Below, piece by piece: positions 1 through 64,000 of a stretch of DNA of 64,000 bases. Under the pieces are notes generated by a model. That model saw only the letters and a program-made list of their open reading frames with translations. It did no database searches and had not been told where the DNA came from. This DNA is from Lepidodermella squamata (taxonomy: Eukaryota > Animalia > Gastrotricha). The translations under genes and the position numbers were made by a program. Where the stretch lies: contig JBLDXI010000025.1 of NCBI GenBank assembly GCA_047495785.1, positions 2,046,001 through 2,110,000 of the forward strand, written 5' to 3'. How positions within the stretch are numbered: the first letter of the stretch is position 1; each line of letters begins with the position of its first letter.

Positions 1-843
1 GGCGGTTGGGGCACATCTTCGGGTCCTCATCAGCATTATCAGCCGGGCAGTCGATCTGGCCATCGCACAGGGCATAGTAAGAAACGCACTTCTTATCAGC
101 CTTGCAGTGCCACAGGTAGTTATCACTGCATTGCTGTTCACTGCAGTTCTTCTCATCAGAGCCGTTGGCGCAATCGGCGTTTCCGTCGCACCTTTGCCAA
201 TCATAAGCGCACTTTCCATCGCCGCAGTTGAACTGACCCTCGGGGCATTTGCGAGTGGCACAGCCCTTCTCGTCGCAACCAGTGCTGCAGTCCTTGACGC
301 CGTCGCAACGCTGCTCAGGCATCAAGCAGATCTTATCGGCCTTGCAGAGGAAGTTTGCCAGGCTATCGGCGCAGGTAGTGCAGTTCTTCTCATCGGATCC
401 GTCCTTGCAGAACGCGTAACCATCGCAGCGAACTTGCTTAGGAACACACTGGCCGCTGGCGCATTGCCATTGGTCTTGGCTGCAAACGCAGTTCTTCTCG
501 TCTTCACCATCAACGCAGTCAGCATTGCCGTCGCAACGCTTTTCATCTCCGATGCATTTGCGAGACTTCTTGCAGTGGAAGCACGGACGGCGCAGGTTGG
601 GGCTGCAAGTGCAGGAATCGCAGTTGTCTTCGTCGGTGACTTTATTGACGGTGTAGTTGAAGCAATCAATTACACCGTTGCACTTCAACGAATCGGAGTA
701 GGTTTTCTTGTTGTCGGCGCAGTACCAATCAGCAACAACCACTCCGACTAGGAAAAAATATTTCTGATATCAAATAAGATGAAAGATGACCCGGAAATCT
801 TACCGACAGCAACAAGGAACACGATAACAGCAGGGCTCTGCAT
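1..843 (-). CDS. Secreted LDL-receptor class A repeat protein (continues beyond the left edge)
   Basis: ATG at 843. The signal peptide MQSPAVIVFLVAV|VGVVVA is split by a GT-AG intron (~803-749). About 7 LDLa repeats follow, e.g. CPEGQFNCGDGKCAYDWQRCDGNADCANGSDEKNC. The + strand ORF 107-751 is its antisense shadow. Confidence 0.9.
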
Positions 844-1328
844 TTCGTTAGTTTAGGAGAGTTAAGCAACAACTGAAAATTCGCAGTGAATCTCAGTCGA
901 CTTGTAGCTGTCATTTATACTTAAACATCGTGTCATCTGTTCAAACAAGTTCCTAAGAAAGTGCGACACATAGCCCAAGAAAAATCATCCCTCCGCAGTT
1001 TTTCAGCTGAGGGTGGTCGCGAAATTATACTGGATGTGATCGTTCTGAAAGCAATGGCAGGTGAAAAAACATTGCTGGGCGGGTGTGATGAATTTCATAG
1101 GATAAGAGCTATTAAAATTATGAGTAATCTTTCATGGCGTGGCAATGTGTCACATCAGTGCACTGATAGGCAAACATTTGCTGCTAGTAAGAAATGCCTC
1201 GACGGTAGATCTGGCTGGCAAATATTTTTAAATACAGTTTTAACTTGTTTCAGCTCGTTTATTCTCAAGTCATTAAACAGAACAATCACAATGTGAACCG
1301 GCAAAAATTAACTTCATAAGGCATGAGA

Positions 1329-2893
1329 CTACATTGCATCATCGCCGTAGTACGATTTCGAGTAATTCAGAGGCGCAGATGGCAATGGCGGTGGTGATTG
1401 CTGAACCTTTATCACAAAAGCCGCAATCGGATACAGAATCGCTAGCAGCATGCTGGCGACAAAGCCGACAAAATTCAAGATGACAACAGCGATAACCGTC
1501 TTTGATAGTGGTGGCATTTCGTCTGGCTCGTCCTTTGCTTCGACTTTCTCGCCCAGGGTAAGCTCCGATTGCGTTGGGGATTTCGGTGGTACAACAGCAA
1601 CAGGCGTCAATCTGTTCCTCTTCGCCCGATATTTCTTCAAAAAATGCCATCTGTTGTAGTAGGAAATGATGGAATTTGAGTAAATGTCATGCTTCGAACG
1701 AACCTTAGCCTAATTATACCCCACCATTCCAAACCCTCATCGGGATCGAAAGCTTGCAGCGTGACTACGAACACAAAAATTGTTGCAACTGAACCTCCGA
1801 TAAGAATGTTCAAATATGTTAGAATTAGCGACTGCTGTGAAGACTTGGGTAATTGATCGACAATATAGCCTGCAAAATAGAACGTAGTTAGACCATTTCA
1901 TCAGTTTACTGGTGTTTTACTTTCGACGAATAGATTCGTGAGGAGGATGAAGATTTCCAGCGACGTTCTTTCGACTTGTTTTATTGGAATCAGGTAAACG
2001 ATAGCCTGAACGATCGTCAGTAACGCAATTGGTATCAAAAATGCTTGCTGGTAGAAGGTTGGATTTCTTTTGATGGCGATCCAGAAGTGAATCCGGCTAA
2101 AATATGTGTTGGTCGAAGCTCGGTACAAAGTTGGATAGGCTGTGCTATCTAAAGTTGGATTAGGAATTTATAGGATAATCTGATATCGTATATCTCACTT
2201 ATCAGCTTCCACATCTCATTTTCAGCGAAAATTGACAGCGAAACAGGGTCAGGCTTGTCAGGTCTCAATTTGAGCTTCAGCTCTACAGTTGTGTAAATGA
2301 CCGATTCGATGATAAAGGCGCATCGCCTAAAAATTGACTTCGAAATGACTTAATTGAATAATTTAGATTTCTCACTGATAGTCGAATGGGTAGTAAGTCA
2401 AATCGATTGCGCAACGAGTTTGAACTTTCCCAGTTGGGTGCCACCAAACCTGTCCGTCGTTAGTAAGACGATAGCCGAAGCTATCGCCAGCGAAAATTGT
2501 GTACATATCATCGATACTGTTCACTAGCTGCAAGTCTGGCTTCCAGAGTGTACCGCCAGGAAGTGTCAGCGATTTCACCCCTCCAAAGTCAGCCGAGTCC
2601 CAACTAACAGACGGGTCGACCCACCCCAGTTGTACTCGAACAGTTGACACCAATGTCTCAGCATTTTCGACAACCTCTTGAATTCGGATTAGGAAAAGAC
2701 GGCATACAACTGTAAAAGGGCAAGTTGTGTCGCTTGGATCAGAGCAGCCTGTAGACTCTGGTATTATTGTTTTGTCATAACTTCCAGTCAGATTTTTTGC
2801 TAGGAGTAACGCTGTTTCATACTGCGGGGATAAAGCCAATGATTGGACGAATAAATGTGCACAAACATGAAGAAATATGACTTTTTGTAACAT
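1329..2893 (-). CDS. Cys-loop ligand-gated ion channel subunit, divergent nAChR-like non-alpha, multi-exon
   Basis: Signal peptide, WKPDLQLVNS, Cys-loop CAIDLTYYPFDYQ|RC across an intron, TM1 after RNPTFY, M2 VERTSLEIFILL, M4 in ORF 1329-1640. No vicinal Cys pair in loop C. Confidence 0.9.
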
Positions 2894-3584
2894 GATTTTG
2901 TTCACTTAAACTAGTCAGTAGTCAGGTCATTAGGGCCTCAGGTGATCGAGCAAAGCTGATTTAGCATTAGAGTGCCTTAGCAACGCCATCCATCGCAAAC
3001 TGTTCGGTTCATAAAATATGCAGAACTCTTGCAAAGAAACAATGAAGCATAACGACCGAGTGTTGATTTATTGGAGTAGGGCCATTACTCATTGGATTGA
3101 ATATTATAAATAGAATGTGCCCAAAGCAGGCAGTTTCTTTCCTTCATCGATTGGACTTCAAAAATAATGGCAAAGCAATCTCACAACTGCATATTTTTTT
3201 ATTACAATTTGGGTTTAACGCTTCTTTAATTTGAGGATTTTCAAATCGTAGTGGGAGGAACATGCATATAAGAACAGGACGGGAAACTCTGCAAACTCCT
3301 AGAACGAATTTTGTGAGGTATTAAGCGATCAGCCGAAGAAGTACTGCCTAGGCGCAGTACTCCGTATCGGAAAATAAACAAATCGCAATCGAATTTGGTA
3401 TATTTTGTATTTTTTCCTCAATCGCAAATGAGTTTGCGCGCAAATCTTCCAGCTGTTGTTGATTGGTATGAAACACAACCGGCAACTAGGTCTGCAACAA
3501 AATGAGTATCAAAAGGCATAACAGTAGTGAGAGTACTAGCGGGGTTATCAATTGGAAAAACTCCTTATTTTTCTGAAAAATAAT

Positions 3585-4829
3585 ATGCTCTGGATTGTTG
3601 TAGCACTTGTTGCTGGTTATCTTATAGCCGGGCTTTTCTACCATTTCTTCATCAACCGAAATCCAGAAGCATTCGGAGCTGCTAAAAAGCGTAGGAGCAA
3701 TGATAAAACCAGTCAAGTTATTGAGGATATTTCGTGAGTGTGAATTCAATCCTTCTTTACCCAGGAAGAAATTGTCAATATTTTTAGGTACGCCCATCCA
3801 TCTAAATCCTTTTTAATATGGCCGAATGGAATTATACCTTACTGGATTCACGAAGTTTCCTTCAACAACGCTGGTTCGCCTCACCTTATCGAGAACATTA
3901 AAGCCGCAATCGATGAGATGAACAACAAAACTGTGGTTCACTTCATCCCAGTCGATTCGAATAATGCCGGAAATTTCATTTGCTTCGAGTATCACGCCTC
4001 GAATAGCAACACATTCGTCGGTCGGGTGAAGCGAAGGAATCAGATCGTCAACGTTACGGACGATATGGGGGATGTTTCAATGATCCTCCATATGTTAATG
4101 CACGTGCTTGGATTCACTCATGACCTGCAACGTGGCGATCGGCGGTTGTACATCACATCTCGAAATCCAGGAACTGACGAGACAATTGTGGGAAAACTTG
4201 ACGAAGAAGGCTGGCATTACGTTACGTTGGGCAGATTGGACAATAGATCTGCTATGAATTACCACTGCAGCCGTTATGGAGACGACGATGATGAAACTGT
4301 TATGCAGCTCAGATATGAAGATTCGCATAACGAAAGTATGCAGACTTTTCTATCGAATTTGAGCGTGACAGATATTCGTGCGATCAGGTACTTGTACTCC
4401 ACTCCGACTTGCACTTTTGACGCTTTTGATGGAGAGAGATTCCCTCAAGCTATGAAGGAATGCATTACTTGCTGGGGTGAACGGGCGAATTTCGCCGTAT
4501 GTCTCTTCTGTGCTGAAATTCATCATAAAGACCACGATATGGTCTACTTGAGTCTGGAGCGAATGATGGCGGCAAGGTGTGAGAATGTCTGCGATTGCGG
4601 GCGTAGTCGGCATCGGCTTCAGTTATGCACCCGGGAAACAATCGGAGACCAATTAACAACCCAAGCTCGTTACAGCTGCAGTGAATGTAGCAAACTGGAT
4701 TTATGCTTGAGCTGCTTTCGGAGATGCCACCACGGTCATCGCGGGGCGAGTCGGAATTACATATCTAAAGATTTTGCCTGTGAGTGTGCTTATGGCTCTG
4801 AGACTCACCCCTGCCAAGCTCAACATTAA
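3585..4829 (+). CDS. Membrane-anchored astacin-like pseudoprotease with two UBR-box zinc fingers (2 exons)
   Basis: Exon 1 (3585-3733) encodes a TM segment; intron gtgag..ttag 3734-3787. Then WPNGIIPY, HMLMHVLGFTH (HExxHxxGxxH with E>M), Met-turn SAMNY, and two UBR-like C-T..Q..CxxC..CxxC..HxxH..CxC modules. Confidence 0.8.
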
Positions 4830-4864
4830 ATAATAAAATTTATTAATAATTTTTCTCAATTTTA

Positions 4865-5566
4865 TTAACATCTGTAGCTGCCTGGTCTTTGAGGTAAACG
4901 TTCAAGATCGAGAGTGCTGAAGTTTCGCTGATTCTCAGAGTACCGTTGGCCTAGTTCAGTATGTCTGAATCGTTTGAGACCTGGAGTTGAGGCGACGAGA
5001 TCGTCCTCCTTCGGCTTGCAGCAGACCTTTTTACAGTAGTTGATCAAAGCCCAGATGATGAGACACATAACAGAGGCTGTGATTGATCCTATTCCTATCC
5101 CCATAAGGACAGAGTACCTATTAAGGCGCCATAGCTCGCAGTTGTTGTGCATTACAGGCATTAATGCTTTTGCCTATAAAACATCATTAGAATATGAAAG
5201 GAAACTGAGAAAACGGGGTCGAAATACCAGATTTATATCCGTGGCTTGCTTCTGAGGGCAGCCATTTGGTGAGACATCCTGCCAGCATTTGACGACTTCT
5301 GAGATGTAGTCGCACATAGCATCGATTCGACGAATTTGCTCGATGACGTCACTGATATCAACAGACGATGAGGACGCGTTAACCATGCCAATGAGCGCCA
5401 TACTCCGACCACCCAGCGTCTGAAAATCTGGCCTAGCTTTCAAGTTGGAGGTAAGCCGTTCGCATTCTGCTAACAACGTCACATCGCAAATCGCCTCTAC
5501 TTCGGTAGAAATCACCTTAACAAGACAAGAGGAGATTGCGATGAAGAATAGAAATTTCTCGAGCAT
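4865..5566 (-). CDS. Uncharacterised single-pass membrane protein (2 exons)
   Basis: ORFs 5174-5566 and 4865-5161 join in frame through a 54-nt GTATTT..TATAG intron. Signal peptide, Cys-containing helical ectodomain, TM segment, then a Cys-rich juxtamembrane CKKVCCK. Confidence 0.75.
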
Positions 5567-6126
5567 ATTTATGAAAATGTTGTTTTCAGCCGGCTAAATT
5601 TTTGCGAGCGCGTGAAAGAGATGCGTGAAGTTTTGGCGCTTGTGAGGCCTCTTGTTTCTGGAACGTGAGGGTTCTATTCAGGTGTCAGTTTCAAGTGCGC
5701 GCTTTCAGCATTCAGCTGAGCGCCAAGAGGGGTGTTATCGTTGAGACCGTCGCATATTTTAATTCATCGTGAAGCCACTTTGTCCAATTTGTCTTAAAAA
5801 CTCCAAGTGCCGGGAGAATTTTGCGTGTACCAGTCCTGTGGCGCCAGAGTATTCTTGATCGAGCATGATGTTAGATTTTTTTGAATGCCTTCGAATTCAT
5901 AAATGATCAAAATAATAGTCAAAATATTCAAACATAGTGAAATTTTGGAGAATTATTACCTAAGATCGAAAATCGTTAGGTTTAGAGTTTAAAATTATAT
6001 AAATAAAATATGCGTGCCAAGAAAAAATGTATCCCACGCTCAGCCTACGCGAGATGTGTAACTTTCAGATATAAAACAAGCATCGTGTGCACAGCTTTTG
6101 ACAAGATAGAAAAAAAATCAACAGAA

Positions 6127-7567
6127 ATGTTACGCTACATCAAGCAGGTTTGAAAAGCAATTGCTTGCTCATGTTATTTCCTCAAATTGTGATTATTTCA
6201 GGGGCTTGCCAGTATTATTCTCGGCTTTGCATGGATTCAGCTATCACTATGCCAGTCATGTTGTAGCCTTCAGGGACAGGCATCTCCAACTATCAATCCG
6301 TCCAGTTTTCGCAGCCGGTCGACGGCTTTTCAGTTATTCTCAGATGTTAAAGTTACATGCAACGGCAGAGTTACTGGATGGAACTTCATCTCACGAGTTG
6401 CAACGGTAAATGGGCTCCATCTATCGATATGGCGTTTGGTCAATGGCGACAGCAAAACCTATCGCCTTGTCGGAGAAACGAAGATCGACAATTTCGCTGC
6501 TCAGCCGAATGCTTGGAATTCTTATTTAGTTGAAACGCCATTTTCTGTCCGGAGTGGAGATGTCCTCGGAGTTTATTACGATACCGCGACTGCCAGTGAT
6601 TCAAATGCCGCTTTCGTTAGTGCCTCCGAGACTACAATGTCTGCCGGTGAAAAGGACGGCCTTGTTTTCACTCGAACGTACATCTCAGTGGTTGGGGCCG
6701 ACAGAATCTTCGACTCGGGAAATGACAACCCAGTTTACTCGTTCAATAACGCTGGGGTCGATTTTAGAATACCGGGGGTTCAGGTTACCATTCAACAAGG
6801 CTCTGGTAGCGTGGTTAATGTGATTGATTCGCCTGATGGCGTGTGCAAGTCCCCAGCATATGATAGCGTTTCTGCCAGCCCATCGTTGTACCAGTCAAAA
6901 TCCACCCTTTTACAACTCCTCACAGGCTCATCCATTGGATGTAGCGGCTGGTTAGTAGCTTGGAACTACATCTCATCTACGACCACGGTTAATAACGTTT
7001 TACCTTATAAATTGAAGTTAGTCCTATTTATGTTTCGCAGATTAACGGATTATACCTTTCCATATGGCGAAAAGTCGCGATTACGGATGCTGTACGAGGG
7101 GATGACCCAAGTTATATCTTCAGGCTGATCGACAGCGTTCCGCTGAACAATGTTGGTGCATCGCGAAACCAATGGAATTCATACTCTCGATTCTCTCCTA
7201 TCGCAGTTCAACAAGGCGATGTGATAGGTAACAACTTATCTTGCGCTCCCATAACGAATTATAAATAAACTGCAGGAATTTTCTACGACGATTGGAAACG
7301 CAATGCTAACACTGCTGTCATTCCTCACGTAGAAGGGTCTCAAAGGGTTGATACTACGCCGACTTATGTTTCTCTAATTTCAGCTGATGATGTCTTCAAA
7401 AACAGTTGGTGAAGCTGTTTCCTTATCAAATTTCTGTTGTATTTTTTTTTCAAGGACTGGTGACATTCGCTAACTTGCCGACTGACTCGAGACAGCACGC
7501 GCTGCAAGCAGTAGTTTGGACAGGAAGTGACCCAAGTAGCGGCCGATGGAAAAGTACTGGATGTTGA
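6127..7567 (+). CDS. Secreted protein with two tandem copies of an unassigned beta-rich domain (multi-exon)
   Basis: MLRYIKQ|GLASIILGFAW signal. Repeat 1: CNGRVTGWNFIS..LHLSIWR..YRLVG..WNSY..FSVRSGDVLGVYYD. Repeat 2: CSGWLVAWNYIS..LYLSIWR..FRLID..WNSY..IAVQQGDVIGIFYD. Confidence 0.75.
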
Positions 7568-8159
7568 GAATGAAAATAATACTGAATTGTCATTAATTCT
7601 CAGTGACAAAATTCTATTCTAATAATTGAAGCTTTTTTGAAAGCTGTCTGAAATATTTCTATAAATGGGTCTGGTACAGGAAGTCGTACAATCGACTGTT
7701 TTTTAAATTTTCGGCCTCGAAAGCAATTGGGAACAGGTCACCGAGTTCTTAGGCATTTTGCAAACAAAAAGTTGGATGTTGGATGAATTATTCACAGTTT
7801 ACTTTCCTCAAACGGAGTTCATTGTAGCATTAATTCTCATTCGTATCCAAAAAGCAATGCTTCACTCGCCATTAGTTAATAATGAATGACGTTGCTATGG
7901 GAAACATCAATCAAAGCCTGACGTAGTCGCATTTCACACACACCTATTAATGGTCAGATTTTCTTCACAATGAAGGCCTATTCCCTTGAATACGCTGCTT
8001 CTACATGGATGTATTCTTGCCCCTCTGTTTTTTAATAGATCAAGCTGTGAATAGGGCTCAAATCTCGCGGGAGCACGAGAAAAAAGCAGCTTCTTTAGTA
8101 TTTTCACGAATCCTCACACCCGTCTGCTCTTGAAAGGGACCACTCGAAGTCGTCAAAAA

Positions 8160-10644
8160 ATGCTAGTTGCCCTCAGCAAAACGAACCGCCCGCAGACAGC
8201 TTCAGCTGACTCGATGATGAACGAGTTCGATGTAGCAGCGTATCAGCAGAAAATGGTCGAAGCTACCCAATCGATCTGCCGGTTGTCGTATCGCAACTAC
8301 AAAGGTGAATTATGCCGAGCGATGGGCTTCCTCCTCGCCATCAAATTACCCATCAAAGGCAACGTATTTGGCCTCATGACAAATGGAACTTTCCTGCCTC
8401 GTCACATCCTAGAATCGAGCCGATTCTTTTGCTTTGACATGGAATTCGATGAGTCACTGACAAATATGAAGCAGCATACGATCACTGTTGCTCTACATCG
8501 AGATATCGAAAGCTTTTACACATCGGATCTGAAGCATTTAGATGTAACTTTTGTAGAATTACGGCCTCAAGTTCAGCTGGCTTTCGCTGCGAACAACTGC
8601 GTGTTCCTTAAATCATCCGAGGAAGCTTTCCCTCCAACGGACCAAGACATTCTGATCGTCGATGAAACACTGAATTTGGCGAAATCGCGAATCTCGAGCA
8701 GTGGACGAATGCCGTCTGAACGACAGCTGACAAAGTTCGGTATGATCGGATCGCCGGTTTTGAACGACTTCTCTTTCAGTGTAATTGCTGTTGCGAAAAC
8801 GGGGGACAAGTTCTTCAAGAATGTGGCGACTGATCTTCGGTCAATTGTTCAGGATATTATTAAGGAGGGATTGAAGTTAGTCCCTCTGCCGCCCCCACCT
8901 CGGAAGTCTGTCATTGACAAAGAAATAACTACCATAGATGCGGTGAGTTCTATTCTAAATTCAGCTGTTCATCTTCTGATACTATTCTCTCGCAGACTAA
9001 AGGAAGATTGGCCCATATCAGGGACTCGGTTGTTATTCCTTTCGCGATGCGAGCATCCATTTGTGCTCGTTTGAGAAGTATGACAGAATTAAATTAATTT
9101 TAATGGTCGTGATAAAATTTGTTTCCAGATTTTCTAATACTCTCTGCTGATGATCTGCTTTCTTGCTCTGATGATCAAGTTAAGAGAGTCTTCCCGGAAG
9201 ATAGCCTTCAAAAGGCTGTCACTAAATGGCAAAAAGCCATAAACAGGAATCCGGTATGATTTTCCTATTATAATATATCGTAAATACAGCCGAATGGTTA
9301 CCTTTGAAATAGGATGAACAACTTAGAAAGGAAACAAAGCCACAGCGTAAAATATTGATCAATGGCTACGCTGCCAAACGAATCATTAATTGCTTCAGAA
9401 ATCCATTCAAGGTGAGAAATACACTTTGACTTGAATGATAACGTTACTTTTGGTCCCTCTTATAGCCTCGTTCTGGTGTTCGAACTTGCTTGAGCGATCC
9501 TCAATTTTTCTCGTCGCTAGGGAAATCGCCTAAAACGAAACTCTTCGAAGCTCCCTGCTACATCCGAGCGATACTTAACATCCCAGAGCAGCCGCCTCAA
9601 GACTCAAAAAGCAAACCGGGTACACCTGTCATCCTGATTCTTACCGCTGAAGGCCACGTGATCGCTCTAACAGCACTTGACTGGTCTTTCCGCTGGAAAA
9701 CTCGCATTTCCCTACCGGAGCGGGAAAAATTAGACGCGGAAGATCGAGAAGAAAAAGAAAAAGAAGCTCCTCAGCCTATCGATATAGTTTATGCTGTTTA
9801 CGACAACATCCTAGACAGCTTGTACATAACATGTGGCGACAGTAATATTTACCGGGTGAAGCTGGCTACCTTGAAAGAAGCAGCTAGATCGCACCATAAA
9901 TCAAAAGGCCAGAAGACGAGACCTATTGTTCCTTTGAAAACGCTTCTTGACTCAACAGCAACTGGTGGGAGGTGCTTCTGGGGACTTTCGATCGACGTTA
10001 GATCAAGACTTCTCTTCGCTTGTGACAATGGAGGGGCAGTCAATGACATTTCAGTCTGGAAGCTGCCTACCCCGGTTGAGACATCGCCGAAACGAGCAAG
10101 TTTAGTAACTCCGATGGAGCTTATCGCTTCGTTGAAGGCCGATTTCTACCCTGCATTCTGCTCGTTTTTCACCCCGACTCGAGAACAAGCTGAAGGCATC
10201 ATTGGAAAAGAGAATCTAGTAAATGCAACCAATTTTCTAGTTTTAGCAATTAGCGACTGGCGGATGAGTAGAATCGAGTTATTCGCCGGTCCCTTGATTG
10301 AAGATGAGGAAGATCTGGCCAACACTGAACTACGTCACATCAGCACTGTGGCTAAGAAAGACACGGCTAACCCAACGCGACCTGGTTACATCTCAAAACC
10401 CTGTGAAATTACGTTCGATGAAAATGGCAACTTGATAGCAGCTGATCAAATGAATAACCGAGTTTTAATCTTTGGACTCAGCAGTGATGGAGGTGACGGC
10501 AGGCCATTGAAATGTGTTTGGTCCTCGAAATCTATTAACTGCGTGGTCGAGAGATTTGCGTTGGCTGTTACGCCTAATACCGGTCGCCCGGCTCTTTTGA
10601 CCCATGCTGATTATAACACTCTAGTATCTTTCGAATCGTCGTAA
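8160..10644 (+). CDS. Trypsin-like pseudoprotease + SAM-like linker + NHL-like beta-propeller (multi-exon)
   Basis: N-terminal GFLL..LMTNGTFL..LDVTFVEL..GMIGSPVL (Trypsin_2-like). Short exons at 8996-9412. C-terminal KPCEITFDENGNLIAADQMNNRVLIF is NHL-like. Confidence 0.7.
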
Positions 10645-11309
10645 TAGAACTCAGAGCTTCCTTTAAATTGATTATCACATTGAGTAGTAAAATGATATAC
10701 GTTTCGCCATAATATCGGGAATGTTTTTGTTACCCCTGGTGCGCTAGAGAGTTAATGTTTACCTTTCAGAAGCGCCGTATCTTTTACGGGCAACTTGCAC
10801 GGAAAAATAACTCAACACCTATGCTCGATAAACGATAACATCACGAAGCCATGAGGCGAAGAAAGCCGATTACTTGGATAAAATGAAGCACCCTGTTATG
10901 AATTTCACATTAGTGAATCCTTTAGAATGCATCACTGGCTAATTTTACTGATACTTAACGGAAAATCAAGAATGCATGACGAGAAATCCGGCCTGATTGT
11001 TTGCATTCATCGTAGGTCTCTGAAGGCCTAAATAGCAACTTAGCGTTCACTCTACTTTTGATCGCTCTCACTCAGATTATCGAACGAAAACAATGAGTCC
11101 ATTGATTTTTCAAGATCGCTAACGGCCGCCTCGCATGCGTTGGTCCCAACGGAGCGCGCCTTAGAGATGACCTCCATTAATAATCGATTTAGGCCTCCTC
11201 AACAATGCGAATCTTAAATTACGCCATTCCTTGCCGTTTCTTGATTTCCCCTAAGTTGAATTTATTTTCATAATTTTTTCAGAGATTAATTCGCGTTAAT
11301 TCATCCATT

Positions 11310-14300
11310 ATGGCTAACTGGGCTATGGTGTCGGGAATATCGCGGCGCCGCTCGCATAAAGCAAAGCAACAGCCGCACGCCCACCCGGCCCAACTTAACG
11401 CTGATCAATCGGCTGCTCCCGCCCCATTCGACCAGCCAGCGCCGAGTGTGCGCGACGAATTAGCCAGAGTTTTTAAAGGTATCTATTTTTTCATCCCAAA
11501 TATCCAATTTATTTCATTATTTTTGATGACCCCATGTTTTCAGTAGTGCGCGCAGGAAGCTTCACCATTCGAGAAAAATGCCAAGCATGTAAATTGACAA
11601 ACAAACTAACGTAAAAGCCCTATTCCCTTACATTTTTAACCCCGATTATTATATACGATATAGTTCTCATTTTAGACATGCACCAAAAATAGAACCAGCC
11701 CTTAATAAATCATCAGATAATCGATGATATACGGTCTATAAAAAGCTCTTTCGTAGAACTGACCATAAGCATCCCCCGTAATTGCCCTGTTATCTTTGCT
11801 GTTCAGAAAAAGGGTACTGTTATACTCTCTTTAGGGGGTATATCGCGTTGTTTTTTTCCACCTTGCGCGCGGTATAGAACGATCATTGCCTTCCGTTATA
11901 ATGCCAAGCATAATAATATACCATCTGCATCGTTGAGTCACGCACTTTATTATTAGATCACGGAATATTTTTACCGCAAAATGTGTAAGTGATTTATTGA
12001 TAAAATTAATTAACACGCAAAATGTTCGCGGCTGCGAGTCGACCGCGGCAAAGCCGAGCGCCGCAATCGTCACACTCGTCTGGCCTGGTCGCTTCCTTCT
12101 TTTTTGGTGGAAACTCATCCGGCTCGCAACACCCAAGCGCAGCACTTCTCACATCTCCAGCCGCTAAAACTCTAGCTAAAACTGCTCAAACCTCCGGCCA
12201 ACATTCGTCTGCTCCAAGAAGGCGAAAACGCAGCCGTCGAAATGCAATCATCATGACCAGTGAAGATGAAGAAGTGGCGGAGGACAGTTTGGACGATGCT
12301 GAGCGGGCTGGAGAGAAGGCTCGACATCGACGCACCTCACAGCAGAAGGACGGTACATCACAACAGAATCATCGCGAGATCATTACAATTATCACCTTAA
12401 TTATTTGAAAATCAGGTTTCGGTTTCCAACTTATAGATTTCATTCAGTCCCACTTGCTGGGTAATTGCAGCGCGAGGGCATTCTTCACCTTTCAATTAGA
12501 AAGAATTTGATTGATTAGAAACGAGCTGTATCATCTAAATAGTAGCGCTATTCGCTTAATCTTCCCATTTCTTTCTTTTTTAATGTATTGAGCACTAAAG
12601 CATGTTCCATGCCGCTTCTACTCCGTATAGGCCTGTGAAAAGACGGGGTGCTATCCGTCCTTCTAGATCTACCCCCGCTATTATGGCAAATTTCCAAGAA
12701 GGTTTTCGCTTCACTAACAACCTTTTGCACTATCTACAAAGGTCTCCAAATAATTCCTGCATTTTCTTTCATTTTCAGTCTCTCGGCGAACCTCAAACAC
12801 TGCTCAGCCGCTTTCCGCTGCTCAGCAATCGATTGCGAAGAGAAAATCTATAGTACCGCACCTTGTCAGGTCTTCATCAGGTCCTCAAGATGCTGGCTCG
12901 ACAGCGGAATTGGTCGACCTGCCTCGGAGTTGTGCCCTTCTCGCGCCGAGGAGAGTCACTAATTTATCGAAATATTCCCAGGCCTCTTTTTCACCGGCAC
13001 CTCCCCCGCCACCGGTTTGGCCTATTCGAGCACCGGCCCGTGACACGTCACCGTCATCAAGCGACGTCGACGATAAAATACTACCGAAGACCCATCCTGT
13101 CACTGCGATTCTAGAGGAAGACGATGTAGACGACGAGCTAACCGAGTCTGATGAAAGTAATACCCTTCAAATAATCACCCGTGTTAACTAACAAGAATTA
13201 CTTACAAAATATACTAACAGCTCGAGCTAGATCCGAAAGGGTTGTTAAAGAAATCATGGATATGGCCAAGCCCCCTTTGCCGCAACAGAGGTCTTTGGAT
13301 GAAACAGTGACCTCGCAACGCAAAAGCAAGCGATGGTTCGGTAAAAAAGATAAGGATGCGGAGAAAAATATGACGAAGAGTCTATCTGCCCCGAACAAGC
13401 TTGCCATGATCGCAACGGCGTCGCTTATGATGATAAACGCTAGCATTGTCGGGATTAGTCGGAAACCAAAGCCACCTGTAAAGAAGACCCATCCTGAAAC
13501 AGACTCCGAGGGTACTTTGAATGCATTATTCCCACGCTTTTCCATGCATGCTTAGATGTATTTGTCAAAATTTGCGTTTTCAATTTCCTGAGATTCAGAA
13601 TTGAAAGATATTTTTATTTCAGATGAAAAGCACGATTGCGGCAAGGAAGGGTGCGAAATCGTCCGGATCAATATTAGCGGAATGCCTTATGACATTCGAT
13701 TAGCTGCCCTCAACAGTAGGCCTGATACTCTACTTGGAAATCCAATCAAAAGAATCGAATACTGGGACCCTGTTCGCCAGGAATTTTTCTTCGACCGATA
13801 CAGACCGACATTTGAAGCAATTTTCGAGTACTACCAATACGGCGGGAAGTTGAAGCGGCCGAAGCATGTCCCTGAAGATGTTTTCCTTGACGAGGTCAAG
13901 TTTTTCGAAATCGAAAAATCATCAGTCGATGAATACCTACGCGAAGAGGGTTACGTCGAGGAGAAATACGAACTGCCCGAGGGTGAGCTGGCCAAAAAGA
14001 TTTGGATTATGTTCGAGTATCCTGAAACTAGTCGACTGGCCTTCGTAGTTGGCCTAATATCGATAGTTTTCACAGTTGTTTCAATCGTTTCATTCTGCCT
14101 AGAGACACTACCTCAGTTCGCGGCGATCCACGTTTGTGTAGACCACAAGCCTAATTTTGTCGAGCCTTTCTTCGTTATCGAAACGATATGCACTGCCTGG
14201 TTTACGTTTGAATACTTGATGAGGCTGAGTGTTTCGCCTAACAAGTGGACCTTCCTGCGTAACTTCAAGAATATCGTCGATTGTGCAGCTGTTGTTCCGT

Positions 14301-14776
14301 ATTACATCTCCCTTTTTACAACTTTGTACAAGATGGACTGTGAAACTTCGAAAGGAAGTGCCTCGCTCGGATTTCTAAGGGTCGTTCGCTTGGTTCGAGT
14401 CTTCAAATTGACAAAACATTCAGCTGGTCTTCAAGTTCTCATGTTAACTTTCAAAGCATCTTTCGGCGGTCTTGGCTTATTTTTAGTCGCCCTATTCGTC
14501 TGTATGCTGCTATTTTCTTCAACAATTTACTACGCCGAAGTTGGCCAACCAAATGCTACGATCGATTCTATCCCGGATGCGTTTTGGTGGAGTATAATCA
14601 CGATGTGTACTGTTGGCTATGGCGACGAGTATCCAGTTTCGGTTTGGGGCAAAGTTGTTGGGTCGATCTGCGCTATTGCCGGCGTTCTGACACTAGCTAT
14701 ACCTGTTCCGATCATCACGGAGAACTTCAATAAATTCTATGCTCATAAATCGAAAGCTAAACCACCTACGAGTTGA
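11310..14776 (+). CDS. Voltage-gated potassium channel, Shaker/Kv1-like, with a long low-complexity N-terminus (5' exons approximate)
   Basis: T1 domain (RINISG..DTLLGNP..FFFDR), S1-S6, filter TVGYGD and PVP gate lie in the terminal exon (~13623-14776). Upstream exon ORFs at 11310, 12022, ~12780-13511. Confidence 0.9.
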
Positions 14777-14925
14777 ACAAATTGGTTGCTACTATAGACT
14801 GAAAAATCTTCATCGTTGTAGAAATTACTTGTCTTTATTTTCAGAGCAGCTTTCACGGCGTAATTTAATAAAATATTGCTGATACGTGAACTATTTTTGA
14901 AGATGGAGTTGTTTATATGGGTTGG

Positions 14926-15331
14926 CTACTTGGCTTGTCCAGTCATGATTTTTCGAGCTACAACTTGAGCCCAAAGATAGAAGCTGACCTTGTTCTCACA
15001 CATTTCGATTGACTTCAACACAGATAAGCACCGCATAAGCCGTTTTCGATAGTCGTGCTGCCCGACCCATTTCAGAAGTTCAAGCAGATCATTGGAGCTG
15101 CTTTTTGCTATGTAGGTCTCGACCCTGTTTATTAGCAGGCGTTGAAGCATGTCTGGAAGATGGAAATACGACTATTAAGGGTTGCAGAATGTTATAAATC
15201 AAAATGTTACCTGATTTGGATAGTTTCGAAGCGGTAAGCTTAAGGAGATCATTCTTTCGAACAGCCTTGGAAGAATCACATGAATGTAATCCGTAGATAA
15301 TAACAATAACAACCGCAATAAAAATTGCCAT
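14926..15331 (-). CDS. Small secreted protein, family A copy 1 (2 exons)
   Basis: Exon 15331-15211 (signal peptide) plus exon 15152-14926. Motif RLMRCLSVLKSIEMCENKVSFYLWAQVVARKIM is shared with 19722-20133. Confidence 0.75.
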
Positions 15332-16052
15332 TTTCGTCGCCGCTAAACTTTGCCAGGTTTATATAAATGGGGATAGCTTTCAATGTCTCACTCTCCTTAA
15401 TGAACGGCGACCTTTTTTCTTGGGTGATATACGTGTCGTGGACAACTGGAATCACATTACCTAATTAATTTACGGCGAATTGACGCTAGTGATGGAATTA
15501 AAAATGCGTAGATTGATGATGACGCGTCGCATTTATTTAGCCATTGAATCATTGAAGTGTGTACAATATGTACAAACCTCTGTGGTCATTTAAAATCAAT
15601 GAACAATCATTTTCAGAGTGACTAATTTAATATGAAAAACCCAACAAACGTCAAGGTAATTTAAACATATCGCATAATAAGCAGGACGAAACAACAGGCA
15701 TATTCTAAATAATTGAGGCTAAAAATTTAAAAAATCGGGCAGATATGTCAGCCAATCAAAGCCAAAACTAGTTTGAATATTTAGGATGGATTTTAGTTCT
15801 TGTTATTTCTACAGCAGAATACAGAGCTTGAACTGAAATTGGCTGAACTCAAAGATTTTCGAGGGGTTCCTTGCGGCTGAAACTAATTGAAATGGTTATA
15901 TATGGTTGAATTTGAACCTTTCTTTAATTTGATGATTATGATAGATGAAAAAGGTAATTATCTCATCTGAATTACACGTTATTCCAGAGAGTCGTGTTTC
16001 ACCCAGAATGTTCCATCGGGCTTCTTTTCCAGATTTCGGGCTACACTGTTTA

Positions 16053-17087
16053 CTATATAGACCTATTGAGCATAAAGACGATTCTTGAAAACTCAGGCAC
16101 CAAGTAAAATCCGTCACTGCTTGCTTGCAAATTTGATGAAAGAAGACCATGATGTGCAGCGAAATATCCAACTCCAGCAGCTTGCCACTCGACCCGAGTG
16201 ATATGGCCGCGAAAATCTGCTACGTCAGATCCTTCCTCAACATTGAACAGCCTAGTTATCCAACCACTTATAGTACCATCACTTCCACATCCTCCACTAC
16301 CGAAACTGAACATTTCAGACCAAAACTTGGCATTCATCTCCTTTGCCAGGACATCAGTCAGCATTTGACTTGCAAGAGCAGCAACTTCGCCTAGGTAATC
16401 CACCATTCTTTGGGATGAAGCGAGTAGCAACTGCCATTTCAAGGTAGCCTCGATTATTGAAATCCAGTCCTGCGCTTCTCCCTCCAGTCTCACCCTTGGT
16501 ATCCCGCATTTCATAGTGCTGTATTGATAGTAGGGCGAAACAGCCTCTGCAAACGCCGCATATCTTGCCTCCTCGGAAATGCCAGTATCAGTCGAGAATC
16601 GGGGCAGTAAACCAACGATATTCGACGGCATCTTCGTCCTCAAAAGTGTGATCACAGAGCTAAGATTTATAGCTCTTTCAGGATCTTGGAAAACAGTGAC
16701 CGTTTGCAATCGGCTTGAATTTGTGAACAAATCCCGATTCTGCTCTACATTACGCTGAACGTGCTGGGAAATCACGTTCAATACTGTAAAGTAGAACATG
16801 TCAGGTCGCATAACAGCTCCAATATGGTCAGCCCAACATTTGACAAGATACATAGCCAGATTTTGATGGTAGTAATCGGCGTCGTTTGGCAGGGTTGTTG
16901 TGACATGGGGTTGATAGGTCGTCCCATCACTTTCACCTGCGTTGAGAGATGACACTGCCCTTAGCAATTCTCGCCTCATGAAGTCTCGATCTTCGCCGAA
17001 CGGATTCAGAGTTAAGTTGCCTTCCAAGTTCAAACTCAAAGATTGAACACAAGGAAGAAGAAATAATATTAACATAGTCATTTTCAT
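16053..17087 (-). CDS. DUF4419-family protein with signal peptide, intronless
   Basis: CWADHIGAVMRPDMFYFTVL..HVQRNVEQNRDLF, CGIPRVRLEGEAQDW and ISGWITRLF match DUF4419 motifs. Confidence 0.8.
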   Translation of the reverse strand: MKMTMLILFLLPCVQSLSLNLEGNLTLNPFGEDRDFMRRELLRAVSSLNAGESDGTTYQPHVTTTLPNDADYYHQNLAMYLVKCWADHIGAVMRPDMFYFTVLNVISQHVQRNVEQNRDLFTNSSRLQTVTVFQDPERAINLSSVITLLRTKMPSNIVGLLPRFSTDTGISEEARYAAFAEAVSPYYQYSTMKCGIPRVRLEGEAQDWISIIEATLKWQLLLASSQRMVDYLGEVAALASQMLTDVLAKEMNAKFWSEMFSFGSGGCGSDGTISGWITRLFNVEEGSDVADFRGHITRVEWQAAGVGYFAAHHGLLSSNLQASSDGFYLVPEFSRIVFMLNRSI

Positions 17088-17184
17088 TATTTTAATCTGT
17101 ACGAAACGAAGATATAGTTTAACATTTTATACGTGAAATTATCACAATTAGTCAAGTTAGTTAATGATTAATGATAGAGCTAAA

Positions 17185-18483
17185 CTAAACATTACTCAAA
17201 AGCAATTGTGTTGCGAGATATTTTGAGTATTCTTGTCCCCTGCAGAATGTAGACAGCTCGTTGAATTTCTCTCGAAATACAGCCACGTTAAACTTGGGAA
17301 ACATAGTCTTCACTAAGTTCGACATTTTGAACGGATGAAATGCAATGGTTTTGTTGAAATTAATCATCTCATTCACAGGCATATCAAGTGGCAGTCCATT
17401 CACAAAATTGTTAGAACCATCAATGATTCCAACTGTTGATAAATTAAGGCATAGGAATGTGTTAGGAACTGCGATCTCTTGAAACACCAAATGCTTAGCG
17501 AACACTTTGAACATTGCTGTTACTATAGGAAAGTCTTGCTTTGAAATGTAGAAGAGTTCGGTTTGGCCGCCGCCAAGAAGCCTCCCTTTCGCTCCTGTGT
17601 ATTTGACTAGATCAGCCAAGCAATCAGCCAGAATTTTCAATTCATTATCAGTTTTCGACTTGCTTTCCTCCAAATCCTTAAGAGCAGCCAGAGATTGTTC
17701 TTTGTAGAATTGGGGCCACAGCCATTCGACTTCTTCACTCGAGCATGAAGTTTCGTTCCAGTCACATCTTTTCCTACTTCGAATGTCGTAAACCATCCGC
17801 CTCTTCAGGGGTAAGGAATAACTCCTATCCAGATCGAACTCAGGTTTGAAGATAAAGTCCCAGTAACTGAATAGAACATCGTCATGGGCGAAGAAAACTC
17901 CGGTGACTGATTTCAACTTCGTCCTCCCTAAAACTTGGCTTACGCATGAGTAAATCGTCTCTCCGACATCTCTGTAGTAGAAGTTGTAACTCACAAATCG
18001 ATCGGTGAAGAATTTGATGAAATCTTCAGAGGCATCCATGTAAAACCGCCTGAGTTGGACGTGCATGGTTGTCGACTTTCTCGCGGGTCCACAAAAGTAG
18101 ATTTCAGCGAAGACGCGACCATAAATTGCGTTGACCAGCGGCGACACTAGGTACTGTCTTTGCTTATTGAAACCAACGACAAGAATGGTTGAATTTTTCA
18201 ATTGCTTCAGTCGATTCAATGCATCGCTGGTTAGTTCACTGTCGTAGGGTAGTTTCAAATGGTCTGAGATCCCTAGAGGATTTCTCGGCCCTCGACTTTG
18301 GTCGAACCAGCATAGCTTTTTCGAGGTTATATAGTCTGATTCTGACCAGAAGTCGTCGAATTTGTTAACTACGGCTGTGCCGAAATTCGGTAAATTGAAA
18401 CTTAGGCGGTAATTAACAATGAAGGATAGCAAGAACAAGAAGCTAGCTGTTGGCAATAGCCAGAGTGTTGTATGAGTCTGCAT
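17185..18483 (-). CDS. STELLO-like (DUF288) putative glycosyltransferase, type II membrane
   Basis: N-terminal signal anchor, ILVVGFNK, FAEIYFCG, GVFFAHDDVLFSYW (DD motif), VFQEIAVPN. Confidence 0.75.
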   Translation of the reverse strand: MQTHTTLWLLPTASFLFLLSFIVNYRLSFNLPNFGTAVVNKFDDFWSESDYITSKKLCWFDQSRGPRNPLGISDHLKLPYDSELTSDALNRLKQLKNSTILVVGFNKQRQYLVSPLVNAIYGRVFAEIYFCGPARKSTTMHVQLRRFYMDASEDFIKFFTDRFVSYNFYYRDVGETIYSCVSQVLGRTKLKSVTGVFFAHDDVLFSYWDFIFKPEFDLDRSYSLPLKRRMVYDIRSRKRCDWNETSCSSEEVEWLWPQFYKEQSLAALKDLEESKSKTDNELKILADCLADLVKYTGAKGRLLGGGQTELFYISKQDFPIVTAMFKVFAKHLVFQEIAVPNTFLCLNLSTVGIIDGSNNFVNGLPLDMPVNEMINFNKTIAFHPFKMSNLVKTMFPKFNVAVFREKFNELSTFCRGQEYSKYLATQLLLSNV

Positions 18484-18739
18484 TCATTGTTGTAAAAAGC
18501 AAACGCAACAATGGCTCTCTATTGCTAGCCGTGTGAGTCATATAGCTACCACTGCACCTAAGTAAGGAGAATGCACGAACCAAAGCGGCTTAATTTTACA
18601 CAAAATAAAACTGTTCCTGCAGCCTTTTGGCTGTTGGCTGTTGACATCCTGGAGACGAAGTAGGAAAGGCGCCTGGAAGCCGAGAATTCCTTCCTAAAAT
18701 AAATAAAAGTCTGGCCTCGCACTGAGGATTGGAATCAGC

Positions 18740-18915
18740 GGCAGACCGTCATAACAACAAACGCGACAAAACAGCAACTTTTTCAACTTGCGACATAACA
18801 GCAGAAACACGATGCATCTTTTGCACACTAAGTTTTCGCTGTTTTGTCGCAAAATAAAAATGTTCTGTTTTGTCATATTCGCTTTTCTGCGCAGTTGCTG
18901 TTTTGTCGCCGTAAC
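18740..18915. mobile_element. ~180-200 bp repeat family (MITE-like) copy A
   Basis: Begins ggcagaccgtcataac and contains cgacaaaacagc sub-repeats. It is the reverse complement of the copies at 19117 and 26605. Confidence 0.8.
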
Positions 18916-19116
18916 AAATCGGCACGATTAAAATTCAAGACATTTTTTTCGAAGGATTTTTCGAAGGAGACACCTCATAATAATGCAATGTATCATTTCA
19001 ACCGCATTTTCAACAACTGTAGCCACTATCTTACCCGATGAAGTGAAAATGTTAGTCTATCCCCAAGATCATCGCTCGGGTCACATGACTAATTACCGCG
19101 TGTCAATAATTAGTAA

Positions 19117-19318
19117 GGTACGGCGACAAAACAGCAACTTCGCGAAACATCGAATGCGACAAAACAGCAAATTTTTTATTTCGCGACAAAACAGCGAATA
19201 CTTTTACAATGTAAAAGATGCATCGTGTTTCTGCTGTCATGTCGCAAGTTGAAAAAGTTGCTGTTATGCCGAGTTTGCTGTTTGCTGTATTGGGTATTTG
19301 CTGTTATGACGGTCTGCC
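19117..19318. mobile_element. Same repeat family copy B (inverted relative to A)
   Basis: ggtacggcgacaaaacagc ... gttatgacggtctgcc. Confidence 0.8.
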
Positions 19319-19721
19319 ATTACGATTTTTTTCAAAATTTCAAAATTCAAACCTGGCAACAGCAGTTGTATTTTATTATCCTGGATGACTTCGCAGTTAT
19401 TGGTCATATAACCAGAATTTTCCTGTCATTCAAATGATTTGACCTGGAGTATATTGACCTGAGCAAGGGCAGCTTGGGGATGCGATCAAATGCCTGGCAG
19501 TGTCACAACGCTAACTGACATGATTGACACAGATTTGTCGGTCAACTATTAGGCTTGACCGCATAATTATTATCAGTGACATGTGACATGCTCGAAATGA
19601 AAATTAAACATAAAAATTGCTGTAATATCCCCAAATGCGACATTAGTGAATCCTAATAGTGTTGACCAATAAAATATTCCGACATAAGGAAAAAGTATAA
19701 CATTTTTAAAATTGCAGCACC

Positions 19722-20133
19722 ATGACTCGAGGAACTTTTCAAACTTTGGTTCTTATATCCTATATTTTAGCAGCTTTATCGGCTAAACCGATGCCAAGCA
19801 AAACATCAAAGGAGGCTCTGAAAAATGCAAAGTTCAACTCTACGGCTGCTAGGAAACTCATCGTGAAATCAGGTACAAAAAAATTAAATTTTTACTGATT
19901 TTAATTAAAATAAGTTGCGATTTTTTTCAGCTGCTTACAGTCACATTGAAAGATTCATAAACACTGCTGAAATTTCGGATTTGTTGTTCTCGTTCAGGCC
20001 TATCGTTCAACGGAGCTACGCAAAGCGTCTTGGGAAGTGCTTCTCGTCGTTGAAATCGATGGAAATTTGCAAGAATAAGGTTGGATTCTACTTTTGGGCG
20101 CAAATTTTGGCGCGGAGAATTATGGCTGAATAA
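19722..20133 (+). CDS. Small secreted protein, family A copy 2 (2 exons)
   Basis: Exon 19722-19872 (MTRGTFQTLVLISYILAALSA signal), intron to 19930. RLGKCFSSLKSMEICKNKVGFYFWAQILARRIM; the intron follows ..KS exactly as in copy 1. Confidence 0.75.
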
Positions 20134-20374
20134 TTACGATATTATCTGATTCACGCTAGCCAATTTTTATATCAAAAAGGCCTTGTTGTATTTTTTTGGT
20201 GAACAAGAAATAAATATTCGCGTTTTTACACTGGAGTTTGATAAGCTTCGTAATTGATTTTGTTAGCGATAAGATAAGCGGACAGGTATGTTCCCATGAA
20301 TTATTGCAAAGCGTGTAAATTACAACGCGCGACTCGGATCCTTTTCTTTGCAATCAAGAATGAGGATTTCAACC

Positions 20375-23136
20375 ATGCAAATATTTTCAATTTTCTCCTT
20401 TTTATTTTTTCTGGTGTCTGGGATGACGGATGGTACCCCCGGCGATATCGGTACTTGAGCTAACAATTAAATATTATTTTTTCAATTTTTGTTGAAATAT
20501 ACATGCAGATGTAACAGCTACATTTTCGGCATCTCAAGTCGTTATAAACGATTCACCTGTCTCCTGGACGCCTGAACTTGGAGATTCCTCGTCCAACAGT
20601 TCTAAAGATGTTGTGTCACTTCTAGAATCAGAGGTAACTGAAGCAAAATATTAATTTAGCAAAGTTACATTTGCCACGGTTGATTGTTAGATACAAAAGA
20701 TTTACCAACTTGCAGAACTATCTGTGGAGAAAATAATAATTGAGTCACTCAGGTTTGTCTTACAGCTTAGCGCAGTGTGGTCCGCTATTTTAGATGTCCA
20801 TTTTTAGCGAGGCGTTAGAGATTGAACCGGCCATTCTAAGGTCGACGAAGACCAATGGGATAAAAGCCAAGTACAGCACACTCGTAACGAAATATCCAGC
20901 ATCACTGCAGATCGTGGAACCGGTCGAACTCGCGAAACAACTCGAAGCATCGCTCGTTACTGCCATTGGTCTTTACGAAGTTGGGGAAGATTTCAAGAAG
21001 CATTTCGGAGACGGCGCTGAAATCTTGCACAGCGTTGAGGCGGCCGTATTAACAGGTGGAAAATTAACTAGCGCGGTTTAAAAACGTTATTATTCATCCA
21101 AGCAATATGCGCTGTGCAATTTATACCGAATAAGTTCATTTGGAAACGATTGGTCGCGCTAAAAGCTTTGCCCCAATTTCACGACAGCTTCAAAGCTATT
21201 AGGAATTTGAGGATGGCAGCAATCGACCGGTCCAGCGAGCTCGAAGCTTTTCCAAAAACATTGTTGGAATAGAATTCGAATGGAAAAATGTGTAGCAAAC
21301 GTGCATTTTCGAAGATTCATTTAAAAAAAATGCTTTTTCGCGTCTGATTTCGGCAAATTAATTGTAGAACTATCGTAAAACTGGAAGCTAGAAATTATTG
21401 CTCGTATTTGACACTTGTTTTCATAATCTGACAATTTCTACTACAGAGACCACCACTGCGTCTTTACCAGAAACTACCACCGAAGCGTCAACCGATGAGA
21501 TCTCAACAACTGAAGATTTAACTACCACAGCGGAAGCTACAACAGAAGGTAAAATTAGTGGCTAGTGTAATATCCCGTGCATATTCCTACCGGGGTGCCC
21601 GGAAAAGAAACCATGCCATTTTATTCAAACTACGTCAAACCATGAAATTTAAACAAGATCGGCGGTTGTATAGGGCCAGATTTCATTTAGCTGTTAGCTG
21701 AACGAAAAAAATAAAGAAAGCCAACGTCACTAAAATAGGATACCAATATTTGTCTATTATTTTCAATAATCTATATTTTATTTGTGATTTATTTAATTCC
21801 CTTTCGCGGCGGAATTTCTTTCAGGCAAGCAAAAAAATTGAATTCTTTAAATTTTCAGCAAATTAAGAAAGGAATCGGAAAATTGCCACAACATGCTATG
21901 CTAAGGCCTAATGCGCATATTTCCTATCAGTTACTGATTTCACTGGAATTTTCCATTTCGAAAAATGAAATGGATATAGTCAATTGGACCCTGCCGGACA
22001 CGCCTGTGAAGTCAGATAGATCAGGAAAATACCCAAGACATCGCTTTCTCGATTGTAAAAAATATGAAAAACGTGCATCAGTTTGAAATTTTAAAATTCA
22101 TCGTATTCGCCGAAAGGCGAAGAGATAAATAAATTTTAGTTTCGGATTCTTATTGTAGGCAACAGTTGAAAGTAGTATTTTGCTTTTTAGGATAGAAAAA
22201 TTTCGGAATTCGTTAAATTGATGGATCTGTGAATTGCCAAAGTCGAAATTCCGAAATCTTCCTTCCAGCCATGAACGGGTAAAAATTAGCCCAAATACTT
22301 CGATTCTGACATCGATAATTGCCTCGAATGATAAATATTTCCCATTTTGGGGGTTTCATTATTGTCTGGCCGCTGGTCTTACATTTATTTCGGGCTTGAA
22401 GTTTATTTGTTTTAAACAACTAACGGCTAACCCGTGACAATTATTCCGGGCAGTACGGTTTTATACATTTTTCCCATAAAACGACGATTTTACTACAGCT
22501 ATCGAAGAGGCGACCACTACAATGTCAGAAGCCAGCACGGAACCTTCAACCGATGAGCTCTCAACAACTGATGAAAATACCACAGCAGCAGAAGCTACAA
22601 CAGAAAACTTGACCACTGATAGTTCAGACACTACGCTGGTGACAGAAACGGATTCTAGCGGTGACGATACGACGACAGCAAGCGGCTCGCTGACAGAAGA
22701 GCCCTCGAGTACCGAACCTGAGCTGGAAGATCCTACTACAACTACGGCTGAGCCTTCAATAGAGGAGCCTGCAACGGATCCTACGCCAGCTTTAGAAGCA
22801 ACTTCACCCACAACTGAAAAGGCTGAAGATATCACATCCGATGTTCCTGTAGTGACAACCGAAAAAAGCGAAGTCATATCTATTACCACAGTTAAAATCG
22901 ATGAATCGCATGTTGGCTCGAGTGACGATGGTGCCGTAGTCGCTGCGGCTATTCTAGGCGCCCTACTGGCACTGGCTCTCATTGCTATCGGCGTGCTCGG
23001 GTTAGTTTCGATTGCAAATTAGTTTTCGCAAAATGACGAGTATTTTTCGATTATTAGATATATGGTTTATCAGTCGAATCATCACAACCACGGTTACGAC
23101 GATACTATGCAAATGACATCGGATTTTTCTCCGTAA
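20375..23136 (+). CDS. SEA-domain-like / mucin-like type I membrane protein (multi-exon)
   Basis: Signal peptide MQIFSIFSFLFFLVSG, SEA-like WTPELGDSSSNSSKDVVSLLESEIQKIY, duplicated Thr/Glu-rich exons (~21448 and ~22498), TM AVVAAAILGALLALALIAIGVLG, short tail ending DFSP*. Confidence 0.7.
21589..22459. mobile_element. Intronic non-autonomous TIR element (imperfect TIRs)
   Basis: accggggtgcccggaaaa at the left end versus accgtactgcccggaataa (reverse complement of the right end). Confidence 0.4.
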
Positions 23137-24143
23137 ATTAGTGGCTAATTAACTCTCAACGAATGAATTAATGAATAAAAATGCATTTTGGTGCTAACAT
23201 ATAAAATTATATTGGATTGAATGTCCAATTTCCTAGAAAATGTTGGAAATCCGAATTACAAACTAAAACGCTCTGATACATAGCAGGAACCTTGAAGGTA
23301 AGCCGATAAAAGCTTAATTTTTGCTCGTCGAAGGAATTCCCGGTTTTCGGCATTGTGAGCTTGGAAATTAGTTTGTGAAACCTTGATTTTGATGAACTAA
23401 AGCTGAAAGGAGGAGCATCCTATATTGAGCATCAAAATGTCACGTGACCCTCTAATACCCGAAGTCACACCTGAGCGATTACAGAATTTTACCGGGGAAA
23501 CCTGAAAAAACCTGATTGGTAAAAATATCACTATTTTTGGTATTTAACCCGATTTTGCTGAATTGTTTCCCAATTTTTCATCTACCTTGAAGCAGTTGTT
23601 ATCAATTACCATTCCGTTCACGTTCATTCCTAGAGTTTTGAATTTTTTACGTAAAATCCCTTCAGGGCTGACTATTTTTCTCAAGTTTTCTGATGAATCA
23701 TGAAAATTACAGCAAAAATATACCTCCAGATTTTATGATGCAATCGTTTTCAGCTTTCAGCGTCCAAAATTAGGGCTATGGTAAAGCTCCATTCAGACCT
23801 CAAGGTAGCTTCTTACTGATTTGGAAGGCCGGTTAGCAGTGTCCTGGTTTTGGACAAATTGCATTTTAAATTTGCAAACCTAGAATTCCAACTGTATATC
23901 AGCTTTTTTTATTTCCAAAATTACGAAATTAATTCGCGGATGATGAAAATTGCTGCTAATTTAGAACCAATGCTGCGGCATAATAACATCACGCCTAATT
24001 TCAAAATTATTTTATTTCGAAGGCATAATTTCGCTAACAAAATGGAATAAGTCGTGTATTCAGTATTCAGGCCTAATAGGGTATTTTACTTGTAGCACAA
24101 AATTATATAGAAAAAATGTTGAAAATTAATTTCTTCAGTAATT

Positions 24144-25310
24144 TTAAAGTTCGACATGCGTTCGGGTCGATACCGAAGGCATCATGGCCGCAATTCGTTC
24201 CAGCTCATCGGTCGCCTTCGCCTCAACAGCATCCATAGCATCGGCCACGTTTTGCTTCACATTTTCCACGCCATCGTTATAACGCGAGTACTGCTTCTTC
24301 AAAAACTGCTCAATCTTCGGCTTCGACCCGGCATAGTAAGACTTGAACGCTGTTTTGACGTCATCCCAAGACGCGGACGGCTTGTTGACAAACTGCTCCT
24401 TCATCCAGTCTTGCATCCACTTGGCGTAGAATTCAACAAATTCAGCCGCATCTTCCGCCTTATCGCTAAAGTAAGATTTCGAGGTTTCCTGAAGTACTTG
24501 GCGCCATTTTTCGTCGATTTTATCGAGATCGACCGATGTTAACAGAGCTTCGTACTTGTTGCGGTCAAGCTCATGCGCCTTGTCCAGTTTCGCCTCGAGG
24601 CGTTGGATGGCTCGATTTCGCACGGCCTCCATCGCCTCGTCTAAATTATCGAATCGCTCGTGGTACCTGGCGTACTGCTGCCTGAGAAATTGTTCGACTT
24701 TCGGCTTTGATTCTTCGTAGTAAGCGTTGAATGACTCGCGCCAGTTGCGCCACGATTCGCGTGGTTTTTCGATGACGTTCAGTTGTAGATAGTCGCGGAG
24801 CCAGTTTGAGTAGAAATCAACGACTTGGGACGAGTCTTCTCCCTTTTTAGTGAAATAAGGATCGGAGGCGGCCAGGATGTCGTCACGCCATTGCTTGTCA
24901 ATTTGCGACATTTCGACCTGGGTAAACAGGGCTTCATGGACCTCTGAAAAATATTAAAAAATTAGCAAGTGTGAATTTTTTGCAAAAAAATTGAAATGAC
25001 CTAATTAGACACAATATCAAGGATTTTTTCATTTTCCAGGAATTTTTAGGCAATTTGAGAATTATTTGAAATTCAACTTCAAATTTTGATGGGAGGATTC
25101 GAATTTTTCGAATTTAGCTGCAAAAAATGACAGTTTTTCATATTTTGTCCACCCTGCAAGTTTTTCTCAGTGTAATTTCACCTACTGTTTTTTCTTAAAT
25201 TAGAGACAAAAATCTCAAAATGCCGATATAGACTCACTTTCATCACTGCTACCGAATAGAGATGCTCTCGCGCTCAAAATGCAAATTTCGACAAGAAGAA
25301 ATAACTGCAT
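24144..25310 (-). CDS. Secretory-pathway helical protein with two tandem domains, family B copy 1, C-terminal HVEL
   Basis: Signal exon 25310-25238 plus exon 24943-24144. Repeats IDKQWR..YF..EDSSQVVDFYSNWL..W..SFNAYYEESKPKVEQFLRQQYARY and IDEKWR..YF..EDAAEFVEFYAKWM..W..AFKSYYAGSKPKIEQFLKKQYSRY. Confidence 0.85.
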
Positions 25311-25545
25311 TTTCGACAGAAATTCAAATGTAAAAAAATCTGAAGAGAAATTTCGAAATCGAAAAACGCGGAAATAATAATGGCAATTCTAGGATGCAAC
25401 GTTCATAAAATGTGAGTCATCATTGTGTTACGTAACAGAGTTCACGCCATGCTTGCTGCTCGCATAACAGCATGGCAGTATTTTTTCAACCATCGTCAAA
25501 GTTCACTTTTTTGCCCTAATTAAATTCTGATATTGAACCTAAAAA

Positions 25546-26393
25546 ATGTTGATTAACTTTCTTTACTGGGTGATGTTTCTGCGAACCGTTATCAATGGAA
25601 CTCAAACAGGTAAGACAAGATAATGACCGATTTCGAGAATTTCAAGTCACAATTTGAATTAAAAAATTATACTGCTAAATTAAACTTTTTTATTCAGAAT
25701 TTTGTCATTATTTTCTAGAATTTTCTTGATTTTTGAAATTTGAAAAATTTTGAAATTTGAAATTATTCAAAATTCTTACCACCTTCCGCCCTGAAAAAAA
25801 TCAAATTGAAGTTTTAGTTTCGATGGAAGTGGGACAATTATTCTTAATTATATTCAATTCTAAAAGTTTTTTGCCAATTTTGAAAAAAATCAAATTTTTA
25901 ATATTTCATGTGAAATATTTTAACTTTTGCAGATGATGGACACTGCGAACCTTTGCTAACCCCAGCCGAGTTGGTGGCGATTGAAGCCGATTGGCAGCAA
26001 GATCTGACCAATACAACGACGTCTTACTTTGAAGACGTCAATTCCGAAGGCGCAAGCGAAGACGCGGCCGAACTCGTTGATTTCTACCACAACTGGATGT
26101 CGAAATGGCTGCGCGAGGAATTTGTCCAACGCAACCGCAAAAACGAGCCGAGTATCCAGCTCGGCGACTGGCGCACGGCGTTCACGGCCTATTTCGAGCG
26201 AACTCGGCCGCAGGTGGAAGAATTTCTGCGGCAAAAGTACATGCGCTACAACGAAGACACGCGGCATATCAAAGCGACGATGGACGCGTTTGAGGCGATT
26301 GCCATACTGCGGATGGAACAAATTGCTGGCAAGTACCCGAAAATTGCTGATGCGAAAAACATCAGCTCATCATGCTCGCAGACTAGAAAATGA
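25546..26393 (+). CDS. Family B copy 2, single domain, divergently transcribed
   Basis: Exon 25546-25609 (signal-like) plus exon 25933-26393: IEADWQ..YF..EDAAELVDFYHNWM..WRTAFTAYFERTRPQVEEFLRQKYMRY. Confidence 0.8.
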
Positions 26394-26604
26394 GAAACTT
26401 TTTCATTTAATACTAAGTAAACAAGCAATTTTGAATTTTTTTATAATAAAAAAGGTGTACTCGATATTTCGCCAACGAGCCTTTCTTTTTTGGTACAAAT
26501 TTCGAAAAGGACTTGTGAAACCAGGATGTATTTTAACGGAATCAAAGTCGAAATATGACTAGGGTCTTTTTTTTTAATAATTCTACGAGTTTTAGGTGCT
26601 TCGA

Positions 26605-26787
26605 GGTACGGCGACAAAACAGCAACTGCGCAGAACAGCAAATGCGACAAAACAGCAAATTGTTATTTCGCGACAAAACAGCGAAAACTTATTATGCAGA
26701 AGATGCATTGTGTTTCTGCTGTTAACAGCAACTTTTTCAACTTGCTAAATATGTCGAGTTTGCTGTTTGCTGTTATGACGGTCTGCC
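26605..26787. mobile_element. Same repeat family as 18740/19117, copy C
   Basis: ggtacggcgacaaaacagc ... gttatgacggtctgcc. Confidence 0.8.
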
Positions 26788-27554
26788 GACGAAGCGTGAG
26801 TTCTGAATTGAACACTCCTTCTTATAGAGAATTTTACACTGAAGTTACTGGTGATTTCTTAAGAATTATTGGGGTCAAGAAAGCAAGAATTTCATATGAC
26901 ACTAGAAAATGTGTCTCCGTTACAGCAAATTTAGTTCCAGTAAAAGGAGGACACCCTGTGAAACTTATAAAAGGCGAAAATCGAAATGATGGCGGAGAAT
27001 CTGATGCATGGTAAAAATTCAAGCTTGAAGCTTGACTTCGGAAATTACCTGTTGTTACAATCGCATTCTTTCTAGTAATTTTTTAATTTTCTTCGTTTAT
27101 TTTTCGTTTTATTTCCCGTTCTGAGATTTTCGCATAAGCACAAATGTTCGCAATCGTTTCAATTCTGACGAAGCTAAAACGCCACAGCTGAATCGCCGTT
27201 ATCCTGAGCTGATTTGCCGATTTCTTTGAGTCCGCCTCAAGAAATCAGCAAGACATTTCGGGTATCAGAAGGGCTGTTCGAAATTTCAGCAACGGCTGAT
27301 TTAGCCGAAATTTTCTGCTAAGCTCTCTCTTGCTGTTATGTCGCACAGACCTGAACTTTGCACTGCGTAAATAATGCACTCCTCCCCATTTTCATGTGAT
27401 GCTTTGAGACTATTTGAATTAAGCCTCATTTTTACTCTTTTTCACGTTATGAATTGATTAAACGTGGATTCTGCACTCAGCGTTTAACAAACACACATTG
27501 AAAACCGTGCACATATTATAGTAGTAGCTGTGATACACATTGATGTGAGTAGTC

Positions 27555-28982
27555 ATGAGTGGATACGGCCTCGAGCTGGCAATTTCATTGTCAGGCCTCG
27601 CCGCAGTTTTCATACCCATCGCAATTTCAAAGTTCATTAAAAGCTTCTTGCAACAAAACAAGCTAATCCAAGCCGAAAAGCTGAAATGGCAACAGGACCA
27701 TACCCTCTACTTCGACAGGGACGTCCGAAGCCAGGCCATCGAACTCCTGGACCGCGGCGAATTTTCACCCGGCAAAACTGTTAACCTATGCAGAATCGAC
27801 CGGCATTACCTCGGCGTGAGTTACTCCCACTGGTTCCTGACCTGCGACGATTACTGCCTGGAATTCGGATCGGACGAAATCGACCTGGACGAAGCTAGAG
27901 TTCAAATCGTGAGAAACCAGTATGAAGACGGCAAGTACCGAATTGAAAAGGTCCAGCAAATCACCGAGGTCATGCATCAACGCATTCGCAGCGTTGTCGG
28001 CATGTGCAATTACTCGATGTGCCTTCGCAACTGCGAGCATGTCGCTAATTACATAGTCCGCGGCCGGTGGATGAGTGCGCAGATGGATGGCGAGAATGGG
28101 CTGATGCGCTTCTTCAAGGTTCACATTGCCAGTGACATTCTACGGCGCATCAATTCATTCCCGGCTCAAATCAGGCCGCATTTCTTCGACCCGAACCATG
28201 CCCCGAGGAAGGTTTACAGCTTCATCGATGACAACTTCCGAGCCACCAGATTCGAGTACTACCTCGACTCGAACCAAGATAAGGACTACAACATTCTTAT
28301 CGTTGGACCAACGGGCGCTGGAAAGTCTCGTCTTATCAACGTGATTTTCAACGAAGAGATCTGCGAGTCTGAGATAAGTTTCGAAAACGTGACCAGGGAG
28401 ATCTACTTCATCAGAGGTAAAGGGAAAGTCGCTGGGCAAAAACGGAACATTATCGTGGCTGATACTGTCGGCTTCTGTGATCGTCAGTGGAACAACGAAG
28501 AGGTTCTTCGAATGTTACGAGGTCGTATCGGAGCCAATGTTCGCCATCTGGATGCAGTTTTCATCCTGTGCTCGGCTTCAGACCGACTACCACCTGCGTA
28601 TTTCGAATCTGTAGGCAATATCCTAGACTGGTTGGGCTATCAAAGCCGAAAGAATCGTTTCATGTTCCTCGCGACTAAGTCTGATTCGATAAACGATAGG
28701 AAGATTGAACAGCTAAAGGACCAATTTCCGAGGCTATTTCAGGCCGAGAAGAATGCGGCTGATCCTCGAGATGTTAACCAAAGAGCACTGCGGAGGATCG
28801 ACGAGTTGGGCGAACTTCATTTTATAGGATTTCCTGATGAAACGGTTTTTGATGGCAATGCGTCGACGAAGCAAAAAGTGCTGCAAAATTGGAAGGATAT
28901 AAGGGACTTTATTGACGCGGGAAGCGACGACAGTAACATTCACGTTCCCTCACTAACTGCTGGTTACTGTCCAATTTTGTAG
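27555..28982 (+). CDS. TM-LRAT(permuted NlpC/P60)-AIG1/GIMAP-like GTPase fusion with CaaX, intronless
   Basis: N-terminal hydrophobic segment. YSHWFL and LRNCEHVANY (His and NC motifs). GPTGAGKS (G1), VT (G2), DTVG (G3), TKSD (G4). C-terminal CPIL. Confidence 0.85.
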   Translation: MSGYGLELAISLSGLAAVFIPIAISKFIKSFLQQNKLIQAEKLKWQQDHTLYFDRDVRSQAIELLDRGEFSPGKTVNLCRIDRHYLGVSYSHWFLTCDDYCLEFGSDEIDLDEARVQIVRNQYEDGKYRIEKVQQITEVMHQRIRSVVGMCNYSMCLRNCEHVANYIVRGRWMSAQMDGENGLMRFFKVHIASDILRRINSFPAQIRPHFFDPNHAPRKVYSFIDDNFRATRFEYYLDSNQDKDYNILIVGPTGAGKSRLINVIFNEEICESEISFENVTREIYFIRGKGKVAGQKRNIIVADTVGFCDRQWNNEEVLRMLRGRIGANVRHLDAVFILCSASDRLPPAYFESVGNILDWLGYQSRKNRFMFLATKSDSINDRKIEQLKDQFPRLFQAEKNAADPRDVNQRALRRIDELGELHFIGFPDETVFDGNASTKQKVLQNWKDIRDFIDAGSDDSNIHVPSLTAGYCPIL

Positions 28983-29187
28983 AATGTGATTTTCAGTAAA
29001 AACATAATCAAATAAGTTTCGATTCAAATCATAGGAAGTCTGTTTTCCGCCATTAAGTTTTCCAGCAATCTAGAGGAACCTTCGAAAGTAATCAACGACA
29101 AGAAACGTTACAACTTTTATTTTATGTTAATTGCTGACTTCAAATCATCGTCAGAATTGGCGTAGTTCTATGTTCTTGAGTTTGCAC

Positions 29188-31395
29188 TCAATCCGAAAGT
29201 ATTGCAGGGGCTAGGCCTAATTTACACAGGCTTCGGTAATTAACATTCAACAGCAAAGACAACTGCAACGCCTCAGTTTTTGTATCGGCGTTTTGGTTTA
29301 CAGTGGAAGGCGATACAAAATGCTTTGTTCCATTCGTCGATGAAGGGAGTGAGAAGACATATTGTGCGACGAGAGAGAGAATAGGTATATCATCCTTCAA
29401 TCTGTTCCAAAATCGGTAGTTTTCATCACATTTACCGAGTTCGTTTGTGGCTAAGGGCGCTGGGAGGTAGCTACCATTAAGGTATCTAATTTCTTGGGGA
29501 AGAACTCTCTGAAGCTGAGACTGGTTAACAGCTGAGTTGTCTTCGACCCTTCTTTCTGGCAGGCATATGCGTTTAAGCGGCGGCAGCTGGTGGTTGAAAC
29601 TTTCGGAGTATTTCTCGAATTCAGGTTCCGTTGAAGGAGAGCGTTCATCTTGCTGAGATTTAGCCTCCAGCAAGTCTCGAATAGGTAGTCCTTCAATTAG
29701 AAGCTTGACATCTTCATCAGTTAAAGTTGAGTATCGTCGCAGCCGAAAGTCGAAATGGAGAGCTAACAAGTGAATGTCGCTTTCAAAATGACTTCTGAAG
29801 CTTTCCTTCAATTCATTGCAAACCAGATCACGTTGAGGCTAAAATGTGTCTCAAAATAGGTACTTGTGCAAAATTTAATTGGGAGAAAACAAACCTTTAA
29901 TCTGTTTTGAAAATTTCCGCAATTTTGCAAGTTCGCGATCGCTTGTCGGACAACAACGAGAACTACGCCGCAATGAGCATCCTGCGTCTCGCAGGCTTCA
30001 ATGGCATCGATCAACACTTCGATCACATTAGCGAGAGCTGTAGTCTTATTAATATCCTCTTCTTTGACATCGGGCATTAAATAGGCCTCTTCGGATTTTT
30101 TTATAAATCTGATCGCCTGGAAGTCAATAAATTGGCGCAGGAATTGAAGAAGATAATTCCAGCGATAACTGCGCTCTGAATTACGATGGAACTTGGAGTC
30201 ATGAGAAGAATCTGTCTTCGTATAATCTTTGGCCATCTTGACTATCCGTCGAACTTCATCTGAGCTTTTGAATGACTCATAAAAGCTGTTGATCAACAAA
30301 TGGCAAGGATCTCTGAGCGTTCTTCGGCCGTAGTCGCAGTTCAATCTTGCAAACGTTTCGTTGGCCAATGAGGAAGGATTCATTTCACTCATGAGTTCAT
30401 CTAACAGCTCAGTGAAACCGTCTTTGAAATGACTGCGAGCGTTCGAGATGATTTCGCGGTCTGGGGATAATTTCGATAGATCAAGGCAATCGGAACTCGT
30501 CCTTGATGGGTTCGAAGTGATCGCAGCTATGAATATCGGTTTTTGAGCAGAATCCCCGTTGAAGCTAACTTCTTGCTGAAATCGCTCTACAGCCGCTTTG
30601 ATTTGACCGAGCAACATGCAGCTGGTGACTTGGTGATAATCTATTTCGAAAATTCTAGGAGCAAATCTGATACGCTGAAACGAAGCGTTCATGTACTCAA
30701 CATGCAGAACTAGGAAATCGCATCTCCCCGTGCAAGTCCAGATTTCTGGGTATAATGCAAACCCGATACAACCTAAAACATTGGTCAGTTGAATACATTT
30801 CATGGGACGGCATATGTGTCTTACCTGAAGATAGTGAATGAAACGTATTGAATATTCTATCAAGCAGCCGTCGCTGCTCAGCCGTGACTTCATCCGCGCT
30901 AGGAAGGTTGAGATTAGGTTGGCGACAGGCGACTTGAATCGTGAGAAGATGAAAGTTGAGTGGGTCAGGGCTAACCAGATCTTGTACTGGTACCCCATTT
31001 ACTGCGGACTGAAGGGCTATGCTAGTTAGCAAACTCGGCAGCGTTTCGTTTTGATTTCCGTGATGAGGTTTTCCAGGCAGTAACGCTCGGCTCTCCTGCA
31101 CTCGTGACTCATTGATAATCAACTCGGCATGTTCTTTACTCAGATGACGTCGAAGATTAGCGACATTTACAGAGCCATTCGTGTTCAAAGCGGCTGTTTT
31201 TAGCTTTGCGCATTTGTTGCAGGCGTAAACAGGCGCCCCGGAAGGATTGCAACCTGCCCAAGTAAAATTTGACTCGCAGGTTGGGCAGGGCATACGAGGA
31301 GCAGGCCTGCAAGGGTCGAGAGTAGTCGAGAGAAGGGAATGGCGCCGCTTGATACATAGGCCCATACTCTTATTATTGCTGCTGAAATCTGACAT
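29188..31395 (-). CDS. Domesticated hAT transposase-derived BED zinc-finger (ZBED-like) gene, intron-containing
   Basis: BED finger YACNKC..NLRRHLSKEH, YRWNY, HFDFRLR, and hATC dimerisation FWNRLKDDIPILSLVAQYVFSLPSS. Introns join ORFs 30697-31395, 29808-30998 and 29188-29811. Confidence 0.75.
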
Positions 31396-32387
31396 TTTTT
31401 TCGCTTTTCTGAGGGATGAACATTCATCACAAGCCTGCGGCTATGTGGCCACACAGACTCTGATGCAGCGCCGCAAAATCAAATCAGCCAGCATTGAAGC
31501 GTTGTGAGAGTAAAATCAATAGATTAAATTAGATCTGCGCATATGCGCTTTGCATAAAAATCAAATTAAATCAAGAAATCTTCGTCTCATCTGCAGCTAA
31601 AAATTTTGCAGCAAGCGTCCATTTAGCAATGAGAGGCGAAAACATCAGAAAAGGTTCTACATTCATAATAATAAGGGTTGCGACTTACTAAAATACCAAT
31701 CATTGAATATTCAGAATTGGTCAAATTAACTCGGGACTTACCCAAAGGTATCCCCTCGTCGAGGATCCTATTTCTTACACCGATGACACGTATGCTTTTT
31801 TCCCTGGCTAAAAAAAATAAGTTGAAAATGACGATCGGTTTTTATTTCTGTGCCGATATATTTGAGTATCCTAAATTCTAAATTATCGGTCATTCGGTAA
31901 ATTGTTATTGTTATGAATATTGAATATTGAATGTACCAAGATTTGTTGTTTTCAACTCATGAGTCTTCCTCGCTTGCTGTGTGGCTTGAACGAGCCTACG
32001 AAATTCGAGTTTAATCACAAATTTCCATGGGCATAACATTTTGGGACAAGCTTTTGCATGTCCATTTTTTCATTATTTGTCCTAATTACCCCTAATCATT
32101 TTTCTGATTGAATTCGTTATCGAGCGAAAAACGCGTTGCGTGCAGGTAAAAGCGCATTTCCTAGCTAAAATTGTTCGTTGTGCGAATCAAAGCCCTACAT
32201 TTGGAAAATCAATCATCAATGTAAGTTGGTTTGGTTTTTTCGGCGTAGCAGTAATTATGGGACCACGGAATAATTGGGCCACGGAAAAGCTGATTCGTGA
32301 TTGATTAGGGAGTCTTCCCGTGAGAGCGGCAAATCTCTACGCTTCATTACCGTCGATTTATTCCTGTTGAACTTGTTTTAAACAGCC

Positions 32388-33656
32388 ATGAAAACTCTTC
32401 GAATCTTCTGTGTTCTTTCAGCCATCCTAACAGAGTCATGCATCCTAATGGAGTCACTAATTTTCGCTTCCGATGAAGACAATTATCGATTCGGTAACGA
32501 ATCGCAGAGGCTTGCAAAAGCATTCTGGAGCACATACCCAACTTTAGAACAACCGAATCCGACTTCGAATGGCTTGTATCCTGTTAAGACGGCACTTGAG
32601 CTTTCCGTCGTATCATTTGATGGGATTGATGATATGACTGAGACAATGACTTTTCTTGGTCGCGTTAAACTCTCGTGGCAAGATGACGGCGTCTCGAAAT
32701 TGGGGAAAACAACATCACCGTTCGTCATCAACTACCTGATACCCGCCACGCAAATCTGGGTACCAATAATTTGGCAATTCAATGATCCCAGAAATCCTGA
32801 CCTATTCAACTCAATAAGGCAGGTATCGCAAATTTCGGTTCAATGGAATACGGTAAATGACGTCAAGTCAGCTAACAGTAGCTGCGGGTGGTACATTTTT
32901 GCGTATTTCTATGCAAATTGTCAAATGGAAGACGGCATCAAGTACTTCCCTTTCGACACGCACTCATGTGACTACAGCTGGGCGCCCATTGCTCATGACC
33001 ATCAGGTTAGAATCTACCCGGACTTATCGCGTGTGAATGGCATGGACTCTGTGAGTTATATAATTGGCAAAGAGAATGCGTCAGTCAATGGCTCAGTGTG
33101 GTCACTGATTAGAGTCGATATCATCCAACAGATTGCTATAAACGACCGAACTATGTTGACCTACCGATTTACGGCTCAACGGCGACCAGGCTATCACATT
33201 CAGACCATCATCATCCCAAGTGGGCTCGTTGCTATTCTTCAACTGGTCGCCTTGTGGTTCCCACATTCGCCTGATCGTTCGACCTTTTTGATAACCATAC
33301 TTCTGGCTTTTTGGATCATACAGTCCGCAGTAACAGCAAGTGTTCCTAAAGTTGCTAATTCTGCCCTACTGATCAGCATTACTGTGCTATCTTGCATCAA
33401 TGTAGCCTTCATAGTTGAATCAATAGCGGTTCTGTTCTACCTTGAAGGGCCGGAAATATTTTTCGGACGATTTATTATTTACAAGTCGCCATCTCCGCCT
33501 TTAGCCGATAGCAGGATGGATAGAATGGCTCGGGATGTTGAGAAAGAAATCGGAGGCAAGAAGAATCATCGCCTGATATTCTACATAGACACGTCTCTGT
33601 TTGTGATTGGCATCATTGTGACTGTTCTTAGCCCAGCAGTTTTGTATTTCTTGTAG
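32388..33656 (+). CDS. Divergent Cys-loop channel-like subunit, intronless, paralog 1
   Basis: Signal peptide, IWVPII, CQMEDGIKYFPFDTHSC, RRPGYH before TM1, four TM segments. Confidence 0.85.
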   Translation: MKTLRIFCVLSAILTESCILMESLIFASDEDNYRFGNESQRLAKAFWSTYPTLEQPNPTSNGLYPVKTALELSVVSFDGIDDMTETMTFLGRVKLSWQDDGVSKLGKTTSPFVINYLIPATQIWVPIIWQFNDPRNPDLFNSIRQVSQISVQWNTVNDVKSANSSCGWYIFAYFYANCQMEDGIKYFPFDTHSCDYSWAPIAHDHQVRIYPDLSRVNGMDSVSYIIGKENASVNGSVWSLIRVDIIQQIAINDRTMLTYRFTAQRRPGYHIQTIIIPSGLVAILQLVALWFPHSPDRSTFLITILLAFWIIQSAVTASVPKVANSALLISITVLSCINVAFIVESIAVLFYLEGPEIFFGRFIIYKSPSPPLADSRMDRMARDVEKEIGGKKNHRLIFYIDTSLFVIGIIVTVLSPAVLYFL

Positions 33657-35403
33657 TAATTTGAGCTACATTGCCTCATCGCTTCGAATGTGATTTTCAG
33701 ATACCAGATGTTCCGGAATGCCAAAGTTGGCGAAAAGTTATTGTTGCTCTCTGTTAACTGTGTTATACTTCGGATGTTAGTTCATGATTATAGAATCCTA
33801 TAGAAGCTGCAGCTGACTAAGAACCAGTATGATTCAAAATTGTAATTAATTTTGGTTATTTGTTCTCGGAAAAAAATAAAATTCAGTTAACCTTTACATT
33901 TCAGTATTGCGTTATTGTGGGTAGACATCTTGCTTGTATGATTAACATTATTGTTTAAATCTTCTATAAATAAATACGTTGCCTAATGGCGTGTTCTTTT
34001 ACTGACAAAATAACCAGGATAACTAATTCGGCCATCTTCCCGTGTTCATCCCGCCGTCTTACCAGACTTTGCTTGTGCTTGAGCGGGAAGGGACTTCGGA
34101 ACAATGTAGGAAAAGTTCTAACTTTTTTCATCATCATGTTTAATTTGAATTAACCGCTCGAGGTACAGGTGTAACCCAAGGGCACCAAGAATTTCAGTTA
34201 AGTTTGGCTGCGGATTGAAGAGAATGGTTAACTTCAAGCGATTCCTTGTTTTTTTAAAATATTCAGGTACAATAAAACTGCGCAGTAAAAACTTAACCGC
34301 AGTGGGATAGAAGAGTAGCATTTTTGGGTCAAGCAGCAATAACATAGCTTCGGCAGTTGATTTGTTGGGTTATCAATTATGTTGGGAATGCATAGGTTTT
34401 GCAGTCGCTTTGCCTTATTTTACCTTCCCTTGCTAAGTGCACCCTGGCTCTGCGGATTTCCTTGGATTAGTGCAGCACTTTCACAGCCCCCTCAAAATTA
34501 GCGATTAGAAATTACTTATTTATATGAGAGAACAAATTAATTGCAAGAGTAAATATATTGAGGTTCAATAAATAATGGCAACATCAATGGCAACACTCGC
34601 TGAGGCACAGCATATCTGGAAGTGAAAAGTCGGTGCCGAAGGGAGAGCTAAACAGGGGGTCAATTTCATCCGCTCTCAGAAAAACGATTAAGAATTATTT
34701 TTGAGTGAAATATGATTTCAAAAATCCTTCTTTTTACTCAGAAATAAAAACAGACACCATCTCGCCAGTTAAATCGCAAGTTAGAGGTTCAGGGTGTTCA
34801 AGGTCTGAGTCTCTTTCGCGTCCAAGTGCTAGTTTAGGAATCGAGCTGAGAAGAAGACGATGCTCTCACCCGACCATTGCGCGGCGTAAGAGCGCTTCAC
34901 GTCTCTTTCTCGAACAAAATGTCCATAATTATCCACTAGACATTTTAATGCGGAAAATTGCGGAATTTATCGGAAAGTATCGGAACAATGAAGCAATAAA
35001 GAGGTGGCGGTCACGCTACAGCAATGGCTGCAGCCGGCCTAGTCAAGCCTGACTAATTCAGCCATAGTAACATAAAAAGCCCTGTTGCTAATGGGTTCGC
35101 TTTTGCCCACGAGCTAAGCTCGTGATATGCTGCGTAAATGACCGAGGTAACCCCGGCTCAGTTCTACTTCGCACACTGGGTGAATTAGTTATTCTTTGTA
35201 TTCCCCTCGCTATCTACCTTGATACCTAGCTTTTTGATTCCGTGATCTCATGTGACAAAGTAAAAAATGCTAATGTAACGGTGGGAACAATCCGCCGAAT
35301 TTGAAGCCTTGTTAATTATATTCGGCCGCGTGATCTGGATATCATGGGCCAGTTTCCGACTGCATTCTGACGAATTCTATTCATTACATAAAAACAGTAT
35401 AGA

Positions 35404-37016
35404 ATGATCAAGTACATCATTTTATTAAGCTTTTCTATAGAGCTGGCAGCTTGCTGCAAAGCTCCGTCTTTGCAGCTAGACAATGAACCAAAAGAATCGA
35501 TCCAATCGCCGCCTTCGAACAAAATACAGATGCCGACATTCTACTTATCGTCCTTCCCAGATCCCGCCACGCCCCTTATGAAATCCTCATCCGCTATACC
35601 CATAACAACTCACTTGGAGGAAGAAAAAGAAGCAACAACGACGGAAAGTCCAGATCCATCTACTACGCAACCCTTCATTCAGCCGGTGAATAACAGGAAG
35701 CGAAGAAGATGTATCGATTCCTATACCGAAGAGACGAATGGCGGCTTTGTTTGTAGCAGAGATGATTTCTTCGATATTCCCGCAAATTGGACGTTAGGAC
35801 GGACCCAAAGGTATGAAATTCGTATTTTGAGCAATATTCAAGTTTAAGAGCAATACGGTTTTTGGATATTGCTATAGAGTGGAAATAATTCTCGATGAAA
35901 ATCTTGAGTTTCGCGGCACGAGAGCTGGCGAATGCGAAAAATGGGGTCCACTTCTACCAGTAATGGAATCTTCGAGGAGAACGAAGAAGGGGAGGATGAA
36001 CAATGTCCTCCTACCAGTCATAGAGAACGGAGTGATCACTCCGTTCTCTATGCTACCAGTAAAGAATTCTTCGAGGAGAACGAAGAAGGGTAGGATGAAC
36101 AATGTCACGGCTTCATGGAATCTATTCGAGTGCCACATTTCACAAACAGCGTTCGCATACCACACATACTAAATGTTTCGCGGAGCATATTGGGGTTGTA
36201 ATACGGCCTGATATGATATATTTTACAGTAATGAACGAAATATCTCGTTTTGTGACTGGAAATTCTGAAGCAGTTCGCCACTTGTTCACAGCTCGAAAGG
36301 ATGGTAAAGATACACTTATTGCCGTCGTACCTCCTGGACGGACGATGCTTGATCTTGATCAGATCATGGACCAATTAGAACAGAAAATTCCCAGTAATAT
36401 CAGTGGGCTCACGCCTAATTTCACGACAGATTCGCTAATGAGCCTTGAAGCCCGAAAGGCTGCATTGGCTGAGACGGTTTCTCCATACTATAATTTCAAG
36501 ATGGTAACATATTGTGGGATACCCAAAGTTCGGCTGGAAGGAACTCCTGTAGACTGGACGAAAGTATTGATCGCCGCGAAAAAATGGCATCAGCTCCTCA
36601 GTCCTTATGGTCTGGGTTCCTATTTACAAGGCGTTCTTGAATTGGTTAGCAAAATTCTGGAGGATGCTAAAGCCGAACAGCTGACACGAGCGTTTTGGGT
36701 AAATATATTTCGAATTGGTCATCCGGAATACGGTTGTGGGGATTTTCCTCCGCTAGTTCATGGCTGGATGGCTAAGCTTCATAATTTGAAAGAAGGCGTA
36801 GAGTTGGGCGCCTTCCCACATCATATCACCAAAGTTGAATGGGAGCATAATCAATATGGGGACTTCGTTGCGCATCACGGCTTGTTTTCTTCAAAACTTG
36901 ACAGTGATGACTTTTTGGTTCCTGAATTCTCCCGATTCATTTTCAAGAAATCAATAGCGACTGACGAAGCTATGAACTGGGAAGGGGATCATTTTCGAAG
37001 CAGGGACTGCTGGTGA
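35404..37016 (+). pseudogene. DUF4419 paralog with mucin-like N-terminal exon; frameshifted near 36160-36170
   Basis: Signal peptide exon 35404-~35810, intron, then an exon from ~35878. Alignment to the 16053 paralog (QNLAMYLVKCWADH vs QTAFAYHT/KCFAEH) needs removal of 4 nt. The downstream DUF4419 motifs (CGIPKVRLEG) are intact. Confidence 0.65.
36011..36060. mobile_element. 34-bp perfect palindrome flanked by an 8-bp direct repeat (minimal hAT-like element or footprint)
   Basis: ctaccagt-[catagagaacggagtga|tcactccgttctctatg]-ctaccagt. Confidence 0.8.
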
Positions 37017-37630
37017 GCAGACCAATCATAAATTGGGCTCAACTACCATCCATTCCATTCTATTTTTGAGTTTCAAGCTACCTGATTCAACAGAGACATT
37101 TGCCAATCGATATACCTAACATGTAATCCTTTCAATGGAATTTTCCCACCTTGAAATGAATATGAAGCCTTTTCAAACTACGCATGTTTGTAGCTTTGTG
37201 GCTCCTTCACGTAAAATGTCTCAAGCAATTAAACCTGAACCCGTTTCAGAAATTCAATTTCCCTCATGGCAAAATTTTACCATGCACTTTTGGGAATCAC
37301 GGCTGCAGATAAGGATAAGAAATTCAGAAATTTCACGTCAAAGCTGTAAAATACCAACCAATTTTCATTCATTCTTCCTATAATTTTTTCAACCTTCCCA
37401 CGGGCAAGATGTTTTTCTAAAAGACAAATCAAGAGGAACCAAATCTTCCCAATTTCAAGCTTCATTAAAATCATCAGTCAACCCTGTGAACTAATCTACT
37501 AATGAACTAATCAGCAGCTTCTTATTTGAATTGGAAGCTATCCTAGTCTTTTGTATAGCTTGTAATATGGTAAAATAAATAGGACCGCTTTTTATTCACA
37601 ATATTTTTACAAGAAAACTAAGTAGGTATT

Positions 37631-39146
37631 TCACAATGTATCTAGGCTTAGAATGGCAGCTTGATGTTGCGCAGCCAGGAACTTGGTCGATCTTCTGCTT
37701 TTTTCAAATACCTTAGCCTGTGCACTGCTGCTTGCTCCATAATAGCAATTGCTCTTTCGACGTGGTCCTGCCACTGGCATCCCCTCCTCAAAGCAGCGTA
37801 GTGCATGAACAGAGATGTCCGCAAGACATTTGATAGCCGAATCAGTGGTCGAGTCGTAGCTCCTGGGTGAGAAAATCAATCGATTAACACATGTGGAGTG
37901 ATCGTCAAATTGGTGCGTACCACTGAAAAACAGGTAGCAGATAAATAGAGCGAATTCCGGCATCGTTGGTTGCCAGCCATTTAGAACGTGCGATAGCTCC
38001 TGCCCCAACGTAGCGAAAGGCTGCAAGTGAAAAGAACTTGTTTTATCGAATTTACTAAGAAAAGATATGCACCGATTAAGTCAATATCACTGATCAATGA
38101 TACCCCATCCCCCTGAAAGTCGATTACTTGCGTTACAGAATATCCACAAGTGCATCAGATATCATTGGAAGAAATGTTACCTCCAACTCGGGGAAAACAG
38201 CCAGAATTTGGGGTAAAAGCGCTAAATTGACTGAAAGTGGATTGTCATTGCCGGTTTGTGCTGTAAAAGCTAGCGTGGATAACATCAATCCTGGCGCGAC
38301 AGCTTGTACCAGATCCTGATCGGATATGGCGAAAGCGTCTGCGAGATAGAAGGGCTAATCAGAAAATCAGATCGTAGCAAATGTTGTTCACCTTTCATGT
38401 ACTGTGCGAATCGTGCGCCTCCGTGATTGTAGATTCTCACCTGATCGATAGAAAATGCAGATGCCAACTTGGAAACGTCATCATAAGGAACGCTCCTTTT
38501 CCGTAGAGGAAACTAAATTATATACGAAATGAGACGAAAATTAGAATGAGGAATAGCGAAAAATCACTTCATGCAAGTCGTGCAGGAACGTTAGTCCAAG
38601 AATTAATGCTTTCGTGGCTCCCTCAACTATTCTCAGTTCGACGAGATCTGGGCTGTCTGGGATCGTTGATGACAAACTATTGGAAGTGGTTTCAAGGCCT
38701 TCGGCCTCTGATTCGATACTAGTATTCCTATGGTGGCTTCTTTTCAGTGCTAAAGTAGAAAGTAGTTTACCAAACTTCAATCGTAAACAAATATTGTACC
38801 TGCGTTTAAGCGCAAATTGAAGCACTTTTCAAGACGGCAGCGAGTGCAACAGCCACGAGTTTTTCCTGGAAGGATTTCGCATTTATTCATGCCGGTAACA
38901 CACTGAAACTCATAGCGCCTTGAAGCTTGCCGCGTGAAGAATTTCTGTAAATTATGCACAGGTTTGAAGAACTATTCTGAAGTTTCATCTCTTTCACCTG
39001 ACACGCCGAGCATTGCCCCGGAAAGTAGGTTTTTCGTCCCACAACAGGCTTCCCACACACCTGTAAAGAAGATGGAGAATGACGATTTTTATCATTCTTG
39101 ATGGTAATAATACCTTGCAATCATGATGTCTCCCGTTAGATGCCAT
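37631..39146 (-). CDS. Divergent nuclear hormone receptor NR-a (multi-exon)
   Basis: CK|VCGKPVVGRKTYFPGQCSACQ|KFFTR..CVTGMNKC..CTRCRLEKC. Degenerate LBD with EFALFICYLFFS; same exon layout as the + strand paralogs. Confidence 0.8.
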
Positions 39147-41103
39147 AATAATCAGTCATGTCAACAAATTCCTAGTAAAAGCAAGGTTCGTTCGATCATC
39201 CTATGTTGGCATAATTAAAAGGGAATGGCGAGCGTCGGAAAAACCTGAGAGAGTGTCGCAATTTCTAGTTCTCGCGACGATAGACGCGCTTGCGCGACTT
39301 ATTACGTGACTTATTAAGTCGCTACTTTATACGGGATAAAGCTACAGCGCATTGAAATTGCGACTTTCACTCATTTGCTGTGAGACGCTCGCACAGCCAC
39401 ACATAATTTAATCGGGCATCTGTTCGCTTCACAGACTTTCCGCATACCTGGAGAGAAATTATGGAAGGGGTAAACTCCATGTTTTGTTGAAGATGAACAA
39501 ACTTGCAAGTAGCACTCCTCAGGCCAAGGGGAAAACACCAAAAAAGCCCACGGGGGGGCCCTCTGGTGATAAAATCTCGGCCTGAAAATACCCCCTAGTT
39601 CGAGGATCCTACTTCACGCACTGTTGAGTATTAGGCTCAAAGCTCAATTACAGATCGGACCAAATCACCTGTTGCCTGTTATGCGAACAAGAAAGCTAAA
39701 AATCGTGATCAATCACGTCAACCTAAATACTAAATACGTGAATAGCTTGCCAGATCTATCTTACCTGGCTATCAATGACAGATTCTTACATACATAAGCA
39801 TCGTGCGGTTTCCCGTGGCTCTAGCTGTTATTAAATTAGGATCTACAGTCTAGTGAGCATTATTATCAAGTATTTTTCTCAATGAACATAAGCACTAAAC
39901 GAGCATTATTCTGCTCGTGTTTATTGAGAAAATGATGGAAAAAATGATTGATAACGGCACGTGTGTTGATTCGACGCAAATAATGAACAAGCTTCCAATT
40001 TTGCGTGAGGCACCCGTATGTCCTCGCCAAGTCAATTAGAACAAATATAAAATGTTCGAGTATGATGTGTTCTTTTGATTGCGCAGCCAACGCTGATACT
40101 TGCAGAAATCAATCAAAGAAGTCAAATAGGAACAAACAAGAAAAATACGAAATTAGTTGTGAGCTTTCCTCGTGATTCCTTCCCTATGCATATCCTTTTC
40201 TATGCTTTTTGAAAGATGACATTAATCTCATGCAGTTTCTACAGCGTGAAATTCCTGATAAGTTTGAATATACTCAAATTAGGAAAAAGGCCAAATTCAT
40301 GGCCCATATCCGTTCCGTCCGGCCCCCAAAGCGTCGACCACTGTGTTGATACTGTGTTGTACAGCGGGGAGCGAAGTGCAAACTTCGGCGAGAAAGAGCA
40401 AAACTTGAAGAGATTGCAATATCAGACAATGGTCTTCGCTCATAACTCACAATAAGGCGAATAACTGAAATAACAGTTATTGAATATTCCGAATTTTTTG
40501 TTTTAAAATACAACACATATACCCGCCAAGCTATACCAGCCGGGGCTAATGAAAAGAGGCGTTAAATTGACGATAGTTTTTTATTTGAGTGAAGATTATC
40601 GACTTGAGTATCCTTACTTCTCTGTCATCCGGCTAATTTTACGCAAGGAGATTTGCTGCATGCTTTATGCTTTTAACTCCGGAGATTTTACTCGCTTTTA
40701 ATGTATCTTGAGCGAGCCTGCAAAATCTGTGTTGAAGACGATGTTTAAACGGGTATAATACTTTGGGACAAACTTATGTATGATGATTTTCCTATTTTTC
40801 TCTTAATTATTCCCAATCATATCTCTGATTGAATTCTCTATTATTTTGCATCATACATGCAGGTAAAAACGCATTTCTGAGCTTAAATTGATCGTTACGC
40901 GAATCAAAGCCCTAGGGCTGCAAAAATCAATCATCAATGTTTGTAGATCTAAGTTGGATTGGGTTTTTGCGCAATAGTAAATATGGGACCGCGGAATAAC
41001 TGAACAGCTTATTCATGATTAATGAGAGAGTCTTACCCGAGAGAACGGCTAATCTCGGCGCTTTCATTACTCTCTTTTTCCCGCTGAACTTGTTTAAACA
41101 GCA

Positions 41104-42372
41104 ATGAAATCTCTGCGAATCTTCTGTATTCTCTCGGCCATTCTAACGGATTCATGCATCCAAATGGAGTCACTAATTTTTGCTTCCGATGAAGACAATT
41201 ATCGATTTGGTAACGAATCGCAGAGGCTTGCAAAAGCATTCTGGAGCACATACCCAACTACAGAACAGCCGAATCCATCGTCGGATGGCTTGTATCCTGT
41301 CAAGACGGTGCTCGAGGTTTCGGTCGTAACATTCGATGGGATTGATGACATGACTGAGACAATGACATTTCTCGGCCGAGTTAAACTCTCGTGGCAAGAT
41401 GACAACGTCTCGAAATTGGGGAAAACAACATCTCCGTTTATCATTAACTACCTGATACCGGCCACACAAATTTGGGAACCGGTCATTTGGCAATTCAACG
41501 ATCCAAGAAACCCCGACCTGTTCACGTCAATAAGGCAAGTCTCGCAAATTTCGATACAATGGAATACGGTGAAGGACGTTAAGGCACCAAACAGCACCTG
41601 CTCTTGGTTCGTTTTTTCCTATTTTTATGCAAACTGTCAAATGGAAGACGGGATCAAATACTTCCCGTTCGATACTCACTCATGTGACTACATCTGGGCG
41701 CCCATTGCTCATGACCATCAGGTCAAACTTTACCCGGATTTGTCGCGTGGGACTGGTATGAACTCGGTCAGTTGGATAATCGGCAAAGAGAATTCATCTA
41801 TCAATGGATCCGTTTGGTCGCTGATTGGGATTGAAGTTATCCAAAGAACTGGTATTAATGACCGAACTGTGCTGACCTACCGATTTACGGCTCAACGACG
41901 ACCAGGCTATCACATTCAGACCATCATCATCCCAAGTGGGCTCGTTGCTATTCTTCAAATAGTCGCCTTGTGGTTCCCACATTCGCCTGATCGTTCGACT
42001 TTTTTGATAACCATACTTCTGGCATTTTGGATCATTCAGTCAGTGGTTACGTCAAGCGTTCCTAAAGTTGCAAATTCTGCCCTTCTCATCTGTATTACTG
42101 TTTTATCTTGCATTAATGCGGCCTTCATAGTTGAATCTATAGCGGTTCTGTTCTACCTAGAAGGCCCGGAAATATTTTTCGGGCGATTCATAATTTACAA
42201 GCCGTCAACTTCGCCATCAGCCGATAACACCTTGGATAGCATGGCTCGAGACGTTGAGAAGGAAATTGCCAGCAAGAAGAATCATCGCCTGATATTCTAC
42301 ATAGACATGTCTCTGTTTGTGATTGGCATTCTTGTGACTGTTCTCAGTCCAGTGGTCTTGTATTCCTTGTAG
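41104..42372 (+). CDS. Divergent Cys-loop channel-like subunit, intronless, paralog 2
   Basis: Same length (422 aa) as, and highly similar to, 32388-33656. About 550 bp of upstream sequence is also homologous (segmental duplication). Confidence 0.85.
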   Translation: MKSLRIFCILSAILTDSCIQMESLIFASDEDNYRFGNESQRLAKAFWSTYPTTEQPNPSSDGLYPVKTVLEVSVVTFDGIDDMTETMTFLGRVKLSWQDDNVSKLGKTTSPFIINYLIPATQIWEPVIWQFNDPRNPDLFTSIRQVSQISIQWNTVKDVKAPNSTCSWFVFSYFYANCQMEDGIKYFPFDTHSCDYIWAPIAHDHQVKLYPDLSRGTGMNSVSWIIGKENSSINGSVWSLIGIEVIQRTGINDRTVLTYRFTAQRRPGYHIQTIIIPSGLVAILQIVALWFPHSPDRSTFLITILLAFWIIQSVVTSSVPKVANSALLICITVLSCINAAFIVESIAVLFYLEGPEIFFGRFIIYKPSTSPSADNTLDSMARDVEKEIASKKNHRLIFYIDMSLFVIGILVTVLSPVVLYSL

Positions 42373-42556
42373 TAAGTTGAGCCCTGAATGTGATGATAAT
42401 TATTTCTAATGTAGAACCTCGCAAAATTAAAGAAGTCCAGCTCTTTCTCAACAAGTTGAAGGTTTATTTCCCATTATCAATTCAAGCGAATGTCGCAGTT
42501 TGTAAATATATAGAATTGTCCTAGAAAATATAGGCCGAGTAGTTTGGCCAATTCGA

Positions 42557-42710
42557 TATTTTACGGTATAACATTCGTAAATCGTTAATATCTGAACTCG
42601 CCGTCCTCGATTTACTCATCGCCACTCGCCTCCGGCTCGTTCCGACTCGTAAATCTCGGGCGGCTCCGTATAGATATAAACGGTTTACTCATGTCATACC
42701 ATACAAGTAT
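42557..42710. repeat. Imperfect palindromic element (~60-bp arms)
   Basis: ggtataacattcgtaaatcgttaatatct..gatttac versus gtaaatc..agatataaacggtttactcatgtcatacc, with central ctcgcctccggctcg. Confidence 0.65.
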
Positions 42711-42817
42711 TGCTATGGCTCTATAGCGGCTCTATTAGCTATAGCAGTTGCAGACGTTTCAGCAGTCGTGCGAAGTCACGGAGAAGATGGAAATATATGC
42801 ACTGACAGCAGACGTTC

Positions 42818-43440
42818 TGTTATAAATTGTTTCGCACGAGCTCTAGTTCAGGAGCCGGTAGTTGGTGACACAGACCGCAAAACGTAACCCATTGACAATT
42901 GAGGGCCGAAATAAATAAGATGGTAGAGCTCATGGAAGAAGCTTCTCGCTTGGTGAATTAGCTGTGGTAGAGCTTCGCACAAGGCAGGTAGCCAGCCTTA
43001 GGCCTTAGGCTTGCCTCTCTGGATCTTCAGGTTCGGTTCCGCGTGTCTGAGTCTGAGGCGGATGCGCGGATTTGGTCGTTGCTTTGCAATCCGGTTGAAA
43101 CTGGGTCTGTGTCTTGACACGTTCTTATTAGCAATGCAGACAGCATTTATCAACATAGCATTCTAACCTCCCCTCTTTGAAGTGAATATCGCCTGGCCAA
43201 ACTTCGCATTAGTGGCTCCTTCTCGATTGGTGTCTCAAGAACTGCGTCTCACATGAACACGGCTTTGTGAATTTGAAATGTGTATCATAAGCTTAAGAAT
43301 CTTGTGCCTCATTTGAAGGTAACAAGTGACGAAGCATCGGCAACAACGTTTTTACAAGACAGGATAGACAACAGGTTGTTCACTTCTCCATCAATCCTAT
43401 ACTATAACGACGGTAAATCTGATAGTAAGCGCTGAACAAA
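42818..43440 (-). mobile_element. LTR retrotransposon remnant (3' LTR 42818-43155, PPT, degenerate pol)
   Basis: Minus-strand termini TGTTGATAAAT...ATTTATAACA. Purine tract aaagaggggagg just upstream. KNVVADASS resembles the gypsy RNase H end motif NVVADALS. Confidence 0.55.
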
Positions 43441-43675
43441 AAAACCTTCCGAAAACTGTACTGTATGCTGTAAGGGCATTTTTTCGGTTTGTCACCCTAG
43501 TTGTCTCGGAATTATAGATCGTTTCATGGACATTAAACATGATTCAGTTCAGTCTTTTTCTATCTCGTCTATGTGTCTTAATTTAGTCCTTAATTAGCTA
43601 TTTTAGCAGCTTTCGCGATCTGGAACGGGAAGAGGATTCACTCATGCAGACATAAGCAGCATTTTTCCTGTTTAA

Positions 43676-44533
43676 CCCTCTAAGTCCGACTATGGGTTTT
43701 CGTCAATTGCAACTTCTCGGCGTAGGTGTGGATTGCTTATTAATTTTCGGCTAAAATTTTTTATACCACGGTTGAGCCTCTTACCTGAGCTTTCAGCACC
43801 CAGGCGGGCGCGTCCACAACGTGCGATTACGCAACACAGTAATTAGGTGAATGTCCCTCGCCTCTTAAACTCGTCGAAACACATGTACCATTATGTGTGC
43901 ACACACGATGTGGGGCATTTTTTGTCGCTCTGATTGCCGTTCGAACACACGAACGTGTTTTGGAAACCAATTTACATGCGGAAACACATGCGATCCATTT
44001 AATCACTGTTTTTAAGGCCCCAAATTGAGTTGCGCAGCTCTGCTTATAAATGTGTTGTCAGCAACATCTGGTGCTTACGCACCCTTGTGACAGCCACTTT
44101 TCATTTGATAAAGAAGTTATCAAGTGATTTTGTCGGCCCAATTCCGATAAATTCGATTGCCATCGATTCGATATAGATTTTCATGGGCCAATAGGTCGTA
44201 GTTAGGGTGAGTAACTGTAATACCAGCCGGTTTATCAAGGTTCCACTGATTTATCAACTAACCCTGATCGATAAATCAAAGTTTTGTCAATCACCTTCAT
44301 GGATCACTTGTGTTTCGACAAGCCAAAAATTCGGCAATCTATCGAATCACTTGTGTTTCGACATGTAAAAATGGCATTTTTGGTCAAAATGAAAAAAATT
44401 GTTGAAAATATTTTAAGACTTGTGTTAACACAAGCAATTTTAAAAGTTACAATAGTAACACACATTTTTGTCATTTTTTGCAACTTTCCAAAACACCAAG
44501 CGACTTACACATACACCCGCCGGACTTAGAGGG
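43676..44533. mobile_element. Non-autonomous piggyBac-like element
   Basis: TTAA|CCCTCTAAGTCCG ... CGGACTTAGAGGG|TTAA: 13-bp perfect TIR with TTAA target duplication. Confidence 0.9.
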
Positions 44534-44808
44534 TTAATCTGCACGGATTGTGCTTATAACTTTAGATAAGCTATCGATCAACACGTGCAGTTGTCTAGAC
44601 TTCATACTATTCGTATTGAAAAATCGAGTCGCCTTTTTGTCTTGAATACGATCACATAGGCATAACCGCAATGTGTCACATTGCCAAATGAGAACGTGCT
44701 TTCATTTCTGACATGTCCCAGACTTTGTCATCGCTTCATTTGGAATACAAGATTTAAGCTTTTTATATATTTGTTTTGAGGTTATTCAGAACCTCGAAAA
44801 TGCTCGAA

Positions 44809-46240
44809 ATGGAACAGGTACCATCGGAAAATCGAATCATCCTGTGCAAGGTTATTCATCTTGTTTTCAGATTTATTCAAATTTCAATTACAGCCGAATC
44901 TTCACAGGTGTGTAGCAAGGTTGTACCCAAGCGAAAGTTCTTCCACCCTCGAGTATGTCATGCCTGCCAAGTTTGTATTAATTACATACAATGCTGATTG
45001 AATTTGTTATATTTTTCAAATGTCTCAGAAATTCTACATGCGTAAGATTGATCGACGCTTTCAAATGGTGTGCACGACGGGCAGATTGAACTGTGACATC
45101 AGCTCAGACTTGAAGAAGTATTGTCACCGGTGCCGTCTTGAAAAATGCATTGCTGCGAGGAAGCATGGTGAACTAACAAAAAAGTAATCATATCCACCTG
45201 AGCCCTTTTTTGTTCAAACTTAGGTACGCGAAAGCTAACAGTCGAAAATTTGAAGGGTCATGGCGAAGGTACTATCATTCAGAATCCCGAACCACTGGAC
45301 CTTGAAGCAATGGAAACTGCGACTCGGCACTCAATAACAGGCCTAACTATTCTGCATGACATAGAAACTGTGAGTTTTCGATGAAAAAGTGATTGCAAAA
45401 GTATCGCGATCTTGTGTATCATAGCTGCCATTGCGCCGTCGCACCGAACCATACGCAGACTTGGACCAACTGGTCTCGGATTTTACGGTTGATCATGTGT
45501 CTCATCTTTACAATATGGGGCTGAAATATGGAGCATTTATGAAGAGTGAGATCGATATTATACGAGATTCTAAGTTTTTACGATGTTAAACACGTGATTC
45601 AGGCTGTTTCAAGCTGTCGGATTCTGAAGTTGGCACAGCTTTAGCCTCTGGCTGGAGCAAAACAGTTTCAACTTTCTCGGCCCTGCCAAGCTGTCAGTGC
45701 TCATTGTTTGTGAGCAACGCCATTGTCCCGCAAATACGAGCGTTGTTTCCTGAATATAAGGTAAGAAATCACAACAAAATTCAATAATTCAAGTCGTCTT
45801 TTTTTCTGTCAGCCAATGATGGAGGCAGAGAAGGAGCTTGCCTACGTCATCAACTGGTGGAAGCCGTCACTTGCTCAGTTCTCCCTTCTCCTGACCTATC
45901 TGTTTCTCAGTGGTTCGTATTTGAGTGAAATTTTCCTGAAGCCTTCATTTACTCTCTCTGATTAGCTGAAGCTGCCAGCTCAAGTCATCGGGTTGCTAAA
46001 GCTCGCGAAACAGTAAAAACTGCCCTGACTGTAATGATAAGTGGCTCAAACGATCCGGAGAAGATCAAATCGACTCCTGTTGACCGATTGATGGTAGCTC
46101 TCGATAACTTGTTGGTTTGCGCTCGAGCCGGCGTCGAAGCTACTGCAAACCGTCAACAACTGACATTCCAAAACAAGCAACTCGAGATGCTTCTCGAACG
46201 ACTGCCTGATGAAGCGGCCAAGCCTGAAATGACTGACTGA
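44809..46240 (+). CDS. Divergent nuclear hormone receptor NR-b (multi-exon)
   Basis: MEQVPSENRIILCK|VCSKVVPKRKFFHPRVCHACQ|KFYMRK..CTTGRLNC..CHRCRLEKC. LBD ends QLEMLLERLP. Confidence 0.85.
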
Positions 46241-48113
46241 CTCAGCTGGCTCTTACCCATTTCGAACTAATTTTCAGTGAATCTATGAAATAATAAATAT
46301 ATTATCAAGATTATTAAGACTTCGCTTGATTACAGGGACTTGATTACACGTTTAGAGTTACAAATTTGTATTTTAATTTAAAAACTCCCATTTTCAAGGC
46401 CGATATAAGCTTCCTCCAAGCGCACATTCTGATTGGTCCGTAGCGCACTTGGTAAAGGATAAAGGCTCATTTTTTTTTGAAAATATGAAAAATTATAAAT
46501 TCGAAACTGAATTTTTGATAATTGATCACCCTCGAGCGTCGACGCAAGCCTGAAGACAAATTAGTATGATAACTGTATGATAATTGCGGGCTTGTCGTTC
46601 CGTCTGGCCCTGATGCTTCCTTCGTTCATGCGATCGAGTCACACTTCACATGGAGCTATATTTGTTCTCGGCAAAATAACAGTGGTTTGAAAAAAATTAA
46701 AAAAAATCGAAAAATAAAATGAATTTCTTTGATTCCGCGAATCCTTTCCGTAAATTTTTGAAAAAATTCCTTGCTTCATAATCGCTTTTTTCCACAAATA
46801 ATAGCCGTAAAATTCTCAATTTAATATTCGTAGCGTTTTATAAAATTCAGAAATAAATCGCTTCACTCAGCAATGCCCAGAGCGTGAGAGTTTGAAAATC
46901 GTCGTAATTTCCTGGTTAACTTTTCAATTCTGTAATCCGTATAAAGCAAAACGTATTAAATTGCTAGGAAAAATTCGCTGACTACTGACAATTTTTTATC
47001 ATTTTTGTCCCGATTTTTTTTCTGATGATTAGTGTAAAATTTAGTCAAATTATTTTATTAATTCGATAAGCTTTTCAATGAAGACCTTAGTATTTGTTGT
47101 TCTCTGACGAAGAGGTAAAATGCGGTGATTATTCGTGGCTCTAACCTTCATTCATCATCGAAAAATTAGGCGATTGGAAGCCGGTTCCCTTAAAATTGAT
47201 TAATACCCAAATGAGAAAATAAATTCTTCTGTTTTCAGGATATTAGCTCTATTCCCCTCAATTTCTACGAACGGCGAAAGAGTCTGGCTTGGGGTTGTTT
47301 GATCGGGTGAAACGCTGTGGTCTGGGCCTATTCGCGTAAAATAGAAGCGTAAAAGCGTTGTTTGACAGTTTTTTTTCTTTCCACTCTAGACACGGCGTCG
47401 GAAATTAACGAGGTTCACGTGGTTCCATGTCGTAATATCGCGTGGGGAACGACTTGGCTTAAATAGAAACTAATGGCGTTATATTATTTTTGCATCTCCG
47501 CCGAGTCAGTCGCGTGCCGGAAAAACTGCGCGCCAGTTTTTTTCAAACGCATCAAACGCATTACGCCATTTGTTTCTATTTTAGGCCTACCATTCTGTCG
47601 CCCACCCAGCGATATATTAAAAGGGGTCGATTCGTTATCCTGTAACATCGGCGGTGACCTATTTTACTGGAGTTTTAAAACATTTTTCCGGTACAAATTG
47701 CGGCTAGACGGGGGCCTGTCGGGACGCATTTTGTTGATTGAACCCTGAACCGACCGATTTCAAACGACAAAAGGAGGAGGGTCGGTAAGGGTCAAATGAT
47801 TGAAAATGAACGAAACTTCAATGCAAAATGTTCAGAATTTTCAGAATTAGTGGCGCCAAACGTCATTTTTGGCTCACATCTGGCAAATTCGCGGCAAAGT
47901 CAAGACATCCTCGAACCTCCAACGACGAAACAGGTATCAGAATCTGTCAAGAAAATGCAGGTTCGACGACGGCAAAGCATTCAAAAATTGAAAAAGCCAA
48001 AGGCGGCGTTTTGCATAACAAATTCAGACTTCGCAAATTTTTCACCTAATTTTTTTAATAAAAAAATAAAAAGTATTATTTCGGTAATTTAGTTTTATTT
48101 GACGCTTTTTCGC

Positions 48114-48948
48114 GGTTCTGTGTCAATTGAGCAAACGAAAATTGGGCAACGAAAATAGAGCAAGGGCTTTGGAGCAACGATATTAGAGCAAAAAGACTTT
48201 TCGGCAAAATGAGATTAGAGCAAAACGACACGAGAGCAAATTCAATAATTAATTGCAGCTGTTATTTGGGTTTTTTTCATCTTGCCAAAATCTTTTTCTT
48301 TCTAACCGAAAATTTCCATCTTTATTTATCTAAACAGCATTTTCTCGCGTGAAAAATACGAAAAAAATTTTTATCTTGTCAACATCTTTTTTAATCTTGC
48401 CAAGTGTTTCAATTGCTTCCCTGCGGTCACTACGAAATCGTCACTAGCCTACCACCCAAGGGTCGGTCATCGATCGTGTCCTCGCGTAGGCTAATCGAGA
48501 AAATCAATCTCTCGATTCGGTTCCTCAAGCCAAGGCCATCCGTGGACCGTGGATTAAGGCCTAATCTTAGGGAACTTCGAATCGACCAGGGATAAGACGG
48601 CCGCCAGGTCTCGTACGAGGCAATTATGGTTGCGTATGGAAGAGCAGTCTTAGGCGTGAAGACCGTGGCTGCCGCGCTACTAATTGGTCGACCGAGGATT
48701 TAGATTGACAGGAAACCATCGAAGGAATATTACCCGATTGAAAAATGTGTTCAATTTACTTGGTATAATCATAAATATGTTGAAAATTATGTTGGCAAGA
48801 TGAAAAAAGACACAGCCTGTTATTTATTGTAAATAAAATTTGCTCTCGTGTCGTTTTGCTCTAATTTCGTTTGCTCTAATATCGTTGCTCAAAAGCCCTT
48901 GCTCTATTTTTGTTGCCCAATTTTCGTTTGCTCAATTGACATTGAACC
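48114..48948. mobile_element. Long-TIR (Foldback/MULE-like) non-autonomous element with 8-bp TSD and nested content
   Basis: ~110-130 bp inverted arms built from gagcaa sub-repeats (ggttc..tgtcaattgagcaaacg / cgtttgctcaattgaca..gaacc), with tttttcgc duplicated on both sides. Confidence 0.85.
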
Positions 48949-49416
48949 TTTTTCGCAGGAACTGATGTTTGAAACTTGAGGTTTGAATTTCGCGCGCTCC
49001 AATAAGGATATTTCTTGTGCACAAATTCTCAGAATTTTCAATCGTCACCGTATCATCCTATAGCTCTCGGACGTTTTGATTATTCTGCGTAATTTCTACA
49101 ACTATTTTCAGCTCTTTTCGGCGGATTTTACCTGTCACCTGCCAACCGGCCTTCAACGATATCACAATTTCGACAATCGAATTCCTCAATTTTCTCCGAA
49201 CTAAATGTCTTTGAATAAAAATGTGACAATAATTGGGATGGCTCATCCCACTCCTCCTCTGTTCGGTAACGTCTGAGTTTTGTCTTGAAATAAAAAATCA
49301 GCATTCGTGATATGTAATAAAGGTTTTCATTTGTGCGTACCGTATAGGTGCAGAAACATGACACACGCATATTAAAGTTTTGTCTTGGTTGACCCAGACG
49401 GTTATTATTGACACAC

Positions 49417-49530
49417 ATCGATTATAACACGTGCTGTCTACGCTGTATAAATCGATGGGTATATGAATGACTGAAAATGCATGACTGACACGCGACGAAG
49501 CTCACATTGAAAATACAAGTGCGTCCTATT
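49417..49530 (+). promoter_or_regulatory. Conserved upstream block of the NR paralogs
   Basis: catcgatt..aacacgtgctgtct..aaatcgatg..tatgaatga..gacacgcg..gctcacat..gtgcgtcctat recurs at 56633-56748 and partly at ~44572. Confidence 0.55.
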
Positions 49531-49604
49531 TATTGACCCGTTCTCGTTTTTAAGGCTTCAAGCATTATAAAACGCATCAAACGATTATACCACAGCTTCT
49601 CCCG

Positions 49605-52600
49605 ATGGAACAGAAAATTACGGAGAATCGAATCATCTTGTGCAAGGTTTTTTTCCTCGAAATTATCTGAATTCACCTTCAACCGAATCGTCACAGGTTT
49701 GTAGCAAGGTTGTGCCAAAGCGAAAATTATTCAACCCTCGCGTATGCCATGCTTGTCAGGTACGTATCATCGACCATAGAGAATAGAATGATTAGAGTAG
49801 AAACTCACAGCTGAATCATTAAGGCAACAATTATTTCGCGCAAAAAAAATTAAGGCGTGCTTTTCAACTTTTTTTAGTCGATTTTCAATCAGATTTTAGT
49901 GTTTCAAATGCCGAAAATCAGCTAAAAATGAGAGAAGTTTGCATTGTGATTTCTAATAACGGAAATTTCACTTCGAGCTGATATTTTGACGCCTTAAAAA
50001 TTAACATCAAATATGAGGTGGGTATATACGAAGATTTCTTTCATACAGAAGTATTCATGTGTATGACAAATCACCTTACATACATGTCGTACCGTTATGA
50101 GCAATCCGCCCCAATTGGCAATTGGGTTACCCTCAAGAGCAATTGCTCTAAAAATCCACTTTTTAAGCAAATTAATAATTTCCAAAATAATTATTTCCCA
50201 AAACGATACATCAATGACCGATAATCGTGGTACTTTCAATTTATTCTCTACTTATTGTCATTTTTTGGCATTAATGGCTGGTAATTTCAAATAATATTCA
50301 AATTTAAATATTCTTAAAGGATGTCAACCCTAGCAGTTTCATTTCTGGTTCCCCAGTTCTAGTATGCGGTTCCCCTTGCTTGAATTTTCAGATTCCCTTT
50401 TTCCACAGAAGTTGATCCTAGAGACTCTTTCAAGCTCCATGAGATTGGATTGATGTGAACTAGGGGGTTGGGTTTACGTTTTAGACTGATCAATTGCTTC
50501 AGATAACGAAATTAATCAGTCGGAACTAGTATCATTATCTTAAACCTTGAAGGTTCAGCAAAAGTTCCAGCTGCCAACTATGACCTATTTGTCGGTTTTT
50601 AGCGCTTGAACTTCGGGAAAGCTTCATTATATCTCTATCAACCCACTGAGTTAGAAATTTAATCAGTGAGCAACCTTTTTAGGCAACAGGAGGAAATATT
50701 TGGTGTTTCTAGATACTGTCGATTATTGTCCTTAGCGATATCATATATCTCCATCTTGGGCATATTGCCTCATGGGTTATCCCAATTGCCTTTTGGGAGG
50801 ATCGCCTAAAACGGTACGACATACATATTTCCTTTCATAAAATCGTGCCTTTTAGCCAAACGATGATTAGGAATTATGGTTCGGGAAATGGTTAGGGTTA
50901 GGTTTAGGGTTGGGTTATGGTTCAAGGTTAAGGTTAGGGTTAGGTTTAGTTCAAGGCTCGGTTTTCTATGAAGTTCGATTTTTAGGCCCCCAATAACCTT
51001 CCCACTTCCGCAATAACCATTCCATGGCGGAAATAATTGACTCATTTTGCTTTCGGAACCTCTTTTTTCTTTTATATGAACCGAAAACTAGTCATCTGGC
51101 ATTTCCCTATTGTTTTCAGCTCGAATTTAATGGAGAAAAATATGTATGAAAGATTGCACCCAAAAAATATTGAACATTTCCGCTGGGAGAAAAATCGGTC
51201 CAATAATTAAATTTTTTTACATGCATTTTTGCATGTAATTTTTAAACGAGACAATTAAGGCGGGGTTTTTACGAATGCCATTATTGTTTCTCAAAAATAA
51301 TTTCCGCTACAAAACTTAAGCACAAGTATCTACTCTTATCATTCCATTCTCTATGGTATCAACACATTGATTTTACGAAATTCATAATTCCTACTTCAGA
51401 AATTCTACATTCGCAAAATTGAGCACCGCTTTGAAATGGTATGCTCGACTGGCAACATGAACTGCGATATCAGCTCAAACCCTAAGAAGACTTGCAGCCG
51501 CTGCCGTCTTGAACGATGCATCGCCGCTCGGAAGAACGGTGAACATTATTTTATATCGATTAATTGCACCGGACTTACGGATTTTTTTCTTACTAAAAGG
51601 TGGCACTTTGAAGCCTGAGAATTCGAAGAAGGGCGCTATGATTCAGAACCCTGATCCCTTCGATCTAACAGAATTGGAAACTGTGACTCGAAACTCAATA
51701 ACAGGCTTAACTGTTCTGCATGGCATGGAAACTGTGAGTATTCAATATTCGATTTAAATAGTTCAGAAACTGAAATTTAAACCGTGAATAGTTGCCACTT
51801 CGTCGCCGCACCGAGCCGTATTCGGACTTGAACCAGCTAGCTACGGATTTTACGGTGGATCTTGTGTCCCAGGTTTACAACATGGGGCTGAAATATGGAG
51901 CTTTTATGAAAAGTTAGCTCAGCCTTTCATCTATTATTTTGTCTACTTCTCACTTTCTCTTCATGTGGATTTAGGCTGTTTCAAGCTGTCGGAGTCTGAA
52001 GTTGGCTTAGCATTAACCTATGGCTGGAGCAAAGTGATTTCGGCTTTTTCAGCCTTGCCAAGCTGCCAGTGCTCCATGTTCGTTAGCAGCGCAGTCGTCC
52101 CGCAAATACGGGCTTTGTATCCTGAATATACGGTAAGAAATTCGCGTTAAAATTCGCGCTTAAAATATACCAGAAATTCTGCATTGGTTCTTTCAATTTT
52201 TCATTCAATTTAATTTTTGGAAAATTTCAATCTTGATGAACTAAATTAAATTATTTTTTTATTTTTTATTTTTACGAATATCTTTCAGTGGAACTACATT
52301 TTTGTTGCGAAAACTAAATCGAGTGTAAAATTGATGGGGGAAAAAACAAGCCTATATACAGCGTGCCCCATAAGCCATAAGTAACGCAAGGATAAGAAAT
52401 TCGCGGAAAAGGTTCAGAAACTCAAGAATGAGAGACAAAGTCACATCTCAAGGCCAGAATAATTTAAGAAAAATTGAAAAAATCCTCAGAATATTAATCA
52501 TATATGTCACATTTCAATTTTTAATGGGATCAAAAAAATTCCGGAGAAATTAGGTCCAACCGGGTAAAATGCCGAAAATACCGAACCATTTGCTATCGGG

Positions 52601-53674
52601 ATATCCGGTAAATTTTTATTTCTACGGTTAAATCACGGATAAAAGATGAACTATTCTCTCGTTAGGTTCGATTTTAAAAATAATTTGATTTAATTTCCTT
52701 AACAAAAGTCAGCAAATTAAAAAATAGTTGCGCTGGGACATGCTGTTAACGAAAGGAGCAATTTTCGAATAATTTCTAATTAAATCACGACTGCATTGCG
52801 TTCTGAAAATGAGAGCCAGACCTCATTTAGAGAATTCCAAAGGTCTTTCTTTTACCCGAAACAAATTAACGCTTAGCGGACCTAATTTGCCGTAGCGGAA
52901 CCAAAATTGCTGTTAGCGGCACCAAATTTTGGAAATTTTGCAGTAGCCTGATACCTGATATCCCTTTTCGGATATTTCTTGCGGGCCAAGATTAACCACA
53001 ATAATTATGCGTAAAATCCTCTATAAGATAGGGTGTTCGATTTAGAACTTATTTATCGCCTAAAATTCATAGAATTATTGAAAAAATGACCGCGGGAATA
53101 TTTCGATTTTAGTTCCGCCATATGTAAAATATGTAAAATTCTATTAATTTGTATTACATAATTCGTGAGTAATTAATGCGGTAATATTTTGCTTCATTAG
53201 TCGATGTTATTATGTGAGGGCTTCTAAAGACAATGTGACCCTTTTTATTTTCAGCCCTGGATGGAGGCAGAGAAAGAGCTTGCCTACGTCGTTAATTGGT
53301 GGAAGCCTTCTCTTGCTCAGTTCTCGCTTCTGCTCACCTATCTGTTCCTCAGTGGTTCGTTAATTTGTGTGAAACATAGCCCAACTTTCATTAACTTCAT
53401 AATCCCAGCTGAAGCCGCTAGCTCAAGTCCTCGTGTTGCCGAAGCTCGGGAAACAGTAAAAGCCGCTCTGATGCTATTGACAAGTGGCATGGACGACCCT
53501 GATGAGATGAAATCGACTCCTGTTAACCAAGTGATGTTCGCATTGCAAAACGTGTTAATTTGCGCCCGAGCCGGCCTGGAAGCTACTTCGGCGCGTCAGC
53601 AGGTCATTTACAAAGACCGGCAACTCGAAATGCTCCTCGAACGACTGCCTGATGAAGTAGCCAAGCCGAAGTGA
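49605..53674 (+). CDS. Divergent nuclear hormone receptor NR-c (two introns expanded by repeats)
   Basis: MEQKITENRIILCK|VCSK..CHACQ| then a ~1.6 kb intron, KFYIRK..CSRCRLERC, LBD exons, a ~1.1 kb intron, and the end EVAKPK*. Confidence 0.8.
50890..50949 (+). repeat. Degenerate (TTAGGG)n telomere-like tract
   Basis: ggttagggttaggtttagggttgggttatggttcaaggttaaggttagggttaggtttag, inside an NR-c intron. Confidence 0.7.
52359..52745. mobile_element. Tc1/mariner-like MITE in an intron
   Basis: ta|cagcgtgcccca ... tgggacatgctg: imperfect TIR, with TA on the left side only. Confidence 0.45.
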
Positions 53675-54699
53675 TTGGCTGAGCCAGTTTGCGGCTGATT
53701 TTTTCTTCGACCAAAAAGCCATAAACTGTTGCGAAACAATGACATGAAATAAAACTTATCTTTGCTGATCCAGCATGTATCCATTTACTGATAGTTATTT
53801 AAAAATTATTCTAAAAATGCCCCTCCTTATTAAATAAAGGCTCAATTTTCGAGGGAGACATAAAAAATATATTCTTTATTGTCTAAAACAAAAACCCGCC
53901 GCTGCAATCAATTGAGAGCCGTTGCCGCTAACGACGCTGAAATTTTTAGATTAATCTATGGTTAATTGAATTAGTTTAGATTGGCTGTAAAGCTATTTGG
54001 TAGGCTTGTGTTTATAGGAAGGAAATTAAAATCCGGTTACTACGGCTGGCTTTTTTCACTTTTGTCAGGCGATTTATCGCAATATTTCGAATGTCGCTCG
54101 TTACCGGAATGATCTCGAAAATCCGACTCTACTACGGCATGCTAGGCTTTGTACCCGTGAATGTGAAGCGCGAATCGCGAATACTACACACTGCCCTGTC
54201 CACCTTCTACGTCCAAGAGACCGCAGTTCCCGCACGTCATGTGGACCTGGCTCAAGCTCAAGGTTCGACTCAACCTGAAACTCAACAGCAACCCGCTGAA
54301 CTTCATGCTTAGGGTACACGAAAAGATTCCGGCCGTCGACCCAGCTGTAAACAACGCCTTAAACTACGCACCGCCTCCTCCTCCGTCTCCTCCCACGCTG
54401 GAGGAACATGGATGTTTTCGCTCCTCCTCCGTTTTCGCTGAGCTACAACCCGCCCAGGCGCACTTCGTAGCCGGACTTCATCATCTAGCTCTTCAGTTTG
54501 ACGATGCTGCCATCGACGCGCCGCCAGCAAATCAGCCGATGTGGGAAGGTGATGTGAATGGTCAGGCGATGGGTGGAGGAAGTTCGAGCAGCTCCGAGAG
54601 ATATCTATGCCGCGAGTTGGTGCCGTCGAAGAAGCAGATGAGGCGGATGAAGAACTACTTGCTATTTTCAACATTTACATTGATTTATCTAATTATTGT

Positions 54700-55325
54700 T
54701 GTATAGTTGAAGGCGGCTTATGACTCGGTCTGGCACGCTGGCCTTGTGCACCGCCTCTGCGGACTTCCTCTCCCGCGGAACCTAATCGGATGGCTCACAG
54801 ACTATCTGCGCGACCGCAAACGTTCGCCTGGCTGACCGCGTTCGCATCACCGATCTCGAGCGGCGCTGTCGCCTGCCCAGCCTTTCGGATATTTTCTCCC
54901 AAGTTCAAGTCCGCAACGCCGAGAACTCCCGCAGACATGTGCTGCCACTTCGCGAGCAAATCGAAGGCGCCCGCTTGCGTCCGCCAACCACGATGAAGTC
55001 GCCAGTAGTCGTCCTCCATCACTGCCTGTCGTCAGGCCCGCCTGTCATAGTCCACCCTTTACCCTTTATTCCTTGTTCTTTGTTTCTTTCCGCTCATCAT
55101 TCCTGTTCATGCTCTTCTCTTCATCCTCTGTGATTTAAGTTGCACTCTGTCTTCTCAACTGTTCTACTTATCTACCTGCACCCGATAAAGCTTAAGCTGC
55201 TGATAATTCATTCCTTGATGCCTCCCCACTAGTGTCTTCCGCGAACTGTTTGAGATCTCAGACAATCGCGTGTCCTCTTTGTGCCGGCGCCTTGTCTGAC
55301 ATGTCTTTTTATTGTTGTTATTTTC
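54700..55325 (+). mobile_element. Non-LTR retrotransposon (LINE) remnant
   Basis: LKAAYDSVWHAGLVHRLCGLPLPRNLIGWLTDYLRDR (RT motif D..KAFDSVWH), then RITDLERRCRLPSL resembling an ORF2 C-terminus, then a pyrimidine-rich 3' UTR. Confidence 0.75.
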
Positions 55326-55483
55326 TGCCTCTAAATGTAATTTGTATATCAAATGACGAGAAATTATAAAACTTTTCGTTCCTTCGTGTTGTGATTTCCG
55401 CCCTGGCTACTTATGTTAATTAGTGTTATTAATCGCTGGAAATATTGTTGATAATTCGGAAAAATGACATTAGGACATATCAT

Positions 55484-55694
55484 CAGCGTCGTGTTGAAAA
55501 TCTCGGATTAAGGCTTGTTTACGTCAGTTTCAAGGTGACAAATGAAATGCCATTCGTGTTTGCTCCATTTTCGATTCAGAAATAAACATTCACGTAAAAA
55601 AAACACCGCTAATTACTTGTCACCCGTCACCTGGAAACTGACGTAAACAAACCTAAATCCGAGTTTTTTTAACAACGATAACGATATGACGCTG
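55484..55694. mobile_element. Inverted-repeat MITE
   Basis: ctcggattaaggcttgtttacgtcagtttcaaggtgac versus gtcacctggaaactgacgtaaacaaacctaaatccgag. Confidence 0.7.
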
Positions 55695-56866
55695 CCATTT
55701 AAACAAATAAAATTCGGACAGATGGGTTTTTGTTGGTCGTTTTTTGGGAATTTTTTGGGAATCCACCGTTTATGAAATTCGGACACATGCATAAAATCCC
55801 TCAAAATGTTGAATATCAGAGTATTGTTGGAACTTTAATTTTCAGCATCATAATTAAGTTTTGTCCCTCGCTTCAACTTAAAACTTTGAATTTAATTAAA
55901 CAGGTGTCTAATTACTTGCGCATGCATTAGTTTTAGTTTTAGTAAAACTATAAACCATAAAATTAAAAAAGTTGAGCGAAGCATTGAGAACTTTGAAGAA
56001 ATCGTTGACCATGATATGCGGTTAGGGGCACTGAAAATTCAGTGTCCATGTCAATTTGAAGGTCACGTGTGACATGTCATGAATGATAAATTACCTAATC
56101 CCGTATTGAATTTCATGATAATATAGCTCGATATTTAGCTATAGTCTCTTGTTACTACTATGCCCAGCTTACATTAATGTACGATATAAGCCAGTTCAAA
56201 TTACAATGAAAATTCCCTTTTCTGATCGATTTAGAGGTAAAACATCGTGCTACACTGAAACGTGAATAAGGGCGGAATGCAGCAAGTGTGAGGTTCGCAA
56301 CTTCACGCACAAATGAACGGACATCATCAACGGCTTTTTTATTTATCATCTTCAAACTGACTTGAGCAAACTACAACGATGTTAATTTTGATAATGGGTG
56401 CCTCAGAAGGGATTAAAGCTCCGATTTTTCTTGGAACTACACGTCGTTGAATAAACATTTGAAATAACTGAGCTGGCTGTTCGTCTAGTACATGTCATAA
56501 TTTTGCCATTGAAAAGCAGCTTTCGAGTCTGTAATGGTTTCATTCTTGCAGACTATAAGCGCAGACGTCTGACGTTGGCCTAATATTTCTGCTAAATTTG
56601 TCTTGGCTAAGTTTTGTACCTAGGCCTTAAACCATCGATTTAAACGCGTGCTGTCTGCACTGTAAAAATCGATGAGCCTATGAATGAAATATATTACAGA
56701 CACGCGCGCGACATGCTCACATGAAAAACAAGTTGTGTGCGTCCTATATCCCGACCCATTTAAATACCAGTTCTCATTCTTTATTGTCAAAACATAATAT
56801 ATAACCAGTAGGGTCGCAAGATAAATTCGTCTAACTAATACAACTTCATCTCGCCGATTAAAACAG

Positions 56867-58310
56867 ATGGAGCAGACAACTTCGGAGAATCGCGTCATTC
56901 TGTGCAAGGTTTTTCTACTTGTTTTCCGAACTTCTTTCTCTTTCAACCGAATCATCACAGGTTTGTAGCAAGGTTGTGCCTAAGCGAAAATTCTTCAGCC
57001 CTCGCGTATGCCATGCCTGTCAGGTATGTTTTAATCTACAACTACTCCGAAGGATCAATTTTATGATGTATTTTGCAGAAATTCTACATCCGTAAGATTG
57101 ACCACCGCTTTGAAATGGTGTGCTCGACAGGCAAATTGAACTGTGACATCAGCTCAAACCCTAAGAAGACTTGCAACCGCTGCCGTCTTGAACGATGCAT
57201 TGCCGCTCGGAAGAACGGTGAAATTAACGTCAAGTATATCCACGCGAATTATTGATTTTTTCCTATCTCAAAGGTGCGAGGAAAGACACTTTAAAACCTG
57301 AAAATGCGAAGGATTTTAGCGAAGGCACTATCATACAGAACCCGGAGCTCTTTGACCTCGGAGAGATGGAAACTGCGACTCGAAACTCAATAACAGGCTT
57401 AACGGTTCTACATGGCATGGAAACTGTGAGTATTCAGTTGAAATAATTCAATTGAAATACATTTTTGTTTCCGTGAAAAGTTGCCACTACGCCGCTGCGC
57501 TGAGCCATATTCGGACTTGAACCAACTAGCTTCGGAATTTACGATGGATCACGTGTCCCAGGTTTACAACATGGGGCTGAAATATGGAGCTTTCATAAAG
57601 AGTGAGCTCAATTCTTTTCTACGTAGATAATATGTTAATGTCTTGATTCAGACTGTTTCAAGCTGTCAGATGCCGAAGTTGATTCAGCATTAGCTTCTGG
57701 TTGGAGCAAAACGATTTCGGTTTTTTCAGCATTGCCAAGCTGTCAGTGCTCCTTGTTTGTAAGCAACGTCGTCGCTCCCCAGATACAAGCTTTATTTCCT
57801 GAATATACGGTAAGAAATAACTCGAATGAATGATTCCGAAAAATTCGTATAATATGGTTCTGTTAATTTGTATCATTTGATTCAACAATTCTAGCCAATG
57901 ATGGAGGCGGAGAAGGAACTTGGATATGTCATCAACTGGTGGAAGCCTTCTCTTGCTCAGTTCTCGCTTCTGTTGACCTATCTGTTCCTCAGTGGTTTGT
58001 ATTTGCTTTGAAACTAGCCATATATTACCTTTGTTTTTCAGCTGAAGCTGCCAGCTCAAGTCCTCGAGTTGCTAAAGCTCGGGAAACAGTAAAAACTGCC
58101 CTAACGGTATTGACAAGTGGCATGGACGACCCTGATGAGATCAAATCGACTCCTGTCAACCAATTAATGTTAGCTCTAGAAAACGTGTTAGTTTGTGCTC
58201 GAGCTGGTGTTGAAGCTACAGCGGCCCGTCAGCAGCTTACATTCAAACACAGACAACTCGAAATGCTCCTCCTCGAACGACTGCCCGATGAAGTGGCCAA
58301 GCCGAAGTGA
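56867..58310 (+). CDS. Divergent nuclear hormone receptor NR-d (multi-exon)
   Basis: MEQTTSENRVILCK|VCSK..CHACQ|KFYIRK..CNRCRLERC, with LBD exons collinear with NR-b and NR-c. Confidence 0.85.
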
Positions 58311-58652
58311 TTGGCTGACTCTGTTAACATTTGCTCTTTCTCTTCGAACATAGAACTGTCAACTTTTGCGAATCAATTATAAATAATAAAATAAATTTCC
58401 TATTTGCTGATCCAGCTTATTATATTCATTTACTGAAATTGATTTACAAATTATCAGAAGAATGCGTCTCCACATTAAATGAGTCGTGCCACACAGAAAA
58501 GGTCCTCACCGTTTTTGTTGATCCCCACAATGGGGGTGACTAACACAGTCTCGGGATCACAACTCTCTTCTGTAATTCTTATTCAGCTCTAATAAGGGCC
58601 TTTTCTATACGGCACGTCTCAAATAAAGGCTTCATGTTTTCGAGTTTTCTGA

Positions 58653-61247
58653 TCAAGGACTGATAATGCTAACCAGGCTGTTCAGTAATCCTGTATCGGT
58701 CTCGAGAATAGCTATTGACTTGCTCAGTTTAGAACCTAGAGTTACCACACTTGGCAAAGTCTTGTGTGTTGTTTGCCCTGGGGACGGCAAAGCAACGGCA
58801 ATGCGGTGACAGCTTTTGCCAACACGATCAGAAGACCATGAAAGCTCTCCAATGTGCTCTTCTCCATCATTTGTATCCTTTTCCTGCTCGCCATACGCAT
58901 AAACCTGTAAGAATTTGGATGATTCACGCCCCCGAGTCGAATAATATATTACTTACGATAATCTTTCCGAGTGAGCTATCACCAATGATTATATTTCCTA
59001 GCCGGTCGAATATTATTTGAGCTGGATAAGCTTTCACCATTTGAAGTTCACTAACACGTCGCAGCGTGAGTCCAGAGGTTGATCGCCGATTTACTTCAAA
59101 TTTAACAATCACAGAAGTGTCTCTATTAGGCAGAAGTCTTGTCGAAGCTACTTCTTCATTAGCCTCTAAAATCTCAACGAATCGTTTTCCGTCATCGGGC
59201 ATCAGAACTTCAATCCTTCTCTTCTTCCTATCGCAAACTGCTATGTGATAGCTTTCATCCTCCGCGGTGAATATCGAACAGCTGTAGGGCGAGAATCCAC
59301 ACAATATTGAAGCTATATGGTGGCCGATAGGTTTCCCGCATTCATCGGATGCTATCGACCATATGGAAATGTCATTGTGTTTACTTCCATGGTAATCACA
59401 ACCGAAAAGTAATCGATTCAGAGGATCGACGGATATAGTCTCCAAATGACGTCCATCTAACATTTCACTTGGAATGAGAACATCTGTCTCTGCGGAGCAA
59501 ATTTCTTGAAGGTTAGCAGCCCCATTAGTTATCAAAGTCATAACCGAGTCCATTCCAGAGTGTTTAGCCATGTCCGCTAGCAGATAGCAAACTTTAAGCA
59601 AGTTTGATGAGTAGTTTATTCGAAGAATTGATCCATCCGTTTGACCACTCGGGTAATTGAAAAGATAGATGTCATCAGAAATATAGTCGTAGGTAGCATG
59701 GGCAATTTTCAGAGTTTTCATCGCCACATTTTTAGGCATTACCAGGCTACAACTTCCGCTGAACTTCGAAGTTGTCCACTTTTTATCGCGATTTGGAAAA
59801 TGCTGCAAAAGTAAGTAAGCTATCAAAAAAGCGATAAATGGAAATTGAGAGCAACCTCGACTCTTCCGTTGCTTGTTAGCACTAACAAAGCTGGCTCTGG
59901 GAGCTGGCTGATTGGACTCCCAATGTATACGATTGCAGTTATGTCATCTTTCTCTTTCGTCTGGAAAATTTCCACCGGATACCTAGAAAGATTCACCCAG
60001 TACTTGGGCGATAATGCGTTAGTTCGACGTCGAGAGTCTGCTTGCGTAGAAACAAAAAATTGGGCATCAGTCGGACTAATCATGATGCCTGAATCTGTCA
60101 GTAGCTCATCAGGAACATCCAAATTGTCGAGCTCTTCGCAAATATCAAACGATTCGGCGTGGCCACATTGGAACTGGAATTCTTTGATAGCTGCTCGAAT
60201 TTTAGGGTGCTTCAACAAGTCACGCGATTTCGGTCGATTGACGGGGTTCTTCTCCAGCAACTTTTCGCAGATAAAATTACGAAGGTCTGCGCTGTAACTC
60301 TCATCAGTTATCGGCTTCGGTGATTCGCTGAAAAGCTTCAAGTTAATGCCTATTTTCTTTTACATGGCTCATACTGTATAATTTTCCGCATCAAGGCAGC
60401 CTCGTTAATTGCAAGAAACTGGAAACGGAATAAAATTATTTCCCATGGAAATGAAGGTTTCAAAAATAATTTACTGGTAGATCCAAAGTGGCCAACTCGT
60501 AGCAAACGATTCCCAACGTCCAAATATCGCCACGAAAGGAAAAGTGGGCATCCTGTAATGTTTCCGGGGGCCTATGAGTGATAGTTCCCCAGCCAGTCCC
60601 GGCAGAACTTATGTCTCTGAAATTCTCACAACATAACCTCATCCGTCTAAAAATTGTACGAGAAATACGTGTCGAGCTGTTTGGAAACTCCAAAGTCACC
60701 AAGTTTCAAGAAAATTCCGTAGGCAAGAAAAATGTTGTCTGATTTGATGTCCCGATGGAGGACGCGCAGTTTTGTGTGGAGATAATCAACTGCCCTGACT
60801 AGTTGGGCAGTCCAGGCCCATATTTGGCACTCGTGGTATGATCCATTCATGCTCTTTCTGGTTTTTATGGCACTCCTGAGAGTCCCAGCCTGACAATACT
60901 CCATGGTAATGTGAATGATATCTCCCTCGGTGTAGTAGTCGTAGACTCGCACGATATTTGGATGCTTCGCAGTTTGCATGATCTCATACTGAAAATTCTG
61001 TAATAAGGTCAAATTTTCGATGAAATGGCCTTACCTCCTTTCTTGCCATGGCACTGTAGCGTTCCCTCTGCTCCGGGCTGTCGTTGGTGAGAGGCAGGTA
61101 GTTGATGTCGATTTCCTTGACTATGATTTCTTCATTTGTGTCAGTTTTAGTTGCCCTGAATGCTCTGCCAAAAGACCCTCTTGCAACGTACGTCACATCT
61201 TTATACCGGTTTTTTGCTATGCTCAAGCTTGCCCCCGCTCTCGACAT
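58653..61247 (-). CDS. NEK-like Ser/Thr kinase fused to an NHL-like beta-propeller (multi-exon)
   Basis: ARGSFG, IIVKEI, HRDIKSDNIFL, LKLGDFGVSKQL, PPE, GDIWTLG. The propeller is homologous to 9490-10644. The last exon (58905-58653) ends IISP*. Confidence 0.85.
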
Positions 61248-61899
61248 TGCGTATAATTCCTCAGTAATGAAGGGCGGCAATGCGTAATACACCACAGGAC
61301 GGATAATACGCCATAACTTATCTGCTTGTTGAGTGCGCTCTTATCTCGTCACCGCTCACTAAAAATACTGCAGTAACTGATAAAGATAAACTATAAACTC
61401 AAAGCCGCCCCGAATTATTGGGAGAAGAAGCTGATGATGCACAATAATTTGGAATGGTTTGTTTGAATTGACTGATTTTTGTTCACCCGCGAAGCTCCAA
61501 CAATAAAAAATAATCAATCTTCCAATGTAACACAGGGAGACAGTATAGTTGAATCCATCTGGAGCAATGTATTCAACCTTGTGATCTTGTGATTCTGACG
61601 TGACTATTTAGGCCCCTGATGCAGCAACAAAATCCAATCAGGGATCCAAGATGCGATCATCGTATGGGTTTTTCGACACAAATGAACGATAATGTTGAGC
61701 CGTGGAAATAAAATAGTATCTGTTTCGTCGTTTCAATAGTTTCTGAATAGACGAGCCTTGTTAGGCTAAATAAGTTCGCGCAACCTCGTCAGACCCAAAC
61801 TTGAATCTAAGGGTGAGGTTATCTCGATGAGCCAAGCGAGTTTCAAAGTAAGCATTGCTCGAATATGGCGGGCTCATTGCTAATCACCGCGAATTGGTT

Positions 61900-62790
61900 C
61901 ACATTGCTAAGAAAATTTAAAATCTTTCTTTGGGGTGGAGGGATACCAGCGATGCGTGATAACTTTAAAAGAGGCTCCCCAAGTTGGCTCGTCCACCGCC
62001 CGTTTTTTAAAGGGCCCCACTCTTGACGAAGAGTCGCTCGTTTCGCAAGCCAAAAATGACGTAAGGTAATTGGTGCGGTTTTCGCGAGCAGCTTCGACGC
62101 CGCGTGGTTGTTACTCAAAAGCACTGCCTGCTTTTGAAAATATTCATTTTTACCCAGCACAAGGCTGGTTAGTGCTAGAAAGTGCCTATTAAAAAGTGAT
62201 ATGCTGGACACCGACTCGAAAATCATCCATTACGAAGTCTTGTGATACACCGCATTCATCCAGCACGGTCCTGAAAATGGACCCGAACAGGTAAACAAAT
62301 TGGTAAAAGTCATGAGCGCGTGCTGGACAATAGTTTAAAGCAGGCAGAGTCAACATTTCTGAGAATCAGGTGTGACACTAACGTTTGGATTTGGCAAGCC
62401 AATTTGACTTACTTTGCTCGCAATTTTAGCGCGAACCAAGTATCGCAGGTCATTAAATCTCATATCGTCGATAGTGCGGAAAATTAGTGCTGGAAAGGTG
62501 CTGAAAGTCGTTCTGGATACAAGTGGAATTCAATAGTTTAATTCCTCTTCGATTTTGCCGTCACTATTAGTGATTATACTACCCAAATATTCGAATTTCG
62601 TAACTTTTTCTAGTTTTTTCCCGTTTAATGCCGATTCGTAATTTTGAGCATTCGAACCGTCACTAGAATTAATCATATATTGAGTTTTTGCCGGGTTAAT
62701 TTTAAAATCCCATTCGGTGCAAGCCAAGTCGAAAATATGAAGTAGTCGTGAAGTTTTGTCGCGGTTCATGCCTACATTTTGACGTCAGGC
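61900..62790 (-). mobile_element. RTE-type LINE remnant
   Basis: FKINPAKTQYM..LNGKKLEKVTKFEYLGSIIT..EEEL is a typical RT C-terminus; downstream frames carry stops and frameshifts. Confidence 0.75.
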
Positions 62791-63617
62791 ATATTTCCTT
62801 ACGACGCATCGTTGACCCGCGTAAAAAGGAATTCTGACATACCCAGGATGTGGATCCAAATATCGGATCTCGCACTCTATTTTTTGGCATTTGAAGCGTT
62901 AATGTGGTTTTACTAGTCCCGATTTGCATCTGTGCAAATAGTAGATGCAATTGGTTGAGGCTCGTAAAAATTAATCTAATCTATCATACCTCGCAAGGAT
63001 TGAGATAATTAAAGATGTATATATGCGATCAGGGCCTTTATCATCAACAGCAGCCTCGTTCCGTCGACTAGAGGAAACGTCAGATGTCAGGCCGCAATTT
63101 CGCCGGATTCCGGAACCACCGCGTGGAAGTATTCCAGTCTCAAACCCGCGGCCCCACCAGCTTTAATCGGACGATGAGGAGGTGTCTCAAATCAGTTTGC
63201 AAATCAGTCGTCGATGAAAGTAATTTCTTAATGAACGGTCTTCACCAAGTACCTGGCTACTCGAACAGTAGCGGCATCAACCCAGGGCCAAACCTGCCGA
63301 ACAGCTCTTATCTACCAATTTTGAAATCGCCCTTTCGCTTTCCATGTCTCAAGACTTGTTGAAGCCTAAGACCTCGGAGGATTGCTACACCTATCCAAAT
63401 CTGTCTTCGAATGTCTTAAGGTGGCTGAAGCCGTTTGCGTGGGAAACGTGAAAGTATGCCACAAATTCAGAATGGAACAAGTGTTCTGACCGCTGTCAAC
63501 ATCGCTTATTCACAAGGCGCAATCGCAGACAAATTAACTTGTGACTGTGTAGATTCTCACGATCGATTTGACCTAATATTTTCCCTGATTCATCGCTAAA
63601 CAGTGGTTTTTCACTAT

Positions 63618-63774
63618 TACGCTTGAATCACGCGTTTGTGTATCTGTGCTTTGTTAATGTTGTTAATGTTAATGATGGGTAAGAATGATACCCGGTCGCA
63701 TACAGGCCGGCCCGAATGCGTACGGTCCCCAATATTAACAAAGCACAGATACACAAACGCGTGATTCATGCGTA
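63618..63774. repeat. Near-perfect inverted repeat (~41-bp arms), MITE-like hairpin
   Basis: tacgcttgaatcacgcgtttgtgtatctgtgctttgttaat ... attaacaaagcacagatacacaaacgcgtgattcatgcgta. Confidence 0.85.
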
Positions 63775-64000
63775 TTGCAGTCCTCCGATTTTTTTTCGTG
63801 ACTCGACAGTGTCTGCCACTGGAAAAAAATTGCGAAAAAGTGTACGCCAATTTGGAATTTTTGATTTTTGTTCGTTTTTTTTCGCTAAGCTGCTGTAGAA
63901 AGTTCGCAAAATTCGCTAAACTAGTTAATACGCGATTGAAAAATCACAGATGCTATTTCCCAAAGCTTAAAGCCTGAAGTCTTCAATGTTGTTCTAGGGG

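Follow-up and report, generated by a model that had tools for sequence, protein, structure and literature searches.

A range-restricted family of predicted NHL-type beta-propellers with varied N-terminal partners in the gastrotrich Lepidodermella squamata

Two genes of the window (the whole 64,000-nucleotide stretch of the Lepidodermella squamata genome analysed here) were found to carry one homologous C-terminal beta-propeller behind unrelated front ends, as the initial annotation of this DNA had proposed: a dead trypsin-like protease in gene 1 and a NEK-like protein kinase in gene 2. The propeller family is real, large in this genome, restricted in range and undescribed. Its fold, homology, architectures, size, second-species orthologs and purifying selection were demonstrated in the present analysis, and the explanation we favour, with somewhat better than even confidence, is a lineage-restricted family in which a diverged NHL-type propeller, as a binding or targeting module, has been shuffled onto different front ends. 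In a phylum that has hardly been studied, it offers a clean case of a single repeat domain being shuffled among different partners. In literature searches neither the family, nor a NEK-like kinase with an NHL propeller in animals, nor a fusion of a dead trypsin fold with an NHL propeller was found described.

Gene 1 (8160-10644, plus strand) was modelled with five exons and 755 codons, and gene 2 (61247-58653, minus strand) with seven exons and 762 codons (Table 1). The splice sites of both were read by eye from the DNA letters, without transcripts, and a single animal supplied the DNA, which was amplified before assembly (PMC11660948); both points favour the reading that the architectures are artefacts, either decayed pseudogenes or misjoined neighbouring genes. 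Such an origin is very improbable, since both spliced frames were open across all introns in two genomic copies (C25 and C26) differing at 3.6% and 2.0% of bases for the two frames, all introns were GT-AG, 46-59 nt long and frame-preserving, and single-ORF fusions of front end and propeller were present in a second species. Moreover, exon 5 of gene 2 holds both the end of the kinase C-lobe and the first propeller strands, indicating that kinase and propeller are physically linked. The short exon 2 of gene 1 is flanked by two frame-keeping GT-AG introns (53 and 51 nt), and it was open in both copies.

Table 1. Exons of the two window genes, with positions in the window and assigned content
Gene	Exon	Position	Strand	Content
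Gene 1	1	8160..8942	+	261 codons; trypsin-like (Trypsin_2 / PA-clan) pseudoprotease
Gene 1	2	8996..9077	+	82 nt; first part of the linker, called SAM-like in the initial annotation
Gene 1	3	9129..9253	+	125 nt; helical linker piece
Gene 1	4	9313..9411	+	99 nt; basic linker
Gene 1	5	9466..10644	+	392 codons and stop; DPQFF motif, then predicted six-bladed divergent NHL-type beta-propeller
Gene 2	1	61035..61247	-	start codon, glycine loop and VAIK-type lysine of the kinase; open in both copies
Gene 2	2	60669..60988	-	kinase core with HRD (HRDIKSDN) and DFG
Gene 2	3	60475..60616	-	activation segment to subdomain IX (..PPE, DIWTLG); Pkinase 1.3e-6
Gene 2	4	60375..60418	-	44 nt; piece of the kinase C-lobe; frame backed by the open 762-codon model
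Gene 2	5	59856..60327	-	last part of the kinase C-lobe, then linker, DAQFF motif and initial strands of the propeller; one open frame
Gene 2	6	58957..59802	-	propeller core, blades 2-5, with NHL motif P.QIIFDRLGNIIIGD; family profile match 6.9e-62
Gene 2	7	58653..58904	-	last blade (SWSS..RIAVA); stop codon 58655-58653

The homology of the two C-terminal domains was determined by BLASTP, in which gene 1 9490-10641(+) aligned with gene 2 58927-59826(-) at 58.9 bits and E=2e-14, with 69 of 288 positions identical (24%). The collinear motifs from which the shared domain had been read in the initial annotation held in the core, where the motif pairs YD, RLLF.CD..NDIS.W, IAS..F.P..CS.FT, IA..D...RIE and FD..GN.I..D all fell inside this alignment. 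The DPQFF/DAQFF pair was weaker (E=0.017 over 15 residues), and the LTAEGHV/LTSNGRV pair and the SWSS/RIAVA pair of the last exons gained no significance either pairwise or with a small profile, the last exons failing to align pairwise. When the "pre-propeller" exons of nine paralogs were combined into a small profile, exon 5 of gene 2 was likewise not recovered. The positions of the two non-significant pairs are where other paralogs show the same pattern. At the N-terminal side the two genes were indeed unrelated, as a Pkinase match (2.3e-27) lay on 60650-61012(-) of gene 2 and a trypsin-like fold on 8160-8942(+) of gene 1.

The fold of the shared domain was modelled with AF2 from a 12-row alignment (pLDDT 77, pTM 0.80), and the strand pattern of the model gave six blades with N-terminal closure. 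A structural comparison with NHL propellers, proposed as a check in the initial annotation, was carried out with VIA-align and returned this same six-bladed NHL-type fold: the model aligned with 6xg7 at Z 25.0 and rmsd 2.8 A over 261 residues, and the top nine structural matches were all TRIM-NHL domains (Z 22.7-25.0), among them Thin NHL (25.0), TRIM2 (24.8), TRIM3 (24.6) and Lin41/TRIM71 (24.3-24.4). For matches at Z 24-25, about 255 residues were superposed with an rmsd of 2.6-2.9 A. By sequence, Pfam NHL (PF01436) gave no significant match on either window propeller and matched 6 of 12 paralogs (best 2.6e-5), and a recognisable NHL motif was kept in one blade of six, which in gene 1 is blade 5 (P..ITFDENGNLIAAD..NNRV). 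The family profile matched the TRIM71 NHL domain at 1.3e-22 via one blade only; when the blade with the clear motif was removed from the profile, generic NHL-repeat proteins were still matched. On the model, the C-terminal domain is a strongly diverged six-bladed NHL-type beta-propeller.

This kinship raises the alternative that the genes are ordinary TRIM-NHL, malin or NHLRC-type genes, found animal-wide with nothing lineage-specific about them. Like the family, the TRIM-NHL proteins (Thin/TRIM32, TRIM2, TRIM3, LIN-41/TRIM71, Brat, Mei-P26) carry a C-terminal six-bladed NHL propeller preceded by an enzymatic part; in TRIM-NHL proteins this propeller binds the target, as it would in the family. 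NHLRC1/malin consists of a RING and six NHL repeats. A RING is also joined directly to the propeller in the members C24:2093k and C17:2162k and in P0004, an NHLRC1-type ligase was the top Atlas cluster, and one paralog (C1:4006k) has RING plus B-box. The fold and the single blade motif are NHL as well. However, the likeness to malin is one of paralogs and not of the window genes, and sequence similarity to it is confined to the NHL motif. RING, B-box and coiled coil were absent from every exon scanned in both window genes, and the family has its own conserved DPQFF-type lead-in and long inserts. Together with the Pfam result above, the metagenome-only relatives and the empty word search described below, these differences make ordinary NHL genes a distinctly unlikely explanation.

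The front end of gene 1 was next to be assigned. Exon 1 alone gave no Pfam match, and its AF2 model (pLDDT 68) matched serine proteases in Foldseek at 1.8e-6 (6fez), along with HtrA1, DegS and TEV. It was aligned by phmmer (2.4e-6) to L024, an active paralog from another site of the genome that has an intact H/D/S triad and matches Trypsin_2 at 2.4e-12; profile A3 matched V8 glutamyl endopeptidase (6.6e-5), and in the Atlas Trypsin_2 clusters scored 0.97 for this front end. It is thus a chymotrypsin fold homologous to Trypsin_2 / PA-clan peptidases, and a dead one. In alignment A3 the catalytic His is replaced by Thr (GLMTNGT vs GLMTNNH) and the catalytic Ser by Ile (GMIGSPV; GMIGSP vs GSSGSP), so the domain is a pseudoprotease, as had been annotated; the catalytic Asp is kept (LDVTF). 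Compared with PA clan / Trypsin_2 (PF13365) proteins, with which it shares the fold, gene 1 differs in the two replaced residues, and yet the domain is under very strong constraint, which marks it as a putative functional pseudoenzyme. Gene 1 would then be a cytosolic scaffold made of a dead and strictly conserved trypsin fold, a helical linker spanning codons 262-373 and the propeller, in which the dead protease most likely binds a partner without cleaving it. The stretch described as SAM-like (8996-9411) gave no Pfam or PDB match when its exons were searched singly, and an NCBIfam search returned nothing useful. A piece resembling exon 3 of gene 1 was also seen downstream of the dead protease in the C3 paralog.

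In gene 2 the HRD, DFG, Lys and PE motifs were all read in the sequence, and the nearest solved kinases of its core were NEK1 (1.1e-17) and NEK7 (1.2e-15), ahead of PAK and Aurora by only about 10^3-10^4 in E-value. The front end is thus a NEK-like kinase with intact catalytic motifs, which looks active. Inspection of the sequence by eye showed neither an obvious signal peptide nor an obvious transmembrane segment. NEK8 and NEK9 combine a NEK kinase with a C-terminal seven-bladed RCC1 propeller. They resemble gene 2 in the order of a NEK-type kinase and a beta-propeller that regulates or targets it, and differ in having the RCC1 propeller where gene 2 has a six-bladed NHL type. PknD of Mycobacterium tuberculosis joins a Ser/Thr kinase to a six-bladed NHL propeller sensor, and the family profile matched this sensor domain at 9.5e-6; in contrast to the NEK-like gene 2, PknD is a bacterial receptor kinase that crosses the membrane and carries its propeller outside the cell. 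With the RCC1 propeller of NEK8/NEK9 and the NHL domain of TRIM-NHL ligases as models, the propeller of gene 2 probably recruits a substrate or regulates the kinase.

To extend the comparison beyond the two genes, as the initial annotation had advised, the genome was searched with the family profile, and 42 matches rather than two members were obtained. The loci were dispersed over about 20 contigs with one tandem pair only. Kinase, RING, RING plus B-box, ankyrin, Sushi and S1-trypsin plus Sushi were found as partners upstream on the same strand at the 20 loci examined of about 40, several partners being assigned from same-strand adjacency. RING plus B-box occurred only in the paralog named above. 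Fusions within a single open frame were found for four Sushi domains with the propeller (L043), RING with the propeller (P0004) and kinase with the propeller (P0009, P0016). A tblastn search with the kinase and dead-protease exons gave no match at eight loci with untyped partners. The kinase-linked propellers did not form one clade and fell in at least three separate places on the tree; partners were thus swapped more than once, and the interchangeable front ends that had been suggested were borne out. The propeller could not be called "constant", as it had been, because paralogs were only 23-35% identical. Exon or domain shuffling would have joined the propeller to its varied catalytic or adaptor front ends, with the propeller as the ligand-binding part, for a target protein or RNA.

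Outside this genome, relatives were found in eukaryotic metagenome fragments only. When 1.84 billion representatives were searched by profile, full-length matches in a single stretch were obtained, and 20 of the 20 clusters checked were ENA metagenome fragments, with no annotated animal proteome among them. Word-index searches with the propeller (limited by a length filter) and with the dead protease gave no match in a collection that apparently lacks the proteins of this genome, and among JGI metagenome contigs the propeller of gene 1 had only two weak matches (27-28%), confined to the NHL-motif region. The genome paper of L. squamata does not mention NHL (PMC11660948). The suggestion of an undescribed, lineage-specific family agrees with these results. 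On the tree, eight 1:1 ortholog pairs were formed with metagenome proteins of a second species, at about 49% propeller identity, and the same partner was found in all four pairs that could be typed.

Selection was examined between the two genomic copies, at a single time scale, the orthology comparison covering two species. Synonymous changes were far in excess. Gene 1 gave pS 0.149, pN 0.0034 and pN/pS 0.02, its dead protease alone having 44 synonymous and 0 nonsynonymous differences, and gene 2 gave pN/pS 0.17. The propellers had pN/pS of 0.049 (gene 1) and 0.215 (gene 2). Selection between the copies is strongly purifying, with no excess change in the propeller. C25 and C26 were also considered as simple alleles, but their divergence was a mosaic of 0-12% per 200 nt; they are therefore termed only two copies.

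These data also bear on the resemblance to innate-immune receptor families that had been drawn from the two genes, and which gained little from them. In that reading the propeller would be the variable sensor of an innate-immunity-like surveillance system, and kinase, RING, protease and TIR-linked modules its effectors. A single repeat domain with many effector-type partners, the low identity between paralogs and the restricted range of the family are in keeping with it. A dead-protease paralog (C61) is fused to TIR_2 (1.3e-15), and TIR_2 is expanded in this genome (66 matches). The C59 kinase-propeller gene has one of these matches 5 kb upstream, in a gene model read as TIR/HSP70-like. Precedent comes from Kaur et al. 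(2021; PMC8195603), who described adaptor or effector plus beta-propeller expansions (DED-TRADD-N plus WD40) in marine invertebrates; like the present family, these are lineage-specific and place signalling or effector modules before a C-terminal propeller. They differ in that no Death-like, TRADD-N or STAND domain was found here, the propeller is of the NHL type and not WD40, and constraint was seen instead of hypervariability.

Against surveillance stand the low pN/pS values (0.02-0.17) with no excess change in the propeller, the eight stable ortholog pairs with partners kept, the dispersed loci, and the much alike interspecies identities of the propeller (about 49%) and of the kinase joined to it (47-65%). 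Neither diversifying selection nor rapid turnover was found in the propellers of the two copies or in the ortholog pairs. A scan of every exon in the two window genes returned neither a STAND NTPase nor a Death or TIR domain, and no NACHT/NB-ARC NTPase between effector and repeats; a TIR lay nearby at only one of about 40 propeller loci. We consider surveillance doubtful on this balance. The family behaves as stable signalling genes and not as an arms-race arsenal, which tempers the reading as a new immune receptor family, the TIR-fused paralog being a counter-hint. A slightly more doubtful version is a system for surveillance or cell-death signalling that is specific to gastrotrichs and works without an NTPase. 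In it, divergent NHL propellers would sense protein or RNA of foreign or damage-related origin and relay this to the kinase, RING, protease-fold or TIR-linked modules joined to them, and the strictly conserved dead protease would lure protease inhibitors or substrates of pathogens as a decoy or bait. The TIR-fused dead-protease paralog and the TIR frame upstream of the C59 gene leave room for a role in defence or cell-death signalling.

The initial annotation had proposed that two genes of the window, a trypsin-like gene (gene 1) and a kinase gene (gene 2), end in homologous propellers, and the main exons of these propellers indeed aligned over 288 columns with 24% identity (58.9 bits, E=2e-14), an alignment that took in five of the eight motif pairs on which the proposal was built. 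The remaining three pairs were less convincing: the DPQFF/DAQFF lead-in pair aligned weakly (E=0.017), and the pair following it and the last-exon pair were each non-significant alone between gene 1 and gene 2; both of these occupy positions where the same pattern is present in other paralogs. The window (contig C25, 2046001-2110000) has a GC content of ~42% and very short introns. Both gene models rest on our own reading of the splice sites (see table), and all ten introns were GT-AG, 46-59 nt long and frame-preserving. Domain searches of the spliced models were carried out one exon at a time; the joined frames were used for the frame check and the substitution counts only.

Gene models, propeller loci with their typed partners, and related loci of the same genome (C, contig; L, stretch of fetched DNA; k, position in kb)
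Feature	Position	Strand	Content
Gene 1, exons	window 8160-8942, 8996-9077, 9129-9253, 9313-9411, 9466-10644	+	755 codons
Gene 2, exons 1-4	window 61247-61035, 60988-60669, 60616-60475, 60418-60375	-	762 codons with exons 5-7
Gene 2, exons 5-7	window 60327-59856, 59802-58957, 58904-58656; stop 58655-58653	-	762 codons in whole gene
Propeller partner	C29		S1 trypsin and two Sushi
Propeller partner	C24:2093k, C17:2162k		RING
Propeller partner	C1:4006k		RING and B-box
Propeller partner	C21, C9		ankyrin and Sushi
Propeller partner	C2:183k		ankyrin frame, 1,259 aa
Propeller partner	C2:2113k		four Sushi repeats, 607-aa open frame shared with propeller
Propeller partner	C17:2225k, C59		Pkinase
C1 member	L047:6499-9291 (C1:4004.0-4006.8k)	+	RING (2.9e-7), B-box-like finger (2.8e-4), then divergent propeller
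C61 protease paralog	L022:1465-2232, 2204-2683 (C61:130.1-131.3k)	+	dead-protease paralog, then TIR_2 (1.3e-15), overlapping frames
C15 protease paralog	L048:3424-4281, 4317-5054 (C15:4643.4-4645.1k)	+	triad paralog, then ankyrin repeats (Ank_2 1.2e-48), no propeller
C59 upstream frames	L034:3703-5403, 6406-7212 (C59:178.2-181.7k)	-	HSP70 (8.2e-45) with membrane-span-like start; farther upstream, TIR_2

An alignment of 12 paralogous propellers from this genome gave a consensus that includes HA.YD, ID..RRLLFACD...DISVW and LAVSD together with the textbook NHL motif P.D..FD..GNL.VAD..N.RIQVF. Pfam NHL matched six of the 12, the window's member not being among them. The family profile matched the NHL domain of TRIM71 (1.3e-22), its one NHL-like blade being paired with each of the six TRIM71 blades. 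The AlphaFold model obtained from the alignment (pLDDT 77, pTM 0.80) has 27 strands in six four-stranded blades, the sixth closed by the N-terminal strand. A Foldseek comparison of this model, a check that the initial annotation had advised, placed the Thin NHL domain first (1.2e-10), and VIA-align gave Z 25.0 with an rmsd of 2.8 A over 261 residues for Thin, followed by TRIM2, TRIM3 and Lin41/TRIM71 (Z 24.3-24.8) and Brat (22.9). On this evidence the shared domain is a six-bladed propeller of the NHL type that has diverged strongly.

The front ends of the two genes are unrelated, as had been claimed. Gene 1 exon 1 (261 aa) had no Pfam or PDB sequence match of its own, and three paralogs of it were found in the genome. 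The C15 paralog matched Trypsin_2 (2.4e-12) and is the only one with an intact His-Asp-Ser triad (GLMTNNH, LDITF, GSSGSPV); aligned with it, gene 1 has Thr in place of His (GLMTNGT) and Ile in place of Ser (GMIGSPV) and retains the Asp (LDVTF). A profile built from four rows matched V8 glutamyl endopeptidase (6.6e-5), the AlphaFold model of exon 1 (pLDDT 68, pTM 0.71) matched sobemovirus protease, HtrA1, DegS, chymase, TEV and V8 proteases at ~1e-6 to 1e-5, and in the ESM Atlas the exon fell among Trypsin_2 clusters (0.97). These results support the term pseudoprotease. The putatively SAM-like linker of gene 1, so named in the initial annotation, gave no match when the exons were searched one by one. 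Gene 2 begins with a Pkinase domain (2.3e-27) nearest to NEK1 (1.1e-17) and NEK7 (1.2e-15); the glycine loop, Lys, HRD, DFG and PE motif are all present, so the kinase is predicted to be active. In its exon 5, a single open frame runs from the end of the kinase through the DAQFF motif into the first strands of the propeller.

In the 121-Mb eukaryotic genome (151 contigs), a propeller profile from which the clear NHL blade had been left out gave 42 matches at E<=1e-3, among them a handful of near-duplicates (C25/C26 and C29/C46, for example). The matches are dispersed over ~20 contigs with a single tandem pair, on C11. Partners were typed in 10 kb around 18 further loci by scanning same-strand open frames just upstream, and the same type of propeller was found behind several kinds of front end (see table). 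At eight of the 18, no known upstream domain was recognized, and tblastn found neither kinase nor dead protease there. The C1 member resembles TRIM-NHL proteins in domain order, and its RING/B-box layout may reflect that of the family's ancestor.

Against 1.84 billion representatives, the same profile gave 120 matches at E<=1e-3, 28 of them at E<=1e-10. The long multi-stretch matches (database proteins P0007, P0012) were generic, mostly bacterial NHL-repeat proteins, a further link between NHL and the domain as a whole. For the matches that covered nearly the full length in a single stretch, 20 clusters were checked, and in every one of them the only source was ENA metagenome assemblies. Their contigs are animal-like and come from two or more samples (ERZ23486764, ERZ27332993), and the propeller's own ORF also carries RING (P0004), kinase (P0009, P0016) or six Sushi (P0108). 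These propellers are ~49% identical to their best L. squamata matches; one gene is collinear, exon by exon, with the kinase-propeller gene at C17:2225k, and two housekeeping genes on its contig are 56-69% identical to their L. squamata counterparts. Searches outside the genome found no orthologs of gene 1 or gene 2. The family is real and limited in its range, and no description of it turned up in the literature that could be searched. Long contigs of the related animal (L038 and L049, scaffolds 556 and 1123 of ERZ23486764; L050 of ERZ27332993) provide a useful source of orthologs for a poorly sampled lineage.

A maximum-likelihood tree of 31 propellers contained eight genome-metagenome ortholog pairs, and the partner was identical in all four pairs typable on both sides. 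Kinase-linked propellers occupied at least three separate, well-supported positions, kinase-linked P0009 being sister to a RING-linked pair (support 100/99), and the propellers of gene 1 and gene 2 were not sisters; several branches are long and deep placements unsure. Partner exchange was therefore repeated and preceded the split of the two species, the architectures having been stable since.

The family is best read as a modular signalling and targeting family. The initial annotation had noted a resemblance to innate-immune receptor families, a reading to which we give a minority probability. In its favor, the (pseudo)protease module has been shuffled among partners as well: the C61 paralog (His kept, Ser lost) is followed by TIR_2, which suggests a putative protease-fold and TIR gene, the C15 paralog by ankyrin repeats, and a fully dead paralog on C3 by a piece similar to gene 1 exon 3. 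TIR_2 is also expanded (66 matches), although only one match lies near a propeller locus, on the same strand 5 kb upstream of the C59 kinase-propeller gene. Effector/adaptor-plus-propeller expansions have a precedent in marine invertebrates, centered on Death-like and TRADD-N adaptors (PMC8195603); the likeness is in such expansion, whereas those adaptors are absent here, and neither gene 1 nor gene 2 has an NTPase, Death or TIR module. Further points against the immune reading are the scattered loci, the stable orthology with partners kept, a propeller that has diverged about as much as the attached kinase, and strong purifying selection.

The selection was measured on a second collinear copy of the region, on contig C26, whose DNA is 96.4% identical to the window's contig (C25) in the neighborhood of gene 1 and 98.0% in that of gene 2, with collinearity extending ~50 kb. 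The spliced frames of both genes are uninterrupted in each copy. Gene 1 showed 78 synonymous and six nonsynonymous differences (pS 0.149, pN 0.0034, ratio 0.023), with 44 and none in the dead protease exon and a ratio of 0.049 in the propeller; gene 2 showed 15 and nine (ratio 0.17). Both genes look alive.

As for TIR_2, tandem clusters lie at C32:1888000-2003000 and C19:1081000-1137000 and also on C33, C6 and C20, with open frames of up to ~2,600 aa on C32; they may represent a genuine TIR expansion distinct from the propeller family. The HSP70-matching ORF and the TIR_2 frame upstream of the C59 gene, all on one strand, may be one gene or several. Between window 8000-12140 and C26:319707-323858 the divergence is a mosaic: at ~8400-9600 as many as 12% of positions differ per 200 nt (pS in exon 1, 0.25), and the stretch 10600-12100 is nearly free of differences. 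This pattern looks less like plain alleles than like old haplotypes, or homeologs, that carry conversion tracts.

Follow-up and report, generated by a model that had tools for sequence, protein, structure and literature searches.

The window, i.e. the whole 64,000-nucleotide stretch of Lepidodermella squamata DNA that was analysed, holds at positions 27555-28982 a real, constrained host gene, the product of which is predicted to comprise a hydrophobic N-terminal anchor, an LRAT/PLAAT-like domain, an AIG1/GIMAP-type GTPase and a C-terminal CaaX box (Table 1). This is the architecture of the original prediction, and it is supported by Pfam matches, profile comparisons, the predicted fold and conservation within the family; the intact reading frame of 475 residues claimed there, with its YSHW and RNCEH motifs, GTPase motifs G1-G4, N-terminal anchor and terminal CPIL, is likewise present in all its parts. 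The N terminus is fixed, because upstream of the ATG the frame is open for just two codons (giving a maximum of 477 residues).

Table 1. Features of the LRAT-like/AIG1 fusion gene, with positions in the window.
Feature	Position	Strand	Residues and remarks
Complete intronless CDS	27555..28982	+	475 aa + stop, ATG start
N-terminal hydrophobic segment	27570..27638	+	residues 6-28; predicted membrane anchor, followed by Lys26/Lys29
Family-specific helix pair ahead of the enzyme core	27660..27752	+	near-invariant E41, W45, H49, D54
LRAT/PLAAT-like (H-box/NC, permuted NlpC/P60) domain	27774..28088	+	residues ~74-178
Putative triad codon, His92	27828-27830	+	
Putative triad codon, Glu103	27861-27863	+	
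Putative triad codon, Cys160	28032-28034	+	
Conserved linker	28089..28268	+	residues 179-238; invariant N200, P203; leads into the first G-domain strand
AIG1/GIMAP-Toc type GTPase with C-terminal helical extension	28269..28949	+	residues 239-465
G1	28305-28328	+	GPTGAGKS, residues 251-258
G2			T280
G3	28461-28472	+	D303-T-V-G306
G4	28674-28685	+	T374-K-S-D377
CaaX box	28968..28979	+	C-P-I-L, residues 472-475

The gene lies ~2.07 Mb into a multi-megabase contig (C25) of the 121-Mb assembly, which comprises 151 contigs. Reads from a 2024 DNA-like run cover all 5 kb evenly at ~100x. The contigs obtained from a small 2015 run, which is RNA only by guess, are confined to 27,470-29,139, i.e. the open reading frame with short flanks, and outside this interval only a repeat was covered; on the guess that this run is RNA, the gene is probably transcribed. 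The variant letters in the reads agree with those of a second copy of the gene, on contig C26, at 24 of 24 positions; both copies are therefore represented in the reads. A high-copy repeat is located ~600 bp upstream of the ORF.

The L. squamata genome holds ten intact intronless members of the LRAT-like/GTPase family, together with a few broken fragments. The twin on C26 has 99% protein identity to the focal gene with a DNA difference of 4.7%, and the dN/dS ratio of 0.019 for this pair, at a dS of 0.235, shows that purifying selection on the focal gene is strong. The two loci are collinear across 4.4 kb at 91-96% identity, and may be two haplotypes that have diverged or the product of a large duplication of recent date. 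For the next pair, L003/L004, dN/dS is 0.11, and for L008, which lacks a CaaX box, it is 0.93 against L006; a further paralogue, L010, has lost the His, the Cys, the P-loop Ser and the CaaX box. In the family tree the gastrotrich paralogues fall into at least two old clades, between which dS is saturated.

Of the Pfam families named for the two domains in the original prediction, AIG1 (PF04548) is matched by the focal protein above threshold (32.4 bits versus a cut-off of 27, residues 246-385) and by 32 of 33 relatives, whereas its LRAT (PF04970) match falls below threshold (19.6 bits versus 24.3, E 1.2e-3) and spans the NC region only (profile positions 72-118), with 24 of the 33 relatives matching LRAT at E <= 0.01 (best 1.8e-5). 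An HMM or structural match to LRAT/NlpC proteins at residues ~70-175, on which the original assignment depended, was nevertheless found. A profile of residues 36-238 aligns PLAAT2 (4dpz) through G..YSL..NCEH..N....G...S.Q at E 0.064 when run with hmmsearch against PDB sequences, and with hhalign the N-domain profile matched the Pfam-positive LRAT protein encoded in the same genome at E 8.7e-5; the same comparison with a second LRAT-like gene of the genome (L015, on contig C4) gave no match. The likeness in sequence to LRAT proteins is limited to ~40 residues around the NC motif, where NCEH lines up with the NCEH of both PLAAT2 and PLAAT4. Otoferlin, the top PDB sequence match of the N-domain profile (E 0.033), was rejected as a chance match to "ENCE".

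The residues expected of an active site of this type are strongly conserved. The His motif of the focal protein reads Y-S-H92-W-F and its NC motif L-R158-N159-C160-E161-H162; among 104 full-length relatives, H92 is kept in 99 and E103 in 96, R143, R158, N159 and W172 are each present in all, and Glu161 and His162 are likewise near-invariant among relatives that are 25-40% identical. The PLAAT-type Cys-His-His triad is not reproduced, since the strand that bears the second His in PLAATs carries Glu103 here, a correspondence made by strand order; among other NlpC/P60 proteins the third residue is commonly polar or acidic. At the nucleophile position, 160, Cys is found in 75/104 relatives and Ser in 26/104. 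Because both His and Glu are retained in 19 of the 26 Ser members, Ser at this position looks like a nucleophile swap rather than decay.

An AF2 model of the N-terminal domain (pLDDT 77.8, with core values given as above 90 or mostly 85-98) places His92 and Glu103 on adjacent strands of a β-sheet and Cys160 at the start of a helix. The top Foldseek matches to this model are parechovirus 2A, PLAAT2 and Aichivirus 2A, the first two with probability 1.0. A Foldseek-independent VIA structure search, covering 48,161 chains, ranked 8iuf_E7, a subunit of the Euglena respiratory supercomplex, first (Z 7.3), Aichivirus 2A second (Z 6.6) and PLAAT4 third (Z 6.2, rmsd 3.1 over 91 residues), followed at ranks 4-8 by YiiX, DeSI, TseH, CLN5 and a B. 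cereus cysteine peptidase (Z 5.6-4.2), with unrelated folds from rank 9 downwards (Z <=3.5); the structural Z-scores are modest (5.5-7), the query itself being a predicted model. The highest sequence identity among the structural matches is to PLAAT4 (28%). Atlas fold and feature searches also yield LRAT and NC-domain clusters. From sequence and model combined we conclude that the N-domain is a divergent domain of the LRAT/PLAAT type, with a probable Cys-His-Glu triad.

The predicted fold alone is compatible with a protein-directed hydrolase, and it does not set the substrate class, because the closest folds include those of peptidases and isopeptidases (PPPDE/DeSI, YiiX and TseH). The protein could thus be an active cysteine hydrolase working on a protein modification or peptide bond, for instance a depalmitoylase or thioesterase, an isopeptidase of the deSUMOylase or DUB-like kind, or an amidase, with the GTPase and lipid anchors bringing the N-domain to membrane-associated protein substrates. 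The scores of PPPDE1 (Z 6.0), DeSI (5.6), YiiX (5.6), TseH (4.6) and CLN5 (4.4) come near those of the PLAATs, and Glu as third triad residue, in place of the PLAAT His, points the same way. However, the Pfam, profile and hhalign matches are to LRAT/PLAAT proteins only, Peptidase_C97 being absent from all of them; the extended signature G..YS..NCEH..N....G...S.Q is held in common with PLAATs, and it is PLAAT4 that has the highest identity. On balance we consider a protein-directed activity unlikely.

Catalysis itself may also be questioned. The viral 2A H/NC proteins stand among the best structural matches, and the N-domain might, like some picornavirus 2A H-box/NC proteins, be a non-catalytic module for membrane or protein binding, the whole protein then being a GIMAP-like scaffold or tether with anchors at both ends. 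The occurrence of Ser at the nucleophile position, the few members that have lost His or Glu, and the degenerate paralogue L010 would all be consistent with such a role. The near-invariance of His92, Glu103, Arg158, Asn159, Glu161 and His162 is, however, the pattern of an active site, and the retention of His and Glu by most of the Ser variants is what a nucleophile swap predicts. A purely binding function is hence quite doubtful in our estimation, and an enzyme directed at lipids is the interpretation that we carry forward.

On both sequence and predicted fold, the second half of the protein belongs to the AIG1/GIMAP-Toc clade, and its nucleotide pocket is intact. In a search of PDB sequences GIMAP7 was the best match, with septins next. 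With the full-length AF2 model (mean pLDDT 81.9), the top 30 Foldseek matches of the G domain are almost all Toc34/33 and GIMAP1/2/4/5/7, at E values of 1.7e-8 to 1e-5, the best of them with probability 1.0. The key residues are preserved throughout the family, with K257 present in 104/104 full-length relatives and D303 in 101/104, and the consensus for G4 being [T/N]-K-x-[D/E]. A predicted homodimer of the G domain with GTP (score 0.07, mark 0.32) carries no weight either way.

Signals for membrane attachment are present at both termini. Over the 19 residues 6-24 the mean Kyte-Doolittle hydropathy is 2.12, within the transmembrane range, and the members of the focal subclade, L001-L004, share this arrangement, i.e. 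a hydrophobic helix of 19-23 residues (KD19 2.1-2.5) followed by lysines. The focal N terminus, MSGYGL, lacks the Met-Gly start required for myristoylation, which among relatives takes the form M-G-x-x-x-S/T; the paralogues L007 and L009 do begin with MG, and an N-myristoyltransferase (NMT) is encoded in the genome. In the L001-L004 subclade the hydrophobic helix has taken the place of the MG myristoylation signal. That one type of anchor was independently swapped for another argues that N-terminal attachment to the membrane matters for function. At the other end, 88 of the 104 full-length relatives have a Cys at position -4; a CaaX box with Leu as its last residue predicts geranylgeranylation, and Leu ends 44 of the 55 CaaX boxes found among 73 full-length representatives, 40 of which have an MG start and 34 both signals. 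Anchor signals at both ends are a trait of the family, and the proposal of a doubly anchored protein is strengthened, because an N-myristoylation signal and a CaaX box are found in most relatives.

The placement of lysines after the hydrophobic helix favours an orientation with the N terminus out and the C terminus in. The hydrophobic stretch, starting as it does at residue 6, could alternatively act as a signal peptide that is cleaved off, or as a type II anchor, in which case the domains would lie in the lumen or outside the cell and the CaaX box would be a coincidence. Such an arrangement is at odds with the MG start of most homologues and the widely retained CaaX Cys, both modifications being cytosolic, with the lysines, which lie after and not before the helix and so favour a cytosolic C-terminal side, and with the established cytosolic location of GTPases of the AIG1/GIMAP clade; we regard it as extremely improbable, and retain a cytosolic protein anchored at both ends.

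The fusion is by no means confined to gastrotrichs. An exhaustive search with the N-domain profile yielded 375 representative clusters (at 50% identity) at E <= 1e-3, with 246 at E <= 1e-10. Among the best 150 N-domain matches, 110 are fused to a GTPase (10 of these with duplicated domains) and 39 have the N-domain only, mostly as short fragments, so the fusion is essentially obligate. Named hosts are the rotifer Adineta ricciae, the nematode Acrobeloides nanus, the springtail Folsomia candida, two species of the fungus gnat Bradysia and the chytrid Cladochytrium tenue; the remaining relatives stem from eukaryotic contigs of environmental origin, of which many are the size of a transcript. A profile-seeded word search returned the same 38 proteins as a search with the single sequence, and the named hosts were unchanged. 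Pfam searches of the long family members revealed no informative further domains, and one such member, P0051, was set aside as a low-complexity artefact.

In databases the relatives are named "AIG1-type G domain-containing protein", "GTPase IMAP family member 4" or "hypothetical", and the enzyme half has been overlooked because the family is labelled by its AIG1/GIMAP part only. A literature search returned only gene lists or unrelated mentions, with the fusion described nowhere that was found. The family is thus widespread but uncharacterised, as the original prediction of a novel architecture requires, and the LRAT-like/AIG1 fusion is a new conserved architecture of two known domain families, distributed widely in little-studied eukaryotes.

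The original prediction had also taken the lack of introns to suggest retroposition or horizontal origin, a proposal for which we found no support. All gastrotrich copies are intronless, as is the Adineta gene, and most relatives elsewhere are single ORFs; the Bradysia coprophila gene has a single 64-nt GT..AG intron after codon 221, and the chytrid gene model contains introns. Because the ~10 paralogues are intronless even across clades between which dS is saturated, the intronless state is old in this genome, and the lack of introns is an old habit of the family rather than the mark of recent retroposition. Pattern scans revealed no relatives in the genomes of prokaryotic species or in viral contigs, and hence no donor of either kind, although such scans are pattern-limited and weak evidence of absence. 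In the tree, Folsomia and Bradysia group together (SH-aLRT 98), which would be the expectation of vertical descent in hexapods. Both an ancient origin with subsequent loss and horizontal spread may account for the data.

A gene that entered the genome recently, whether as a retrocopy, by horizontal acquisition or as a contaminant of the assembly, would explain the absence of introns, the nearby high-copy repeat and the patchy taxonomic distribution. It would not explain a location so far inside a multi-megabase contig, the existence of 10 paralogues that make up two or more old clades and show saturated dS, strong purifying selection, the outcome of the prokaryotic and viral scans, or the introns of the fly and chytrid relatives. 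We therefore judge recent arrival very improbable; contig setting, paralogues, selection and intron-bearing relatives led us to reject the contaminant and recent-retrocopy readings, and the gene is taken to be an established member of an old gastrotrich family.

Comparison with characterised proteins places both halves of the protein in known families, while setting their combination apart. The N-domain resembles PLAAT1-5/HRASLS and LRAT in the order His then Cys, in the location of the Cys at the start of a helix inside N-C-E-H, in the signature G..YS..NCEH..N....G...S.Q, in the fold matches to PLAAT2 and PLAAT4 and in predicted membrane anchoring. It differs from them in falling under the Pfam cut-off, in having Glu for the second His and Ser for Cys in ~25% of members, and in an extra conserved N-terminal helix pair; in addition, PLAATs have a C-terminal TM tail straight after the enzyme domain, in place of which the focal family has the linker, the GTPase and the prenylation signal. 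The picornavirus 2A H-box/NC proteins (parechovirus and Aichivirus; PDB 7zu3, 7zv6) are top structural matches and have the same H-box/NC motif logic, but are pieces of a viral polyprotein without GTPase or lipid anchors. With GIMAP/AIG1 (IAN) proteins and Toc34/33 the family shares the AIG1 match, G1-G4 motifs with T/N-K-x-D/E, the best structural matches, membrane anchoring, lineage-specific expansions and a patchy phylogenetic distribution. Unlike GIMAPs, which anchor via C-terminal TM helices and are not known to use a CaaX box, the focal family bears the N-terminal LRAT-like domain and lipid-modification signals; to our knowledge, GIMAPs have no enzymatic partner domain.

We infer that the product is a membrane-bound enzyme, switched by GTP, that hydrolyses or transfers acyl groups of membrane lipids, an interpretation that we hold to be about an even call. 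The protein would be a cytosol-facing two-domain enzyme, either pinned by its two ends to a single membrane or linking one membrane to another; its anchors would be the N-terminal hydrophobic helix, in place of which most relatives would have N-myristate, and a geranylgeranyl group attached to the C-terminal CPIL. The GTPase would work either as a switch set by nucleotide or as a module for assembly, like the GIMAPs on organelle surfaces, and would set the time and place at which the LRAT-like domain acts. The latter, with Cys160 as nucleophile, His92 as base and probably Glu103 as third residue, would take over an acyl chain from a glycerophospholipid of the membrane, in an acyl-enzyme intermediate; the chain would then be hydrolysed or transferred, with the membrane being remodelled or damaged as a consequence.

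Among immune proteins the nearest functional parallels are the GTPases GBP1/2/5 and the IRGs, which are lipid-modified and assemble on target membranes; the GBPs use a CaaX box, with human GBP2 ending in CNIL, and Irga6 uses N-myristate. The ending CNIL is found in many members of the LRAT-like/AIG1 family, as in human GBP2. The parallel is one of functional analogy only, the dynamin-like or IRG folds of these proteins being distinct from AIG1, with no homology beyond the P-loop, and we know of no GBP or IRG GTPase with a covalently linked lipid-modifying enzyme domain. Lineage-specific expansion, decaying paralogues, such as L008 and L010, and a patchy distribution are often features of immune-type families, although they are no proof of a role in defence.

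A broader proposal, to which we give limited credence, is that this gene represents the first example of a eukaryotic class, so far unrecognised, of dual-lipidated, cell-autonomous defence effectors. An immunity-type GTPase would sense a membrane that is foreign or damaged, or assemble there, and would then switch on the attached PLAAT-like phospholipase; by analogy, GTP may gate the enzyme and the vacuoles of pathogens or symbionts may be its targets, as had been suggested from the original analysis. Micro-eukaryotes of soil and fresh water would then have kept the family in a patchy fashion, or exchanged it. If this proposal is correct, a single polypeptide combines what in vertebrates are the GBP/IRG GTPases and separate PLAAT enzymes. 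PLAAT enzymes are known to rupture organelle membranes, and picornaviruses use them as host factors (bioRxiv 10.1101/2024.04.06.588386).

Independently of any role in defence, a conserved natural fusion of the GIMAP-PLAAT type, anchored at both ends, points to a GTPase that gates a membrane-lipid enzyme, and it offers a single recombinant protein with which the link between GTPase and lipid enzyme may be probed. The apparent swap of the nucleophile from Cys to Ser in a quarter of the members is, in addition, of enzymological interest.

The LRAT/PLAAT-like N-domain of the focal protein has, on the helix pair preceding its LRAT-like core, a motif, E41-x3-W45-x3-H49-x4-D54, which is as conserved in the family as the catalytic residues and which PLAATs lack. 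Structurally, the N-domain is matched best, with a Z score of 7.3, by chain E7 of PDB 8iuf; this chain belongs to the respiratory supercomplex of Euglena gracilis, in which it may be an LRAT-like accessory subunit. The genome also encodes conventional LRAT/NlpC-like proteins, L014 and L015, as separate genes without a GTPase; in the L014 protein the NCEHF motif is followed by TM-like hydrophobic segments, the same layout as in vertebrate PLAATs.

Six relatives of environmental origin (P0031, P0033, P0042, P0114, P0126 and P0096) have either two to three tandem N-domains followed by a GTPase, or a repeated N-domain-GTPase unit, with serine at the nucleophile position in most of them. Serine also replaces the putative nucleophile, Cys160, in the paralogue L010, in which the putative base, His92, is substituted by Gln, the P-loop reads GPPGIGKF, the CaaX end is absent, and the branch in the tree is very long. 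L010 is likely either a pseudoenzyme or a decaying copy whose ORF has stayed intact. For the paralogues L006 and L008, we observed a dN/dS of 0.93; both have a short hydrophobic extension at the place expected for the ancestral Met-Gly start, and L008 has lost its CaaX end. Fragments of the GTPase half on two further contigs carry several stop codons and are evidence for birth and death of genes in the family.

Locations of features in the window and in the L. squamata genome (G000)
Feature	Location	Strand	Remark
Helix-pair motif	window 27660-27752 (residues 36-66)		near-invariant
L014, LRAT/NlpC-like	G000:C46:1690000-1694500, ORF 1161-2519	-	
L015, LRAT/NlpC-like	G000:C4, ORF 923-1795	+	
L010, degenerate paralogue	G000:C24:1292514-1293665		ORF intact
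L006	G000:C28:1030717-1032051		tandem with L008, ~16 kb apart
L008	G000:C28:1047303-1048451		tandem with L006
GTPase-half fragment	G000:C21:368774-369175		broken
GTPase-half fragment	G000:C140:13669-17007		broken
Two long abutting ORFs, 207 and 396 aa	window 29188-30998	-	
Dispersed high-copy repeat	window 26468-26968		~600 bp upstream of focal gene

Downstream of the focal gene, the two opposite-strand ORFs share 4 nt. Both are without a Pfam match and without coverage in X1, a small 2015 read run guessed to be RNA, and the pair may be a single gene broken by a frameshift or an intron, or an unannotated orphan. The upstream repeat, also present in X1, reaches a depth of 5,900-9,500 in the 2024 DNA-like run, compared with a baseline of ~100, contains numerous loose ends, and includes tandem units of 17 and 26 nt (26611-26693); the repeat probably represents a fragment of a transposable element.
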